From an uncultured Spirochaetota bacterium (GTDB lineage Bacteria; Spirochaetota; UBA4802; UBA5550), in assembly GCA_963827275.1 (NCBI GenBank), contig CAWHAA010000008.1:416001-480000 (forward strand): a DNA stretch of 64,000 bases, given 5' to 3'. The notes beneath the pieces were generated by a model, which was not told the DNA's origin, did no database searches, and was given only the letters and a program-made list of their open reading frames with translations. Position numbers and translations under genes: made by a program. Below, piece after piece: positions 1-64,000 of the stretch; the stretch's first letter is position 1, and each line of letters begins with the position of its first letter.

Positions 1-35
1 AGAGTGCCCTATCCGCATTGCGCGCAGGTGAAACA

Positions 36-935
36 ATGGCTGAAATAATACTGGTGGTTGATGATTCAAGGATCGACACGGCCTTTTTGACCAGGATGCT
101 CGCTGACTACGTGGTCGTGAGCGCGGCCAGCGGCGCGGAGATGTGGCGGGCCCTTGAGAAAGGGTCGCCCTCGATCATTCTCATGGACGTGGTGCTGCCT
201 GACGTTGACGGCTTCGAGCTCGCGAAGAAGCTGTCGGGCATTGACAGGTTCGCCGATATCCCCATCGTATTCATCACCTCGAAGGACGCCGGCAGGGATG
301 TGGAGCGCGGCTTCGATTCAGGCGGCGTGGATTATATAAAGAAGCCCTTTAACGAGATCGAGCTCCAGGCGCGCATCAGGTCGGCGCTCCAGAGGAACCG
401 CCAGGAGCGGGAGCTGCGGGAGAAGACCGTCACGGACCCCCTGACCGGCGTGCACAACCGCCGCTATTTTTTCGAGACCCTGGATACCATCATCGAGCAC
501 GCGCGCCGGAACCCCGGTCACCGCTTTTCCATCGCCATGCTGGACATCGACCATTTCAAGGCCATAAACGACGCGCTGGGCCACCAGGCGGGCGATTTCA
601 TCCTGAAGCAGATAGCGGACGTTCTGAAGAAGAGCATCAGGCCGTATGACCTGCTGGCGCGCTACGGCGGGGAGGAATTCATCATCCTTTTCAAGGATTG
701 CAACAGGAGCGAGTCGGGGGAGATCCTCCGGAGGATCAAAGACACTGTCTCGCAGGCTGAATACAGCTTCAATGATACGTCCCTTCACGTCACGTTCAGC
801 AGCGGGATTGCCGACCTGGGCGACATCCACTCCGAGACGGCCACGGCGGAGGAGCTGGTGAGGATCTCCGACGAGCGCCTCTACCGCGCCAAGGAGGGCG
901 GGCGGAACAGGATCGTCATCGATTCCGGGGTATAA
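36..935 (+). CDS. Response regulator / diguanylate cyclase (REC + GGDEF)
   Basis: VVDDS...LMDVVLP receiver motifs; RPYD I-site followed by GGEEF; ATG at 36 after AGGTGA. Confidence 0.93.
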   Translation: MAEIILVVDDSRIDTAFLTRMLADYVVVSAASGAEMWRALEKGSPSIILMDVVLPDVDGFELAKKLSGIDRFADIPIVFITSKDAGRDVERGFDSGGVDYIKKPFNEIELQARIRSALQRNRQERELREKTVTDPLTGVHNRRYFFETLDTIIEHARRNPGHRFSIAMLDIDHFKAINDALGHQAGDFILKQIADVLKKSIRPYDLLARYGGEEFIILFKDCNRSESGEILRRIKDTVSQAEYSFNDTSLHVTFSSGIADLGDIHSETATAEELVRISDERLYRAKEGGRNRIVIDSGV

Positions 936-994
936 CCCCCGGCGGGACGGTCCGCGTACCTTCAGCCGTGCCCCCGGGGGCGCATAAAAAAAGC

Positions 995-1023
995 TTGAAA
1001 TCTAAATCGGTATATCCCATATT
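995..1023 (+). promoter_or_regulatory. Probable sigma70 promoter of rimP-nusA-infB operon
   Basis: TTGAAA-N17-CATATT upstream of the leader hairpin. Confidence 0.5.
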
Positions 1024-1067
1024 GGCTGAGAATAGGATACGGTTTTGATATGATGTCGCGCGATACG

Positions 1068-1093
1068 AGAGAGTGGTCAACCCACTCTCTTTT
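1068..1093 (+). terminator. rimP-leader attenuator-type hairpin
   Basis: AGAGAGTGG-TCAAC-CCACTCTCT followed by T run; GAGTGG/CCACTC hairpins are typical of rimP leaders. Confidence 0.75.
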
Positions 1094-1183
1094 ACTATGG
1101 GTCCGGGATCAAAACCCCGGCGGCGAGGGGGTCCTCGCGGGAGTTCCCGGTACCGCATTACATCGAGAGTATCAGTTAACAAC

Positions 1184-1624
1184 GTGCAGTTAAAAGAAAG
1201 AATTTCAGATCTCGTCCAGGAGACCGCCGCCCGGCTCGGTTACATGGTTTACGAATCATCGATCCTTTTTAAAGGTGAGAATTCCCAGATTCACGTGAAA
1301 ATCGACAGCCTTGCGGGGATCTCGCACAATGACTGCGAGAATTTTTCCAGGGAGCTGTCGGCACGCCTTGACAGCGACGATATCCTCCCGAATTATTCAC
1401 TGGAAGTGTCATCGCCGGGACTGAACCGGCTGCTGCGCAGTGGAGAGGAATTCAGACGTTTCGCAGGGGCTCCCGTCAAAGTCGTGTACGACGAGGGGGC
1501 CGAGCGCAGAGTGGCCAAGGGGACCGTCGCATCGGCGGATGACGCCGCGGTGACGGTTGCCACCGAAAAGGGAGCGATTGCAATATCATACAAAGCCATT
1601 ACCAGCGCTAATCTTGATTATTAA
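1184..1624 (+). CDS. rimP: Ribosome maturation factor RimP
   Basis: ISHNDCENFSR, YSLEVSSPGLNR motifs; directly upstream of nusA; GTG start inferred. Confidence 0.92.
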   Translation: MQLKERISDLVQETAARLGYMVYESSILFKGENSQIHVKIDSLAGISHNDCENFSRELSARLDSDDILPNYSLEVSSPGLNRLLRSGEEFRRFAGAPVKVVYDEGAERRVAKGTVASADDAAVTVATEKGAIAISYKAITSANLDY

Positions 1625-1638
1625 AGGGTGCAGGAGCC

Positions 1639-3054
1639 ATGAGCAAGAATTTTTTTGAGGCATTACATGAGATAGCCACCGACAAGGGCATTCCGCGGGA
1701 ATATATCGAGCAGATCGTCGAATCGGCGATGCTGTCCGCGTTCAAAAAGCAGTACGGGATGATCGATAACGTGCGGGTCGTCTTCGACCGCGACAGGAAC
1801 AGCGTGAAGGTCGTCTCAAAGAAGATGGTGGTCAAGACCGTCAGGAACAGGGCGGAGGAGATATCCAGGGACGAGGCGGAGAAGATCGCGCCGGACGCGC
1901 AGCCGGGGGACGAAATCGATGTCGAGGAAGACCCCCTCGAATCCTTCGGACGGATCGCCGCCCAGACCGCCAAGCAGGTCATTATACAGAAGATAAAGGA
2001 AGCAGAGAAGAACATCATATACGACGAGTTTGCCGACAAGGAAGGCGACCTTATCAACGGGTTCCTCCAGCGGAAGACCAAGGACGCGATCTATATCGAC
2101 CTCGGCCGGACGGAAGGGATCCTTCCCGCCCGGGAGCAGTCGCCGCTCGAACACTACAAGATCGGCGACCGGGTCAAGGCGCTGATCCTGGCGGTGCAGA
2201 AAAATTCCAAGGGGCCGAGCATCATCCTCTCCCGGACGCACCCCCGGTTCGTCGAGAAGCTTTTTGAGATGGAGATCCCCGAGATATACGACGGCGTCGT
2301 GCGGATCGTCAACATCGTCCGGGAGCCGGGCATGCGCACCAAGGTCGCCGTCACCAGCGAGCGGGACGACGTTGATTCCGTCGGCGCCTGCGTCGGCATG
2401 AAGGGGATTCGCATCCAGTCCATCGTGCGCGAGATGGAGGGGGAAAAGATCGACGTGGTCGAGCATTTCGACGACCGGAAGATCATGGCCGCCAACTCCC
2501 TCACGCCGGCGAAGGTGGTCGAGATCGTGGAGAAATCCGACGGCGGCGTCATCGCGGTCGTTGACAACGACCAGAAGCACCTGGCGCTCGGCAAGGCGGG
2601 GCACAACGTGCGCCTCGCGTCCAGGCTCTGCGGCTTCGATATCGACATCAAGACGGAGGACCAGTACCGGGAGTTCCTCTCGTCCAGCGAATCGCGGGCC
2701 ATCGTGGAGCAGCTCTTCTCGACCTCCAACGCTGATGAAACGCCGCTGTCGGAGCTGCCCGGCCTTGAAGCGCGGACCATCAAGCTCCTTGAAAACGGCG
2801 GCGTGTTCTCCGTCGAGGACCTCGTTGAGAAATCACTGGAAGAGCTCATGGCGATAGACGGCATTGGCGAAAAGACAGCGAAGAAGATAATGGAGATAAT
2901 AGAAGAAAGCGTCGATTTCGACGAAACCGAAGAAGAGAAAGAGGAACCAGGAGAGGAGCAGAAGGAGGACGCAGGCACGGAAAAAAGTTCGGAAGAAGGC
3001 ACTGCTGAGACGGGAGAGGCCACGGACGCGGACGGGTCGGAAAAAGGTGAATGA
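1639..3054 (+). CDS. nusA: Transcription termination/antitermination factor NusA
   Basis: FGRIAAQTAKQVIIQK, S1/KH domains, GACVGMKGIRIQ, C-terminal HhH and acidic tail. Confidence 0.98.
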   Translation: MSKNFFEALHEIATDKGIPREYIEQIVESAMLSAFKKQYGMIDNVRVVFDRDRNSVKVVSKKMVVKTVRNRAEEISRDEAEKIAPDAQPGDEIDVEEDPLESFGRIAAQTAKQVIIQKIKEAEKNIIYDEFADKEGDLINGFLQRKTKDAIYIDLGRTEGILPAREQSPLEHYKIGDRVKALILAVQKNSKGPSIILSRTHPRFVEKLFEMEIPEIYDGVVRIVNIVREPGMRTKVAVTSERDDVDSVGACVGMKGIRIQSIVREMEGEKIDVVEHFDDRKIMAANSLTPAKVVEIVEKSDGGVIAVVDNDQKHLALGKAGHNVRLASRLCGFDIDIKTEDQYREFLSSSESRAIVEQLFSTSNADETPLSELPGLEARTIKLLENGGVFSVEDLVEKSLEELMAIDGIGEKTAKKIMEIIEESVDFDETEEEKEEPGEEQKEDAGTEKSSEEGTAETGEATDADGSEKGE

Positions 3055-3138
3055 TCCGTCAGCGGCACGGGACGCCCGGCGAGCGCGAGAGGGGGTTCGG
3101 TCCCTCGTAATTAAAAGGTAAGGATGACAGACTGATAC

Positions 3139-5631
3139 ATGAAAGCCATTGAAATCGCAAGAAGAAATCATATCTCCATGGAAGATATGATGGAAGTGTG
3201 CCGGGAGCTTGAAATAGCATGCGAGACCGAGGACTCCGATCTCCAGGAAAAGAACATATTTCTCATTGAGAAGAAAATAGAGGCTATCAAGAAGCGCAAG
3301 GCCCAGCAGATCGAGGACAGCAAGAAGGGAAAGAAGATCAAGCTGAAGCGAAAGGTGCAGGTCCACAAGGAAGGGAAGGAAGGCGAAGCGGCCGAAGAGC
3401 CGAAGAAAGCCGAGGCCGACCACCCGACACCGGAACGGACCGGTGCGCCGGCCGCGCGTACCCCGCAGAGACGGGAAGGCGCAACGGAGCGGCCGCGCCG
3501 TCCGGGTGAAGGCCCGCACCGTCCGGGTGAGGGAGCGCGCCGTCCGGGCGAAGGCCCGCGCCGTCCTGGCGAAGGCCCGCGCCGTCCTGGTGAAGGCCCG
3601 CGCCGTCCTGGCGAAGGCCCGCGCCGTCCGGGCGAAGGCCCGCGCCGTCCTGGCGAAGGCCCGCGCCGTCCGGGCGAAGGCCCGCGCCGTCCGGGCGAAG
3701 GCCCGAGAAAAGAAGGGGAAAAGCCCACTGCCGCTATCGGCGATGGAAAAGATAAGAAAAGAAAGAAAACCAAAGAGAAAGAAAAGGACAAAAGAAAATA
3801 TAAGAAGGAACAGGAAGAAAAAGAGATAACCCTCCGGAAGAAGTCCGCGGAAGAGAGAAAGCGCGAAGCGGCCGCCCCGGACGAGATACACATCACGGAA
3901 AATATATCGGTCGGCGACCTGGCGAAGAAACTGAACATCAAGGCCGCGGACGTCATCGCCAAGCTGATGAACCTGGGCGTCATGGTGACGATCAACCAGG
4001 TCATCGACGCGGAGACCGCCGAGATCCTCTCTGCGGAATACGGCACCAACGTCAAGGTGGTTTCTCTGTATGATGAGACCGTCATCAAGCACGTCGAGGA
4101 GGACCTCCCGCAGGATTACGTGCACCGTCCGCCCGTCGTCACGGTCATGGGGCATGTCGACCACGGTAAGACGAAGCTGCTGGACGCGATACGCTCGACC
4201 AATATCATTGACAAGGAATTCGGCGGGATAACCCAGCATATCGGCGCCTACAGCGTGGTGATCCCCGGCAACAAGAAGATCACCTTCCTCGATACACCGG
4301 GCCACGAGGCCTTTACCACCATGCGGGCCCGCGGGGCAAAGGTGACCGATATTGTCGTCCTCGTGGTGGCGGCCAATGACGGCGTCATGCCGCAGACCAT
4401 CGAGGCCATCAACCACGCGAAGGACGCCGGCGTCCCCATTATCGTGGCGATAAACAAGGTTGACCTCCCCGAGGCGAACCCTGATAAGGTAAAGCACGAG
4501 CTCGCGAAGTACGATCTGGTGCAGGAATCATGGGGCGGTACAACGCTCTTCGCGGAGATAAGCGCGAAGTTCAATAAGAACATAGACACGCTGCTGGAGC
4601 TCATCCTCATCCAGGCGGAGATGCTGGAGCTGAAAGCGAACCCGAAGGTCGTCGCCAAGGGCACGGTCATCGAGTCGAAGCTCGACATGGGCCGCGGCGC
4701 CGTGTCCACGGTCCTGATACAGAACGGGACGCTCCATGTGGGCGATCCCTTCGTAATCGGCGTCTTCTCGGGGAAAGTGCGCGCCATGTTCGATGATCAC
4801 GGCAAGCCCCTGGAAGAGGCGGGGCCGTCCGTCCCGGTCGAGGTGCTCGGTATATCGGGCGTTCCGTCGGCCGGCGATCCCTTTGAAGGGGTCGATTCGG
4901 ACAAGACCGCGAAGCAGATATCCCAGAAGCGTCTCGAGTTCAAGAGGGCGGAATCGGCCAAGAAGGTGAAGAAGGTGACCCTGGAGTCCCTGAACGAGAT
5001 GATACGCGAGGGCGAGGTACAGGAGCTCCGCATCATCGTCAAGGCGGACGTCGACGGCTCGAGCCAGGCCCTGAAGGAATCACTGGAAAAATTATCGATC
5101 GGCGAGGTGCGGGTCAAGGTCATCCACACCGGCACCGGCGGCATCAACGAGTCGGACGTCATGCTGGCATCGGCCTCGAACGCCGTTATCATCGGGTACC
5201 ACGTGCGTCCCACCGGCAAGGTTTCGGAGATTGCGGAGCATGAAAACGTATCGATAAAATTCTTCAATGTCATATTCGAGGTCACCGACTCGATCAAGCT
5301 GGCAATGGAGGGAATGCTCAGACCGGAGATCAGGGAAGAGATTCTCGGGGCCGGCGAGGTGAAACAGGTGTTCAAGATATCCAAGATAGGGACCATCGCC
5401 GGGTCCATGCTCACCTCCGGAAAGATCGACCGGAGCTGCAAGGTGCGCCTGATCCGCGACAGCGTCGTCATTTTTGACGGCGCCCTCAAGTCGCTCAAGC
5501 GCTTCAAGGACGATGTGTCCGAGGTGACCGTGACCCAGGAGTTCGGTTTCGGCCTGGAGGGCTTCAACGACGTCAAGGAAGGCGACACCTTCGAGGCCTA
5601 CAAGCTGGTGGAAATTGCCAAAACGATATGA
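3139..5631 (+). CDS. infB: Translation initiation factor IF-2
   Basis: [22 protein letters not shown] GTPase motifs. Confidence 0.99.
3496..3705 (+). repeat. Ten in-frame 21-bp tandem repeats encoding RRPGEGP within infB
   Basis: CGCCGTCC(G/T)GG(C/T)GAAGGCCCG x10, second unit diverged (HRPGEGA). Confidence 0.97.
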
Positions 5632-5771
5632 TGCGCCGTTAGATGCAACTGCGGGAATGAGGCAGTCCATATATACGCTGTCCGCCATGTGTCCGCCCGG
5701 CTCGCACAGTATGCGCGACAGCGTGTGCCGGGATGCCCTCGCTTCTATCATCTGAAAGCATTGGAAATACC

Positions 5772-6185
5772 ATGGGTTACAGAAAAGAAAAATTGGAAGA
5801 GCAGATCCGGAGAATAGTCTCCGAGCTCTTGATACGCGAGATAAAGGACCCGAGGATCGGGTTCGCGACCATCACCGGCGTGGAGCTGGCCAAGGATTAC
5901 TCGACGGCCAGGATCGGTGTATCGGTGCTCGGGGAGCCGCGCGATCTGAGGAAAACCTTCGAAGGGATCCAGTCGGCGACCCCCTTCATACAGCACCGGG
6001 TGGGAAAGAGCCTGAGCATCAGAATCACCCCGAAGATATCATTCTACCTTGATTCATCAATCGCGGAAGGGACGCGGATGGTAAATATTCTGAATACCCT
6101 CGAGGAAGCGGAGAGGGGATCGGAACATGAGGGCGCCCGCGGCGATGACGAGGAGCGTCCTGACGATGAACCGGCCGATGAGTAG
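5772..6185 (+). CDS. rbfA: Ribosome-binding factor A
   Basis: EIKDPRIGFATITGVEL, RITPKISFYLDSS; follows infB. Confidence 0.96.
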   Translation: MGYRKEKLEEQIRRIVSELLIREIKDPRIGFATITGVELAKDYSTARIGVSVLGEPRDLRKTFEGIQSATPFIQHRVGKSLSIRITPKISFYLDSSIAEGTRMVNILNTLEEAERGSEHEGARGDDEERPDDEPADE

Positions 6186-6216
6186 GCGCCGCCGGCGCGC
6201 CGCCGGGAGCGCACCC

Positions 6217-7149
6217 GTGTCCGCACTGGCGGACGCGATACTGCTTGTCGATAAGCCGGAGGGGAAGACCTCCTACGAGACGGTCAGCGCGGTGTGCCGC
6301 CTGACCGGCGCGACGCGGACCGGACACGCCGGTACGCTGGACCGGTTTGCGTCCGGGCTTCTTGTCGCCTGCAACGGCCGGTCGACCCGGCTGGCGCGGT
6401 ACCTCCTTGAGGAGGACAAGACCTATACCGGGACGGTGAAGCTCGGCGTGAGCACCGATACCGATGACCGCGAGGGCGCGGTCACCGACGTGCGCCCCGT
6501 GACGGGGATCACCCTGGAATCGGTGCAGCATGCGGCGCGGGAATTCACCGGGGAGCTCATGCAGACGCCGCCGCGCTACTCTGCCCTGAAGATCAACGGC
6601 AGGAGGGCGTCGGACCGGGTCCGGAGCGGCGAGGAGGTCGTGCTTTCGCCGCGGAGGGTGACGGTCTACGATTTCGAGATATGCGGCATGGACCCGGACG
6701 GGGTCCGTTTTTCATTCCGCGTCCGCTGCTCCAAGGGGACCTATGTCCGCTCCCTGGCGCGTGACATGGGCGCCATGCTGGGGACCGGGGCGCACCTCGA
6801 GCGCCTGCGGCGCACCGGGGCGGGCCGTTTCAGCATAGAGGACGCCGTCACCCTCGATGAGCTGGCCGAGCATGTCCGGGAAGGGGGGCAACGCGTCAGC
6901 CGCAGGTTTATCGTCACGCCCCGGGACGCATTGGGCGATTACGGCAGGATCACTGTCACCGGCGACGCGCGGGACAGAATCCTGAACGGGGCAGGCTTTT
7001 CCCGGGAATCCGCGTTGAAAATAGTGGATAACGGGGGAAAAATATTCATTATTATGGATGAAACAGAAAATCTTATTGCAATTGCTGATGTGGATATCCA
7101 AAAATGGCTAATTAAATATTTAAATGTATTTAAAGAAGAGACTCAATAA
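6217..7149 (+). CDS. truB: tRNA pseudouridine(55) synthase TruB
   Basis: VDKPEG, GHAGTLD, PPRYSALKING, CSKGTYVRSL; start uncertain (6178 ATG or 6217 GTG). Confidence 0.96.
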   Translation: MSALADAILLVDKPEGKTSYETVSAVCRLTGATRTGHAGTLDRFASGLLVACNGRSTRLARYLLEEDKTYTGTVKLGVSTDTDDREGAVTDVRPVTGITLESVQHAAREFTGELMQTPPRYSALKINGRRASDRVRSGEEVVLSPRRVTVYDFEICGMDPDGVRFSFRVRCSKGTYVRSLARDMGAMLGTGAHLERLRRTGAGRFSIEDAVTLDELAEHVREGGQRVSRRFIVTPRDALGDYGRITVTGDARDRILNGAGFSRESALKIVDNGGKIFIIMDETENLIAIADVDIQKWLIKYLNVFKEETQ

Positions 7150-7215
7150 TAATAGGGAAGATTCGGCATCGATGCTGATCATATAACAACACTCGTAGGG
7201 AGGACAGTAGCAACA

Positions 7216-7473
7216 ATGAGTCAGAAACATGAGATTATTGAGAAATACAAAACTCATGACAAGGATACCGGTTCCCCGGAGGTGCAGATTGCCCTTCTGA
7301 CGGACCGGATCAACCAGTTGACCGAGCATTTCAAGGTCCATGCCAAGGATTTTCATTCCCGGCGCGGTCTGCTCAAACTTGTCGGGCAGAGACGGCGGCA
7401 CCTTGATTATCTGAAGAAGAAGAACCTGGAGAGCTATCGCAGCCTCATCAAGGAACTGGGCATCCGCAGATAA
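7216..7473 (+). CDS. rpsO: 30S ribosomal protein S15
   Basis: [31 protein letters not shown]. Confidence 0.99.
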
Positions 7474-7537
7474 CCGGGGGCCCGCATACAATCTCCCCGG
7501 GGATGCCACGGCATCGGCGAAGAGGGTGGAGACGTCT

Positions 7538-7611
7538 TGTGCCGGAATATAGGAGCCAGAAATCCCGATATCAGCGGATACCGCGATCTCTGACGTCTAT
7601 ATTCCGGTACA
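7538..7611 (+). promoter_or_regulatory. Long stem-loop in rpsO-pnp intergenic region (possible RNase III site)
   Basis: TGTGCCGGAATATAG (7538-7552) pairs with CTATATTCCGGTACA (7597-7611), one G-U. Confidence 0.6.
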
Positions 7612-7668
7612 CCCGTTGCCTGAGCCTGCACCCCGCGGAGAAAACAGCAACGTAACGAGGTAACAACT

Positions 7669-9741
7669 ATGACTATCGATCTAAGCGTAGACGTGGGCAG
7701 GCAAAAGCTCAATTTCAACACCGGGTACCTGGCGAAGCAGGCCGACGGGGCCGTCATGGTCTCCTACGGGGAAGTGGCCGTGTTCGCTTCCGCGGTCGTA
7801 TCCAGGGAAGTCAAGGAGGGACAGGATTTTTTCCCCCTCACGGTCGACTACCGGGAGAAGGCCTATGCCGCCGGGAAATTTCCGGGCGGATTCATCAAGA
7901 GGGAGTCGCGCCCGACCGACAAAGAGGTGCTGACGAGCCGGCTTACCGACCGGCCGATCCGGCCGCTGTTTCCGAAAGATTTCATCAACGAAGTTCAGAT
8001 CATCATTTACGTCTTTTCCGCGGACCGGAAGAACCAGCATGACATCCTTGCCATCAACGCGGCGTCCGCCGCGCTGGCCGTGTCCGGGGCACCGTTCCTC
8101 GGGCCCGTCGGCGCCGTTCGCGTCGGGAGGCTGAAGGGAGAGTGGGTGGTGAACCCCACCTTTGCCGAGGACAAGGAGAGCGACATCGACGTCGTCGTCG
8201 CGGGGACCAAAAGCGCGGTGACCATGATCGAGGGGTCGGCGAAAAACATCTCGGAGGCCGACATGATCGGCGCCGTCGAGTTCGCCCACATGCATATAAA
8301 GCGGATCTGCGAGACGCTGGAGGAGCTTGCCCGGAAGGTGAACAAGAAGCCCATCCCGTATGTCCCCTTCGTGGCTGATGAGAAGCTGAAGGAAGAGATC
8401 TCGAAGCGGTATTCATCCGACATCGAGAATTTGTCCCAATATAAAATAAAGCACGAGCGCGAGGACGCCAAGAACCAGATCATCGAGCGGGCGAAGGCGG
8501 AGCTCGCGGAGCTCTTCCCCGACACGATTGGCCAGGCGTCCGGGGTCATCGACGCGATGGACGGCGTTTTCGTCCGCCAGCGCATCCTTGACAAAGGGGA
8601 GCGTGCCGACGGCCGGGACCTGAAGACGGTACGGCCCATAGACATCCTGTCGGGGATACTGCCGCGCGCCCACGGGTCCGCCGTGTTTACCCGCGGTGAG
8701 ACCCAGAGCCTGGGCATAACGACGCTTGGATCGGTAGATGACGTCCAGCGCATGGACGACATCGAGGGAGAGGGGGAGAAGAGCTTCATGCTTCATTACC
8801 ACTTTCCGCCCTTCTCCGTCGGCGAGACGGGACGGCACGGCGGCGTGGGCCGGCGCGAGATCGGCCACGGCATGCTGGCGGAGCGGGCGCTCGAATACGC
8901 GATCCCGGACAAATCCGTGTTCCCCTATACCATACGACAGGTGTCGGAGATACTTGAATCGAACGGCTCGTCATCAATGGCGTCCGTCTGCTCCGCGTCC
9001 CTGTCGATGTTCAACGCCGGCGTGCCCCTCAAGGCCGCGGTATCGGGAATCGCCATGGGGCTCGTGATGGAGGGTGACCGGTACGCGATCCTCTCAGACA
9101 TCATCGGCCTCGAGGACCACCTGGGCGACATGGACTTCAAGGTAACGGGGACCGAAACGGGGATCACCGCGTTCCAGATGGACATCAAGATACAGGGGAT
9201 CACCCCGGAGATCATGCGGGTCGCGCTCGACCAGGCGAAGGAGGGACGACTGCACATCCTCGGGATCATGAAGCAGTTCCTGCCGCTTCCCGAGAAGAAG
9301 CTCTCTCCCTACGCGCCGCTGATCAAGACCATCATGATCAACCCGGAGAAGATCGGCGCGGTCATCGGCCCGGGCGGCAAGGTGATCAGGCAGATCATCG
9401 AGGAGACCGGCACCGACATCAATGTCGAGGACGACGGCTCGGTGACGCTCACCGGCCCGGACCAGGAGTCGGTCAAAAAAGCGGAAGATTACATCATGGG
9501 GATCACCGAAGAGGTGGAGGTCAACAAGATATACGAGGGGACGGTGCGCCGCCTCTTCGAGTTCGGCGCCATGGTTGAGATCATGCCCGGCAAGGAAGGC
9601 CTCATCCATATCTCGAAGCTGGACACCAAGCGCGTGAACAAGGTCGAGGACGTCGTGAAGATCGGCGACCGCGTCAAGGTCATGGTCATAAAAGTCGACG
9701 ACCGCGGGCGCATCGACCTGAGCAGAAAGGACGCGCTCTGA
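7669..9741 (+). CDS. pnp: Polyribonucleotide nucleotidyltransferase (PNPase)
   Basis: FFPLTVDYRE, RREIGHG, ESNGSSSMAS, DHLGDMDFK, KH and S1 domains. Confidence 0.99.
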   Translation: MTIDLSVDVGRQKLNFNTGYLAKQADGAVMVSYGEVAVFASAVVSREVKEGQDFFPLTVDYREKAYAAGKFPGGFIKRESRPTDKEVLTSRLTDRPIRPLFPKDFINEVQIIIYVFSADRKNQHDILAINAASAALAVSGAPFLGPVGAVRVGRLKGEWVVNPTFAEDKESDIDVVVAGTKSAVTMIEGSAKNISEADMIGAVEFAHMHIKRICETLEELARKVNKKPIPYVPFVADEKLKEEISKRYSSDIENLSQYKIKHEREDAKNQIIERAKAELAELFPDTIGQASGVIDAMDGVFVRQRILDKGERADGRDLKTVRPIDILSGILPRAHGSAVFTRGETQSLGITTLGSVDDVQRMDDIEGEGEKSFMLHYHFPPFSVGETGRHGGVGRREIGHGMLAERALEYAIPDKSVFPYTIRQVSEILESNGSSSMASVCSASLSMFNAGVPLKAAVSGIAMGLVMEGDRYAILSDIIGLEDHLGDMDFKVTGTETGITAFQMDIKIQGITPEIMRVALDQAKEGRLHILGIMKQFLPLPEKKLSPYAPLIKTIMINPEKIGAVIGPGGKVIRQIIEETGTDINVEDDGSVTLTGPDQESVKKAEDYIMGITEEVEVNKIYEGTVRRLFEFGAMVEIMPGKEGLIHISKLDTKRVNKVEDVVKIGDRVKVMVIKVDDRGRIDLSRKDAL

Positions 9742-9757
9742 TCCGACCGGACCATTG

Positions 9758-11019
9758 ATGATATACCGGCACATACAGGACAGTGGCGTATCCGTGCTCC
9801 TCGAGCCGATCGAGGGCGTCGTCTCCGTATCCGTGGGATTGTGGGTCAAGTCGGGCTCGCGGGACGAGCGCGATGACCAGTACGGATATGCCCACTTCAT
9901 CGAGCACATGCTCTTCAAGGGCACGAAGGAACACTCGGCCATGGACATCGCGAAGATCGTGGACCGGGTCGGCGGGCAGCACAACGCGGCGACGAACCGC
10001 GAGCATACCTGCTATTACATCAATGTCGTGTCCGATCACCTCGACCTCGCGGTGCGGCTCCTCGCGGAAACCTACTACGAGTCGCTCTTCGATCCCGCCG
10101 AGCTTCAAAAAGAAAAAAACGTCGTCATGGAAGAGATCAGGATGTACGAGGACGAGCCTGACGAGCTCATCCATGACGTCTTCATGGAGAGCATGCTCGA
10201 GGGCCATCCCCTGAGCCACCGCGTGCTCGGCACCCACGAGAGCATCGGCGCGACCACGCGCGAAACGCTCGTCGGTTTTTTTGAGAGCCACTACCGCAAC
10301 GACAACGCGATCCTGGCGATCGCGGGGAATTTCAACAGGGGTGATGCGGAGAAGCTCGTCGCGAAATATTTTTCGCGGCCGAGCGGCGCACGGGGGGGGT
10401 GCCGGCGCCGCCCGCGTCGGCGCGCCGCGTCGAGTACCGGCATGTCGAGAAGGGGCAGCTCGAGCAGGTCCATATCTGCCTCGGCACCGACGGCATCAGG
10501 CGCAACGACGATGACCGGTGGGGGCTCTACCTCATGAGCACGGTGCTGGGCGGGAGCATGTCCTCCCGGCTCTTCCAGAACGTGCGCGAGAAGGAAGGAA
10601 TCAGCTACTCCATATACTCGTTCCACTCGTCGTACAGCGACAGCGGAGTATTCGGCGTATACTGCGCTACCCTGCCGGAAAATTACAACCGCGCGGTCGA
10701 GCTTATCGTGAAGGAGTGCGCGGGGATCGCCGAGAACGGGATCACCGCCGAGGAGCTCCAGGACGCGAAGGACTTCATGAAGGGCAACCTCGCGCTCAGC
10801 CTTGAAAGCGTCGAGGTGCGCCTGGGGCGGCTCGCCATGGACGAGATCACGTTCCAGCGGAGCTACAGCTTCGAAGAGATCGTCGATAACATTTACCGCG
10901 TCACCGGTGATGACATAATGCGGATCTGCGGCAGGATCTTCGGCGGCAAAAAGCTTTCGGTGGTGTCTGTCGGCAACCTCGCCGGCCGCAAAATACCGCA
11001 AAAGGGCATCTCCCTCTGA
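9758..11019 (+). pseudogene. M16 family zinc peptidase, split by a frameshift at G8 run 10392-10399
   Basis: HFIEH motif in 5' ORF, LGGSMSSRLFQNVREKEG in 3' ORF; one extra G restores one frame; may be a sequencing error. Confidence 0.85.
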
Positions 11020-11170
11020 GTTTTTTTATAAAAATCATTTTTTTTGCTTTACTTTGTATTACGCTGCATTTTTACTAAATGGTTTAGTCAATTCTTAAAA
11101 TTCCAGCGTTAACGGGCAGGCCGCGGTGAAGAGAGGCCGCCCTTACGCGCTTATGATTCGGGGTAGTGAT

Positions 11171-11599
11171 ATGGCGTCGAAAAATGATGGCATGAACAGC
11201 ACCATCGGCGAAGGCTCGGTCTTTGAAGGCAAGTTCTATATAAGCGGCTCTCTGCGCATCGACGGGAAATTCGAGGGAGAGATCAAGACCGATGAAGAGC
11301 TCGTGGTCGGCGAGACAGGGAAAGTGAGGACTGACATTGCGGCCAAATCGGTAGTCGTGGCCGGAACCGTCATCGGCAATATCATAGCCCGCAACGAAGT
11401 GCGGCTCCTCGAAACCGGCAAGATCCTCGGCGACATCACCACGCCGACCCTCCTGATACAGAAAGGCGTCGTCGCCTCCGGCACGTTCAACATCACCGGC
11501 GGGCATAAAAAGGACACGAAGAAAGTCGTGGAGGAATCCTTCAGCGGCGGTTCTTCGTCAAGCGACTCGTCAGAAGTCAGAAATATCGGTTCCCGGTAG
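11171..11599 (+). CDS. Bactofilin (polymer-forming cytoskeletal protein)
   Basis: STIGEGSVFEGKFYISGSLRIDGKFEGEI...VVVAGTVIGNI beta-helix pattern. Confidence 0.92.
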   Translation: MASKNDGMNSTIGEGSVFEGKFYISGSLRIDGKFEGEIKTDEELVVGETGKVRTDIAAKSVVVAGTVIGNIIARNEVRLLETGKILGDITTPTLLIQKGVVASGTFNITGGHKKDTKKVVEESFSGGSSSSDSSEVRNIGSR

Positions 11600-11777
11600 G
11601 TCCCGGAAGGGGACCTTCGGGGCGGAGGCTCCATGCCCGGCTGCGGAAATCGCGGTTTCCGGCAGGGGCTGCCGCTGCGAAAAGAGGAAATAATTTCATA
11701 ATTTTTACGATACGGCCGATTAATCTGATAGAAGGGGTTATGTTTGTTTCCGGGGGAACCGGAGCTGTCCCGGCACT

Positions 11778-12897
11778 ATGAAAAAGATATTCGCAAAGAC
11801 ATTCAAGGCTGGCAGGTTCACCATCTCGATTTTTTCAAACGAGGTGGTGATAGTCCATGTCGGCGACAAGAAGATCTTCATCAAGACCATCCGGATGAAG
11901 GTGCCCTCGATCGGCCTGTTCGGCAGGAACAACCCGCGACCCTGCGGCGCCACGGCCCAGGCTCACGCGGAGGCACCTTCTCCCCCATCTGGCAATGTCC
12001 GCGCACCGGCTCAGGCTCGCAGCGGCGCTCTCGGCCGCGATCGCGGTCATGATGGTGGCGTTTTCCCTCTACCCGGGAGGGCAGGGGGAGCCGGCCGTTC
12101 CCAGCGATGAGCTGATGAAAAAGAGCCTCCTCGAATCGAAGCAGACCGATTATTCTTCCCCGGAAAAGGCCGAGAAGCTCGTGATCAATGAGCACCGTGT
12201 CCGCCGGGGCGAGAACCTCCAGAAGATAGCGAAAAAATACGGCGTATCCGTGGAGACGATCCGGGGCACCAACAACCTGGCCACTGACAGCGTGCTCCAG
12301 CCGGACATGGTTCTGAAAATTCCGAACAAGGACGGCATCCTGTTAAAAATGCAGAAGGGCGGCGACCTGGTGTCGATCGCCCGGCGCTACCGGGTGTCGC
12401 TGAAGAAAATCATTGAAGAAAACAACATCAGGAACCCCGACTTTGTCGCGTCAAATACCGTGCTTTTTATCCCGGACGCCAAGCCGCTTAACGTCTTCTC
12501 CGGCTTCCTCTGGCCCGCGGGGGGCAGGTTCATCACCTGCGGGTACGGATGGCGGAGAAACCCGTTCGACCCGGGCCACACCGAGTTTCATTCGGGGCTG
12601 GACATCAGGTCAAACTTCCAGCCGGTCAGGGCCTCTAAATACGGGAAAGTCACCTATACCGGGTGGCTCGGCGGCTACGGCAAGACCGTGGTCATCGCGC
12701 ACCCGGGCGGGTTCAAGACGCTCTACGGCCACCTTTCCCGGATCATCGTGCGGAACGGTCAGTACGTCAAGCAGGGGCAGTACATCGCCGCCAGCGGCAA
12801 CACCGGCCGCTCCACCGGCGCGCACCTCCATTTCGAGATACTGAAGCACGGGCGGAGCATCAACCCCTATACATACTTCAAGAAGAAACGGCGTTAG
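11778..12897 (+). CDS. Membrane-anchored LysM / M23 metallopeptidase; N-terminus probably frameshifted near 11933
   Basis: TM segment, two LysM repeats, HSGLD and HLH M23 motifs in ORF 11995-12897; ORF at 11778 reads like its N-terminus in another frame. Confidence 0.85.
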
Positions 12898-13100
12898 CGA
12901 TTCATTTTATTCTTGTGGCAGGCCGACGCCCCGGAGATTCCCGGTGCGTTTTTTATTTGTCTGCCTTCCGGAATGGCAGGATTTACCCCCCTCCCGGAGG
13001 ATGGGCCGCGTTTGAGTGCCGCAATAATGATTTGACATACCCGAACTGAAGCCGTTACTATCATCCAGAACCATACATCTATTCCAGGGGAGGCTTCCGC

Positions 13101-13376
13101 ATGAAAAATATTTTCATCATGATAATCTCTTTGGTTGTCGCAGGGATGTCGCTCGCGGTCATGGCCGGCAGCGGGGGACAGGGCGACAAGTGTTTCGCGG
13201 ACACGGAATGCGAATTCAACCTCCAGTGTAAGGACGGGGCGTGCGTGAAAAAAAAGGAGTTTGATTTCGGCAGTTCGGGAAAAAGCGGGAAGCCGTGCAA
13301 CATCGACGCGGACTGCATCAATTCAGGCAAATGCGTTGAAGGGATGTTCGGGAAAAAAGTCTGTTCCGGGAATTGA
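13101..13376 (+). CDS. Small secreted Cys-rich protein with two 4-Cys repeats
   Basis: Signal peptide; CFADTEC...C...C and CNIDADC...C...C; GGAGG RBS; TTGACA-N18-TACTAT at 13032-13061. Confidence 0.8.
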   Translation: MKNIFIMIISLVVAGMSLAVMAGSGGQGDKCFADTECEFNLQCKDGACVKKKEFDFGSSGKSGKPCNIDADCINSGKCVEGMFGKKVCSGN

Positions 13377-13397
13377 TTGAATCAGGAGACCACACCG

Positions 13398-14699
13398 GTG
13401 CCCCACGAAGCGGTTGACATCCTTTCCCGTTATCTGCGGATAAACACCACTAACCCGCCCGGGAACGAGGAAAAGGCGGCGTGGTTTTTCGCGGAGATTT
13501 TCGAACAGGAACATATCCCATACCGGACCTATGAATCCGATCCGGGCAGGGTGTCCATCCGGGCCCATATCCCCGGCTCTGGCGTGAAGGAGCCGCTGAT
13601 ATTGCTCAACCACATGGATGTTGTTCCCGCCGGCGCGGGGGAATTCAGCTTCGATCCCTTCGGCGGCGAGGTGCGGGACGGGTACGTGTGCGGCCGGGGG
13701 GCGCTCGACATGAAGGGGATCGCCGTTATGCAGCTCATGGCGTTTCTCGCCATGAAGCGGACGGGCGTACGGCCCAACCGTGACCTGGTGTTCCTCGCGA
13801 CAGCGGACGAGGAGGCGGGCGGTCTGAAGGGCGCCGGCTTCCTCCTGGATACCTGCCCGGACGAGTTCAGGGCCGGGGTCGTGCTGAACGAGGGCGGCTA
13901 CGGCATTGCGGGCATGGTCCCCGGTAAATCCGCCATGCTGATAACGCCGGCGGAGAAGGGGCCCTGCTGGCTCAGGCTCACCCGCCGCGGGGTCCCGGGC
14001 CACGGGTCCACGCCCCATTCGCAGAATGCCCTGGAAAAAATGACGCAGGCCCTGGCGCGCCTCCTCGCAGCGGAGATGCCGGTCACCATTACCGGCGCCA
14101 CCGCCGGGTACTTCAGAGAGCTGTCATCGGAATGGCCGTTCCTTGGCCCGTTCGCAAAAGACGGGAAGCCTGAAACACTGGCGCGGCTGCTCGGGGAGAG
14201 CGGGATGCTGGCGATCCCCGCCCTGAACGCCATGGTGCGCAACACCATTAGCCTCACCATGCTTACCTCCGGGGTCAAGATAAACATGATCCCCGACCAT
14301 GCCGAGGCACTGCTCGATATCCGGCTCCTCCCCGGTCAGAAGGTCGAGGATTTCATCGCGGTCGTGAAGGAAACGCTCGCGGACGATGAAATCATGATAG
14401 AGAAAATACTGGCCTCGGAAGCGAGCGCGTCGGACACGGACACCGATGAATTTATCCTGCTGCGGGACACGCTGAAGCGCCATTTCCCCGGCTCCCTTAT
14501 GCCCCTCTCCCTGCTTTCGGGATTTTCCGACTCGCGCTTTTTCAGGGAGCGGGGGGTTCCCGTGTACGGCTTCTGTCCGCTCATGATCACCATGGACGAC
14601 CTGGCAATGATCCACGGCCTCGATGAAAAGATCTCCGTAGAGGGGCTTGTCAGGGGGTGCGAAATATATTCCGACATCGTCCGGGCGATGTGCACGTAG
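13398..14699 (+). CDS. M20/M25/M40 family metallohydrolase
   Basis: NHMDVVP, GRGALDMK, ADEEAGG, GHGS, IHGLDE; GTG at 13398 after AGGAG (or TTG 13377). Confidence 0.92.
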   Translation: MPHEAVDILSRYLRINTTNPPGNEEKAAWFFAEIFEQEHIPYRTYESDPGRVSIRAHIPGSGVKEPLILLNHMDVVPAGAGEFSFDPFGGEVRDGYVCGRGALDMKGIAVMQLMAFLAMKRTGVRPNRDLVFLATADEEAGGLKGAGFLLDTCPDEFRAGVVLNEGGYGIAGMVPGKSAMLITPAEKGPCWLRLTRRGVPGHGSTPHSQNALEKMTQALARLLAAEMPVTITGATAGYFRELSSEWPFLGPFAKDGKPETLARLLGESGMLAIPALNAMVRNTISLTMLTSGVKINMIPDHAEALLDIRLLPGQKVEDFIAVVKETLADDEIMIEKILASEASASDTDTDEFILLRDTLKRHFPGSLMPLSLLSGFSDSRFFRERGVPVYGFCPLMITMDDLAMIHGLDEKISVEGLVRGCEIYSDIVRAMCT

Positions 14700-14793
14700 C
14701 GACCCGGCTGCCGCGGGTGGAAAAATTGGTTGCCCCGCGGACGCGCCTGTGATAGGCAGAGACGGCACATTATAACAGACCAAGGAGGCATGT

Positions 14794-15420
14794 ATGCTGA
14801 ACAATCCTGAAGCTACCGACCAGGCGCTGCAGATACTCCGCAGCGGCGCCCCCTTTCAATGGTACGTGATCCCGATGCTGGCGTTCGTCATGTACGTGTA
14901 TTTCAACGAGATAGCGAAGAAGAACTGGAAGGTTGTGGCGGCCGGCCTCTCGCTCTACATGGTCCACTGGTTTTACGAAATTCTGAACGCGCTGATTCAG
15001 CATGGTACCGGCCATGCCCTCTGGACCGTGCCCACCGGCACGGCCTTCCTGCTCCTTGTCGGGGTCGGCGTGGAGCTGAGCCTCATGTTCTCGATATCGG
15101 GCCTCATCTTCGCCAAGGTCCTGCCGGAGGACCCGAAGATGAAGATACTGGGGGTCAACAACCGCCTCTTCATCGCGGTGATGAACGCGGCGTTCTATTC
15201 CGTGTTCGAGATATTCCTGGCGCGCACGCCCGCGTTCGTATGGGTCTACCCCTGGTGGGGCGCGTTCCCGGTCTTTGTCACGGTATACATCCCCTTCTGG
15301 GTGGTGGCGCTCTACAGCTATGACTGGAGCCCCCGGACGCAGAAGATAGTTATCGGCACACTTTTCGGGGTGAACGCGGCCATGCTCATCGTGTTCGCCG
15401 GTATTTTGCGCTGGATTTGA
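14794..15420 (+). CDS. Polytopic membrane protein of unknown function
   Basis: About 6 hydrophobic segments; AGGAGG RBS. Confidence 0.8.
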   Translation: MLNNPEATDQALQILRSGAPFQWYVIPMLAFVMYVYFNEIAKKNWKVVAAGLSLYMVHWFYEILNALIQHGTGHALWTVPTGTAFLLLVGVGVELSLMFSISGLIFAKVLPEDPKMKILGVNNRLFIAVMNAAFYSVFEIFLARTPAFVWVYPWWGAFPVFVTVYIPFWVVALYSYDWSPRTQKIVIGTLFGVNAAMLIVFAGILRWI

Positions 15421-15627
15421 CCCCGCGAAGAGACCCGGTAACCCGGATGGAACACATATATATCCGGGCAGCTGTCATTTGTCCGTCACGCTCCGCTGCG
15501 GGCCTGCGATGAAAAGTGGTTGCCCCCTTCGTACCGCTGATGCCCAATGGCACGGCGGCATGGCGTGCCATCGCCGTGTGTAAGCCGATCATCCCTGGGT
15601 CGATCGTACAGGGACCGGAGGTCTGCA

Positions 15628-16458
15628 ATGTCGTATCGCCCCAAATGGTGGCTTGATTTCCTTCGTATCGCCTGGCCCCTTACGGAGCTCAGCGCAAAAA
15701 TGACCCGGTGGCCCGTCATCGGGCCCGTTGTCGCGCTGCTCACCCGGCCGGTCTTTACCGGCAATAATTTCCACATCACCCATATCCCCATTAACGCCAG
15801 CATCGGCGGCGGGAAAAGCACGATGCTTCCGGAAAAGGTCCTGGAGGGGCTTATCCGGAGGTCGTCCCACCGCATCACCATCAACCGCTGTACCTGCCGC
15901 GAGTCGCACGAGTGCCGGCATTACCCGGTGGAGGACGCGTGCCTGCACCTGGGCGAGGGGACGACCCATATCCCCCCGCACCTCGCCACGCCGCGGACGG
16001 TTGACGAAGCCATCGCGCATATGCGGAAGATGATCGGCCTGGGCCTCATCCCCTTCCTCGGCCAGGTGAGGATGGACGATTTTTTCTACGGCAGGCCCAA
16101 TACCGGGCGGGCGCTCACCATATGTTTCTGCTGCCCCTGCTGCTGCACCATCTTCAGATCGGCCAGGTATTTTCCCGACGACGTCAAGGACTCGCTGGTC
16201 CGCCTCAAGGGGCTCACGGTCGCCGTCAACAACGCGCGCTGCGCGGGCGAAGGGTGCGGGGCCTGTGTCCGCGGCTGCTTCACCGGGGCCCTCTCGTTCG
16301 GCGCGGAGGGGGTTGCGTGGGACAGCGCCCTCTGCAAGGGATGCGGCCGCTGCGCCGCCGTCTGTCCGGAGAAGGCGATAACAATTGAAGTTGAAAACAT
16401 TGAACGCGCTATTGATGAAATCACGGGGCGCATGAGGGAGAGGGTCAACATCGAATAA
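15628..16458 (+). CDS. Cys-rich 4Fe-4S binding protein
   Basis: CTCR, ICFCCPCCC, C-terminal ferredoxin motifs (CKGCGRCAAVCP). Confidence 0.88.
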   Translation: MSYRPKWWLDFLRIAWPLTELSAKMTRWPVIGPVVALLTRPVFTGNNFHITHIPINASIGGGKSTMLPEKVLEGLIRRSSHRITINRCTCRESHECRHYPVEDACLHLGEGTTHIPPHLATPRTVDEAIAHMRKMIGLGLIPFLGQVRMDDFFYGRPNTGRALTICFCCPCCCTIFRSARYFPDDVKDSLVRLKGLTVAVNNARCAGEGCGACVRGCFTGALSFGAEGVAWDSALCKGCGRCAAVCPEKAITIEVENIERAIDEITGRMRERVNIE

Positions 16459-16512
16459 ACCGCTGCGGGCCGCAGGTGGGCCGGCGCCCGGATCACGAGG
16501 AGGGAGTGGACA

Positions 16513-16788
16513 ATGGGATCGTCAAAAAAGTTCTGGATAACTCTCGAGGCGGGGGCGATTGCGCTCTTCCTCGTGGGGATAGGGCTCGGCTGGTACCTCT
16601 TCCCGGAAGGGGGCCTCAAGGCATGGAGCATCTTCATCGGTCTGGTCGCTTTGCACGTGGCCGAGACCCCCGTGGGGCTCAGGGTCGGCAGGGAGAAGGA
16701 CCTTTCGATCCGGCGGACGCTCATCAAGACCTGGGCCTTCGGGTTCACCTGGTGGCTCCCCGTGAAAAAAGGGATACTGGAAAAATAA
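16513..16788 (+). CDS. Small membrane protein
   Basis: 2-3 hydrophobic segments, LHVAE, FGFTWWLP; GGGAG RBS. Confidence 0.75.
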   Translation: MGSSKKFWITLEAGAIALFLVGIGLGWYLFPEGGLKAWSIFIGLVALHVAETPVGLRVGREKDLSIRRTLIKTWAFGFTWWLPVKKGILEK

Positions 16789-16792
16789 GGCC

Positions 16793-17650
16793 ATGAAAAA
16801 TATTCTGCGCTACGGCCCGACGCGGCGGATGGTAAAGGTGATGATCGCGCTCTCGTGGCCGATCATCCGGTACGGCAAGTCCTGGAGCAACAAGCCCTTT
16901 CTGAAGCACATCATCAACCCCTTCTTCATGAGGCCGTACAACGAGCTGAGCTCGGTGCCCGTGACGGTGCCGGTGAACGCGGAGCTCCGGCCCCCCGAAA
17001 GTGTCCCGGTGCCGCTTCGGGTGCTTGAACGGCTCGTGACGGACATCGAGGACCGCTTCATCCTGAACGAATGCATCTGCCGCGGCCATGACCGGTGCGT
17101 CAATCATCCGCGGGACCTGGGATGCCTCGCCCTGGGCCCGGCCATCGACCGCATGCACCCGAGCCATGGCAGGCGCGCGAGCGCCGGGGAAGCGGTGGCG
17201 CACGTGCGGCGGGCGGTGAAGGAAGGCCTCGTGCCGAACCTCGCGCACGTGTGGATCGATCCCCTGGCCTTCGGCCTGACGAAATTTCAGAAGCTGATGT
17301 TCATCTGCTTCTGCGACGACTGCTGCTGCCTCTACCGGAAATACATGACCGACCGCGGTCCCAATCTCGACAGGGCCTATAAAAGGCTTCCCGGCATCTC
17401 CATGCGGGTGGATGCGTCGCTCTGCGACGGCTGCGGCGATTGCGCCGGCTCCTGCTTTCTCGGCGTGATACGGATGGAGAACGGCATCGCCGTTACCGGC
17501 GGGGCCTGTGCCGGCTGCGGCAAGTGCGTCGGGGCATGTGCGAAGGGCGCCCGCGCCCTTGTCATCCCCGGCGAGGAGGAGCTCTACCGGACCGTCATCG
17601 CGCGCGTGCGCGAGATGTCCGACGTCGAGGTCAAGGCCGGCCGCTCATAG
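16793..17650 (+). CDS. Cys-rich 4Fe-4S binding protein (paralog of 15628-16458)
   Basis: CICR, ICFCDDCCC, CDGCGDCAGSC and CAGCGKCVGAC. Confidence 0.88.
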   Translation: MKNILRYGPTRRMVKVMIALSWPIIRYGKSWSNKPFLKHIINPFFMRPYNELSSVPVTVPVNAELRPPESVPVPLRVLERLVTDIEDRFILNECICRGHDRCVNHPRDLGCLALGPAIDRMHPSHGRRASAGEAVAHVRRAVKEGLVPNLAHVWIDPLAFGLTKFQKLMFICFCDDCCCLYRKYMTDRGPNLDRAYKRLPGISMRVDASLCDGCGDCAGSCFLGVIRMENGIAVTGGACAGCGKCVGACAKGARALVIPGEEELYRTVIARVREMSDVEVKAGRS

Positions 17651-17939
17651 CGTTCAGGGTGACGATGGTCGCGCCCCAGTTTGGCCCGTCGTTGCCGAAG
17701 CCCGCCACGTCCGGGTGCTTCCGCAGCAGTTCCCGGACCTCGCGTTTTTTGGCCGACATTCCCTTTCCATGGACCAGCCGTATGCTCTTCAGGCCCTTCG
17801 CGACGCCCTGCCGGATGAACTCGTTGACCACCGCGGCCGTTTCCCCCGGCTCGAAGAAATGGAGATCGCATTCATACCCGAAGTCTATCCGGCGGTAATC
17901 ATCGGCGGATTCCCCGTCGTTTTCCCTGCTCACGGCCAT
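17631..17939 (-). CDS. Stand-alone Smr/MutS2 domain protein
   Basis: DLH, RLVHGKG, NWGATIV motifs. Confidence 0.85.
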   Translation of the reverse strand: MAVSRENDGESADDYRRIDFGYECDLHFFEPGETAAVVNEFIRQGVAKGLKSIRLVHGKGMSAKKREVRELLRKHPDVAGFGNDGPNWGATIVTLNAMSGRP

Positions 17940-17974
17940 GCCCCTTTCTGCATCAGCATCTGAGTCCTCTGCTG

Positions 17975-18793
17975 CTAATGGGCCGCGGCCCTGCGCTGCC
18001 TGATCCGCTGTCTGATTTTTTGTTTCCGGACCTGCTTCCTGCCGATGTTCCTGTCGGCGCGCCGCTTCTTGATCTGCTTGATCCGCGCTTCGAACTGGCC
18101 GCGCAAATTTTTGTCGAGGCGCTTGAACCCGCGCGAATCCCTTAACTTTTCGAACCGGTCTTCCAGACCCTCGAGGTCACGTTCCCTCAGCGCCGTAACG
18201 GCCATCTTCCTCCGCTTGGCGAGTATCTCGCGGACAGCGCCCCGGTTCAGTGTGATGGAGTGGCCCTCCTTTATATATTCCCGCAGGTCGCGCCTGACCG
18301 CGCCATCGGCGACCGGGTGCACCATGATCTCGCCGGTCAGGACGTCCACCCGCGACCCGTCGCCTTCCGCCGAGACCCGGAAGCTGGTCCCCCGCACCGA
18401 GGCGACCTGCGTGTTCGTTCTGACCTGGTAGGTTTCGCCTTTCACGAGCTTGGCAAGCATCACCAGTACGCTCCCGGCCGACAGGTCGAGGTCGGCATCA
18501 TCGGCGTGTTTCGCAAGCATGGCCACGGCCACCTTCGAGCGCTCCTGCACGCGGACCAGGCCACTGTCCCCGAACGATATGTCGGCCATGGCGCCCCTGC
18601 CGGTGAGTATGGTCTCCCCGCCTGACAGCGGCATGTCGGGGGCGGCGGCCGACGTCTTTCCGGCAGTGACGATTTTCACGTCGCCCACGACCATTGCCAC
18701 CGTGTAGCGGGCCTCGCCGCGGGCCTGCGCCGCAGCCATGATAAGGAGCGGCAGTGTGATCAGCAGCGTGAAACCATTTTTCATCCGTCTCAT
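17975..18793 (-). CDS. Exported FecR-domain (LipL45-like) protein with basic tail
   Basis: Signal peptide; VRTNTQVASVRGTSF; Arg/Lys-rich C-terminus. Confidence 0.8.
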   Translation of the reverse strand: MRRMKNGFTLLITLPLLIMAAAQARGEARYTVAMVVGDVKIVTAGKTSAAAPDMPLSGGETILTGRGAMADISFGDSGLVRVQERSKVAVAMLAKHADDADLDLSAGSVLVMLAKLVKGETYQVRTNTQVASVRGTSFRVSAEGDGSRVDVLTGEIMVHPVADGAVRRDLREYIKEGHSITLNRGAVREILAKRRKMAVTALRERDLEGLEDRFEKLRDSRGFKRLDKNLRGQFEARIKQIKKRRADRNIGRKQVRKQKIRQRIRQRRAAAH

Positions 18794-18830
18794 GTCAGTT
18801 GTCCTCCCGGCGATAAAATTGTACGGCGTA

Positions 18831-19955
18831 TCAGTAGGTGAACATCGCGCTGATGCTGACCCCGTGGTTCCAGAAGGATGTGCCGAGGCTCGAAAGCTGC
18901 ATGAAGGGATTGGCGTTCCCTCTTCTGCGCAGTATCGCCAGCGACAGGACTTCCATGATCTTTCGTTTCGTCGGGTCCATTTTCGGGGCCATGTAGTACT
19001 CCGGCGCGTATGAAGATGATATCAACACCCAGTCAAAAAGATTGAAGGTCACGCCAATGTCGCCGCCGGCGATGATGTAGTCTTCCTTGTCCTTCCCGGC
19101 GGTAATCCCCGCCTGGAGCGCGAAGTATCGGCACGGCTCGGAATAGAGCCCCAGCCTTCCCGTGTGCGTGTAATAGCGGGTATGGTGGTACTGGTAGTCC
19201 TCCGGAACATACTCGAAAATACTTTCACTGTACTGGTATTTCGCGTCAATGCTCGTGGTCTCGTGGACGAACCAGCTGAGCTCGGGGTACACGGTCAGGT
19301 CCTCGAAGCGGGTGAGGCGCCGTTTTGTGAAGTACTGGTGGCGGACCCAGAGGCCGAGCGCGGTATATGACTGCAGCATTGTCATGGTCCTGTCCAGCCG
19401 GTCGTCGGACTTGAAATGGTACTCGGTCCTGCTTTTTGCCGCCGTGGCCCCTATGGTCACCACGTCGAAATCAAGGAGGAAGCCGGCGATCCCCTCATGC
19501 GAGCGGTAATAGTGCGTTTTGTCACCCGTTGAATAATAATATTCGCCGAAGAGCTCGATCGTCCGGTGCGGCATGAGCGAAAGCGCGAGCTTCGGCTGCG
19601 TGAAGTTCACGGTCTCGAATTCGCCCTCACCGTCGGTGATCTGGTAATCCTGGAAGCGGGACACGCCCGCGGTGAAGCGCACGTACGTGTGCTTCAGGTA
19701 GAGGTTGGCGAACGGCTGATAGTAGAAGCTCTTCGATGAAACGCCGTCCGAGTAGCTGCCCTGGACGCCGGCGTCGAAGCCGAATATGTCCGAACCGGGC
19801 TTTTCGACCGGCCTGTCCTGAAGGGCGGGCCGGTCACCGGTGCCGGCCGTGTCATTGTCCCCGGCACGGGCCGACTGCGCCGGCGCAACCCAGATCATTA
19901 TGGTGAACACCGCGCCCAGGGCCCCGCCCAGGCGCACACATTCCCGGACCGTCAT
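18831..19955 (-). CDS. Exported hypothetical protein, possible outer-membrane beta-barrel
   Basis: Signal peptide, Tyr/Phe-rich alternating strands, terminal ISAMFTY. Confidence 0.65.
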   Translation of the reverse strand: MTVRECVRLGGALGAVFTIMIWVAPAQSARAGDNDTAGTGDRPALQDRPVEKPGSDIFGFDAGVQGSYSDGVSSKSFYYQPFANLYLKHTYVRFTAGVSRFQDYQITDGEGEFETVNFTQPKLALSLMPHRTIELFGEYYYSTGDKTHYYRSHEGIAGFLLDFDVVTIGATAAKSRTEYHFKSDDRLDRTMTMLQSYTALGLWVRHQYFTKRRLTRFEDLTVYPELSWFVHETTSIDAKYQYSESIFEYVPEDYQYHHTRYYTHTGRLGLYSEPCRYFALQAGITAGKDKEDYIIAGGDIGVTFNLFDWVLISSSYAPEYYMAPKMDPTKRKIMEVLSLAILRRRGNANPFMQLSSLGTSFWNHGVSISAMFTY

Positions 19956-20224
19956 TTTTTTCCTCCCTTCGTGTTACCATGCTGACTGCCCTGTAGCCGG
20001 CCGTTACAACAGGAGTAGTGCAGAATATCGAATTTTTCAATCCATTTTTTCCGGCCGTCGGGCCAACATGCTACAGCTTCCCCGCGGCATGTCCGGGAAA
20101 AAATGAATTGACTCATTTCAGCCCGGGCCTTTTCTTAATACCGATATAACTGCGCATGCGCGCCTCCCGGGCCCCGATATCCCGCCCGCGGCCGCCGCCA
20201 TAATCACGCACCGGAGCGATTCAC

Positions 20225-22303
20225 ATGCTTACAGACGCGAATTTTCTGCTTGAGCTGGGGACCGAGGAGATACCCGCCGGTTACCTGCCGCCCGCGATCG
20301 AGGCGATAAAAAAAGCCTTCACCGACAGCCTGACCGCCGGCCGCATCGGCTTCGACCGGGTCGAGGCGTACGCGACGCCGCGCCGCACCGCAGTGCTCAT
20401 AACCGGGCTTGCGGCGGCGCAGCGCGAGGAAGAGGTGGAGCTGAAGGGCCCGTCGGTGAAGGCGGCGTACGATGCGGCCGGGAAGCCGACGAAAGCGCTT
20501 GAAGGCTTCATCAAGGGCAACGGGATCACGGCAGAGGACGTCTTCTCGAAAGAATCGGAGAAGGGCGCCTACCTGTTCGCAAAAAAGAGGCTCGATGCGA
20601 AGAAGACCGCAGACCTGCTCCCCGGGATCATCTCGCAGATCGTCGGCGCCGTCCCCTATCCAAAGAGGATGCGGTGGAGCGACAAGTCCGTCACCTTCCC
20701 GCGGCCGATCCGGTATTTCCTGATCCTGTTCAACGACAGGGTCGTTCCCTTCGAGATTGACGGCATCGCATCATCAAACAGGACGCGCGGGCACTACATC
20801 CAGCATAACGAGATGGTGGAAGTCGCTTCGATAAAGCAATACGGCGATATTTTAAAGAAGAACGGCGTCGTCATCGACCAGGACGAGCGGCGCGCGATGA
20901 TACGGAAAGAGCTGGCCGCGGCCGCGCAGAAGGCGGGCGGGAGGCTCCTCGAGGACGAGCCGCTCCTGGACACGGTGACCTACCTGGTGGAGCAGCCGGC
21001 GGTCTGCGCGTGCACGTTTGACCGCCAGTTCCTGAAGCTCCCCGACATCGTCCTCATCGCGGAGATGCGCGAGCACCAGAAATACTTTTCCGTGGTGGAC
21101 GGCAGCGGGAAGCTTACCGACACCTTCCTCGTCGTATCGAACAACCCGCCGACGGCGAACGTCAGGGCGGGGAACGAGCGCGTCATCACGGCGCGCTTCA
21201 ACGACGCGCGCTTCTTCTACGACGAGGACCGGAAGGTGAAGCTCGCCGACCGGGTCGAGTCGCTGAAGAGCGTGATGTTCCACAAGGAGCTGGGCTCCAT
21301 CCACGACAAGGTCGGGCGGATGCAGGCGATCGCCGATCATATCGGGGAGGCGCTCAAGCTCGACGGCGCCCTCAGGAAAAAAATTTCGCGCGCCGTGGCG
21401 CTGTGCAAGACGGACCTGATGACCGCGGTGGTGTTCGAGTTTCCCTCCCTGCAGGGGAAGATCGGCAGGGTCTACGCCCTCGAGGACGGCGAGGACGCCG
21501 ACGTGGCGGACGCCATGGAAGACCACTACAAGCCGCGCTTCAGCGGCGAGCCGCTGCCGGCCGGCATGACGTCAGTCGTCGTCTCCCTCGCGGAAAAGCT
21601 CGACAATATCTTCGGCTCCTTTTCCGTGGGCAACATCCCCAAGGGCTCGGCCGACCCGTACGCGCTGCGGCGACAGTCGAACGCCATCGTCGAGCTCCTT
21701 ATCAAGAATGAAATCAACCTGGAGATGAACGGCCTTCTCGGTTCCGTGGCGAAAAACTACCGCGGCGGGGAGGGCCTGGTCGGCAAGATCGTCGAGTTCA
21801 TCGCCGTGCGGGCGAAGACGATCTTTTCCGAAAGCGGCCTCTCGCACGACGAGATCGACGCCTGCCTCTCCACCGGCCTCTCCGATTTCCTGGAGCTCTT
21901 CCGCCGCGCGAAGAGCATCAGCGATTTCAGGAAGAACGAAAAGTTCTCGCAGATGCTCTTAAGCTTCAAGCGGATGAACAACATCGTGTCCGCGTTCCGG
22001 AAAGAGAACAGGGACTACCCGCTCTCGACCGATCCCTCCCTGTTCGGCTGCGAGGAGGAGAAGGAGCTGCACCGCTTTTTCGACTCCCGCGCTGACGCCA
22101 TTGACCGGTGCATAGCCGGCAGCAATTACCTGGAGCTCTTCGGGCTCCTCATCGAGGGCAAGCCGATCATCGATAATTTCTTCGACACGGTCCTGGTCAT
22201 GGACAAGGACGTCAAACTGCGGGACAACAGGCTCGCGACGCTCGAGGGGATCCTGAAGCATTTTACCTCCCTGATGGATTTCTCGAAGATCGAGGACCGG
22301 TGA
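20225..22303 (+). CDS. glyS: Glycine--tRNA ligase beta subunit
   Basis: LLELGTEEIP, YATPRR, MREHQKYF, GSADPYALRR, DALR tail. Confidence 0.98.
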   Translation: MLTDANFLLELGTEEIPAGYLPPAIEAIKKAFTDSLTAGRIGFDRVEAYATPRRTAVLITGLAAAQREEEVELKGPSVKAAYDAAGKPTKALEGFIKGNGITAEDVFSKESEKGAYLFAKKRLDAKKTADLLPGIISQIVGAVPYPKRMRWSDKSVTFPRPIRYFLILFNDRVVPFEIDGIASSNRTRGHYIQHNEMVEVASIKQYGDILKKNGVVIDQDERRAMIRKELAAAAQKAGGRLLEDEPLLDTVTYLVEQPAVCACTFDRQFLKLPDIVLIAEMREHQKYFSVVDGSGKLTDTFLVVSNNPPTANVRAGNERVITARFNDARFFYDEDRKVKLADRVESLKSVMFHKELGSIHDKVGRMQAIADHIGEALKLDGALRKKISRAVALCKTDLMTAVVFEFPSLQGKIGRVYALEDGEDADVADAMEDHYKPRFSGEPLPAGMTSVVVSLAEKLDNIFGSFSVGNIPKGSADPYALRRQSNAIVELLIKNEINLEMNGLLGSVAKNYRGGEGLVGKIVEFIAVRAKTIFSESGLSHDEIDACLSTGLSDFLELFRRAKSISDFRKNEKFSQMLLSFKRMNNIVSAFRKENRDYPLSTDPSLFGCEEEKELHRFFDSRADAIDRCIAGSNYLELFGLLIEGKPIIDNFFDTVLVMDKDVKLRDNRLATLEGILKHFTSLMDFSKIEDR

Positions 22304-22324
22304 GGACCGGACCGGGGATGGGCC

Positions 22325-23002
22325 ATGTTTGATCCTGACGCGAAGAAGACGGTATTCACCTATATAAAGGCGTTCGTATACCTCGCCAGGTCGTTTTTCC
22401 ATTACCACCTCTCGTTCAAGAAGAAGTTCGTCCGTATCGGCGGCCATCCGGACGTCTGGGGGATCTGGAACGTCGTGGTGTACGGCCCCAACATCAGCAT
22501 CGGCTCCGGAGTGATCATCGTCGCCGCGGACGGCCACCGCACGAACATCTCGTCGATCAAGATGGGCGGCATCGAGGGGCGCATCGACATCGGGAACAAT
22601 GTGCTCGTCATGAACGGGGTGCGGATCAGCTCCGCCAGCTCCATCACCATCGGCGACGGGTGCATGCTGGCCAATTTCTGCTACCTCACCGATTCCGACT
22701 GGCACGATATCCACGACCGGACCAGCGCGCCCGGGGCGTGCGCGCCCATCGTGCTCGAACGGGGCGCGTGGATCGGCGATTCCGCGATCGTGTGCAAGGG
22801 CGTGCGCGTGGGCGAGAATTCGATCGTGGGGGCCGGCGCCGTGGTCACCAGGGACGTGCCCCCCAATGCGGTCGTTGCCGGCAATCCGGCGCGCGTGGTC
22901 AAGAAGCTTGACCCGGAAAAGATCATCCTCATGGGCGAGTGGGAGAAGAAGCGGCTGCTGCGGCAGGAACCGATAACTATCATGCGCAGGGAGCGCCGAT
23001 GA
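22325..23002 (+). CDS. Hexapeptide-repeat acyltransferase
   Basis: IGDGC, DSDWHD, IVGAGAVVTRDVPPNAVVAGNPAR. Confidence 0.9.
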   Translation: MFDPDAKKTVFTYIKAFVYLARSFFHYHLSFKKKFVRIGGHPDVWGIWNVVVYGPNISIGSGVIIVAADGHRTNISSIKMGGIEGRIDIGNNVLVMNGVRISSASSITIGDGCMLANFCYLTDSDWHDIHDRTSAPGACAPIVLERGAWIGDSAIVCKGVRVGENSIVGAGAVVTRDVPPNAVVAGNPARVVKKLDPEKIILMGEWEKKRLLRQEPITIMRRERR

Positions 23003-24237
23003 ACTCGGAACGTCCCCTCACCATATGCCTCCTCTGCTACCGGGGGAACCCCTACTCGGGCGGCCAGGGGATCTACCTCAAGTACATAGCCGACGAGATG
23101 GTGCGCCAGGGCCACGAGGTCCACGCGATCGTGGGGCCGCCCTATCCCTTTCCCATGAAGGGCGTCACGCTGCACAAAATCCACAACAACCAGTATTTCG
23201 TCCGGAAAAAGTTCGACATCATCGAGCGTGGCGATCCGTTCGGCATATTCAGGCCGCTCAATTTCTACGAGTACCTTGCCAGCCGCACCGGCGCCTTTTC
23301 GGAGATCAGCACCTTCGGGTGGCGCGCCTATATGCTGCTCCGCGAGCTCCACGCGCGGCACGGCTTCGACGTGATACACGACAACCAGTCGGTCGGCTAC
23401 GGCCTCCTGATGATGAAGGCCTTCGGCGTGCCGGTGGTGGCCACCATCCACCATCCCCTCTCGATCGACCTCGTCAACGTGCTCGAGCGGACGCAGAAGT
23501 TCAAAAACAAGCTCAAGACCGCGATGTTCTACCCCACGATGATGCAGTCCATCGTGTCGAAGCGGCTTGACCACATCATCACCGTGTCCGAGGACTCGAA
23601 GAGAATGATCAACCGCGACTTCGGCGTGCCGATGGAGAAGCAGACGGTGGTGTACAACGGCATTGACCGGAGCGTGTTCAGGCCGCTGACCGGCGTGAAG
23701 AAAAAAACAGGAAAGATCATCTTCGTCGGCAACGTGGAGGACGGCAAGAAGGGCTTTGTCTATTTATTGAAGGCGATGCCGCTCATAGACCGCCGGGTCA
23801 GGCTCACCGTGGTGGACGGCGGCGCGCCGCACCACAAGGTGACCGACCGGCTGATGGCCTCGCTCGGCCTGGAGGGCCGTGTCGAGTTCACCGGCAAAAT
23901 GACGACCGGGGATCTGGTGCGGCACTACGGCGAGTCGGAGATCGCGATCGTGCCGTCCGTGTACGAAGGGTTCGGGCTCCCGGCCGCGGAGGCGATGTCG
24001 TGCGGCGTGCCGGTCGTGTCGAGCGACGGCGGCGCGCTCCCGGAGGTGGTGGGCGGCGCCGGCATCGTGGCACCCGCACGCGACCACGAGGCGATCGCGA
24101 AGGCGGTGAACACCCTTTTCGCCGACCGCGCCCTCATGAAGGAGATGGGGCAGGCCGGCATCGAGCGGGTGAAGGAGCACTTCAACTGGGAAAAGGCGGT
24201 GCGGGAGATAGTCGCGGTGTACCGGCGGTTTATCTGA
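22999..24237 (+). CDS. Glycosyltransferase family 4
   Basis: SGGQGIY, PSVYEGFGLPAAEAMSCG; ATGA overlap with upstream gene. Confidence 0.93.
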   Translation: MNSERPLTICLLCYRGNPYSGGQGIYLKYIADEMVRQGHEVHAIVGPPYPFPMKGVTLHKIHNNQYFVRKKFDIIERGDPFGIFRPLNFYEYLASRTGAFSEISTFGWRAYMLLRELHARHGFDVIHDNQSVGYGLLMMKAFGVPVVATIHHPLSIDLVNVLERTQKFKNKLKTAMFYPTMMQSIVSKRLDHIITVSEDSKRMINRDFGVPMEKQTVVYNGIDRSVFRPLTGVKKKTGKIIFVGNVEDGKKGFVYLLKAMPLIDRRVRLTVVDGGAPHHKVTDRLMASLGLEGRVEFTGKMTTGDLVRHYGESEIAIVPSVYEGFGLPAAEAMSCGVPVVSSDGGALPEVVGGAGIVAPARDHEAIAKAVNTLFADRALMKEMGQAGIERVKEHFNWEKAVREIVAVYRRFI

Positions 24238-24664
24238 GAGATCCCGGCATGGATTCGACATAGGCCTTTATCTCGTCCCGCACGCGGCGATAGTGGACCA
24301 TTGCCTCCTCCTCCGATGCCGCGTGTTTCGCCAGCTCCGGCGGATCGTCGAACCCGCGGTGAATGAATTTTGCGTTGCCGCGGAAAAAGGGGCAGGTTTC
24401 CGACTCGCCGCCGCACAGCGTGACGACGTAATCCAGTCTCATACCGCCGAATTCATCATCATGCTTCGATCGCTGTCCCGATATATCGATCCCGATTTCG
24501 GCCATGGCCCTGACGGCCAGCGGGTCGAGGCCCGCCGGCCTGCTGCCGGCAGAATACGCCTCGATGATATCGCCCTTCAGGGACCGGGCCAGCCCTTCGG
24601 CCATCTGGCTGCGGCAGGAATTCCCGGTGCAGAGGAAGAGTATTTTCAGCTTTTTATCAGTCAT
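24230..24664 (-). CDS. arsC: Arsenate reductase ArsC (LMW-PTP, thioredoxin-coupled)
   Basis: FLCTGNSCRSQMAEG, VTLC...ETCP, FDDP; next to acr3. Confidence 0.95.
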   Translation of the reverse strand: MTDKKLKILFLCTGNSCRSQMAEGLARSLKGDIIEAYSAGSRPAGLDPLAVRAMAEIGIDISGQRSKHDDEFGGMRLDYVVTLCGGESETCPFFRGNAKFIHRGFDDPPELAKHAASEEEAMVHYRRVRDEIKAYVESMPGSLR

Positions 24665-24672
24665 GTGAAGAA

Positions 24673-25719
24673 TCATCCACCGAAATAGTTCTTTTTAAAA
24701 TACAGCGCCACGTTCACCAGGCCGATCATGACGGGCACCTCGACCAGCGGGCCGATGACCGCGGCGAAGGCGGCGCCGGAATTGATGCCGAAGACCGCCA
24801 CTGCCACGGCGATGGCAAGCTCAAAGTTGTTGCTCGCGGCGGTGAATGAAAGGGTCGTCGCAACCGGGTACCCGGCGCCTATCTTTTTACTCATGTAGAA
24901 GCTTACCAGGAACATCACGACAAAATAGATGAGCAGCGGAATGGCGATCCGCACGACATCGAGCGGGATCTTTACGATGTACTCGCCCTTCAGGCTGAAC
25001 ATGACCAGGATTGTAAATAAAAGCGCGATGAGCGTGATGGGACTGATTTTCGGGATGAATTTTGTCTGGTACCATTCCTTGTTTTTCAGCTTGATGAGCG
25101 CGAACCGGGTTATGATGCCGGCAATGAAGGGTATGCCCAGGTAGATAAAAACGCTCTTTGCGATCTGCCCTATGGTGATGTCCACAACGCTGCCCGTGAG
25201 CCCGAAGAGCGGCGGCAGCACGGTGATGAAAAACCACGCATACACGCTGAAGAACAGCACCTGGAAGATGCTGTTGAAGGCTACGAGACCGGCCGCGTAT
25301 TCAGTGTCGCCCTTGGCAAGGTCATTCCACACGATCACCATGGCGATGCAGCGCGCCAGACCTATCATGATGAGGCCCACCATGTATTCGGGATAACCGC
25401 TCAGGAAGGTGATGGCGAGAAAAAACATGAGCACCGGCCCGACAAGCCAGTTCTGAATAAGGGAAAGCCCGAGCACCTTCCAGTTTTTAAACACGTCGCC
25501 GAGTTCTTCATATTTAACTTTCGCCAGCGGCGGGTACATCATGAGGATAAGGCCGATCGCGATCGGTATGTTCGTGGTTCCGGACTGGAACTGGTTCCAG
25601 AAGGCGGCTGTTTCCGGAATGAAGTATCCCAGGGCCACGCCGATTGCCATGGCGGCGAAGATCCAGATAGTGAGAAAGCGGTCGATGAATGATAATTTAC
25701 TTGTTATTCCTTCGCTCAT
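24673..25719 (-). CDS. acr3: Acr3 family arsenite efflux transporter
   Basis: [37 protein letters not shown]. Confidence 0.97.
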
Positions 25720-25733
25720 TGCTTTTCTCCATG

Positions 25734-26432
25734 CTATGTAAGTTGTATCCCGAAAATATAGACCATGCAAAAATATATTCCCACGAGTATAAAGAGAGCG
25801 CCGGTGCCGCGGCGCGCCCACAATTCCATTCGCGACACCATGTTGAAAGCATTCGACAGGTAGTTGGCCCCGAAGGCCAGGATGAGCCCGAAGACCAGTA
25901 TCGGAAGCGCGGTGCCCGCGCCGTAGAGCAGGGGAAGGAGGAGAGGGGAGGCGTTGCGCACCGCGAGCGGGAGGAGGCTGCCGAAAAAGAGCGCGGCCGA
26001 CACCGGGCAGAACGCCAGGGCAAAGACGACCCCCATGATAAAGGAAGCGGCAAAAATATTTTTTTCAGCCAGCCGTCCGAGTCTTGATGAGTCGGTCCCC
26101 CTGCCGGCAGGGAGCCGCAGCAGGCCGAGGAGGAACATCCCGGCAATGATGAGGACCGGACCGAGGATCCTGTTCATGTAGCGCTGTAAAAAATTTGACA
26201 CGGAGGGGATAGAGAGCAGGCTTGTTACAAGAAGGGCGGCAAGGGCCGCATAGGCCGCCATCCTTCCCAGGAGATAGAGCAGCGAGCTGATGACGGCGGT
26301 CCGTTTTTTTGCGGCGTTTTTGCCGATGTACGACACCGCCGCGATGTTCGTCGCCAGCGGGCAGGGGCTGACGGACGTCAGAACGCCGAGCCACAGGGCG
26401 GCGATAATTCCGGTGGTCAATTCTCCGCTCAT
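25734..26432 (-). CDS. arsG: ArsG-family / CcdA(DsbD)-like membrane protein
   Basis: About 6 [13 protein letters not shown] and FCPVS motifs. Confidence 0.8.
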
Positions 26433-26935
26433 ATCTGTTTTAAAAATCCGGCAATTTCATTTTTTATATAAGCGGTGAAAGACGGTTCGTCCCGGACCAG
26501 CTCCCATATCCTGTCCAGGTTTTTCCACCGGACCCGCGTGCCTTTTTCCGTATCGACGATAACAACCGACTTGGTAAAAAGCCTGAAGTCATCCACGAAA
26601 TGCCTGTTTTCGAGAAGCTCAATATTGACGGGGCTCCATGTTATCCTTTTTGAGGCAAGTTCCGCGGAAAAATTATCCCGAACTGCTGATGCGGTCAGGG
26701 CCTCTATTTTACGGCAGGTCGGGCACCGTGCGGTCGTGTGAAAATAATAGACCGTCAGGGCGCGCTCCTGTGCCGGGACGCCGGTGTCCGGCGTGGATTG
26801 GCCCGATGCCGGCGACACGCCCGCTGCGGCCGTTTCGTTCTTTGCGGAATTCCGCACCTCGGTTGCGACCAGGTAGATGGCGCTTGCCGCAACGAAAATC
26901 GATAATACTATGGTGGTGATTCTTCTTGCTTTCAT
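26429..26935 (-). CDS. arsF: ArsF-family exported thioredoxin-like protein
   Basis: N-terminal membrane anchor, YYFHTTARCPTCRKIE. Confidence 0.78.
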   Translation of the reverse strand: MKARRITTIVLSIFVAASAIYLVATEVRNSAKNETAAAGVSPASGQSTPDTGVPAQERALTVYYFHTTARCPTCRKIEALTASAVRDNFSAELASKRITWSPVNIELLENRHFVDDFRLFTKSVVIVDTEKGTRVRWKNLDRIWELVRDEPSFTAYIKNEIAGFLKQI

Positions 26936-26965
26936 CAGAATATCCTTATTAATATGTTCTGCGCA

Positions 26966-27373
26966 TCAACAGGTCCCGGCGCACGGACCGCCCGCCTGCC
27001 CCGCGCCGGGAGACGGCTCTTCCATATGCACGATACGGTCACATAGTGAATTGACGATCTCATCTGTCGGCGTCGTCTTTCCCTTTTCAATGCCGAAATC
27101 GGTCAGGACATACGATGCCGGCGATACCCCTATGCGCTCCAGTGTCTTTTTCGCGCACATGGTCCCGCACCCGTCTATAGTGATGTTGAGTTCCGCCCCG
27201 CGCGCGGATTCAACGAATCCTGACAGGTCAGCACCGATACCCGCGAGGCAGGTCATGCGCGCGAAGCCCGCGTCGCGGAGCTTGCGCGACACCCGGTCCG
27301 CGATCTGGCCCACGTCGGCAGAGCCCGAGCATGAGTATAGCAGTTTTACGCCGCCGGAGCAACAATCAGCCAT
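26966..27373 (-). CDS. DGC-domain putative zinc-binding protein
   Basis: YSCSG, MTCLAG, IDGCGTMCAKK. Confidence 0.88.
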   Translation of the reverse strand: MADCCSGGVKLLYSCSGSADVGQIADRVSRKLRDAGFARMTCLAGIGADLSGFVESARGAELNITIDGCGTMCAKKTLERIGVSPASYVLTDFGIEKGKTTPTDEIVNSLCDRIVHMEEPSPGAGQAGGPCAGTC

Positions 27374-27384
27374 GCTGCGACCTC

Positions 27385-27615
27385 CTATGATATAAGTTTT
27401 TTTATCTCTTCAAGGGAGGGTATCTTTCCCGCCACCTTGACCACGCCATCCTTGACCAGCGCCGGTGTGATCATGACGCCATAGTTGGTAATAGCGGTAA
27501 TGTCTTTGACATGATTGATCTGTGCGTCCACGCCCATCTCATCCACGGCCTGGCGCGTCAGCTCTTCAAGCTTCTGGCATTTGGCGCAGCCGCTGCCCAG
27601 TATCTCAAGTAACAT
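27385..27615 (-). CDS. Small redox-active disulfide protein (thioredoxin family)
   Basis: ILGSGCAKC, YGVMITPALV. Confidence 0.92.
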   Translation of the reverse strand: MLLEILGSGCAKCQKLEELTRQAVDEMGVDAQINHVKDITAITNYGVMITPALVKDGVVKVAGKIPSLEEIKKLIS

Positions 27616-27637
27616 GGGGTATCTCCTTTGTGTATAT

Positions 27638-28951
27638 TTAAAATAAAGAGCCGAAAATCATCCCTGACAGTGTCGCCATGATAACAACCAGTACCACGTA
27701 TACAGCGGTCTTTTGCCACCCGATAACGCTTTTAATGACCAGCATGCTCGGGAGCGAAAGTGCTGGACCGGCCAGCAAAAGCGCAAGCGCAGGGCCCTTG
27801 CCCATGCCGCTCCCGATAAGGCCCTGCACGATGGGCACCTCGGTGAGAGTGGCGAAGTACATGAATGCGCCGGATATTGCCGCGAAAAAATTAGCCCACA
27901 GGGAGTTGCCACCCACAGCCCAGGCGACCCATTCGTTTGGAATTACACCCTCTTTGCCAACGCGTCCAAGCAGAAAGCCCGCGATAAGCACACCGAAGAG
28001 AAGGAGGGGCAATATCTGCTTGGCGAAATCCCACGTCGAGACGAACCATCCTCCGGTTTCTCCTTTATCGGTGCTGGTGATGACCGAAAGGCCGATAGCG
28101 CCAGCGGAGAAAGCGAGGATGGGTTGTGACGGGATCGCGATCGAAAGAGCGACAACCGGCACGGCGGCCAGAAGCACCTTCCACCACTTCAACTCGAACC
28201 ACACGACCAGCACGACGGCGAAGAGTGCCGCTGATGCGCCGGTGATGATCCATTTGAGATTATATATTTCATACCAGAATCCGCTGGTTTCAACCGGCTT
28301 TCCCCAGTTGGCGAATACCAGGATTGCGATCATTGAAGCGAAGTAGATGATATTTTTCCAGAGCGCCCGCTTCACCTCCGGCTCCGGCATGTTCATGGCG
28401 GCCCTGGCTTTTTCAACTTCTTCCTTTCGATAAATAAAGTGCATGGCAAGGCCGATAACAACGCTGAAAACTACCGCCCCGACAGCACGCGCGATTCCTA
28501 TTTCAATTCCCAGGATCCTTGCCGTAAGTACTATGGCTAAAACGTTAATGGCTGGACCTGAATAGAGAAAGGCCGTGGCCGGCCCGAGTCCCGCTCCCAT
28601 CCGGTAGATACCGGAGAAGAGGGGGAGGACCGTACAGGAACAGACCGCGAGAATAGTTCCGGAAACGGACGACACGCCGTACGCAATGGCTTTGTTCGCC
28701 GTTGGGCCAAGGTATTTCATGACCGACTCCTGGCTTACAAAGACGGCAATAGCTCCGGCGATGAAAAAGGCCGGCACCAGGCAGAGGAGGACGTGCTCCT
28801 GCGCGTACCACTTGACAAGGTAGAGCGCCTCGAATACGGCGTTATCGAAGCGGGGGACCCCCACCGGCAGGTAAAACAGAAGCAAAAATGTTCCCGCTAT
28901 CCACAGCAATGGTTTCCATTCAGTCTTCCAGATCATTGTCACTGTCTCCAC
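27638..28951 (-). CDS. arsP: ArsP/DUF318 family permease
   Basis: AVCSCTVLPLF, FLYSGPAIN, MYFATLTEVPI, GPALSLP. Confidence 0.82.
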   Translation of the reverse strand: METVTMIWKTEWKPLLWIAGTFLLLFYLPVGVPRFDNAVFEALYLVKWYAQEHVLLCLVPAFFIAGAIAVFVSQESVMKYLGPTANKAIAYGVSSVSGTILAVCSCTVLPLFSGIYRMGAGLGPATAFLYSGPAINVLAIVLTARILGIEIGIARAVGAVVFSVVIGLAMHFIYRKEEVEKARAAMNMPEPEVKRALWKNIIYFASMIAILVFANWGKPVETSGFWYEIYNLKWIITGASAALFAVVLVVWFELKWWKVLLAAVPVVALSIAIPSQPILAFSAGAIGLSVITSTDKGETGGWFVSTWDFAKQILPLLLFGVLIAGFLLGRVGKEGVIPNEWVAWAVGGNSLWANFFAAISGAFMYFATLTEVPIVQGLIGSGMGKGPALALLLAGPALSLPSMLVIKSVIGWQKTAVYVVLVVIMATLSGMIFGSLF

Positions 28952-28972
28952 TGTGTCATTATTGATGAAGTG

Positions 28973-29326
28973 CTAACGGCCGGCTGTCGATATTTTTATC
29001 CCGCAGCACTGCGCTATGTTCATCTGCTTTTCCACGTTCGTTTTCAGGACTGTCTCGATGCAGCCGATGAAGTCGAGCACGCAGGGACAGCAGAGCGTAT
29101 AGTAGATGCTGGTGCCGCGCTTTTCGTCGAGGACCAGGCCGACGTTTTTCAGCACGCTCAGGTGCTTGGACACGGTGGAGACGTCCGAGCCGATCATGTC
29201 GGTGAGCTCGTTCACGCACCGTTCCGCCTTGTGCAGCTCCTCGATGATGAAGAGACGCGTGGGGTGTCCCATTGCCTTGAGTATGTTCGCCCTGGCCTCG
29301 TATTGCGGGTGCAGTTTCTGTTCCAT
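28973..29326 (-). CDS. arsR: ArsR/SmtB family metalloregulator
   Basis: KAMGHPTRL, RCVNEL, STVSKHLSVLKNVGLV, CCPC and C-terminal CC. Confidence 0.93.
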   Translation of the reverse strand: MEQKLHPQYEARANILKAMGHPTRLFIIEELHKAERCVNELTDMIGSDVSTVSKHLSVLKNVGLVLDEKRGTSIYYTLCCPCVLDFIGCIETVLKTNVEKQMNIAQCCGIKISTAGR

Positions 29327-29339
29327 TGTTCGCGCTCCT

Positions 29340-29642
29340 TCAGCAGCAACTGGTTGATTGCCCGCCGGCCGGGCCGCCGCAGTCGCAGGACGGCTCGCTA
29401 CCGGTCAGCATGCCCTTGATGATCGCCGCGGCGCAGCCCACGCCCGAGCCGACCGTGAGCGCGCCGAACTCGCAGTTCAGGGCGCAGGCGCCGCATTCCA
29501 TGCAGAGGTCTTTGTCGGTGATATGCGCTTTCCCCTCCCGCATCTCGAATACCGCGTGCGGGCACACCTCGGTGCAGCGGCGGCACCCGGTGCATTTTTC
29601 CCGGTCGTACGCGAGCGTGGCCACGTTTTTCAGATATTTCAT
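29340..29642 (-). CDS. hgcB: Mercury methylation ferredoxin HgcB
   Basis: CTGCRRCTEVCPH, CMECGACALNC, GVGCA, terminal CC; ATGA-coupled to hgcA. Confidence 0.97.
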   Translation of the reverse strand: MKYLKNVATLAYDREKCTGCRRCTEVCPHAVFEMREGKAHITDKDLCMECGACALNCEFGALTVGSGVGCAAAIIKGMLTGSEPSCDCGGPAGGQSTSCC

Positions 29643-30832
29643 ATGAGCCCCCATGATTCCAGTTTATAGAGTATGACGAGGACTATCGTTGTCGCCAGCC
29701 CGGCGATGTATATCGGCAGCCAGAGCTTCAGCTCTTTTTTGACCCCGCTTATGGTGGTGAAGGTGGTCGCGCCGGTGAACTGGAGCGCCAGGTACGAGGA
29801 GAGGAGCGGGAAGAGAACCAGCGCTGCCGTTTTTAACAACAGGGAGTTCCCGCCGAGCGGTGTCGCGAGCACCAGGGGTGCGACTGCGGCGGCCCCGGCA
29901 ACGAGCCCCTTCACCGCAAATGAACGGAACGGGATGAAGGGGAGGAGCGCCGGCGTGACAAAGGCACCCGCCAGGACGCCTGTCATGCAGAGGAGAATAA
30001 CGGGCCAGCCCTCTGACCAGGCGCTGTTCCATAAAATGCCTTCAGGCTGTATCCCGAATATCACGAGGATGATCAGCGCCGCGAGGGGAAATTTCCTGAA
30101 GGCCTGGTTCAGCTCGATCGGGACAAGGACCAGGCGGTCACCCAGGGTGAACCGGATCGTCCTCATCGCAGGAGTGGCGCTGCATCCCGCCCTGATATAT
30201 TCCGGGATGTCGTTCGCGTCCACGGGCCCGAAGCGCACGCTGAAACCGGTCTTCTTTTTAACCTCCGCGGCATTGACCCCGGTGGCGCCGAGCTGGGGCA
30301 CGATGAGGCGCCGGTGCCCGACCAGCTGTGCCAGGTTCAGCCCGAGAACGCGCTTCACGAGCTCCCCGGTGCCGAAGGTGCCTTTGCCGGCAGCGCACCA
30401 GACGTTGATCCCCTTCGTATCGAGGACCAGTATCCAGCCGTTCATGCCCGCGAGCGAGCGGCGGAGCATATCAAATGAAAGCTTGTAGTTTGCCGACACG
30501 AAAATATCGGACCCCGCGTCCGGTGCGCCCACCGCGTACAGCCCGGGCCGTACCGCATAGTGCTCCCTGAATGCGCTGATGCGGGAGCGGAACCGGCCCC
30601 ATCGGTCGGATCTGGTCCACCCTGCTGCGACGACCGGCACCAGCCCGGAAGATGTGTTCAGGACACCGGTAACCCAGGGCTCCTTGCCCTGGGTAATATC
30701 CGATAATGACTGGAGCGCCCGGAGGTTCACCCGGGGCCCGCGTGCCAGTACGCCCTGATTTTTTTGCCCGCCGCAGCAGGACTGTTGCGGCGTATTCTCT
30801 GCCGGTTTTGCATACATTTCTAGAGGTTTCAT
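29639..30832 (-). CDS. hgcA: Mercury methylation corrinoid protein HgcA
   Basis: ANYKLSFD, cap helix GINVWCAAGKG, C-terminal TM domain, FTGATTFT..SGVKKE. Confidence 0.98.
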   Translation of the reverse strand: MKPLEMYAKPAENTPQQSCCGGQKNQGVLARGPRVNLRALQSLSDITQGKEPWVTGVLNTSSGLVPVVAAGWTRSDRWGRFRSRISAFREHYAVRPGLYAVGAPDAGSDIFVSANYKLSFDMLRRSLAGMNGWILVLDTKGINVWCAAGKGTFGTGELVKRVLGLNLAQLVGHRRLIVPQLGATGVNAAEVKKKTGFSVRFGPVDANDIPEYIRAGCSATPAMRTIRFTLGDRLVLVPIELNQAFRKFPLAALIILVIFGIQPEGILWNSAWSEGWPVILLCMTGVLAGAFVTPALLPFIPFRSFAVKGLVAGAAAVAPLVLATPLGGNSLLLKTAALVLFPLLSSYLALQFTGATTFTTISGVKKELKLWLPIYIAGLATTIVLVILYKLESWGLI

Positions 30833-30858
30833 ACTACTACACTTTAATCATTGTATAT

Positions 30859-30892
30859 TTGGCAATATAGCCAATTAACCAATGAATGTCAA
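30859..30892 (-). promoter_or_regulatory. hgcA promoter with overlapping palindromic operator
   Basis: Minus strand TTGACA (30892-30887)-N17-TATATT (30869-30864); TTGGC-N6-GCCAA (30859-30874) centred on the -10. Confidence 0.85.
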
Positions 30893-31055
30893 GAATCATT
30901 TTTCCCAGCAAGAAAATTTTAAAGCAAGGATTACCGGTTATTGTAACATCGTCAGGTGCGGATTGATGGACATGGAATACGCCTGCGCTGAAGAGGGTAT
31001 GCCGCATGGCGTGCGCACTATGCCGGCACGGCGCATCATCCCGGCATCCGGCCTG

Positions 31056-32786
31056 TCATGCGGGGGACTCTCCTTCAGATTTCTGATACCGGTCTGCTTC
31101 CTGTCCGCCCCTGTTGTCCCGCCGGTACCGCTCGGGCGTGGTCCCCATGTAGCGGGGAAACAGGCGGTTGAAGGTCCGGATGCTGTCGAACCCGACCGAT
31201 GACGCGATGGTCATGACGCTCTCTTCATCGCGCACCAGTTTGTCCGCGGCTTCACGCATGCGGAGCTCGTTTATGTAATCACCCAGTTTTTTGCCGGTGT
31301 ATTTTTTAAAAAGACGGCTCAGGCTGTCGGGATGCACCTCAGCCTGGCCGGCAAGAAATGAACGGGAGAGATGAGCCGTATAGTTGTCGTTGATGTAGTC
31401 AGCCACCTGTAAAATTCTCGTGCGCGGATTGGCCGCTCCCTGGTCGGCGCCGCCCCGTCTCTTCCGCGCGGCCGCGACCATCTTCAGTTTTTCACCGAGC
31501 AGGGCGTTCTCTATGACGAAGCTCTCAAGGCTGTTGTTGAGGTCTTCCACCTCGTCCATCATCCGTATGAACCGGATGGTAAGCACCAGCGCGCTGCCGA
31601 TGAAAAACACGGCGGCCGCGTAGGGGAATATCATGTACTGGAAAGCGATACCCCAGCGGGCCATGTCATTGCCGGTCAGCTTGAGGAAGAATATGCCCCC
31701 GTCATGGAGGGCCCCCATGATGGCGATGATGCCGAAAAAGCTGAAGATTTTCGCGTAGGGGTGTTTTTTTATCAGGGCGGATACGTGGCAGGAGATGTTG
31801 TACATGCCCACGAGACAGGCAAGGGCGGTCAGCACGGAACCGGAGTTCCGTACGATTCCGCCCCGTGTCTCTTCGGTGATGAAAAAAAAGATGAACAGGG
31901 CCACCACTGCGAGATAGGTCCAGAGCGCCACCTCGATTTTTTTTCTGGCCAGCCCGTAAACGCGGTGCAGGAAAATGGGGTGCACGGCCGTGATCGCGAC
32001 CCAGGCGGTGATCAGGACCTGCTGCCGCCTGAGCTGGGAACCGTAGAGGTCCCAGTAGGAGCAGAGTTCGAGCACTATGAAAAACCCGCACAGGACCTGG
32101 AGACAATAATAAAGATATTCCTGCTCTGCGGGCCTTTTGATCGAAAAAAACAGGTACATGATGAAAAGGATCACCCCCAGCGCCATGATCATGAAGACCA
32201 GCTCCACCACGAGAAACCGCGCTGCCATTCCGCTCCCGCTCCAGTCGTTGATGCCGGTCACCGCAAGTGTCCCCATGACGTCCCCGAACAGGAAATAGGA
32301 GACCCGCACTGCGACGACATTCTCTTCTCCGGGCCGGATGAATCTTCCGCTTATCCGGTAATAGCGCGGATGGTTCCACATGGAATGGGCATGGGGCAGG
32401 AACCCCCCCATGCCCCCGATCCTGACGCCGTTAAAGTAGGTCTCGTCGGCGTTGGCGATCCTTCCCAGTACCAGCCCCAGGTCTTCACCGGGCCGGACGC
32501 CGTTCAGGCGGACTTTTTTTCTGAGCCAGAGAACGCCGCCGATTTTTTCCGACCTGCCGTACACGTAGGACATGAGGTTCGACGGAAGGGTGATGGCGTC
32601 CCACCCGGAATCATTGAAACCGGCGGCGGCATACCGCGGGTCGTCGTCCGGTGATATTTTCCAGACGCCTTCCAGGGACACGCGCGTGCCGCCCCCGTCC
32701 TCCCGGCCGGGCATGCCGCGGAAGGCCATGGAAATGACGAAAATGCAGCAGCCGATGACCAGATACAATAGGGTCCTGAGTATCAT
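31056..32786 (-). CDS. Membrane-bound AraC regulator (extracytoplasmic sugar-binding-like domain + multi-TM + AraC HTH)
   Basis: LEGVWK..D..DSGW, LWLRK, ADETYFNGVRIG; about 7 TM; YINELR, VGFDSIRTFNRLF. Confidence 0.88.
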   Translation of the reverse strand: MILRTLLYLVIGCCIFVISMAFRGMPGREDGGGTRVSLEGVWKISPDDDPRYAAAGFNDSGWDAITLPSNLMSYVYGRSEKIGGVLWLRKKVRLNGVRPGEDLGLVLGRIANADETYFNGVRIGGMGGFLPHAHSMWNHPRYYRISGRFIRPGEENVVAVRVSYFLFGDVMGTLAVTGINDWSGSGMAARFLVVELVFMIMALGVILFIMYLFFSIKRPAEQEYLYYCLQVLCGFFIVLELCSYWDLYGSQLRRQQVLITAWVAITAVHPIFLHRVYGLARKKIEVALWTYLAVVALFIFFFITEETRGGIVRNSGSVLTALACLVGMYNISCHVSALIKKHPYAKIFSFFGIIAIMGALHDGGIFFLKLTGNDMARWGIAFQYMIFPYAAAVFFIGSALVLTIRFIRMMDEVEDLNNSLESFVIENALLGEKLKMVAAARKRRGGADQGAANPRTRILQVADYINDNYTAHLSRSFLAGQAEVHPDSLSRLFKKYTGKKLGDYINELRMREAADKLVRDEESVMTIASSVGFDSIRTFNRLFPRYMGTTPERYRRDNRGGQEADRYQKSEGESPA

Positions 32787-32821
32787 AGTTCCTCCGCCAT
32801 TGAAAGGGCCGCTCACCGGCT

Positions 32822-33811
32822 TTATGCCTGGCCCGTATATTCGCCGAGCAGCCGCATCCCTTCGTCGAATGTTATTTCAGGCACGTAGTCAAAATCGTTG
32901 CGGGCGGCGCTTATATCGAACCAGTGGGATGTCGACAGCTCGCGCGCGAGGAACCGCGTCACCAGCGGCTCCCCGTCGATGCGGAACAACCGGTACAGCG
33001 ATTCCAGCACCCAGCCCCCGGCATAGGCGATGCCGGCCGGGATGCGACGCCTGACCGGCGGGAGGCCGTACGCGCACAGCACGCGGTCCAGCACCTCCCC
33101 GATGGGCCGCGGGTCGCCATTAGATATGAAATAGGCCTTTCCCGCGAGGGGCGAACCGGGGGAGAGCCGGTCGGCGGCCTTCAGGTGGGCCTGCGCCGCA
33201 TTGTCGATATACACGATATCGATCCTGTTGTCGCCGGTCCCGACGATCCGCAACCTGCCCGCACGCGCCTTTTCCACGATGCGCGGGACAAGGTTGTTGT
33301 CCCCGGGCCCCCATATCAGGTGCGGCCGGAGCGCAACGGTGGACAGGACGCCGTCATTGGCGGAGAGGACCATGCGCTCGGCTATGGCCTTTGTCCGCGG
33401 GTAGCTGGCCTCGAAGCGGCTGGCGTAGGGGACGCTTTCATCGACGCCCTCCATGTCCCCGCCGTTAAAAACGACGCTGGGAGACGAGGTATACACGAGA
33501 CGCCGGACGCCCTCCAGCAGGCAGGCGTTAATGACGTTCCTGGTGCCCTCAACGTTGGCGCGGTAATAGTCGTCATAGGACCCCCAGGGTCCGGCCTTGG
33601 CGCCGACATGGAACACGGTGTCGCATCCCTCGACCGCCCGGATCACGTCATGGTCATTGCACAGGTCGCCCTGGACGTGGCGCACCCCCATCTCCTCCAG
33701 CGCGGGGTACCGGCCGCGCGAAAAACTCGTCACGCCGTCCCCGCGCCCGACAAGGTGGCGCACGATGGCGCCGCCCAGGAACCCTCCGCCTCCGGTGACA
33801 AGGGCCCTCAT
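32822..33811 (-). CDS. oleD: OleD-like 2-alkyl-3-oxoalkanoate reductase (3-beta-HSD family SDR)
   Basis: TGGGGFLG, YTSSPSVVF, YPRTKAIAE, LRPHLIWGPGD; coupled to oleBC. Confidence 0.9.
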   Translation of the reverse strand: MRALVTGGGGFLGGAIVRHLVGRGDGVTSFSRGRYPALEEMGVRHVQGDLCNDHDVIRAVEGCDTVFHVGAKAGPWGSYDDYYRANVEGTRNVINACLLEGVRRLVYTSSPSVVFNGGDMEGVDESVPYASRFEASYPRTKAIAERMVLSANDGVLSTVALRPHLIWGPGDNNLVPRIVEKARAGRLRIVGTGDNRIDIVYIDNAAQAHLKAADRLSPGSPLAGKAYFISNGDPRPIGEVLDRVLCAYGLPPVRRRIPAGIAYAGGWVLESLYRLFRIDGEPLVTRFLARELSTSHWFDISAARNDFDYVPEITFDEGMRLLGEYTGQA

Positions 33812-36444
33812 GACAGCCTCCGCGCGGCCCAGACGGCCAGTTTTTCCCGCAGGATTTTCGCGTTGTGCCTGATATCGACCGGGAATCGGTGATGGTAGAG
33901 CACGTGCGCGATAGGTTTCGTATGATCAAACTGGCGCGCCATTTCCAGGAGCTCGGCCGTGATCAGCTTTCTCTGGTGCCGTCCGCCCGGCGCGTTTTTT
34001 TCCAGCTCGATGCAGATGACCGGGACCGTGGCGCCTTTGATCCTGACCCCCACAAGCGCGCTGCGGTTCACGGCCGGATGGTTGTTGAAGATCGCCTCGC
34101 AGGGGAGCGTAAAGAACGTCCTCCCGGTGGTTTCAACCCGATGGCTCTTGCGCCCGCACATCCAGAGCCTGCCCTGTTCGTCCAGATATCCCACATCGCC
34201 CATGCGGTGCCATATGCCGCCGTCTTCCGGATCCCTGATCTTCGCAAGGGCGGTCTGCACAGGGCGGCGGTAGTATTCCCTGGTCACCACGGGCCCCTTG
34301 ACGGCGATTTCGCCAATCGTGCCGACCGGCTGCCTGAGTGAATCCGACCATGTGGTGACCGGTTCCTCGGAGATGGGAATGATGGCGACCGACATGTCCC
34401 TGACGGGATGGCCGACGCACACCCCACCTCCGCGTTCAGTGCGGCTCTTTGTCTCGCCGAGCAGGACGCTGCTTCCTATCACCGTTACCGGCAGGGCCTC
34501 GGTGGCCCCGTACGGGGTGAATATCTGCACGCCGGGCGCGAGCACTTTTGATAACCGGCTGATCGACGACATCCGCGCCGGCGCGCCCGCGGAAAAGACC
34601 CGCCGCAGGGTGGGCAGCTTGATACGCTTCTCCTCGCAATAGCGTCCGATTTTTTCCACCAGCGCCGGCGAGCAGAACATGTTGGTGCACTGGAAGTCGT
34701 TGATGGCCGTAATTAATTTTTTCGGATCGGCATCGGCGGGCCTGGTGGCATCCATGTCGGGCAGTATCGCCGGCACGCCGCACGCCGGGCCGAAAAGGGC
34801 AAAGGGCGGGAAGGTGGAAAGATCGATGTCATCGTCCTTCAGGTCGAGTATCTCTTTCAGGATGTCCAGCTGGGAAGAGAATATTCCGCTGGTATAGACG
34901 ACGCCCTTGGGGATGCCCGTGTTGCCGCTGGTAAAAGCGAGCATGACCATGTCGCCGGGGCGCGGCTTCTCGGTCATGATATAGTTCTCCGGCGATCCCA
35001 GCTCCCTGATGCGCCTGAGGGTGAACCCACCCCACAGGAATCGTCTCCCCGCGGTGACCTTGATCCTGACGGTGCGCCGCGCCCAGCCCAGGAGCACGCG
35101 TGCGAAATGGGCCTTCGGTATGCCGATGAACGCCTCCGGTTCGGCCTCTTCAATGCATTTCTTCAGGTTGCGGACCCCCATGCCCGGATCGACCAGGACC
35201 GGGATCGCACCGATCTTGAGTATCGCTGACAGGATGGCGAAGAAGTCAAGGCCGGGCGTAACCATCAGCACCGTGAGCATGCCCCTGGTAATTCCCGCCT
35301 TTTCAAGGCCGTGCGCGATGCGGTTGCTCTCCCGGTCGATTCCCGCGTAGGTCATGGTTTCATACCTGCCTTTTCCGTCGGATCCGATGCCGCGCATGTG
35401 CGCCACCACCAGGCTGTCAGGCTTGCGGGCCACGATCTGCATCAGGCGCTCCGCAAGGTCCATATATCCCGCCGTCTCGTTTTTCCGTTCCGCCGCGTGC
35501 ATGGCGGGAGGTTCGCAAAAGGGTATCCTGGTATCAATGAAGTTCTCGATGATGGGGATGATCTCCTCCCTCGCGTCTTCAAGGACGTAGTGGCCGGCGT
35601 CCTCGAAGCGGTGCACGCTGGCGCCGGGGAAATGCCGCACCCATTCGCCCAGCATCTTTTTGCAGAAGATGAAATCCTTCATCCCCCAGCAGAGGAGCAG
35701 CGGCTTGTCGCGGAGCAGCTTCAGCTTCGATTCCATGAGCAGGCCCATGTCGTACCCCGGGTCCCCCGGTTTCACGGGGATGTCCTGGATGAAGCGGTGC
35801 ACGGCGATCCGGTCTTTCCAGGAGCCGTAGGGAAAGAGCAGCCCGCGCGCCACGTCCTTCGGCATGCGGTTCCGCTTCATGCCGATGACAATGGCCCCGC
35901 GCGCGAACACGTTGAGTCCCCTGATAAACAAGTCGCTTCCCAGGGGGATGCGCGCAGAAAACAGGGCAAAGGGGAGCCGTTTTGTCACCGGCCAGATGAA
36001 TCCCGCCGTGTTCATCATCACCATCCCGGCGATCCGGTCCGGATTGAGCGACGCATAGGCGGTGCCGATGATGCCCCCCCAGTCATGCCCCACCAGGACG
36101 AAGCGCTTCAGCCCGAGGTGGTCGACGAGGGCCCCCAGGTCCTCCATCCGCCTGGTGGCGGTGTAGGGGTACCGGTCGTCACCCGGTTTTTCGCTCAGCC
36201 CCATCCCGATATGGTCAGGGACGATCACCCGGTATTTTTTCCTCAGGGCCAGGACCAGGTCTCGATAATAAAATGACCAGGTCGGATTGCCGTGCACCAT
36301 CACGACCGGAAAGCCTTCGCCTTCATCGAGATAGTGATACATTAAGCCGCCGCAATTGAAGAAATTGCTCCTGAATGGATAGAGGCCCGATGGGAAGCCC
36401 TCGGTGTATGTCTGCTCGTGCTGCGATACTGCTGATCTGTTCAT
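33808..36444 (-). CDS. oleBC: OleB-OleC fusion (beta-lactone decarboxylase + beta-lactone synthetase)
   Basis: HGNPTWS, HDWGG, DAGHYVLED; then FTSGNTGIPKG, TPYGATEALP, WHRMGD, FPVDIRHNAKI. Confidence 0.9.
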   Translation of the reverse strand: MNRSAVSQHEQTYTEGFPSGLYPFRSNFFNCGGLMYHYLDEGEGFPVVMVHGNPTWSFYYRDLVLALRKKYRVIVPDHIGMGLSEKPGDDRYPYTATRRMEDLGALVDHLGLKRFVLVGHDWGGIIGTAYASLNPDRIAGMVMMNTAGFIWPVTKRLPFALFSARIPLGSDLFIRGLNVFARGAIVIGMKRNRMPKDVARGLLFPYGSWKDRIAVHRFIQDIPVKPGDPGYDMGLLMESKLKLLRDKPLLLCWGMKDFIFCKKMLGEWVRHFPGASVHRFEDAGHYVLEDAREEIIPIIENFIDTRIPFCEPPAMHAAERKNETAGYMDLAERLMQIVARKPDSLVVAHMRGIGSDGKGRYETMTYAGIDRESNRIAHGLEKAGITRGMLTVLMVTPGLDFFAILSAILKIGAIPVLVDPGMGVRNLKKCIEEAEPEAFIGIPKAHFARVLLGWARRTVRIKVTAGRRFLWGGFTLRRIRELGSPENYIMTEKPRPGDMVMLAFTSGNTGIPKGVVYTSGIFSSQLDILKEILDLKDDDIDLSTFPPFALFGPACGVPAILPDMDATRPADADPKKLITAINDFQCTNMFCSPALVEKIGRYCEEKRIKLPTLRRVFSAGAPARMSSISRLSKVLAPGVQIFTPYGATEALPVTVIGSSVLLGETKSRTERGGGVCVGHPVRDMSVAIIPISEEPVTTWSDSLRQPVGTIGEIAVKGPVVTREYYRRPVQTALAKIRDPEDGGIWHRMGDVGYLDEQGRLWMCGRKSHRVETTGRTFFTLPCEAIFNNHPAVNRSALVGVRIKGATVPVICIELEKNAPGGRHQRKLITAELLEMARQFDHTKPIAHVLYHHRFPVDIRHNAKILREKLAVWAARRLS

Positions 36445-36484
36445 GTCATCCTCCCGTTAATTAATGTTGATGGAGTGCGGCATA

Positions 36485-37378
36485 TTACGCCACATAGGCG
36501 GCGCACGCGGATGAAAGCCCGGACCCCGCCGCCACGAACAGGACCTGGTCATACTTCTTGACAAGCCCTTCGGCCGCAATGGTATGGAATCCCAGGCTGA
36601 GGCACGATGTATGGGTATCGCCGAATTGCTCGTGGATTTCTACGGGCCGGGACTTCCCGTTCAGGCCCGAGGCCTTGTATATTTTGCCGGCCATCCCTTT
36701 CCCCTGCTGGGTCGTCACCAGGAATTTCACTCCCGAGGGATCGATGTTGGCGGACCGTATGTATTCCCTGGCGGTCTCCGCCGCCATATCGCCGAGCTGC
36801 TCAAGGTAATCGTCCTCCGTAATAAAAATCATGGACGACCTGCCGCTCGTCCCGTAGTGATCGGTGTCGGCATAGGCGGAGAAACCGCCTGACCCGTTGC
36901 CTGCCGTCCGGTAGATGACGTCGCGAAACCCCCTGCTGCCGTCCGGGTCATAGGAGAGGAGGACCGCCGCCCCCATGTGCCGGAACGGAAACGATCCGTC
37001 AGAATGCTTTGACGGGTGAACATCGCTGGAAAGTATCAGGACGTTCTTTGCCGTCCCGCAGCGCAGAGAGGCGTCGGCAACCTGCACCGCGTTGAGGAAT
37101 CCGCATGCGCCGTTGAGCAGGTCAAAGGAGAAGGTGTGCGTCCCTATGCTGCCGCTGCACGGGTCATTGTTGAGGCCCAGCCGTTTCTGCACGAGAGGGG
37201 CGATGGCCGGCTCCATGATGTTGTCGTCCCGATACACGCCGATATTGATCAGCAGGTCCACCTTTCCCGGCTCCACGCCCGCCATTTCGATGCAGCGCTC
37301 TCCTGCCGTGACTGACAGCTCTATTGAGCTGTCGACTGAATCCATGCATACCGCTGAGCCTGTTATGATTGTTCCCAT
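36485..37378 (-). CDS. Degenerate OleA/FabH-like subunit (LstB/NltB-like)
   Basis: Keeps MEPA Glu; catalytic positions altered (NGACG, TTQ, FGDT). Confidence 0.8.
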   Translation of the reverse strand: MGTIITGSAVCMDSVDSSIELSVTAGERCIEMAGVEPGKVDLLINIGVYRDDNIMEPAIAPLVQKRLGLNNDPCSGSIGTHTFSFDLLNGACGFLNAVQVADASLRCGTAKNVLILSSDVHPSKHSDGSFPFRHMGAAVLLSYDPDGSRGFRDVIYRTAGNGSGGFSAYADTDHYGTSGRSSMIFITEDDYLEQLGDMAAETAREYIRSANIDPSGVKFLVTTQQGKGMAGKIYKASGLNGKSRPVEIHEQFGDTHTSCLSLGFHTIAAEGLVKKYDQVLFVAAGSGLSSACAAYVA

Positions 37379-37390
37379 ACCTTTTTCTCC

Positions 37391-38437
37391 TTATTGTATT
37401 TGTATTTCCTGGATCTGTATACCGCCGATGCGCGCGAGCACAAACCCGACCACGATGCCCGACGCAAGGGCGATGAAGAGCACCCTCGATCCTTTTTTTA
37501 TTTTTCCCTGTTTGATATAATCATTGAGCACGACGAAATGCGACGTGGTGGACGTATTGCCGAATTTATCCAGGCTTATGCAGATTTCCGGTGAAACCTC
37601 AAAGTGCTGTTGGCACAGGTCCAGGGCCGAATGGATGGCCCTGCTGGAAGTCTGGTGCGGAATTATGAAATCGATATCCCGGGGCGAAATGCCGTGTTTT
37701 TTCATGATGTATCCCATGAGGTATGGCAGCCGCTGGATCACCTCCTTGTGGATTGCCATGGCGTCGGTATACATGGCCACCCCGGAATTTTCGCTGCTTG
37801 GCATACCGAAGCAGAGCTCGGCAAATTCCGACATGGTCATGAACTCTACCATCTCGATTCCTTCCGTATCCTCCGTCGCCCGGTCAAGTATATACGCGGC
37901 GCCTGAATCCCCCACGGTGAGGGAGGCAAACTGGCGGTCGACGGGCTCCCGTATCTCCTTGACGGCCGTCTCCGTAATGGGTGTAATACATTCCCCGCTT
38001 ACCACCATCCCGGTCCGGACCTGCCCGGACCGGATCATGTTGTCCAGAATAAAAAGCCCCGTGAGCATGCCGGCGCAGGCATTGGTTATGTCAAAGTTAA
38101 GGGCCCCGGGCCTGAGTCCCAGGTCGCTCTTGAGGCCTTTGCTCAGGGCAGGCTCCATGTAGAAGGAGAGGCCGTTTTTAAACCGCGTAATCGATGAACA
38201 GATGATAACGTCAAGGTCCCCGGCGCTATACCGGGATGAGTCCAGGCATTTGCGCGCTGCGGCAAGGGCGATCGAATACGAGTCCTCGTTTTCGTCCCTC
38301 CACCGCCGGTACTGGATGCCGGTCAGCTTTTCCAGGTCGAATACCGGCCTGTTCTTCATCCTCGCCACCAATTCCTGGGTTGAGACCGTCTGGCTGGGAA
38401 GATACACGCCCAGGCTTTCAAATCTTGTCTGCATCAT
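37391..38437 (-). CDS. oleA: OleA-like acyl-CoA condensing enzyme (FabH/thiolase fold)
   Basis: MEPA, ITNACAG, FASLTVGDSGAA, PHQTS, FGNT. Confidence 0.85.
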   Translation of the reverse strand: MMQTRFESLGVYLPSQTVSTQELVARMKNRPVFDLEKLTGIQYRRWRDENEDSYSIALAAARKCLDSSRYSAGDLDVIICSSITRFKNGLSFYMEPALSKGLKSDLGLRPGALNFDITNACAGMLTGLFILDNMIRSGQVRTGMVVSGECITPITETAVKEIREPVDRQFASLTVGDSGAAYILDRATEDTEGIEMVEFMTMSEFAELCFGMPSSENSGVAMYTDAMAIHKEVIQRLPYLMGYIMKKHGISPRDIDFIIPHQTSSRAIHSALDLCQQHFEVSPEICISLDKFGNTSTTSHFVVLNDYIKQGKIKKGSRVLFIALASGIVVGFVLARIGGIQIQEIQIQ

Positions 38438-38565
38438 ACTGTACCCCCGCTGCCTCTTTGCCGCTTCTCCTGCACTGGTGTATGGCGGCACTGCCGGATC
38501 CGGCACGTCTTAAAAAACCGACCCGTCAGTTTATTAAGCCTGAATGTACACTACCGCGCAGGGAT

Positions 38566-38700
38566 TGTCCGGCCAAATAATGATTAATTGGATTGTGTCC
38601 GTGGCCAGTTACTGATTAATCTGATAATGACCGATACCATATAACGATTAATCAGCGAATGACCGGTTCCGAACAACGATGGATCAGCGGATGGCCTGCA
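38566..38700. repeat. Four imperfect direct repeats with 32-bp period upstream of oleA
   Basis: GATTAAT at 38582, 38614, 38646 and GATGGAT at 38678; TG(T/A/G)CC at 38596, 38628, 38660, 38692. Confidence 0.8.
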
Positions 38701-38787
38701 GCGAGTGCGGGGTTCAGCAGCGCTGCAACATTTTTGGAGACAGGTGCCTCCATGCGGGGAGGGAGACCGGCAGCGGCCGGGGGATTT

Positions 38788-40557
38788 TCAGCTTTCTTCA
38801 ATTGCGGTTTTCGTTGAAAAGGTGACGGGCGCCTGGTCCCGCGGCGTGCTGTTTTTTCTGTATTCTTCCGGGGTCATCTTCATTATTTTTCTGAACACCC
38901 GGTTGAATGTCCTCAGGCTGTCAAAACCCGCTTCAAAGGCTATGGTGATAATGGTCGCATCTGATTCAAGAAGCTTCCTGGTGGCGGCATTGATCCTGAG
39001 TTCGTTGATGTAATCGCCGATGCGCATGTTCGCGTATATTTTAAAAAAGCGGCCAAGGGTGTCGGGATGTATGTCAACCATGGCGGCAAGTCCCTCGCGG
39101 GAGATGTCCTCGGTGAAATTTTCCCTGATGTACCTGAGCACCTGCTCAATCCTCTCGTCCGCGCGATCGATGATCGCGGCGGGAGCGGTGCTGCGCCTCG
39201 CGTCGCATGACTGTTCCAGACGCTCTTTCAGCATGGTATTTTGCGCGACAAAGCTCTCGACGCTGGAAGCAAGGATCCTCATCTCTCCCATGACGCGGTA
39301 ATAACTGGAGACCAGGCTCATGGTTATGGCGAACAGCAGCGGCAGCGAACCGAAGTGGGCAATCATGTAACCGGGGATTATCCATCCATAGTCAATCCGG
39401 GCGAAGCGCATGAAGCTGAGCAGCCCGTCGTGGATACATCCTATAAGGAATATGATATCGAATAGCGTGAAATAAAGCGGGCACCTTCGTTTTTTTACCA
39501 GCATGACGAGATTGATGGTAAGATTGTACAGCCCGAGGCTCAGAGTGGCGGCGATGAAGAGGATGCCGATTGTCCTGAGATTGTTTTCGTTAATAAAAAA
39601 CAGGGCAAGCGCTGCCGATGCCATAAAAAAGTAGAAACCGAAATACCTCTCGACTTTCTCACGCTTGAGATGGTAGAGCCGGTGCAGAAACTTCTGGTGC
39701 AGGACGGTAATGCCCCCCCACGCCAGTCCCAGCACCAGATATCTGGTGAGCAGGCTGCCGTACATGTCCCAATAATTACACCCGTCCAGGATAATCAAAA
39801 ACATACAGCAGAGCTGGAGACAGTAGAAGAGGGAATCCCGGGAGTTGTGGCCTTTTACCATGAAATAGAGGAATGCCAGGAAACAGGGGATCCCGGCCGC
39901 GATGAACAAATAGGGAAGTATGATCAAGAAAAAATTACTCAGGACCCTGCTCTGCTCCCACTCGGTCATGTTCGTGAGGCCCAGCGTGCCCTGGACCTCC
40001 CCGCTCAGATTATATGACAGCCGCACCGCAATGACATTGGCGCCTCCGAAGCGAATGACGGACCTGGGCACCTGGTAATGGCGGGGATGGTTCCACATGG
40101 AGTGTTCCGCCGGCGGGAAGTCTCCCAGCCCGCCGATCTTTTCGCCGTTAAAGAAGACTTCATCCGCGTGGGCTATCCGCCCGAGGATCAGGCCGATGTC
40201 TTCCCGGGGAACGGCGCTGTCGATAAAAACGGTTTTTCTCAGCCACAGAATGCCGGCATTTCCGCCGCCGCTCCTGTCTATTGTCGGCATCAGGTTGCCG
40301 GGAAGATCCACCGCTGTCCATGTTGAATCGTCATAATCAGGAGCGGCATATGCCTGCACATCTTTATTGCGCATCTTCCATGGGCCTGCCAGGCTGACTC
40401 GTGTTGCTACGGATGTTACCTGTACCTGGTCCCGGGATTCTGAAAGAGGATACGCAGGATTCGACGCGAAGTGAAAGAAGATACACAGCGCGAGAATAGC
40501 GACAGCCTGGTAACGTCGATCATGTAAGTTACGACTGAATACTTTAAATTTTCCCAT
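38788..40557 (-). CDS. Second membrane-bound AraC regulator, paralog of 31056-32786
   Basis: Same architecture; HSMWNHPR, YINELR, GFDSLRTFNRVF. Confidence 0.88.
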   Translation of the reverse strand: MGKFKVFSRNLHDRRYQAVAILALCIFFHFASNPAYPLSESRDQVQVTSVATRVSLAGPWKMRNKDVQAYAAPDYDDSTWTAVDLPGNLMPTIDRSGGGNAGILWLRKTVFIDSAVPREDIGLILGRIAHADEVFFNGEKIGGLGDFPPAEHSMWNHPRHYQVPRSVIRFGGANVIAVRLSYNLSGEVQGTLGLTNMTEWEQSRVLSNFFLIILPYLFIAAGIPCFLAFLYFMVKGHNSRDSLFYCLQLCCMFLIILDGCNYWDMYGSLLTRYLVLGLAWGGITVLHQKFLHRLYHLKREKVERYFGFYFFMASAALALFFINENNLRTIGILFIAATLSLGLYNLTINLVMLVKKRRCPLYFTLFDIIFLIGCIHDGLLSFMRFARIDYGWIIPGYMIAHFGSLPLLFAITMSLVSSYYRVMGEMRILASSVESFVAQNTMLKERLEQSCDARRSTAPAAIIDRADERIEQVLRYIRENFTEDISREGLAAMVDIHPDTLGRFFKIYANMRIGDYINELRINAATRKLLESDATIITIAFEAGFDSLRTFNRVFRKIMKMTPEEYRKNSTPRDQAPVTFSTKTAIEES

Positions 40558-40844
40558 ACAAGTAATTATAATAAATTAAATATTTTTATATTTTATTTTT
40601 TATATGGGATGGCGGTATGTCTTTTACCGACCAGCCGGCCGGTTTGTTATATTAATACACTAATTCGTCTGATAATGTCTGGCCACTTTCAGAAACATCT
40701 GAAACTGGCCATTTACAATATTTGTACTCAGATTCAAAAGCCTGATATTGTTACATATTCAATACTCTACTTCACCATGGGGGGCAGGTGGGGCGCCTGA
40801 GGAAGCGGAGATACATGACGAGTTATGAAGTGGTATGCAGCGGT

Positions 40845-42062
40845 TCAGCCTTTCAGGCGTCTCAGCAGCATGAAGACGTCGTTGTCATCCATAATCGTTG
40901 GTACGGGATAGGGGATGCACTCGCGGTGTATGGACCGCGCAATTTCAGCGAAGTCCTGCTCCTGGAGCTCCGGGATGGTCTCGCCGATGCCGTAGGCGCG
41001 ATTGAGGCCCCGTATAGCTTCGATGAAGGCCGCCGCCTTCTGGGGGTCGCTCATGCCCGGCTGTGACGCGTTGATGACATCGGCAAGCCTGGCGAGGCGT
41101 CGGTGGACCTTTGCGCCGTAGTACTCGAAGACGAGCGGCAGGACGGCGCCGATCACCCTGCCGTGCGGGAGGTCATACATGCCGCCGATCTTATGGGCAA
41201 ACGGATGGACATAGCCGGTCAGCGCGCGGTTAAGGACGATGCCGGCATAATAGGAGGCGAGAAGCATCCGGTTCCGTGCCTCGATGTCCTTGCCGTTTTT
41301 GCAGGCCCGGTCAATATTCCCGAATATCATCCTGACCGCTTTTTCCGTGTAGGAATCGGTATACGCACAGTGGGCGCCGCCGATATAGCCCTCGGTGGCA
41401 TGGGAGAGGGCGTCCATTGCCGTGACTGCCGTGATGAAGGGCGGCAGGCCGAGCGTGAGCTCGGGATCAAGCACGATATAGTGCGGGTGGATGAGAAAAT
41501 CGTTGACTGTGTATTTTACATGGGTTGCTGGATCGGTGACAACGGCAGCGCTGGTGGTCTCTGCGCCCGTGCCGGCGGTCGTCGGCACGGCGGCTATGCG
41601 CGGCAGTCTCTTTGGGACGGGCAGCATGATCTTGAAGTAGCCGCCCATCCTGTCCGCCGTCAGTCCTGGCCTCGCGACCCTTCCCGCGACGACCTTGGCG
41701 CAGTCCATGGAGGAGCCGCCACCGAACCCGACAACGGCGTCGCAGCCGTTTTTCAAATACTGCGCATACGCGTCCTCAATGTTTTCCACGGTGGGGTTCG
41801 GCTGCACGCCGCTGTATATCGCGTATGGCATTGTGATGGCATCAAACCCGGCAAAGAGACCTTGAAGCAGGTTTAACCTGATCAGCACGGAATCGGTTAC
41901 AACGAGCGGCTTTTTGATCCCCTTCGCCCGGAGCAGGGCGGGAAGTTTTTTAACGCTTCCCGGGCCCTCCAGGAGCACGCTTTTCTGCGGGGGCATGAGA
42001 TAATACGAATAGGCCAGGGTTGTTTTCAGGGCCCTGAGAAGCGGTTTTCTGAATGGTATCAT
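40845..42062 (-). CDS. Iron-containing alcohol dehydrogenase
   Basis: GGGSSMD, PTTAGTGAE, DALSHATE, H...H(PHG) metal ligands. Confidence 0.93.
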   Translation of the reverse strand: MIPFRKPLLRALKTTLAYSYYLMPPQKSVLLEGPGSVKKLPALLRAKGIKKPLVVTDSVLIRLNLLQGLFAGFDAITMPYAIYSGVQPNPTVENIEDAYAQYLKNGCDAVVGFGGGSSMDCAKVVAGRVARPGLTADRMGGYFKIMLPVPKRLPRIAAVPTTAGTGAETTSAAVVTDPATHVKYTVNDFLIHPHYIVLDPELTLGLPPFITAVTAMDALSHATEGYIGGAHCAYTDSYTEKAVRMIFGNIDRACKNGKDIEARNRMLLASYYAGIVLNRALTGYVHPFAHKIGGMYDLPHGRVIGAVLPLVFEYYGAKVHRRLARLADVINASQPGMSDPQKAAAFIEAIRGLNRAYGIGETIPELQEQDFAEIARSIHRECIPYPVPTIMDDNDVFMLLRRLKG

Positions 42063-42190
42063 CCTGTGGCCCCCTCTGTAATTTTAAACATCAGGGTGAT
42101 TGTAACAATATCATTTGTCAATGCTAATATTCAGGGCAAGGCGTTCCGCGCCAGAGTGTATTTTTTTGGATAAAATTAATCTTTTTTTTA

Positions 42191-42249
42191 TTGACAATAA
42201 CAAATGAAATGAGTAGGTTTAATTGAGATTTGGTTGGTCGTCCAATTTA
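42191..42249 (+). promoter_or_regulatory. Catabolic-cluster promoter and operator copy 1
   Basis: TTGACA-N17-TAGGTT followed by TTGGTTGGTCGTCCAATTTA (42230-42249). Confidence 0.7.
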
Positions 42250-42352
42250 AATATTGGACTCAAAATTAAATAATAATTATCATCAATTTATTCGCCTTTT
42301 GTGTGGAGTATCGAGGGAACTGCCCATGAGCCGGTTTTTGCAAACTATTATA

Positions 42353-42372
42353 TTGGTTGGCCGTCCAATCAA
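42353..42372. promoter_or_regulatory. Palindromic operator copy 2
   Basis: TTGGTTGG-CCGT-CCAATCAA. Confidence 0.7.
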
Positions 42373-42442
42373 CACTCTGACCGGCGTTGTGGCATGCTAT
42401 GCATTGACGGCGTTCTTTTAAATCCCTGGCCGGCTGGTACCT

Positions 42443-42992
42443 ATGCTTCTCAAAGGCTGTCTTCATGTCCACACCACCTGTTCCGACGGGAAACTGTCGC
42501 CGCAGGAGATGGCTGACGCGTACGAGTCACGGGGGTATGATTTCCTGGCGTTCACGGACCATGACTACCTTTTGAAGCCGAACTACCGTGAGATGTACGA
42601 CCGGGTTAAAACCGGCATGATCATTTTTCACGGCATGGAGATTACGGTGTATGTCAGGGGCTACCTTCACGTGGGGCAAATCGAGGGCGACGGCGAAACG
42701 CTGCGCATCTTCAACCATATAGGCGAATATAACATGTCGCCGGAGCAGGTGCTTGAGCGGCTGGCGGTGCTGGAAACCATGTATCCCCTCGATGCCGTTG
42801 AGATAACGACAAAGGGATTCCGCGATGCCGCGTTCGAGTCGCTGGACCTGCGGTACCCGAAAATCGCGTCCGATGATTCGCATACGCTGGTGGGCGTCGG
42901 GCGGGCATGGGTGGAATTGGACGCCGCGCGCGAGAAAGATTCAATACTGAGGGCGATAAAAGAAGGGAAAATTCTGGAACTGCTATGTTTGA
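42443..42992 (+). CDS. PHP-domain metallo-phosphoesterase; probable 1-nt insertion near the 3' end
   Basis: LHVHTTCSDG, FTDHD, NH, DDSH; removing one A at 42968-42971 gives ...EGKFWNCYV-stop and removes the overlap with the next gene (uncorrected ORF ends 43096). Confidence 0.85.
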
Positions 42993-43080
42993 TCATACAC
43001 GGCAGCGCAATACTACAAGATATCATGAAGGAGGTTCAGCGTGATCCTTTATTTTTTCAGCACCAACAGGAGGATTGGCA

Positions 43081-44226
43081 ATGGGTAAGAGAATAGCGGT
43101 CTGCGCCGTCGCGCAGATCAAAAACGAACCGGCATACAACCATATGCGCTTCCAGAACATGCTGCTCGAGTGCTTCGAGCCGATCATGGAAGAGACCAAG
43201 GTCACCTTTGACATGGAGAAGGGGATCAGGAACATCATCACCTGCTCGGATGACGTGTTTGACGCGCGGACCATATCCAACAACGGCATCACCGACGTGG
43301 TGGGCGCCCACTTCCGCGGGGAAGAGAAGATGGCCCAGGAGAGCATCAACGGCCTCGGCTACGCCATGGCCTGCATCCTGAGCGGCCATGACGACGTGAT
43401 CCTGTTCATGGGCCACTGCAAGGAATCGCAGGGAGAGAGCAGGAGAATGGCCACCAACCTCGCGTACGACCCGTTCTACTGCAGGCCCCTCGGCATGGAT
43501 TTCCAGAACGCGGACGCGCTGCAGGCCAGGGCATACATGGAAAAATCAGGCGTCACCGACAGTCACCTTGCGAAGATAGTGGCGCGTTCAAGGAAAAACG
43601 CGAAGAAGAACCCCTACGCGCGGGAAAACAAGCTTGTCGATGAAAAAGAAGTCATGAATTCGCCGATGTACCTTGATCCGCTCCGGGAACTCCACGTGTA
43701 CCCGGTCACCGACTGGGCGTACGGGATGCTGCTCTGCTGCGAGGAGCGCGCCAGGGAGTTCACGAAAAACCCGGTCTGGATCACCGGGTACGGGAGCTGC
43801 ATGGACCGGTATTTCCTCGGCGACCGGGACCTTTCGTCGAACTTCTCCCTCAGGAACGCGGCCGAGCGCGCGTATGCAAAGGCGGGGATCAAGGACCCGA
43901 GAAAAGAGGTGCAGCTGTTTGAATTAAGCGACCACGCAGCGCACCAGCTCCCGATGTGGGCCGAAGGCGTCGGCATAGCGGAGGAAGGCAGGGGCGGCAC
44001 ATGGATCGATGACGGCGGCATGGACACGTTCAACGTGAACCTGTCGGGCGGCCAGCTCAATGGCAACCCGCTCCTCCTCGGGGGCGCGGCCAGGGCCATT
44101 GAATGCTACTACCAGCTCTCCGGCCAGGCGGGCGAGCGCCAGGTCAAGGGCGTCAGGAAAGCTGTCGCCCAGGCGGCAACCGGCGGGGCAGGCCAGCACC
44201 AGGCCGTCATAGTTATGGAAGCGTAG
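43081..44226 (+). CDS. Thiolase-fold protein, Ltp4-like (no nucleophilic Cys)
   Basis: SDDVFDARTIS, NAKKNPYA, NLSGG..NGNP, RQVKG. Confidence 0.85.
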   Translation: MGKRIAVCAVAQIKNEPAYNHMRFQNMLLECFEPIMEETKVTFDMEKGIRNIITCSDDVFDARTISNNGITDVVGAHFRGEEKMAQESINGLGYAMACILSGHDDVILFMGHCKESQGESRRMATNLAYDPFYCRPLGMDFQNADALQARAYMEKSGVTDSHLAKIVARSRKNAKKNPYARENKLVDEKEVMNSPMYLDPLRELHVYPVTDWAYGMLLCCEERAREFTKNPVWITGYGSCMDRYFLGDRDLSSNFSLRNAAERAYAKAGIKDPRKEVQLFELSDHAAHQLPMWAEGVGIAEEGRGGTWIDDGGMDTFNVNLSGGQLNGNPLLLGGAARAIECYYQLSGQAGERQVKGVRKAVAQAATGGAGQHQAVIVMEA

Positions 44227-44238
44227 GGAGGTTTGACA

Positions 44239-45438
44239 ATGGCACACAGGAAGAAAAACAGGAATGTCGGCATAATAGGCATCGGGCAGACGAAGCACTC
44301 CAGCCACCGCGAGGACGTGAACCAGCCTGAAATGATACACGAGGCGGTCAGCCTGGCGTTGAAAGACGCGAACCTGACCATGAAGGACATCGACTGCATC
44401 GTCCATGGCAACATGGAGCTGTTTGAAATGATCCATCAGCCGGACATGTGGCACGTGCTGGGGACCGGCGGGTACGGCAGGGAGTGCATCCGGATCACCA
44501 CCGGCGGCACGGTCGGGGCGACCATCTCCTGCGCGTCGGACAACCTGGTGGCGTCGGGCATGTACGATATCGTCATGGCCATCGGCTTCGAGAAGCAGCA
44601 GGAGGGGCACACCACCGGCGGCATCACCAACATGGCGGACCCGCTCTGGTTCCGGAAAATCCAGGCGGGGGCGCTCACCGGCTCCGCGGCGTACGACGTC
44701 GAGCGTGAATTCGGGCTCGAGCGGGCCAACAAGGCGTCGCTGACCTACCGCATCATCATGGACAAGCACGCCGGGCTCAATCCCAACGCGCACCGCTCCT
44801 TCGGCCTGGACTTCAGCCAGATCGACGACCTCATCAAGAGCTCTCCGAAGCTCGTCGGCGACCTGAAGCTCATCGAGATGTGCTCCCAGTCGGACGGCGC
44901 CTGCTGCGTCATCTACGCCTGCGAGAAAAAGGCGAAGCAGCTTTCAAAGAACCCGGTCTGGATACGGGACCATATCACCAAGCACAAGGAAGAGACCTTC
45001 ACCATCTTCGGATACGACAAGAAATACCCCTGGATGATGACGCATAAGGTCGCGGCGGCGGAGCTCTTCAGGCGGAACGAAATCAAGAACCCGCTGGAAT
45101 ATTTCGACGTGTTCGAGATGTACGACCCGGCGACCTGGTGGGCGATGGACTGGATCAGGGACTTCTTCGCCCTGAAAGGCGACGAGCACCTGAAGCTCAT
45201 AGAGGACAGGGAGATCATGATCGGCGGGAAGATGCCTATCAACCCGTCAGGCGGCGTCATCGGCTCGAACCCGATCGGCGCGACCGCGCTGATACGCGTG
45301 GCCGAGGCGGCCCTGCAGGTGCGCGGCAACGCGGGCGGCCACCAGATCCCCACCCCGGTCAACCACGCGCTCGCCTCGGGCTTCGGCGGCACGATGTGGA
45401 CGGTGCTCACGATGCTCGAGAAGGAACTTAACTGGTAG
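44239..45438 (+). CDS. Thiolase-fold protein, Ltp3-like (no nucleophilic Cys)
   Basis: GIGQT, ITTGGTVG, FEK, SDGAC, NPSGGVIGSNPIGAT. Confidence 0.87.
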   Translation: MAHRKKNRNVGIIGIGQTKHSSHREDVNQPEMIHEAVSLALKDANLTMKDIDCIVHGNMELFEMIHQPDMWHVLGTGGYGRECIRITTGGTVGATISCASDNLVASGMYDIVMAIGFEKQQEGHTTGGITNMADPLWFRKIQAGALTGSAAYDVEREFGLERANKASLTYRIIMDKHAGLNPNAHRSFGLDFSQIDDLIKSSPKLVGDLKLIEMCSQSDGACCVIYACEKKAKQLSKNPVWIRDHITKHKEETFTIFGYDKKYPWMMTHKVAAAELFRRNEIKNPLEYFDVFEMYDPATWWAMDWIRDFFALKGDEHLKLIEDREIMIGGKMPINPSGGVIGSNPIGATALIRVAEAALQVRGNAGGHQIPTPVNHALASGFGGTMWTVLTMLEKELNW

Positions 45439-45448
45439 GAGGAGAACA

Positions 45449-46639
45449 ATGGCGGAATACTGGGGAATAAAAGTAGAAGATATATTCAACTCGATGAAGG
45501 AACGTTTCCGTCCCGAGGGAGCCAAGGGAGTCGACGCCGTGTTCGGCTACGACATCAAGGACGAGGGTAAATGGAAACTGACGGTACGGAACAATGAAAT
45601 GAAGCTGGAGAAGACCGATGACCTGTCGGGCGCTGTGGCGACCATGAAGGCCGACGGCGAGACCTTCGTGGGCGTCAACACCGGCAAGGTTGACGCGGCC
45701 AACGCCTTCATGGGCGGCAAGGTCAAGGTCGAGGGCGACATGGGCGCCTTCGGCAAGACCGGCAAGCTCTTTCGCAAGTATGTCATAGCGCCCAAAGCGA
45801 TGACGACGAAGGATTACCTCGCGGACATGTTCGGGACGATCGTGGCGCGCTTCAAGCCCGATGATGCCGCCGGCGTGGACGCGTCATTCGCCTACGATCT
45901 CGGCGGCCCTGACGGCGGGAAGTGGACCGTGTTCGTCAAGGACAAGACGTGCACGCTCACGACGACGATCGAGGGGAAGCCATCGGTGACCCTCGAGTTC
46001 AACGATGCCAGGGATTACGTCGATTTCATACTGGGAAAAATCGACGCGCAGAGCCTCCTGGCCGCCGGGAAAGGATCGGCAAAGGGAGACATCAACCTGA
46101 TTCAGACCAAGTGGCCTGTCATGTTCGAGAAATACAAGGACCCGATGGGCAGCGCCGTTCCCGAGCAGGAGCTCCTGGTGCTCAAGAAGATCATCTCGGT
46201 GAACCAGAAGTACGCGACCGGCCCGGTCATGGGCAAGTTCCTCAAGGGCCTGAAGGAGAAAACAATATTCGGGAACCGGTGCCCGAAGTGCGGGCGGATG
46301 CAGCTGCCGCCGCGCGAAGTCTGCGCCGAGTGCCGGGTGCGCGCCGCCGAGTTCGTGGAGGTCGGGCCGAAGGGCGAAGTCCGGTACATGGACATCGTCT
46401 ATTACGCCATGCCTGACCCGCTGACCGGCATTGCGCGCGAGACCCCGTACGGGGCCATCAATGTCCTGCTGGACGGCTGCAAGGGCAACGAGACCCTGCC
46501 GCATTTCATACGGAAGGACCAGATCGAAAAGATCCAGATGGGCTGGAACGAAAAGAAGGGGACCCGGGTCCGTCCCGTGTGGGAGGACAACCGTATCGGC
46601 GATATATGGGACATCAAATACTTCGAGATTGATGAGTGA
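45449..46639 (+). CDS. SCP2-SCP2-DUF35 (Zn-ribbon/OB-fold) fusion
   Basis: Two F(R/K)P..A.GVDA.F.YD units, AFMGGKVKVEGDM; CPKC...PPREVCAEC, GTRVRPVW. Confidence 0.85.
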   Translation: MAEYWGIKVEDIFNSMKERFRPEGAKGVDAVFGYDIKDEGKWKLTVRNNEMKLEKTDDLSGAVATMKADGETFVGVNTGKVDAANAFMGGKVKVEGDMGAFGKTGKLFRKYVIAPKAMTTKDYLADMFGTIVARFKPDDAAGVDASFAYDLGGPDGGKWTVFVKDKTCTLTTTIEGKPSVTLEFNDARDYVDFILGKIDAQSLLAAGKGSAKGDINLIQTKWPVMFEKYKDPMGSAVPEQELLVLKKIISVNQKYATGPVMGKFLKGLKEKTIFGNRCPKCGRMQLPPREVCAECRVRAAEFVEVGPKGEVRYMDIVYYAMPDPLTGIARETPYGAINVLLDGCKGNETLPHFIRKDQIEKIQMGWNEKKGTRVRPVWEDNRIGDIWDIKYFEIDE

Positions 46640-46650
46640 GGAGCAGGGAT

Positions 46651-48078
46651 ATGACAACAAAGCAGATGAAAGGATTTGAAGACAGCTATATCGTTGAAGG
46701 CAAGATGGCGCTTCCTTATTCTTACTTCGCCGGCCGGGTCGGCAGCAAGTTCATCACGACCATCCGGGACCAGAAGAAGATCATGGGGGTGAAATGCCCG
46801 ACCTGCGACACGGTGTACCTTCCGCCGCGGCAGGTATGCGATAAGGATTTTACCGATATCCGCGACAACTGGGTGGAGGTGGGCAATAGCGGGACGGTGA
46901 CGAATTTCACGGTGGTGCGGTATGACGACAGGCACCTGCCCAGGAAGGCGCCCTTTGTCCTGGCCCTGATCAAGCTGGACGGGGCGACCACCCCGTTTGC
47001 GCACATACTCGAGGAATGCAGTATAGAGGATGTGAAGATCGGCATGAGCGTGGAGGCGGTGTTCGCCAAGGAAACGACGAGCACCATACTCGACATTGAT
47101 CATTTCAAGCCGGCCGCGGCGACACTGTCTGTCCATGAGCGCAACGCGGCCCGGAAGCAATGGGTTCCGGAGGAAGAGCCGGAGACACAACATCAACGGA
47201 AAGGGGGAAGACCGGACATGTCAAAACCAGTAATAATCACCGCGGCGCTCACCGGTGCCGCGACCATGAAGAACCAGAACCCGAGCGTGCCGTACACGCC
47301 GGCCGAATTCGCGGAAGAGGCGTACAAGTGCTGGAAGGCCGGCGCGGCCATGGTGCACGTGCACGCGAGGATGGACAACGGCTTCGCGACCGAGGACCAC
47401 GAGCGCATACGGACGACCCATGACGCCATCAAGCAGAAGTGCCCTGACCTCATCGTGAACCTGAGCTCGGCGGTGGGCATGGGCAAGACGGCGGAGCAGC
47501 GGATCAGCCAGATCGTGGCGGTCAAGCCGGAGATGGCGTCTCTCAACACCAATACGATGAACTTCAGCATCATCGACCGGAAGACCGGCAAGATCTTTAT
47601 CGATTACGTGTTCGAGAACACCTTCACCATGCTGCAGGACTTCGGCAGGGCGATGGAGGAGAACGGCGTGAAGCCCGAGATCGAGGTGTATGACATGGGC
47701 GGGTTCGACAACACCATGCTGATCGCGAAACAGGGCTTCTTTACCGACCCGATGAACTTCAACTTCGTGTGGGGCGTCGCCGGCGGCCAGTCGTTCAGGG
47801 CGGATTCGTTCATCGCGCTGATGAACGCGCTGCCGCCGAAGGCGAACTTCACGACCTGCGGCGTGGGCACCGACGAGTTCCCCGGCATCATGCAGTCCTG
47901 CCTCCTGGGCGGGCACATGCGGGTCGGCCTCGAGGACAACATCCGTATGCCGAACGGCGAGCTTGCCAAGGGAAGCTACGAGCTGGTCGAAGTGGCCGTC
48001 AGGGTGGCCGATTGCCTCGGCAGGCCGGTTGCGACGCCGGCGGAAGCGCGCGCGATCATGGGACTGAAGAAGAAGTAA
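46651..48078 (+). CDS. DUF35 fused to beta-keto acid cleavage enzyme (BKACE/DUF849)
   Basis: CPTC..YLPPRQVCDKD and OB-fold; from 47218 VIITAALTGA, VHVHAR, KPEIE, MRVGLEDN. Confidence 0.88.
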   Translation: MTTKQMKGFEDSYIVEGKMALPYSYFAGRVGSKFITTIRDQKKIMGVKCPTCDTVYLPPRQVCDKDFTDIRDNWVEVGNSGTVTNFTVVRYDDRHLPRKAPFVLALIKLDGATTPFAHILEECSIEDVKIGMSVEAVFAKETTSTILDIDHFKPAAATLSVHERNAARKQWVPEEEPETQHQRKGGRPDMSKPVIITAALTGAATMKNQNPSVPYTPAEFAEEAYKCWKAGAAMVHVHARMDNGFATEDHERIRTTHDAIKQKCPDLIVNLSSAVGMGKTAEQRISQIVAVKPEMASLNTNTMNFSIIDRKTGKIFIDYVFENTFTMLQDFGRAMEENGVKPEIEVYDMGGFDNTMLIAKQGFFTDPMNFNFVWGVAGGQSFRADSFIALMNALPPKANFTTCGVGTDEFPGIMQSCLLGGHMRVGLEDNIRMPNGELAKGSYELVEVAVRVADCLGRPVATPAEARAIMGLKKK

Positions 48079-48086
48079 TTAATGTT

Positions 48087-48138
48087 GCCTGCCCGCATGG
48101 AGGCGGGGTCACGTGACCCCGCCTCCATGCGGGCAGGC
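48087..48138. repeat. Perfect 52-bp spacerless palindrome
   Basis: GCCTGCCCGCATGGAGGCGGGGTCAC|GTGACCCCGCCTCCATGCGGGCAGGC. Confidence 0.97.
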
Positions 48139-48174
48139 CGGGCATCATCACGTGCAATACCGAGGGAGAGCTCA

Positions 48175-48954
48175 ATGGCCGACAAATGCTATTATGAAGT
48201 GAACGAGCGGGGCATCGCCCTTCTGAAGATCAGCAACCCGCCGATGAACGCGCTGGACGAGGAGACCATGCGCCAGCTGGAGAGCTCAATGAAAAAGATC
48301 GCGGCGGACGAGGCGGTCAAGGTCGTCGTCGTGACCGGCGAGGGCGCCACGTTCGTTGTCGGCGCGGATGTCAGCAAGGTGAAGGAGGTCGACACGAGGG
48401 AGAAGGGGGAGGCGCTGACATCGGAAGCGCAGGGCATCATAAACCTGATCGAAAATTTACGGAAGCCGGTGATCGCGGCGATCAACGGCCTGTGCCTCGG
48501 CGGCGGGACCGAGCTTGCCATGGCGTGCCATATCCGCTTCATCGGAGACCAGGCCCAGATGGGCCTCCCGGAAATACTGCTGGGCATCATGCCCGCCTTC
48601 GGCGGGACGCAGCGGGCCGCGCGGCTGCTCGGCACGGCGCGCGCCATGGAGATCATGCTGACCGGCAGGTTCCTGCCGGCGGCGGAATGCGACAGGATCG
48701 GCCTGGTGAACAGGGTCGTCCCCCACGCGACGCTGCTTGAAGAAGCGATGAAGTTCGCGAAGGAGCTCTCGTACAAGGGGAGCGTGGCAATGGGCGCGAT
48801 AATCGAGGCGGTGACCAGGGGCGCGGACATGCCGCTTGCCGAGGGGCTGAAGCTTGAGAGCAGGCTGTTCGGCAGGCTGGCAGAGACGGAGGACAAGAAA
48901 GAGGGCATAGCGGCGTTTCTGGAGAAGCGGCGGCCGAGTTTTAAAGGCAGATGA
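48175..48954 (+). CDS. Enoyl-CoA hydratase/isomerase (crotonase family)
   Basis: NPPMNAL, GADV, GGGTELAMAC, GLPEILLG, FLEKRRPSFKG. Confidence 0.94.
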   Translation: MADKCYYEVNERGIALLKISNPPMNALDEETMRQLESSMKKIAADEAVKVVVVTGEGATFVVGADVSKVKEVDTREKGEALTSEAQGIINLIENLRKPVIAAINGLCLGGGTELAMACHIRFIGDQAQMGLPEILLGIMPAFGGTQRAARLLGTARAMEIMLTGRFLPAAECDRIGLVNRVVPHATLLEEAMKFAKELSYKGSVAMGAIIEAVTRGADMPLAEGLKLESRLFGRLAETEDKKEGIAAFLEKRRPSFKGR

Positions 48955-49070
48955 GACAGATGCAGGCAATCACTCTATTCCGGAGCACGCGTTCCATGAG
49001 ATGTGCCGGGCATCTGAATGATGATGAGGACCTGGGGCTCAACGTCTGAAATTACAACAGGGGGAGTTCG

Positions 49071-50909
49071 ATGGATCTATCAGAAAAGACAATAAATGAT
49101 GTGTTCCGCAATCGTGTCACAAAGTACGGGGACCGGCTGGCGATCGAGAAAAAACTCCACGGCGTATGGGAAAGCGCGACATGGAACCAGTACTACGAGC
49201 GGGCCCGCGCGACGGGACTCGGACTGTATTCCCTTGGCATCAGGAAAGGGGAGATGGTCGCGATCCTGTCGGAAAACCGGCTCGAGTGGCTCTACACCGA
49301 TATGGGGAGCCTGGGGATCGGCGCTGTCGTGATACCGGTCTACCCGACCCTTGTTTCAGAGGAAGTCGAGTACCTCATCAACAACTCCGGATCGAAAATC
49401 ATCGTGGTGGAAAATAAGGCGCAGCTCAAGAAAGTGCTCGAGGTAGAGAGGAAGTGCCACTCCCTCGAGAAGATCGTCGTCATGGAAGAGAAGGACGCCG
49501 AAGGCCACGAGAAAGTCATGAGCTTCGGGGCCCTGATGGAATTGGGGCGCACAAAGCACGCTGAAGACCCGGCGCTCTTTGAAAAGCTGTCGAAAGAAGT
49601 GACGGTGGACGATCTTGCCACCCTCGTGTACACCTCGGGGACCACCGGGCTCCCCAAAGGGGCCATGATATCGCACGGCAATATATTCTGGGTCGTGCAA
49701 TCGCTCGACGCAATCACGCCGCATTTTGCATCCGACAGCGACTGCACGGTGCCGTTCCTCCCCCTCTCCCATGTCTTCGAACGGATCGCCGGGCATTTCT
49801 ACGGCATGTATTGCGGCATCACCTCTTCCTACGCGGAGAGCATCGATTCACTGCTGGCTGACTTCGAGGAGAAGCGGCCCACCATGATCCTGGCGGTCCC
49901 CCGCGTGTGCGAGAAGGTCTACCAGAAGATCATGGCGCAGGTGCGCGAGCAGTCCCCCTTTAAACAGAAGGTGTTTTTCTGGGGACAGAAGGTCGGCAAC
50001 CGGATCAGCCGCCGCCGCGAAAATCACAAGCGTATTCCCTTCCGGCTCAGGCTGGAATATAAAATAGCCTTCGCCATCATATTCAAAAAGCTCCAGGAAA
50101 AGCTGGGAGGGCGCGTCACCTGGATGACCGCGTCGGGGGCGCCCACCGCCGAGGAGATCATACGGTTTTTCAACGCCGCAGGCATTACCGTCATCTCGGG
50201 CTACGGCATGACCGAGACCACCGCGCCCGTCACCATGCAGTCTCTGGGCGACTACCGGATCGGGACCACGGGGAAGCCGATACCGGGGCAGGATATCAGG
50301 ATCGCCGACGACGGGGAAATCTTGATAAAAGGCGGCAATGTCATCAAGGGCTACTGGAAGCTTCCGGAGGAGACCGCAGACGCGTTCACGCCGGACGGCT
50401 ATTTCATGTCGGGCGATATCGGCATATTCGACGATGAGGGGAACCTCCTGATCACGGACCGCAAGAAGGACCTCATCATAACGTCGGGAGGCAAGAATGT
50501 CGCCCCGCAGAAGATCGAGGGCCTGTTCAAGTCTGACCCGCTCTTCACCCAGTTCATAGTCATCGGTGAAAGGAAAAAATACCTGACTGCGCTGTGCAAT
50601 ATCAACCTTGAGGAGGCGGTGAGGCTCGCCGGCATTGAGGGCGTCCCGTACAAGGAACCGGTTGATCTGCTGGAGAGCGACCGCTTCCTCGAAATCGTGA
50701 AGAAGCACGTCGCGGAGCGCAACACGCATCTGGCCAAGTATGAAACCATAAAGGACTATCGGATCGTCAAGAATGAATTTTCCCAGGAGGGGGGCGAGCT
50801 GACGCCGTCGCTGAAAGTGAAGCGCAAGGTCATCTTGCAGAAATACAAGGACCTTATCGATGAAATGTATGAACGGGAAGATATAGATGATCTGCACATG
50901 ATCAAATAG
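49071..50909 (+). CDS. Long-chain acyl-CoA synthetase
   Basis: YTSGTTGLPKG, FLPLSHVFER, GYGMTET, DRKKDLIITSGGKNVAP. Confidence 0.95.
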   Translation: MDLSEKTINDVFRNRVTKYGDRLAIEKKLHGVWESATWNQYYERARATGLGLYSLGIRKGEMVAILSENRLEWLYTDMGSLGIGAVVIPVYPTLVSEEVEYLINNSGSKIIVVENKAQLKKVLEVERKCHSLEKIVVMEEKDAEGHEKVMSFGALMELGRTKHAEDPALFEKLSKEVTVDDLATLVYTSGTTGLPKGAMISHGNIFWVVQSLDAITPHFASDSDCTVPFLPLSHVFERIAGHFYGMYCGITSSYAESIDSLLADFEEKRPTMILAVPRVCEKVYQKIMAQVREQSPFKQKVFFWGQKVGNRISRRRENHKRIPFRLRLEYKIAFAIIFKKLQEKLGGRVTWMTASGAPTAEEIIRFFNAAGITVISGYGMTETTAPVTMQSLGDYRIGTTGKPIPGQDIRIADDGEILIKGGNVIKGYWKLPEETADAFTPDGYFMSGDIGIFDDEGNLLITDRKKDLIITSGGKNVAPQKIEGLFKSDPLFTQFIVIGERKKYLTALCNINLEEAVRLAGIEGVPYKEPVDLLESDRFLEIVKKHVAERNTHLAKYETIKDYRIVKNEFSQEGGELTPSLKVKRKVILQKYKDLIDEMYEREDIDDLHMIK

Positions 50910-50973
50910 TCATGGCGCATGAGTTATCTGTACCGGCGCACAATGATATCCGTAGTGAGAAAGGAGACAGGTC

Positions 50974-51969
50974 ATGAACAATGCGGTTGAGCTGAAACAG
51001 GGCCAGAACCAGCTGTTTGCGGACCCCGATGCCGATAAGGCGAGGGAATTCTTCAGGCACAAGTCCCGCGCCATGGTGAGCAAGGTCACCACGGCGGAAG
51101 AGGCCGTCAGGTCGCTTCTGAAAGACGGGGACTATCTGGCCATTGGCGGCTTCGGGGCCAACAGGATCCCCACCGCGATACTGCACGAGATCGTACGCCA
51201 GGGAAGGAAGAACCTGGCCTTCGCCGGCCATACCGCGACCCACGACATGCAGATCCTGGTCGGCGGAGACTGCATCGACCGGCTGGACATCGCCTATATC
51301 ATAGGGCTGGAGGCGCGGGGCCTTTCGCCAAACTCGCGTCGTGCCGTTGAGAGCGGAAAGATCAAGCTCACGGAGTGGACCAACGCGACGCTCTCGTGGC
51401 GCATCAAGGCCGCGGCCATGGGGCTTTCATTCATCCCGGCGCGGAACATCATGGGGACCGATACCTTCAAGTACAGCGCCGGGAAGGAGATCATCTGCCC
51501 CTTTACGGGCCAGAAATACGTCGCGCATCCGGCGCTCTATCCGGATTTCGCGGCCATCCATGTCCATGAGTGCGACATCTACGGCAATGCCCACGTGTAC
51601 GGGTCGTCCGTATCCGACCAGGACCTGGCCAGGGCGTCAAAGCGGGTCGTGCTCACCACGGAGCGGATCATCCCCAACGAAGAGATCAGGCGCCAGCCGC
51701 ACGCGACGTTCATCCCCTTCTGGTGCGTCGACGCGGTGGTGGAGGTCCCCTACGGGAGCTACCCGGGGAACATGCCGTACGAGTATTTTTCCGACGAGGA
51801 GCACATCCGGCAGTGGCTGAGCATCGAGAAGGACCCGGAGGAATTCAGGAAGTTTTTCAAGAAACAGATCCTTGACACGAAGAATTTCAATGAATATCTG
51901 GAGCTGAACGGCGGCATTGAAAAGATGCTGAAGCTGCGCTCCATCGAGCTTCTGACGAACAAGAGATAA
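50974..51969 (+). CDS. Family I CoA transferase subunit A (GctA-like)
   Basis: IGGFG, AAAMGLSFIP, CPFTG, DAVVEVPYGSYP. Confidence 0.9.
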   Translation: MNNAVELKQGQNQLFADPDADKAREFFRHKSRAMVSKVTTAEEAVRSLLKDGDYLAIGGFGANRIPTAILHEIVRQGRKNLAFAGHTATHDMQILVGGDCIDRLDIAYIIGLEARGLSPNSRRAVESGKIKLTEWTNATLSWRIKAAAMGLSFIPARNIMGTDTFKYSAGKEIICPFTGQKYVAHPALYPDFAAIHVHECDIYGNAHVYGSSVSDQDLARASKRVVLTTERIIPNEEIRRQPHATFIPFWCVDAVVEVPYGSYPGNMPYEYFSDEEHIRQWLSIEKDPEEFRKFFKKQILDTKNFNEYLELNGGIEKMLKLRSIELLTNKR

Positions 51970-51980
51970 GGAGAACTGAG

Positions 51981-52751
51981 ATGGCGGACTATAACCCTAT
52001 GGAATTGATGATATGCGTCGCGGCGCGCAACCTCGAGGACGGCGCCACCGTCGTCGTCGGCACCGGCGCGCCCTGCGCCGCCGCGATGCTGGCGCAGAAG
52101 ACGCACTCGCCGAACCTCTGCATCATGTTCGAGGCGGGCGGCGTCGCGCCGATACTGCCGTCCATGCCGATATCGGTGGGCGATTCGCGCACTTTTCACC
52201 GGGCGATCCTGGCCAGCTCCATGCCCGACATCATGGAGACCTGCCAGCGCGGGATGGTCGACTACACGTTCCTCGGCGGGGCGCAGATCGACATGTACGG
52301 GAACATCAACTCGACCATGATCGGGGATGACCACGCGAAGCCGAAGGTGCGCTTTCCCGGGTCGGGCGGGGCCAACGACCTCGCCTCCCTCTGCTGGCGG
52401 ACGATGATGATGACGCCGCAGGACGCGAAGCGCTTCACCGAAAAGATCAATTTCATCACGTCGCCCGGCTACCTGACCGGCGGCAACTCCCGGTACGAGG
52501 CGGGCCTTCCCCGGGGGACCGGCCCCTACCGGATCATCACCAACATGGCGATCATGGGCTTCGAGGAACAATCGAAGCGGATGAAGGTCCTCAGCGTCAA
52601 CCCCGGCTACAGCCGGAAGGACATCCAGGACAATTGCGGGTTCGAGCTCCTCTGGGCGGACAAGATCACCGAGACCGCCCACCCCGACGCGGATGAGCTG
52701 CGCATACTCCGTGAAGATGTCGATCCGAACAGGTATATTATAGGAAGATAG
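51981..52751 (+). CDS. Family I CoA transferase subunit B (GctB-like)
   Basis: MFEAG catalytic Glu, GGAQIDMYGNINST, PGSGGAND. Confidence 0.9.
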   Translation: MADYNPMELMICVAARNLEDGATVVVGTGAPCAAAMLAQKTHSPNLCIMFEAGGVAPILPSMPISVGDSRTFHRAILASSMPDIMETCQRGMVDYTFLGGAQIDMYGNINSTMIGDDHAKPKVRFPGSGGANDLASLCWRTMMMTPQDAKRFTEKINFITSPGYLTGGNSRYEAGLPRGTGPYRIITNMAIMGFEEQSKRMKVLSVNPGYSRKDIQDNCGFELLWADKITETAHPDADELRILREDVDPNRYIIGR

Positions 52752-52765
52752 CGAGGAGAAGAGCC

Positions 52766-53233
52766 ATGTCCGATCAATTCAAAGGCATCGAGCCGATGGT
52801 GTACGGCAGCAAGATCAACGTCCCCTATTCGTGGTGGGCGGGCGATACGGCGAGCAGGTTTTTTGTGTCGCTGCGCGATGAAAAGAAGATAACCGGGACG
52901 AAGTGCGGCGCGTGCGGCAGGGTGTTTATCCCGCCCCGGAAGGTCTGCCCGGCGTGCTTCACCGAGAACGCGGAGTGGGTGGACGTGTCCGGCGAGGGCA
53001 CGGTCGTGAGTTTTTCGGTGGCCCGGCGGCAGTTTGCCGCCATCCCTCACGACAAAAAAGCACCTGTCATATGGGGGCTGATCAGGCTCGACGGGGCCGA
53101 CACCGCCCTGCTGCACTACCTCGGCGACGTGAAGCCGGAAGACGTATCCATCGGCATGCGCGTGCAGGCGGTGTTCGCGGAAACGAGGAAGGGCACCATA
53201 CGCGACATCTCGCATTTTAAACCGGTGAAGTAA
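52766..53233 (+). CDS. DUF35 Zn-ribbon/OB-fold protein
   Basis: CGACGRVFIPPRKVCPAC, IRLDGAD, IGMRVQAVF. Confidence 0.92.
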   Translation: MSDQFKGIEPMVYGSKINVPYSWWAGDTASRFFVSLRDEKKITGTKCGACGRVFIPPRKVCPACFTENAEWVDVSGEGTVVSFSVARRQFAAIPHDKKAPVIWGLIRLDGADTALLHYLGDVKPEDVSIGMRVQAVFAETRKGTIRDISHFKPVK

Positions 53234-53246
53234 GGAAGGAGCAGAT

Positions 53247-54392
53247 ATGGACAGAGCGGCGATAATCGGCGTCGGCATGACAAGCATTGAAAAGAGAAAG
53301 GTCCGGGAGACCTTCGCGGACATGGCCTGGCAGGCGGTGAACAGGGCCCTGGACGACGCGGGGATGACCATCGACGATATTGACAACGTGGTGACCACCT
53401 CCAGCGACTTCTGGGACGGCAGGACGATCTCCTGCATGGCCGTCGGCGACGCCAGCGGCGCGGCGCACAAGAACGTCTCCTGCGTCGAGGGGGACGGCAC
53501 CTATGGGGCGTTTTACGGCATGACCAGGAGCCTTTCCGGATCGTACCGGACCACCCTGGTGACCGGGCATTCGAAAGGCTCCGAGAGCATTTCGAGCCTC
53601 ATCACGAATTCGGCCTTTGACCCGATATACGAGCGGGGGCTGGGCATGGACATGGTCACCGCGTGCGCGATGCAGGCGCGCTCCTACATGCACCGGACGA
53701 AAACGACGCCGGAGCAGATGGCGATGGTGTCGGTGAAGAACCACGGCAACGCGCTGAAGAACCCGCTGGCGCAGCTTCCGATGAAGATCACGGTGGATGA
53801 CGTGCTGAAATCAGAGATGGTGGCGGACCCGCTCCGCAAACTCGACTGCTCCCCGGTTTCCGACGGGTGCGCGGCGGTCATCATCGCCCACGAATCGGCG
53901 GCGACGGGCTTCAGGCAGAAACCGGTCTGGATCAGGGGCGTCTCGTTCTGCGCGGACAGCTTTTTCTTCGGTGACCGGGACCTGTCCCGCGCCCGGTCGC
54001 TTACCGCGGCGGCGAAGAAGGCCTATGCGATGGCGGGCATCAGGGACCCGAAAAAAGAGATCGATGTTGCGGAAGTGTACGACGCCTTCACCTATCAGGA
54101 ACTGATGTGGCTCGAGGAGATGGGTCTCGCTGATGATGCGACGGCGGGGAAGCTCCTCGAAAAAGGGGAATTTAACATGGACGGCAGGCTCCCGGTGAAC
54201 GCCTCCGGCGGGCGCCTCTCGGGGCACCCTGTCATAGCCGCCGGTCTCTACGGCATGGCCGCGGTCGTGAAGCAGATCAGGGGCGACGCCGGCGGCTACC
54301 AGGTGAAAAAGGCGAAGACGGGTCTTGTCCACGGCGTGAACGGCCTCGGGGGCCAGTCCCACTGCGTGTGGATTCTTGACAAGGACAGGTAG
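53247..54392 (+). CDS. Thiolase-fold protein, Ltp4-like
   Basis: SSDFWDGRTIS, VSCVEGDG, SPVSDG, YDAF, SGHP. Confidence 0.88.
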   Translation: MDRAAIIGVGMTSIEKRKVRETFADMAWQAVNRALDDAGMTIDDIDNVVTTSSDFWDGRTISCMAVGDASGAAHKNVSCVEGDGTYGAFYGMTRSLSGSYRTTLVTGHSKGSESISSLITNSAFDPIYERGLGMDMVTACAMQARSYMHRTKTTPEQMAMVSVKNHGNALKNPLAQLPMKITVDDVLKSEMVADPLRKLDCSPVSDGCAAVIIAHESAATGFRQKPVWIRGVSFCADSFFFGDRDLSRARSLTAAAKKAYAMAGIRDPKKEIDVAEVYDAFTYQELMWLEEMGLADDATAGKLLEKGEFNMDGRLPVNASGGRLSGHPVIAAGLYGMAAVVKQIRGDAGGYQVKKAKTGLVHGVNGLGGQSHCVWILDKDR

Positions 54393-54403
54393 GAGGAAGA
54401 ACC

Positions 54404-55561
54404 ATGGCGAAACGAGTCGCGATTGTAGGGACCGGGCAGACCTTCCACAAGAGCCACCGCCCGGACGTGAACGGCCAGGAACTCATCAACGAGGCGGTCG
54501 TGCGGGCGCTCAACGACGCGGATTTGAAAATGAAGGACATCGATGCGATAGTTATCGGCAACATGGACCACTTCGAGGGGATCAATTACGTCGACTGCTG
54601 GAGCGTTGACGGCTCCGGCGGGACCATGAAGCCGATCATAAAGCTGACCACCGGCGGCACCACCGGCTGCACCGTCGCCATCGGCGGATACCACCTGGTG
54701 GGCTCCGGCATGTTCGAGAGGGTGCTGGTCATCGGCTGGGAGAAGAACTCTGAATCCGATACCACCGGCGCCATCACCACGGCCTTTGACCCGATATGGG
54801 ACCGGCTGGTGTTCGCCGGGGCGATTTCGGGGCTGGCGGCGGAGGCGCAGGCCTACATGGCCCGCTACGGCGCCTCCGACCGTGACGGCGCGCGCGTCAG
54901 CGTCCGGGACCGAAAGCACGCGATGAACAATCCCCATGCTCAGCTCAGGAAGGAAGTCACCATCGATGAGGTGCTCGCGTCCCCGATGCTGGCGGACCCG
55001 ATACACTTGCTGGACGTGTGCCCCCGCACCGACGGCGCCTGCGCGGTCATCATGGCGAGCGAGGACGTCGCCGAAACGATATGCCCGAAGCCGGACTGGA
55101 TCTGGGCCACGGCGGCGCGCCATTCATACAGCTACCTGGGCGACGCGGATTACGGCCGCCTGACGAGCATGCGCGAAGGCTCGCAGGAGCTCTGGAAGAA
55201 GGCGGGGATCAGCGAGCCCCGCAAGGAGCTTGATGTCATCGAAATGTACCAGCCGTACTCCTTCGGCGGGCTGATCTGGATCGAGGACATGGGGATCGTC
55301 GGCCCCGGGGAGGCGCCCCGATACATATGGGACGGGAACACCGACATGGGCGGCGAGCTCCCCATCAACCCGTCGGGCGGCGTCATTGCGACCAACCCGA
55401 TAGGGGCGACCGGCCTCATCCGCTGCGCGGAAGCGGCGATGCAGGTGATGGGCAGGGCCGGGGGACGGCAGGTGCCGGACGTGAATTTCGCCTTCAGCAG
55501 CGGCTTCGGCGGTTGCTGGTGGACCGATATGATCCTGCACGGGAAGAAGAAGCCTAAGTGA
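54404..55561 (+). CDS. Thiolase-fold protein, Ltp3-like
   Basis: GTGQT, LTTGGTTG, WEKNSES, NPSGGVIATNPIGATG. Confidence 0.88.
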   Translation: MAKRVAIVGTGQTFHKSHRPDVNGQELINEAVVRALNDADLKMKDIDAIVIGNMDHFEGINYVDCWSVDGSGGTMKPIIKLTTGGTTGCTVAIGGYHLVGSGMFERVLVIGWEKNSESDTTGAITTAFDPIWDRLVFAGAISGLAAEAQAYMARYGASDRDGARVSVRDRKHAMNNPHAQLRKEVTIDEVLASPMLADPIHLLDVCPRTDGACAVIMASEDVAETICPKPDWIWATAARHSYSYLGDADYGRLTSMREGSQELWKKAGISEPRKELDVIEMYQPYSFGGLIWIEDMGIVGPGEAPRYIWDGNTDMGGELPINPSGGVIATNPIGATGLIRCAEAAMQVMGRAGGRQVPDVNFAFSSGFGGCWWTDMILHGKKKPK

Positions 55562-55573
55562 TAGATGCCGAGT

Positions 55574-55658
55574 TCCCCTCCCTTGATGGGAGGGAATAGG
55601 GGAGGGTGATAATCCATAGTACACCCCCACCCGGCCTCCCCCATCGAGGGGGAGGGGA
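55574..55658. repeat. REP/REPIN-like inverted doublet
   Basis: TCCCCTCCCTTGATGGGAGGG..GGGGAGGGTG, 13-nt spacer, CACCCCCACCC..CCTCCCCCATCGAGGGGGAGGGGA. Confidence 0.75.
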
Positions 55659-55676
55659 TACATAGGAGGAGTTTCC

Positions 55677-56141
55677 ATGGCAGATAACGAGCATATCATC
55701 ATAGAATCAGGCGATGCGGTCCAGCCCTTCGAGTATTCCGTCGGGATGCACGGGAGCAGGTTTTTCACCGAGATCCGGGACAACAGGCGCTTCATGGGGC
55801 TCAGGTGCCCCAGGTGCAAAAAAGTATATATCCCGCCGCGCGGCGTGTGCGGCCACTGTTTCGCCGAGATGGACGAATGGGTCGAGGTGGGGCCGAAAGG
55901 CGTCATCGGCACCTTCACCATCCTCCGCTTCGCTTTCATCGACCCGGAGACGGGCGCGCAGAAGCCGGTGCCCTACGGCTACGGCTTCATAAAGCTTGAC
56001 GGCGCCGATACCCTGTTCCAGCATTACATCAGCGTCGAGGACGAGAAGAAGATCAGGGTCGGCGCCAGGGTTGAGCCGGTATTCGCGAAGAATCCCAGGG
56101 GCAGCATACGTGACATCGAGTATTTTAAAGTGATAGATTGA
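55677..56141 (+). CDS. DUF35 Zn-ribbon/OB-fold protein
   Basis: CPRCKKVYIPPRGVCGHC, IKLDGAD, VGARVEPVF. Confidence 0.92.
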   Translation: MADNEHIIIESGDAVQPFEYSVGMHGSRFFTEIRDNRRFMGLRCPRCKKVYIPPRGVCGHCFAEMDEWVEVGPKGVIGTFTILRFAFIDPETGAQKPVPYGYGFIKLDGADTLFQHYISVEDEKKIRVGARVEPVFAKNPRGSIRDIEYFKVID

Positions 56142-57040
56142 CGGTAATGGGAGAGTCACCACACGTGAGGATCAATCCATCGAAACGGATTGTGAAGATG
56201 CCGGGGGCAGTGTGCGGCGGGATCAGCACCGGCTCGGAAAAGATCAGGAGCGGCTACGGCAACGGCGATTGCCTGTACGCGGACTTCGGGCACCTGGTCT
56301 TCGCCGTGGCCGACGGATCCGAGCGCTTCCCCTGGGCGTCACGGGACCTTCTGGTCCGGTTATCGGAGCGCCTTGACAGGGACGGCGCGCCCGCTACGGC
56401 GCAGGGCTGGAAGGACCTGGTCAACACCGGGGTCTATGCCGGCCAGAAGTACCAGCATAAGACGACCTTCAGCTGCATCGCCGTCAGGCCCTCGGAGGAG
56501 GGCGTCTCCCTGGTCGTTTCGCACGGCGGCGACAGCGTGGTGACGGTGATCGACAGCGCCACCGGGGCGATATGCCACCAGACCGGCCGCGACATGAATT
56601 TTGCCGGGAGGAGTAAAGAGATCACCGACGTGACTGAATATCATACGGCGGACCGCAACTGCAGGGTGCTTGTGTCAACGGACGGGTTCGACGATGTGTG
56701 GCGCTTCTGTCTGCGGCGGTCGCTCCTGGGCAGCGCGAGCGAGGTTTTTTCACGGTACCCGGTGGACCGCATCTGCGAGGCCATCCTCGGCATACTCGAG
56801 GAGCACCGGGACGGGTTCGAGCACGATGACATCGGGTTTATCGTCATCGATCCGTTCCGCGTGGAGCGGATCCCCGGAACGGCGGTGCTCATCGGCGGGA
56901 CGCGGCCCCACGACGAACAGCGGTTCCGGTTGGAATACGCAGTCGGATCGCATGACGTATGGGTGCCGGCGGGGCAGTGGGGTGATTCAGCCGGGGTGTT
57001 CGCCGGAGCCGGGATTCAGGCGCATGCGCCGGGGCGATGA
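56138..57040 (+). CDS. PPM/PP2C-like phosphatase domain protein
   Basis: AVADG, HGGDS, STDG, HDDI motifs. Confidence 0.75.
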   Translation: MTVMGESPHVRINPSKRIVKMPGAVCGGISTGSEKIRSGYGNGDCLYADFGHLVFAVADGSERFPWASRDLLVRLSERLDRDGAPATAQGWKDLVNTGVYAGQKYQHKTTFSCIAVRPSEEGVSLVVSHGGDSVVTVIDSATGAICHQTGRDMNFAGRSKEITDVTEYHTADRNCRVLVSTDGFDDVWRFCLRRSLLGSASEVFSRYPVDRICEAILGILEEHRDGFEHDDIGFIVIDPFRVERIPGTAVLIGGTRPHDEQRFRLEYAVGSHDVWVPAGQWGDSAGVFAGAGIQAHAPGR

Positions 57041-57123
57041 CTGCGCCGCAGGGGGATGTAACATGGGTCGGTTCACAGGGGGGAGGAAGATATATATTAT
57101 TCCAATGGAGTGTTTGGGCAGCC

Positions 57124-57738
57124 ATGAGTGAACGGAACAAGAGCGATATTATCAACCTCAGGCGGAACCAGCTTATCAGGGCGGCGTACAAGGTCGTGGG
57201 GCAAAAGGGGTATTATGATTTCACGATACGCGATATTGCCCGCGAAGCGAACCTGTCGACGGGGCTGGTGCATTATTATTTCAAGAACAAGGAAGACCTG
57301 CTGCTGAACCTGCTGAAGGAGATAAACAGGAACATGCTGGTCATCCTCAACCGTTCCATCGGCACGGCCGAAGACCCGCGGGAGAAGCTGGCTATCTTCA
57401 TGAAGCAGGCCTTTGACCTGGTTGAGAATGAGAAGGATTATTTCTACATCGTTATCGATTTCTGGACGCAGGTGAATAAAAACGACCGCATGAAGCGCGC
57501 GAACATCAAGCTCTTCAAGAGCTACCGCGACGAGATCGCAAAGATCCTGAAAGAGGGCATTGACCGGGGCGTGTTTGTGAAGATGGACGTCAATTATACG
57601 TCCGCGGTCATCATCTCCATCATACAGGGATTGATCATACAGTTTGTCATTGATAATAACGCGTTTGACTACAAGGAGTTCTCAAAGCGGGTGATGAAGC
57701 ATGTCAATGACCTGGTGCACAAGAAGAAGCAGGGGTAA
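57124..57738 (+). CDS. TetR/AcrR family regulator
   Basis: TIRDIAREANLSTGLVHYYFKNKEDL. Confidence 0.95.
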   Translation: MSERNKSDIINLRRNQLIRAAYKVVGQKGYYDFTIRDIAREANLSTGLVHYYFKNKEDLLLNLLKEINRNMLVILNRSIGTAEDPREKLAIFMKQAFDLVENEKDYFYIVIDFWTQVNKNDRMKRANIKLFKSYRDEIAKILKEGIDRGVFVKMDVNYTSAVIISIIQGLIIQFVIDNNAFDYKEFSKRVMKHVNDLVHKKKQG

Positions 57739-57752
57739 AGAAGAGTAACGGC

Positions 57753-57776
57753 GCCGCCCCGGCAAGCCGGGGCGGC
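57753..57776 (+). terminator. GC hairpin after tetR
   Basis: GCCGCCCCGGC-AA-GCCGGGGCGGC; no U tract. Confidence 0.5.
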
Positions 57777-57794
57777 TGCTGCCGCGTTCGATAA

Positions 57795-57814
57795 TTGGTT
57801 GAACGATCAACCGA
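57795..57814. promoter_or_regulatory. Palindromic operator copy 3
   Basis: TTGGTTGA-ACGA-TCAACCGA, same layout as 42230 and 42353. Confidence 0.65.
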
Positions 57815-57905
57815 AATTCGATACGCGGTGCAGGCGTCATCCCGGCGGATGACAGAGAGAGGGAGAAATCCCGGGCAAATCAAGCTATCGTCACAGGAGG
57901 ACACA

Positions 57906-59057
57906 ATGGAGTTCGGATTCACTGAAGAACAATTGATGTTTCGAGACACCGTGTACCGGTTCGCCAGGAAAGAGATCGTGCCGCTTGTCGAGCAGGCTGA
58001 CCTCAAGTCCGAGTTCTCGAAAGAGATATGGGGAAAGCTGGGGGGCATGGGCCTGCTGGGCCTGCCGTTCCCCGAGGAGCTGGGCGGCTCGGGCGCGAAC
58101 GTTGTCACCTGCTGCCTGTCGGGCGAGGCCCTCGGCCATGCCGGCGTCGACCAGGGGCACCTGCTGGCGCTGGGCGCGCACACCTACCTCTGCACCGACA
58201 CCCTCTACAAGAACGGAAACGACGCGCAGAAGAAGAAATATATACCGAAGCTCGCCAGCGGCGAATGGATCGGCTGCATGGGCCTTACCGAGCCGGGCTC
58301 GGGATCGGACGCGGGGTCGCTGCAGACGTCCGCCGTCAAGAAGGGCGACCGGTGGGTGCTCAACGGGTCAAAGACCTTCATCACCAACGCGCCGGTCTGC
58401 GACGTGTGCGTGGTCTACGCGACCATCGACAAGAAGCTGAAGCAGGGGGGCATTACCGCCTTTATCGTGGAGAAGGGCTTCACGGGATTTTCCACCGGCG
58501 CGCCCTTCCACAAGATGGGGGTGCGGGCGTCCACCACTTCAGAGGTGTTCCTGGACAACTGCGAGGTACCGGAGGAGAACCTCCTCGGCGAGGTGGGCAA
58601 GGGGATGGGATACGCGCACGAGACCCTCTCCTGGGACCGGAGCGCCCTGCTTTCGCCCTTCGTGGGCGGCATGCAGTTTGCCATCGAGGAGTGCGCGAAA
58701 TACGCGCAGGAGCGCGTGCAGTTTGAAAAGCCGATCAGCTCGTTCCAGGCGATCCAGCACAAGCTGGCCGACCTGAAGATAGTAAAAGAGGCGGCGAAGA
58801 TGGTGGTGTACCGCGTCGCGCATGACAAGGACACGGGCAAGCCCCTTAACCACATGCACACCTCCATAGCGAAAGCGGTGGTGGGCGACTGGGGCCTGAA
58901 GGCCGCCAGCGAGGCGGTCCAGATCTTCGGCGGGTACGGCTACATACACGATTATCCGATCGAGCGGTTCCTCAGGGACGCCAAGCTCGGGCAGATCGGC
59001 GGCGGGACTTCCGAGATTCAGCGGTTTATCATATCCCGGATACTGAGCATGTTTTAG
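57906..59057 (+). CDS. Acyl-CoA dehydrogenase (atypical catalytic base)
   Basis: [37 protein letters not shown]. Confidence 0.95.
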
Positions 59058-59106
59058 GAAGCGGCCCGATTACACGACACGATATCTCGGAAAGGAGAAG
59101 ATAACA

Positions 59107-60282
59107 ATGAACTACGATATGACACCGGAACAACTATCAATAAAGGAGAACTTCGCGAAGTTCTGCGCCAAGGAGATCGAGCCGCGGGCCCAGCTCCTTG
59201 ACAGGGCCTCCCATGAAGAGGTCGACAGGCTCATAAAAGAAAACATCAAGATGCTTGCCGACCTCGGCTACCTCGGCATGGGGCACGAGGAGGCGTACGG
59301 CGGCACTGACACGGACCTCTACTGCCAGGCGATAGCGGGGGAGCAGGTGGCCAAGGCGTGCGCCTCCACCTTCCTCTCCTGCGGCGCCTCGTGCGGGCTC
59401 TTCGGCGTGCCGCTGCGGCTCTTCGGCACCGACGCGCAGAAGCAGAAATACCTTCCCGGCATCATCAGTGGCGAGATCTTCGGCTGCTTCGGCCTGACGG
59501 AGCCGGAGGCGGGCAGCGACGCCGCCGCCATCAAGACGAATGCCGTCAAGAAGGGAGACAACTGGGTCATCAACGGGACCAAGACCTTTATCACCAACGC
59601 CACAATCGCGGACGTGGCCCTCGTCTTCGCCTACAACGACCGGGAGAAGGGCCCCGGCGCTGGGGTGACATGCTTTCTTGTCGACAAGGGAACGAAGGGG
59701 TTCTCCGTGAGCAAGCCCTTTGAGAAGATGGGCTTCCGGGGCTCTCCCACGGCGGAGCTGATCTTCGAAGACTGCGAGGTCCCGGAGAGCGCCGTGCTGG
59801 GAACAGTGGGCAGGGGCTTCATCCAGGCGATGCAGACCCTGGAATACGGGCGGATCGGCATGGCGACCGTGTGCCTCGGCATAGCGGCCAAGTGCCTCGA
59901 CGAGGCCAACAAGTATTCGAAGGAGCGCAAGTGCTTCGGCAAGCCCATCAACCGGTACCAGGAAATTTCCTTCAAGATCGCCGACATGATGATACTGTCC
60001 GACGTGGCGCGGCTTCTCATCTACCAGGCCTGCTGGGCAAAAATAACGAAGCAGCCTGATTCCGCCGTGCTCGCGTCGGTGGCCAAGGTGTGGGCGTCCG
60101 AAGCCGCGACGCAGATATCCAGTATGGCGGTGCAGGTCCATGGCGGATACGGCTACATAAAGGAGTTCCCGGTCGAGCGCCTCTACCGCGACGCGAAGCT
60201 GGGCGAAATCGGGGAGGGTACCTCGGAGATACAGCGGGTGCTGATCGCCAGGGACCTGCTGGGGAAGTATAAATCGAAATAG
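59107..60282 (+). CDS. Acyl-CoA dehydrogenase
   Basis: [27 protein letters not shown]. Confidence 0.96.
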
Positions 60283-60342
60283 AAATGATTCACTCCGGCA
60301 TACCGGGCCGGGGAGATTATCAAACATTACAAGGAGACCGAC

Positions 60343-60777
60343 ATGGAATATGAACTGGGCAAATCATTTGATGAAATCGAGATAGGCGAAACAGCGTCTT
60401 TTTCAAAGACCGTCACGGAAACGGATATCGCACTTTTTGCGGCGATAACAGGGGATTTCAATCCGATGCACATGAACGAGGAGTTCGCGAAGAAGACCCC
60501 CTTTAAGACAAGGATCGCGCACGGCGGGATTCCCCACAGCCTCATCGCCCCCGTATGGGGGACGAAGCTCCCGGGCCTCGGCACGATCGCGCTTGAGATC
60601 AAGACGCGGTTCAAGGCGCCCACGTATCCCGGTGACACCATAACGGCGACCACCGAGGTCATCGAGAAGCTCCCGGAGAAGAAATGGATCAGGATGAAGC
60701 TGACGTGGACAAACCAGAAAGGAGAAACCGTGGGACAGGGCGAGGGCCTGGTAATCCCGCCGCCGAAATTGAAGTAG
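60343..60777 (+). CDS. MaoC-family (R)-specific enoyl-CoA hydratase
   Basis: GDFNPMH, RIAHG, LPGLG. Confidence 0.92.
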   Translation: MEYELGKSFDEIEIGETASFSKTVTETDIALFAAITGDFNPMHMNEEFAKKTPFKTRIAHGGIPHSLIAPVWGTKLPGLGTIALEIKTRFKAPTYPGDTITATTEVIEKLPEKKWIRMKLTWTNQKGETVGQGEGLVIPPPKLK

Positions 60778-60868
60778 GCGAGGCCACCTGGCCTCGCGTT
60801 CCGAAGTCGCGTGACATCGCGGCCCCGGAACGCACACGAGAATTATTAAAAAACGAGGTGTTTCATAT

Positions 60869-62305
60869 ATGATAAAATTCAGCGATAAACAACTGGCGAT
60901 ACCGAAACTGATGAGGCCGGTCTACCTGGTGACGGCCGGGCAGTCAAAATTTGACAGGGCGTTTCCCGACAAGAGGACGGAAGAGCTCTGCGTCGACGCC
61001 CTGACGCAGGCCGCGGAGATGATCAACCTCACCCCGGCGGAGCTGAAAAGCTATATCCATACCTGCTACTACGGCCATTTCGCCGACCACTTCGGCGACC
61101 AGCTCCTCGGCGAAGCGCTCATCCACGACCGGCTGGGACTTGATCCCCTGGGCAACTGCGGCGTCAAGACCGGCGGGGCCACCGGCGGCACGACCCTGTG
61201 GGAGGGCGTCAAGGCGGTGGCGTCAGGCTATTCCAACTGCGTGCTCTGCATGGGCTGGGAGCGGATGGACGAGGTGCCCACGGATGAAGGCAACTTCTAC
61301 ATCTCCTGCGCCGCGGACAAGGACTGGGAAGGCCCCATGGGCCATATCTATACCGGGTACTACGCCGTCATGGCGCAGAAGTACTGGCAGGTCTTCGGCA
61401 AGCAGGAGGATTCCTTCAGGAAAACAATGGCGGAGATTTCCGTGAAGCACCACGGCTACGCGCGCATGAACCCCTACGCGCACGGGGCCATGAAGATCAC
61501 TGTGGACGATGTGCTCAAATCGCCGGTGGTCGCTCATCCCCTGCGCGCTCTCGACTGCTGTCTCATGAGCGTCGGCGCGGCCTGCGGCATCCTCTGTGAC
61601 GAGGAGACCGCGATGAAAATGACCAGGAACACGAAGAACAAGCCGCTCCGGATATGGGTCACCGCCGGTTCGCACACGCTGCGCGCGGCAGACCGGCGCG
61701 ACATGGCGATCCCGCTCCTGCCGAACGAGACCATGGATCAGTACAAAGACCTTGGCAAGAAGTTCCCCGGCGGCGAGCGCTACCCGGGCTTTACCGGCTT
61801 CCTCGCGGCCCGCATGGCCGCCTACTACGCGTACAACCAGGTCGGTGTCAAGGACCCGACGGAAGACCTCGACGTCATCGAGCTCCATGACGCCTTCACC
61901 ATCAGCGACATCCAGACTTACGAGGACATAGGGGTTCGTCCCTACGGCTATGGCCGCGACTACGTGGAATCGGGCGACTGCTATCACACGAACCCGAAGA
62001 CCGGCAAGCCGGGCAAACTTCCCTCGAACCTCTCGGGCGGGCTTATCGGCTGCATGCACTCGGTCGGCGCGACCGGCATCATGCAGGTGTTCGAGATTGC
62101 ATGCCAGCTCTGGGACCGCTGGGCGGAGGTACACGGCGACGAGAAGAGATGGAAGGCGTTCGGACGCCAGAAGCCTTCTGACTGGACCGACCTCCAGGTC
62201 AAGGGCGCGAAACGGGCCCTGGCCATCAGCCACGCGGGCGTCGGTTCGCATGTGACGTGCACTATCCTGATGAATCCGGACAATCTAATAAAAAATGATG
62301 CATAG
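60869..62305 (+). CDS. Thiolase-fold protein (SCP-x-like, no nucleophilic Cys)
   Basis: KTGGATGG, GWERM, ELHDAFT, NLSGGLIGCMHSVGATG. Confidence 0.88.
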   Translation: MIKFSDKQLAIPKLMRPVYLVTAGQSKFDRAFPDKRTEELCVDALTQAAEMINLTPAELKSYIHTCYYGHFADHFGDQLLGEALIHDRLGLDPLGNCGVKTGGATGGTTLWEGVKAVASGYSNCVLCMGWERMDEVPTDEGNFYISCAADKDWEGPMGHIYTGYYAVMAQKYWQVFGKQEDSFRKTMAEISVKHHGYARMNPYAHGAMKITVDDVLKSPVVAHPLRALDCCLMSVGAACGILCDEETAMKMTRNTKNKPLRIWVTAGSHTLRAADRRDMAIPLLPNETMDQYKDLGKKFPGGERYPGFTGFLAARMAAYYAYNQVGVKDPTEDLDVIELHDAFTISDIQTYEDIGVRPYGYGRDYVESGDCYHTNPKTGKPGKLPSNLSGGLIGCMHSVGATGIMQVFEIACQLWDRWAEVHGDEKRWKAFGRQKPSDWTDLQVKGAKRALAISHAGVGSHVTCTILMNPDNLIKNDA

Positions 62306-62316
62306 GAGAATAAACC

Positions 62317-62907
62317 ATGAGCATGAGCGGACAAGTATACGTTGAAGACAACAAGTATAAAATAAAAGGCGACTTTCACCACCTTGAGCTCGGCCAGCCG
62401 ATCCGCAACGCGGACGATGGATGGCGCCTGCTCGGGATAACCAATCCCCGGACGCTGATACACATGCATTCGTACGGCGGAGAGGCTGTGTTTTTCGAGT
62501 CGCTTTCGCAGGGCAAGCTCATGGCGGCCCGCTGCGACAACGGCAAATGCGAAAACAAGGGCTCGATCTATCAGCCGTTCAGGACCATCTGTCCGGACTG
62601 CCTGGTGAAGATGACTCCGTTTGACATGACCGATCTGGCCAAGAAAACCGCGAAGGTCCATACCTTCATGGTGTGCGAGCGGTCGGGGGCCTTCAACCTG
62701 CTGGAAAAACCGATCAAATTCATCAATATCGAATTCGACGGCGTGTGCACGATTTTATTCAGCTACCTGGCGTTCGGCGAACCCGGGATGGGCATGCGCG
62801 TGGTCCCGATCTTCCAGAAAAAGGACCCGACGTATACTATTCTTGACCTTGCATGGGTTCCCGATGGGACAAAGGCGGACCAGCTGCCGAAAGGATTCTC
62901 GTTCTAA
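62317..62907 (+). CDS. Divergent DUF35 Zn-ribbon/OB-fold protein
   Basis: FFESL..GKLMAARC....C...CPDC, GMRVVPIF. Confidence 0.8.
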   Translation: MSMSGQVYVEDNKYKIKGDFHHLELGQPIRNADDGWRLLGITNPRTLIHMHSYGGEAVFFESLSQGKLMAARCDNGKCENKGSIYQPFRTICPDCLVKMTPFDMTDLAKKTAKVHTFMVCERSGAFNLLEKPIKFINIEFDGVCTILFSYLAFGEPGMGMRVVPIFQKKDPTYTILDLAWVPDGTKADQLPKGFSF

Positions 62908-62964
62908 CATGGCGGGCGGACCGGCAGTCGTGCAGGAAAATGCGGTAACAGGGGGAGGATGCGA

Positions 62965-64000
62965 ATGGATTTCTGGCTGAATGAAGAACAGAAGATGCTC
63001 CGGTACAATGTACGGGAGTTCGCCGAAAAGGAGATCAAACCTAAAGCGCAGGAGCTTGACGAAAAAGAGGAGTTTTCCTGCGACATCACCAGGAAGATGG
63101 CGGAGCTGGGCCTCTTCGGCATCTACGTGCCGGAGGAGTGGGGCGGCGCCGGCATGGATTACCTTTCCTACTGCATCGCGGTCGAGGAGATCTGCCGTAT
63201 CGACGGGTCGCACGGCGCCACGGTCGCGGCGGGCAACTCGCTCGGGATCGGGCCCATCTATTATTACGGGAGCGAGAAGCAGAAGCGGGAGTGGCTCCCG
63301 CGGCTCTGCAGGGGCGAGATCCTGGCCTCCTTCGGGCTTACCGAGCCTGAGGCCGGTTCCGACGCGGGCGCGAGCAAGACCGGCGCGAAGCTGGAAAACG
63401 GCGAGTGGGTCATCAACGGCAGCAAGATCTTCATCACCAACTCAACGAGCAAAATGGCGGGGGTGTGCACGGTCCAGGCCGTCACCGGGACCAAGCCGGA
63501 CGGCAAGAAGGAAGTTTCCTGCATCCTGGTCCCGAACGGGACGAAAGGGTATACCCAGAAAAAGATGACGAAGAAGATGATGTGGCGCGCATCGGACACC
63601 GGCGAGCTCTACTTCGACGACTGCCGCGTGCCGGAGGAGAACCTTCTCGGGAAGCGGGGCGAGGGCTTCCACCAGATGCTGCAGACCCTGGATAACGGGA
63701 GGCTGGCCATTGCCGCCATGGGCCTGGGAGGGGCGCAGGGCGCCTACGAGCTTGCCATGAAATACGCGCGGGAGCGGAAACAGTTCGGCAAGCCGATTGC
63801 CACCTTCCAGGTGAACGCCTTCAAGCTGGCCGACATGGCCACCGAGATAGAGGCGGCGCGCAACCTGTTATACAAGGCCTGCCTGCTCAAAGACCAGAAA
63901 AAACCGTTCGGCAAGGAAGCGGCCATGGCCAAGCTCTACTGCTCGGAGGTGATGGGGCGCGTCGTTGACGAGGCGGTCCAGATCCACGGCGGGTACGGCC
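62965..64000 (+). CDS. Acyl-CoA dehydrogenase, truncated by window end (absent from ORF track)
   Basis: MDFWLNEEQKMLR..., [36 protein letters not shown]. Confidence 0.95.
   Translation, partial: MDFWLNEEQKMLRYNVREFAEKEIKPKAQELDEKEEFSCDITRKMAELGLFGIYVPEEWGGAGMDYLSYCIAVEEICRIDGSHGATVAAGNSLGIGPIYYYGSEKQKREWLPRLCRGEILASFGLTEPEAGSDAGASKTGAKLENGEWVINGSKIFITNSTSKMAGVCTVQAVTGTKPDGKKEVSCILVPNGTKGYTQKKMTKKMMWRASDTGELYFDDCRVPEENLLGKRGEGFHQMLQTLDNGRLAIAAMGLGGAQGAYELAMKYARERKQFGKPIATFQVNAFKLADMATEIEAARNLLYKACLLKDQKKPFGKEAAMAKLYCSEVMGRVVDEAVQIHGGYG

Follow-up and report, generated by a model that had tools for sequence, protein, structure and literature searches.

The control of hgcAB expression and the native role of HgcAB are open questions in mercury biogeochemistry. 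The linkage of hgcAB to ars genes, and its induction by arsenic, have already been published (McDaniel 2020; Gionfriddo 2022). In the accessible text of (McDaniel et al., 2020, PMC7438021) and (Gionfriddo et al., 2020, 10.1101/2020.02.03.933291), hgcAB neighborhoods with flanking acr3, arsC, arsM or arsR are described, including one case of arsR and arsB downstream of hgcB, and Spirochaetes are named among the lineages with ArsR-type hgcAB regulators. In Pseudodesulfovibrio mercurii ND132, according to the available part of the report (Gionfriddo et al., bioRxiv 10.1101/2022.10.17.512643), arsenic induced hgcAB as well as an arsR5-arsP-arsE-DGC operon, mono- and dimethylarsenicals were not detected, and a higher hgcAB transcript level did not reliably mean more methylmercury. 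The gene of a dedicated four-cysteine ArsR2 (CxC-37-CxC) lies there directly upstream of hgcA and is transcribed together with hgcAB, with no adjacent ars genes, and the accessible part of its description gives no mapped operator.

We have analyzed a locus found in a window of 64,000 nucleotides (positions 416,001 to 480,000 of contig CAWHAA010000008.1, assembly GCA_963827275.1) from an uncultured Spirochaetota bacterium (Table 1). As in the neighborhoods published in 2020, hgcAB are embedded among ars genes; those reports, in the text available, describe proximity, but neither an operator nor a genus-wide insertion between operator and arsR. What our analysis adds is the predicted operator of an ArsR clade and its relocation in front of hgcA. 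The likeness to ND132 consists of hgcAB under an ArsR-family repressor (arsenic-induced there, predicted to be so here), the presence of arsP and the absence of arsM. Unlike in ND132, the repressor gene is located downstream of hgcAB and belongs to the clade heading arsR-arsP operons in this class, with one predicted operator for hgcAB and the detoxification set. The downstream genes are the same as in the arsR-arsP-arsE-DGC organoarsenical operon (operon C of ND132; C. jejuni ArsP, PMC6205960; NCBIfam ArsE/ArsF/ArsG). In this class that operon is usually found standing alone, with the same box before arsR, whereas at this locus hgcAB are the first two genes.

Table 1. Features of the hgcAB-ars locus, in positions of the window.
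Feature	Position	Strand	Evidence
Predicted sigma-70-type promoter, -35 TTGACA, 17 nt, -10 TATATT	30864..30892	-	11/12 consensus matches
Palindromic predicted ArsR operator TTGGC-N6-GCCAA	30859..30874	.	covers -10 box; 24-mer 30855-30878
hgcA, corrinoid mercury methyltransferase, 397 aa	29639..30832	-	NF040863, 394 bits (cut-off 275)
hgcB, 2[4Fe-4S] ferredoxin, 100 aa	29340..29642	-	NF040864, 128 bits (cut-off 99)
arsR, ArsR/SmtB repressor, 117 aa	28973..29326	-	NF033788 over cut-off, PF01022
arsP-family permease, alternative GTG start 28951	27638..28936	-	PF03773 (ArsP_1), 222 bits, over cut-off
arsE, ArsE-type thioredoxin-like protein, 76 aa	27385..27615	-	TIGR00412 over cut-off, PF13192
DGC-domain protein, 135 aa	26966..27373	-	PF08859 over cut-off
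ArsF-family protein, 168 aa	26429..26935	-	NF040494, 112.7 bits (cut-off 60)
ArsG-family (CcdA/DsbD-like) membrane protein, 232 aa	25734..26432	-	NF040495, 269 bits (cut-off 200), PF13386
acr3, arsenite efflux pump, 348 aa	24673..25719	-	TIGR00832, 457 bits (cut-off 283)
arsC, thioredoxin-type arsenate reductase, upstream ATG 24676	24230..24664	-	PF01451 passed

The ORF check gave ten intact minus-strand genes in the order hgcA-hgcB-arsR-arsP-arsE-DGC-arsF-arsG-acr3-arsC, and the family models agreed with this order, which a first-pass annotation had already read on one strand. The same annotation had claimed overlaps or gaps of 30 bp or less throughout. The successive distances from hgcA to arsC were -4, 13, 36, 22, 11, 30, -4, 14 and 8 nt, so the claim held at every junction except arsR-arsP; there the gap is 36 nt to the arsP ATG and 21 nt to the upstream GTG, and the figure hinges on the choice of start codon. 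All the sequence features of an HgcAB pair were present. HgcA has NVWCAAGK at residues 143-150, an instance of N(V/I)WCA(A/G)GK, which we take to be the cap-helix motif within the corrinoid domain, and a C-terminal membrane domain with five hydrophobic segments (residues 243-388); the adjoining hgcB codes for two CxxCxxCxxxC motifs and a terminal CC. ArsC scored 127 bits against TIGR02691, under the cut-off of 174.3, and keeps Cys12, Cys84 and Cys91. ArsP fell below the cut-offs of the SaoE and SO_0444 models, and its family PF03773 also includes Cu/Zn exporters; family and gene context together suggest that it would export methylarsenite. No SAM methyltransferase family matched any of the ten operon genes, in agreement with the first reading. 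Nor was arsM found in the genome, which is 92.2% complete: the best of 17 NF008823 matches reached 53 bits (cut-off 263), and no hidden copy emerged when the ArsM of a relative and a short ArsM-like protein were used as tblastn queries (best E 3e-10).

The promoter before hgcA is the best site between 23900 and 31300, as the one clear promoter noticed earlier. Each of the four remaining matches reaches 9/12, and a total of five promoter-like sites is at chance level (shuffles 3.8 +/- 1.9). Three of the 9/12 matches lie inside the operon, two on its strand (28959, 24669), and none near arsR. A separate promoter between hgcB and arsR, named beforehand as evidence against a common operon, was looked for, and neither promoter nor operator was found between the two genes. 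Upstream of the promoter there is an AraC-family gene on the same strand, and no terminator-like site was found between this gene and the hgcA promoter, so read-through could contribute unregulated operon transcript. Among the RNA runs listed, none covered 24200-30950, and three runs of the same study had a share of 0.00. The inverted repeat that overlaps the hgcA promoter travels with this ArsR clade, and we predict it to be the ArsR operator. It is the sole strong site in the genome, with a matrix score of 35.6 against 17.8 for the next one. This palindrome (30859-30874) was absent from the first-pass annotation.

We have compared the position of this box among relatives. It was found before hgcA in all 18 loci with the hgcA-hgcB-arsR layout (scores 18.2-39.6, the matrix having been trained on 16 of them, with G008 and G062 outside the training) and in none of the remaining 37 of the 55 hgcA loci of the class, where scores were at most 10.3. 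A held-out test was carried out on the 30 best ArsR matches, 13 at loci without hgcAB before arsR and 17 with them. In the stand-alone ars operons the box appeared about 35 nt upstream of arsR in 11/13 cases (10 score at least 22). When hgcAB were in front, it was missing before arsR in 17/17, with a best score of 0.5. The hgcB-arsR gap was 10-23 nt in 17/17 relatives' loci, and to the eye the spacer is purine-rich and ribosome-site-like in most of them. Since the box is found before hgcA or before a stand-alone arsR, never between hgcB and arsR, it is likely that hgcAB were inserted once, between the operator and the repressor gene. HgcA proteins from loci with this layout group together in a single clade (17/17 rows, SH-aLRT 93); we only infer the direction of the insertion, because the tree was a quick run with midpoint root.

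The repressor belongs to the clade heading arsR-arsP operons and not to the ND132 ArsR2 type. It lacks the CxC...CxC pattern found in 22/22 aligned upstream ArsRs of relatives, and no ArsR2-type operator was detected in this genome within one mismatch. Cys82, Cys89 and Cys107/108 are largely conserved. Searches against solved structures gave distant matches only (the best was NolR, E 9e-11), the literature search found no usable DNA motif for this ArsR clade, and from the accessible part of a 2026 preprint on the ArsR superfamily the protein could not be placed in a cluster. No close characterised relative was found, so the inducer is deduced from gene context alone. As hgcAB lie between the promoter of an arsenic operon and its repressor gene, arsenic likely switches them on. 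The arsenic-inducibility proposed earlier is thus soundly inferred, as a likely property, from a predicted ars operator that overlaps the hgcA promoter and is missing before arsR.

We consider it probable, on the whole, that this is an arsenic operon with hgcAB between promoter and arsR, in which ArsR likely represses hgcAB until trivalent arsenic is present and HgcAB is probably no substitute for ArsM. ArsR would sit on the palindrome over the -10 box until As(III) or organoarsenical(III) occupied its C-terminal cysteines and made the promoter accessible; a single transcript would then provide HgcAB, more ArsR and the detoxification set. ArsC would reduce arsenate and Acr3 would export arsenite, while ArsP and ArsE/F/G would likely deal with organoarsenicals from other microbes (a literature search for the primary ArsEFG papers gave nothing usable). 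HgcAB itself is likely ordinary Hg-methylating cargo retained under metalloid-stress control. Against mere cargo speak the 50/55 hgcA loci in the class that accompany an ArsR-type or Cys-rich MarR regulator, the MarR clade that precedes arsM as well as hgcA, and the greater As(V) sensitivity of the ND132 hgcAB knockout.

Mere adjacency of hgcAB to the ars genes, with separate transcription, is highly improbable. The internal 9/12 matches could be taken as promoters, but they are at chance level with none near arsR, the hgcB-arsR gap is 13 nt, and at all 17 such loci the ArsR box is missing before arsR and present before hgcA. The operon and its operator would stay unchanged if ArsR sensed a non-arsenic signal (SAH, Hg/Cd/Cu or thiol oxidation). 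The lack of a close characterised homolog and the Cu/Zn exporters in PF03773 leave room for this, and in ND132 SAH build-up affected ArsR2 and ArsR5, according to the accessible part of the report (10.1101/2022.10.17.512643). We regard it as quite unlikely, given that acr3 and arsC share one same-strand unit with this ArsR/SmtB repressor, that the ND132 operon of like make-up is arsenic-induced and that ND132 hgcA is not induced by Hg.

The first-pass annotation had also proposed that HgcAB takes the place of ArsM, so that ArsP would export methylarsenite formed by HgcAB from As(III). Besides the absence of arsM from this genome, no arsM was found next to hgcA in 80 wider loci, and the raw counts for the class point the same way, with arsM in 4/52 genomes with hgcA and in 15/43 without (p=0.0015). 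However, the signal stems from one nine-genome genus: without it the figures are 4/52 and 6/34 (p=0.18), and counted by genus 4/24 and 4/21 (p=1.0). A second phylum showed a mild depletion, not significant (18/78 against 59/173, p=0.10; nine candidates scored per genome, kinship among genomes not given). Mutual exclusion of hgcA and arsM was accordingly rejected. ArsM is missing from 76/95 genomes of this class in any case, and ArsP is found in 19/28 related genomes with neither hgcA nor arsM, that is, without an in-cell producer, as in C. jejuni (PMC6205960). Two relatives (G008, G016) hold this operon together with an arsM over the cut-off, and two others (G010, G012) keep hgcAB-arsR with no arsP at the locus, nor elsewhere in the genome with the ArsP query used. 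In ND132, whose genome combines hgcAB and two arsP with a lack of arsM, methylarsenicals went undetected; that speciation covers the wild type only, leaves 20-30% of the arsenic unexplained and contains one peak without an assignment.

The two enzymes are alike in acting on a thiol-loving metal(loid) (Hg for HgcAB), but ArsM (NF008823) is a class I SAM methyltransferase and HgcAB a membrane corrinoid protein with a ferredoxin. In ArsM chemistry As(III) attacks a methyl cation equivalent, which also counts against the replacement. HgcAB uses SAM as ArsM does, but is proposed to transfer its methyl group, as a radical or a carbanion, to electrophilic Hg(II) (PMC11588087). The available literature gave no report of arsenic-methylating activity of HgcAB. 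In favor of the replacement, one Cys-rich MarR clade precedes arsM in some genomes (G008, G016, G019) and hgcA in others (G022, G084), and also hgcA at three Thermodesulfobacteriota/deltaproteobacterial loci; the G022 MarR is 69% identical to that of G008. Taking all this together, the replacement of ArsM is decidedly unlikely. The broader idea that HgcAB natively methylates arsenic, be it arsenite or an organoarsenical, in a B12-dependent manner, with Hg methylation as a side reaction, is a little less unlikely; if true, the operon and the swap of arsM and hgcAB behind one MarR clade would be its genomic footprints.

Somewhat less doubtful, although still unlikely, is a role of HgcAB in metalloid defence in which its target is not arsenite; candidates would be antimony or some other ion with affinity for thiols, a thioarsenical, or an organoarsenical entering from outside. 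Its operon neighbors are organoarsenical-defence families, some relatives carry an additional MtrA-like corrinoid protein in this operon, and the As(V) phenotype of the ND132 knockout would fit. Nevertheless, the substrate is purely hypothetical, that knockout was not more sensitive to As(III), and the downstream cargo varies freely among relatives. The recurrence of hgcAB behind at least three separate kinds of putative metalloid sensors also favors such a role. We have not applied the label MarR_ars to the Cys-rich MarRs among them: that subfamily is described with an N-terminal Cys pair and one C-terminal Cys, whereas those found here mostly have a single N-terminal Cys or two of them, with paired Cys at the C-terminal end. 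A literature search for MarR paired with arsM gave no matches.

For the preferred reading, an arsenic operon that captured hgcAB, the locus supplies hgcAB of a whole anaerobic genus with a defined regulator and a predicted operator of 16 bases, and arsenic control becomes testable by a two-part reporter. It predicts arsenic-linked hgcAB expression beyond sulfate reducers. Among the 55 hgcA loci of the class, 18 are of the operator-capture kind, 23 of the ArsR2 type and 9 have a Cys-rich MarR; the repeated moves of hgcAB among putative metalloid sensors of these three types lend further weight to the arsenic link already in print.

All ten genes of the operon, hgcA-hgcB-arsR-arsP-arsE-DGC-arsF-arsG-acr3-arsC, were found uninterrupted among the ORFs of the window, with intergenic spacings of -4 to 36 nt, confirming the order and the families named in the first-pass annotation. 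HgcA carries the NVWCAAGK motif and five hydrophobic segments, and HgcB both cluster motifs and the terminal CC. The lack of arsM was also borne out, as no match approached the arsM cut-off in the genome (G000, 92.2% complete). There was one strong sigma-70 promoter candidate (11/12 match), and four further matches were at chance level. The hgcAB-ars feature is real and well conserved: the hgcA-hgcB-arsR layout appeared in 15 of 16 genus relatives, with highly variable gene content 3' of arsR. The usual upstream neighbour in most of them is a flavorubredoxin-like gene, but the operon has other flanking genes in G000, where it may have been moved to a new position.

Coordinates of the features in the window, elsewhere in G000 and in loci from relatives (L-numbers)
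Feature	Location	Remarks
Ten-gene operon	30832 to 24230	minus strand
Promoter candidate	30892-30864	sigma-70
Predicted ArsR operator	30859-30874	16-base palindrome, over the -10 box
Cys19-Cys20 of HgcA	30773-30778	Cys-Cys pair in the N-terminal tail
AraC-family membrane regulator	31056-32816	upstream of the operon, same strand
GT4 glycosyltransferase	22939-24237	downstream of the operon, converging
Second ArsC/LMW-phosphatase-like gene	G000:C5:542083-542481	elsewhere in G000; 39% identical
MtrA-like / radical SAM/SPASM additions	L119:4666-5346 and 3101-4204; also L121, L128, L130, L133, L134	
Cys-rich MarR clade	L137:7251-7757, L154:8594-9091, L156, L157, L164, L075, L079, L088	directly before arsM or hgcA
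Palindrome of four-Cys ArsR loci	L124, L135, L136, L140-L142, L150, L153, L204, L206-L208, L210-L214, L218-L222	just upstream of arsR before hgcA

A matrix trained on 16 sites like the predicted operator was used to scan G000, where the palindrome was the sole strong site (35.6, with a runner-up of 17.8). We analyzed 55 hgcA loci, from the 52 hgcA-positive genomes of a 95-genome class search plus three less complete relatives, with one duplicate excluded. In 18 the layout was hgcA-hgcB-arsR, and every one of these had the box ahead of hgcA, scoring 18.2-39.6, including two that had not been used for training. The box was absent from the other 37 (top score 10.3), of which 23 had a different ArsR upstream, 9 a Cys-rich MarR and 5 neither. 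In a held-out set, the best 30 matches to the window ArsR, the stand-alone arsR-arsP operons had the box 33-43 nt upstream of arsR in 11 of 13 cases (two genomes lacked it), while at the 17 where hgcAB precedes arsR no box scored above 0.5 at ≤160 nt from arsR. The box, seen ahead of arsR in most operons where this gene comes first and ahead of hgcA where hgcAB does, thus belongs to the window ArsR clade, whose binding to it is predicted, and has moved from arsR to hgcA.

The palindrome-bound ArsR would likely block the promoter until trivalent arsenic releases it, and one transcript would then yield HgcAB along with ArsC, Acr3, ArsP and ArsE/F/G. Co-transcription of hgcAB with the operon under this ArsR is very probable, and arsenic is a likely inducer. 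The hgcAB-ars linkage is itself already known: McDaniel 2020 (PMC7438021) and Gionfriddo 2020 (10.1101/2020.02.03.933291) describe ars genes close to hgcAB, among them a downstream arsR. The literature covered also included PMC12953829, PMC11588087, 10.1101/2021.08.12.456183 and 10.64898/2026.05.15.721447. Gionfriddo et al. (10.1101/2022.10.17.512643) report arsenic induction of arsR2-hgcAB in Pseudodesulfovibrio mercurii ND132 and name Spirochaetes among the lineages with ArsR-type hgcAB regulators; its supplementary table of such genomes may already contain the hgcA-hgcB-arsR layout. Among the papers listed in searches of the literature outside subscription journals, none was found that maps an operator at hgcA. 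Arsenic-inducible hgcAB, as put forward in the first-pass annotation, is a sound inference, and what is new here is the concrete predicted operator behind it.

The upstream ArsRs of class relatives share the CxC-37-CxC spacing reported for ND132 ArsR2 in that study (22/22 aligned). This pattern is missing from the window ArsR, where Cys82, Cys89 and Cys107/108 are largely conserved instead. The four-Cys type precedes hgcA in 23 class genomes. By eye, a conserved TATCGTA-N4-TACGATA-like palindrome directly follows a TTGAC(A/T)-like -35 box in 22/22 of the loci inspected, and is a candidate operator of the ArsR2-type hgcAB regulator. When 53 HgcA proteins were placed in a quick maximum-likelihood tree, rooted at the midpoint, those of the hgcA-hgcB-arsR layout (n=17) formed a single group (SH-aLRT 93), nested among upstream-ArsR loci and taking in two genomes from another family. 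One insertion event and one later transfer would be the simplest reading of this tree, and only that because of the midpoint root. Two genomes with hgcA split into two reading frames, G016 (also with a split arsP) and G053, were excluded from the tree; several other, unrelated genes are likewise broken up in G016, suggesting assembly errors. At one locus (L146, genome G043) with no ArsR or MarR, a small ORF before hgcA resembles, by eye, AbrB/MazE-type antitoxin regulators. Such regulators before hgcA are reported in other methylators in PMC10349881.

The proposal that HgcAB fills the ArsM slot, methylating As(III) for export by ArsP, fared worse, the evidence against it outweighing that in its favour, and we consider it very improbable that HgcAB replaces ArsM as an arsenite methyltransferase. 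Among 95 class genomes (completeness at least 85%) there were 52 with hgcA, 19 with arsM and 68 with a close ArsP homolog. Raw counts suggest exclusion, with arsM in 4/52 hgcA-positive vs 15/43 hgcA-negative genomes (p=0.0015), but the signal is due to one nine-genome genus, without which the figures are 4/52 vs 6/34 (p=0.18); counted by genus they are 4/24 vs 4/21. A second phylum (251 genomes) leans mildly towards replacement (18/78 vs 59/173, p=0.10), nowhere near exclusion. Besides, G008 and G016 have arsM together with the hgcAB-arsR operon, and G010 and G012 keep hgcAB-arsR with no arsP in the locus. ArsP was present in 19/28 genomes with neither hgcA nor arsM, which fits its role as defence against methylarsenite produced by others, as described in PMC6205960.

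In ND132, which carries hgcAB and two arsP but lacks arsM, mono- and dimethylarsenicals were not detected according to 10.1101/2022.10.17.512643, although 20-30% of the arsenic could not be accounted for and one peak was left unassigned. That HgcAB acts on a different arsenic or metalloid species is unlikely too, if less so than replacement of ArsM. The best point for replacement comes from beyond the window, where a single MarR clade (support 100/98) is found before arsM in three genomes and before hgcA in others (G022, G084 and three loci from another phylum). This shows shared regulation, not shared chemistry. Different Cys-rich MarRs lie upstream of hgcA in seven further genomes. Among 80 wider hgcA loci, many on short contigs and overlapping the class set, no true arsM was seen; in 25 of them, ars genes lay no more than 7 kb away, arranged differently.

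An ArsM-like methyltransferase of only about 215-235 aa, which scores about 190 bits against NF008823 and stays below its cut-off, recurs in the order marR-methyltransferase-radical SAM/SPASM-thioredoxin reductase (L158-L163, L169-L171). In relatives the operon under study gains a radical SAM/SPASM protein (5 genomes) and a corrinoid protein resembling MtrA (PF04208, 4 genomes), neither found in G000 by tblastn; the latter is a second B12 protein in the ars operons of these relatives.
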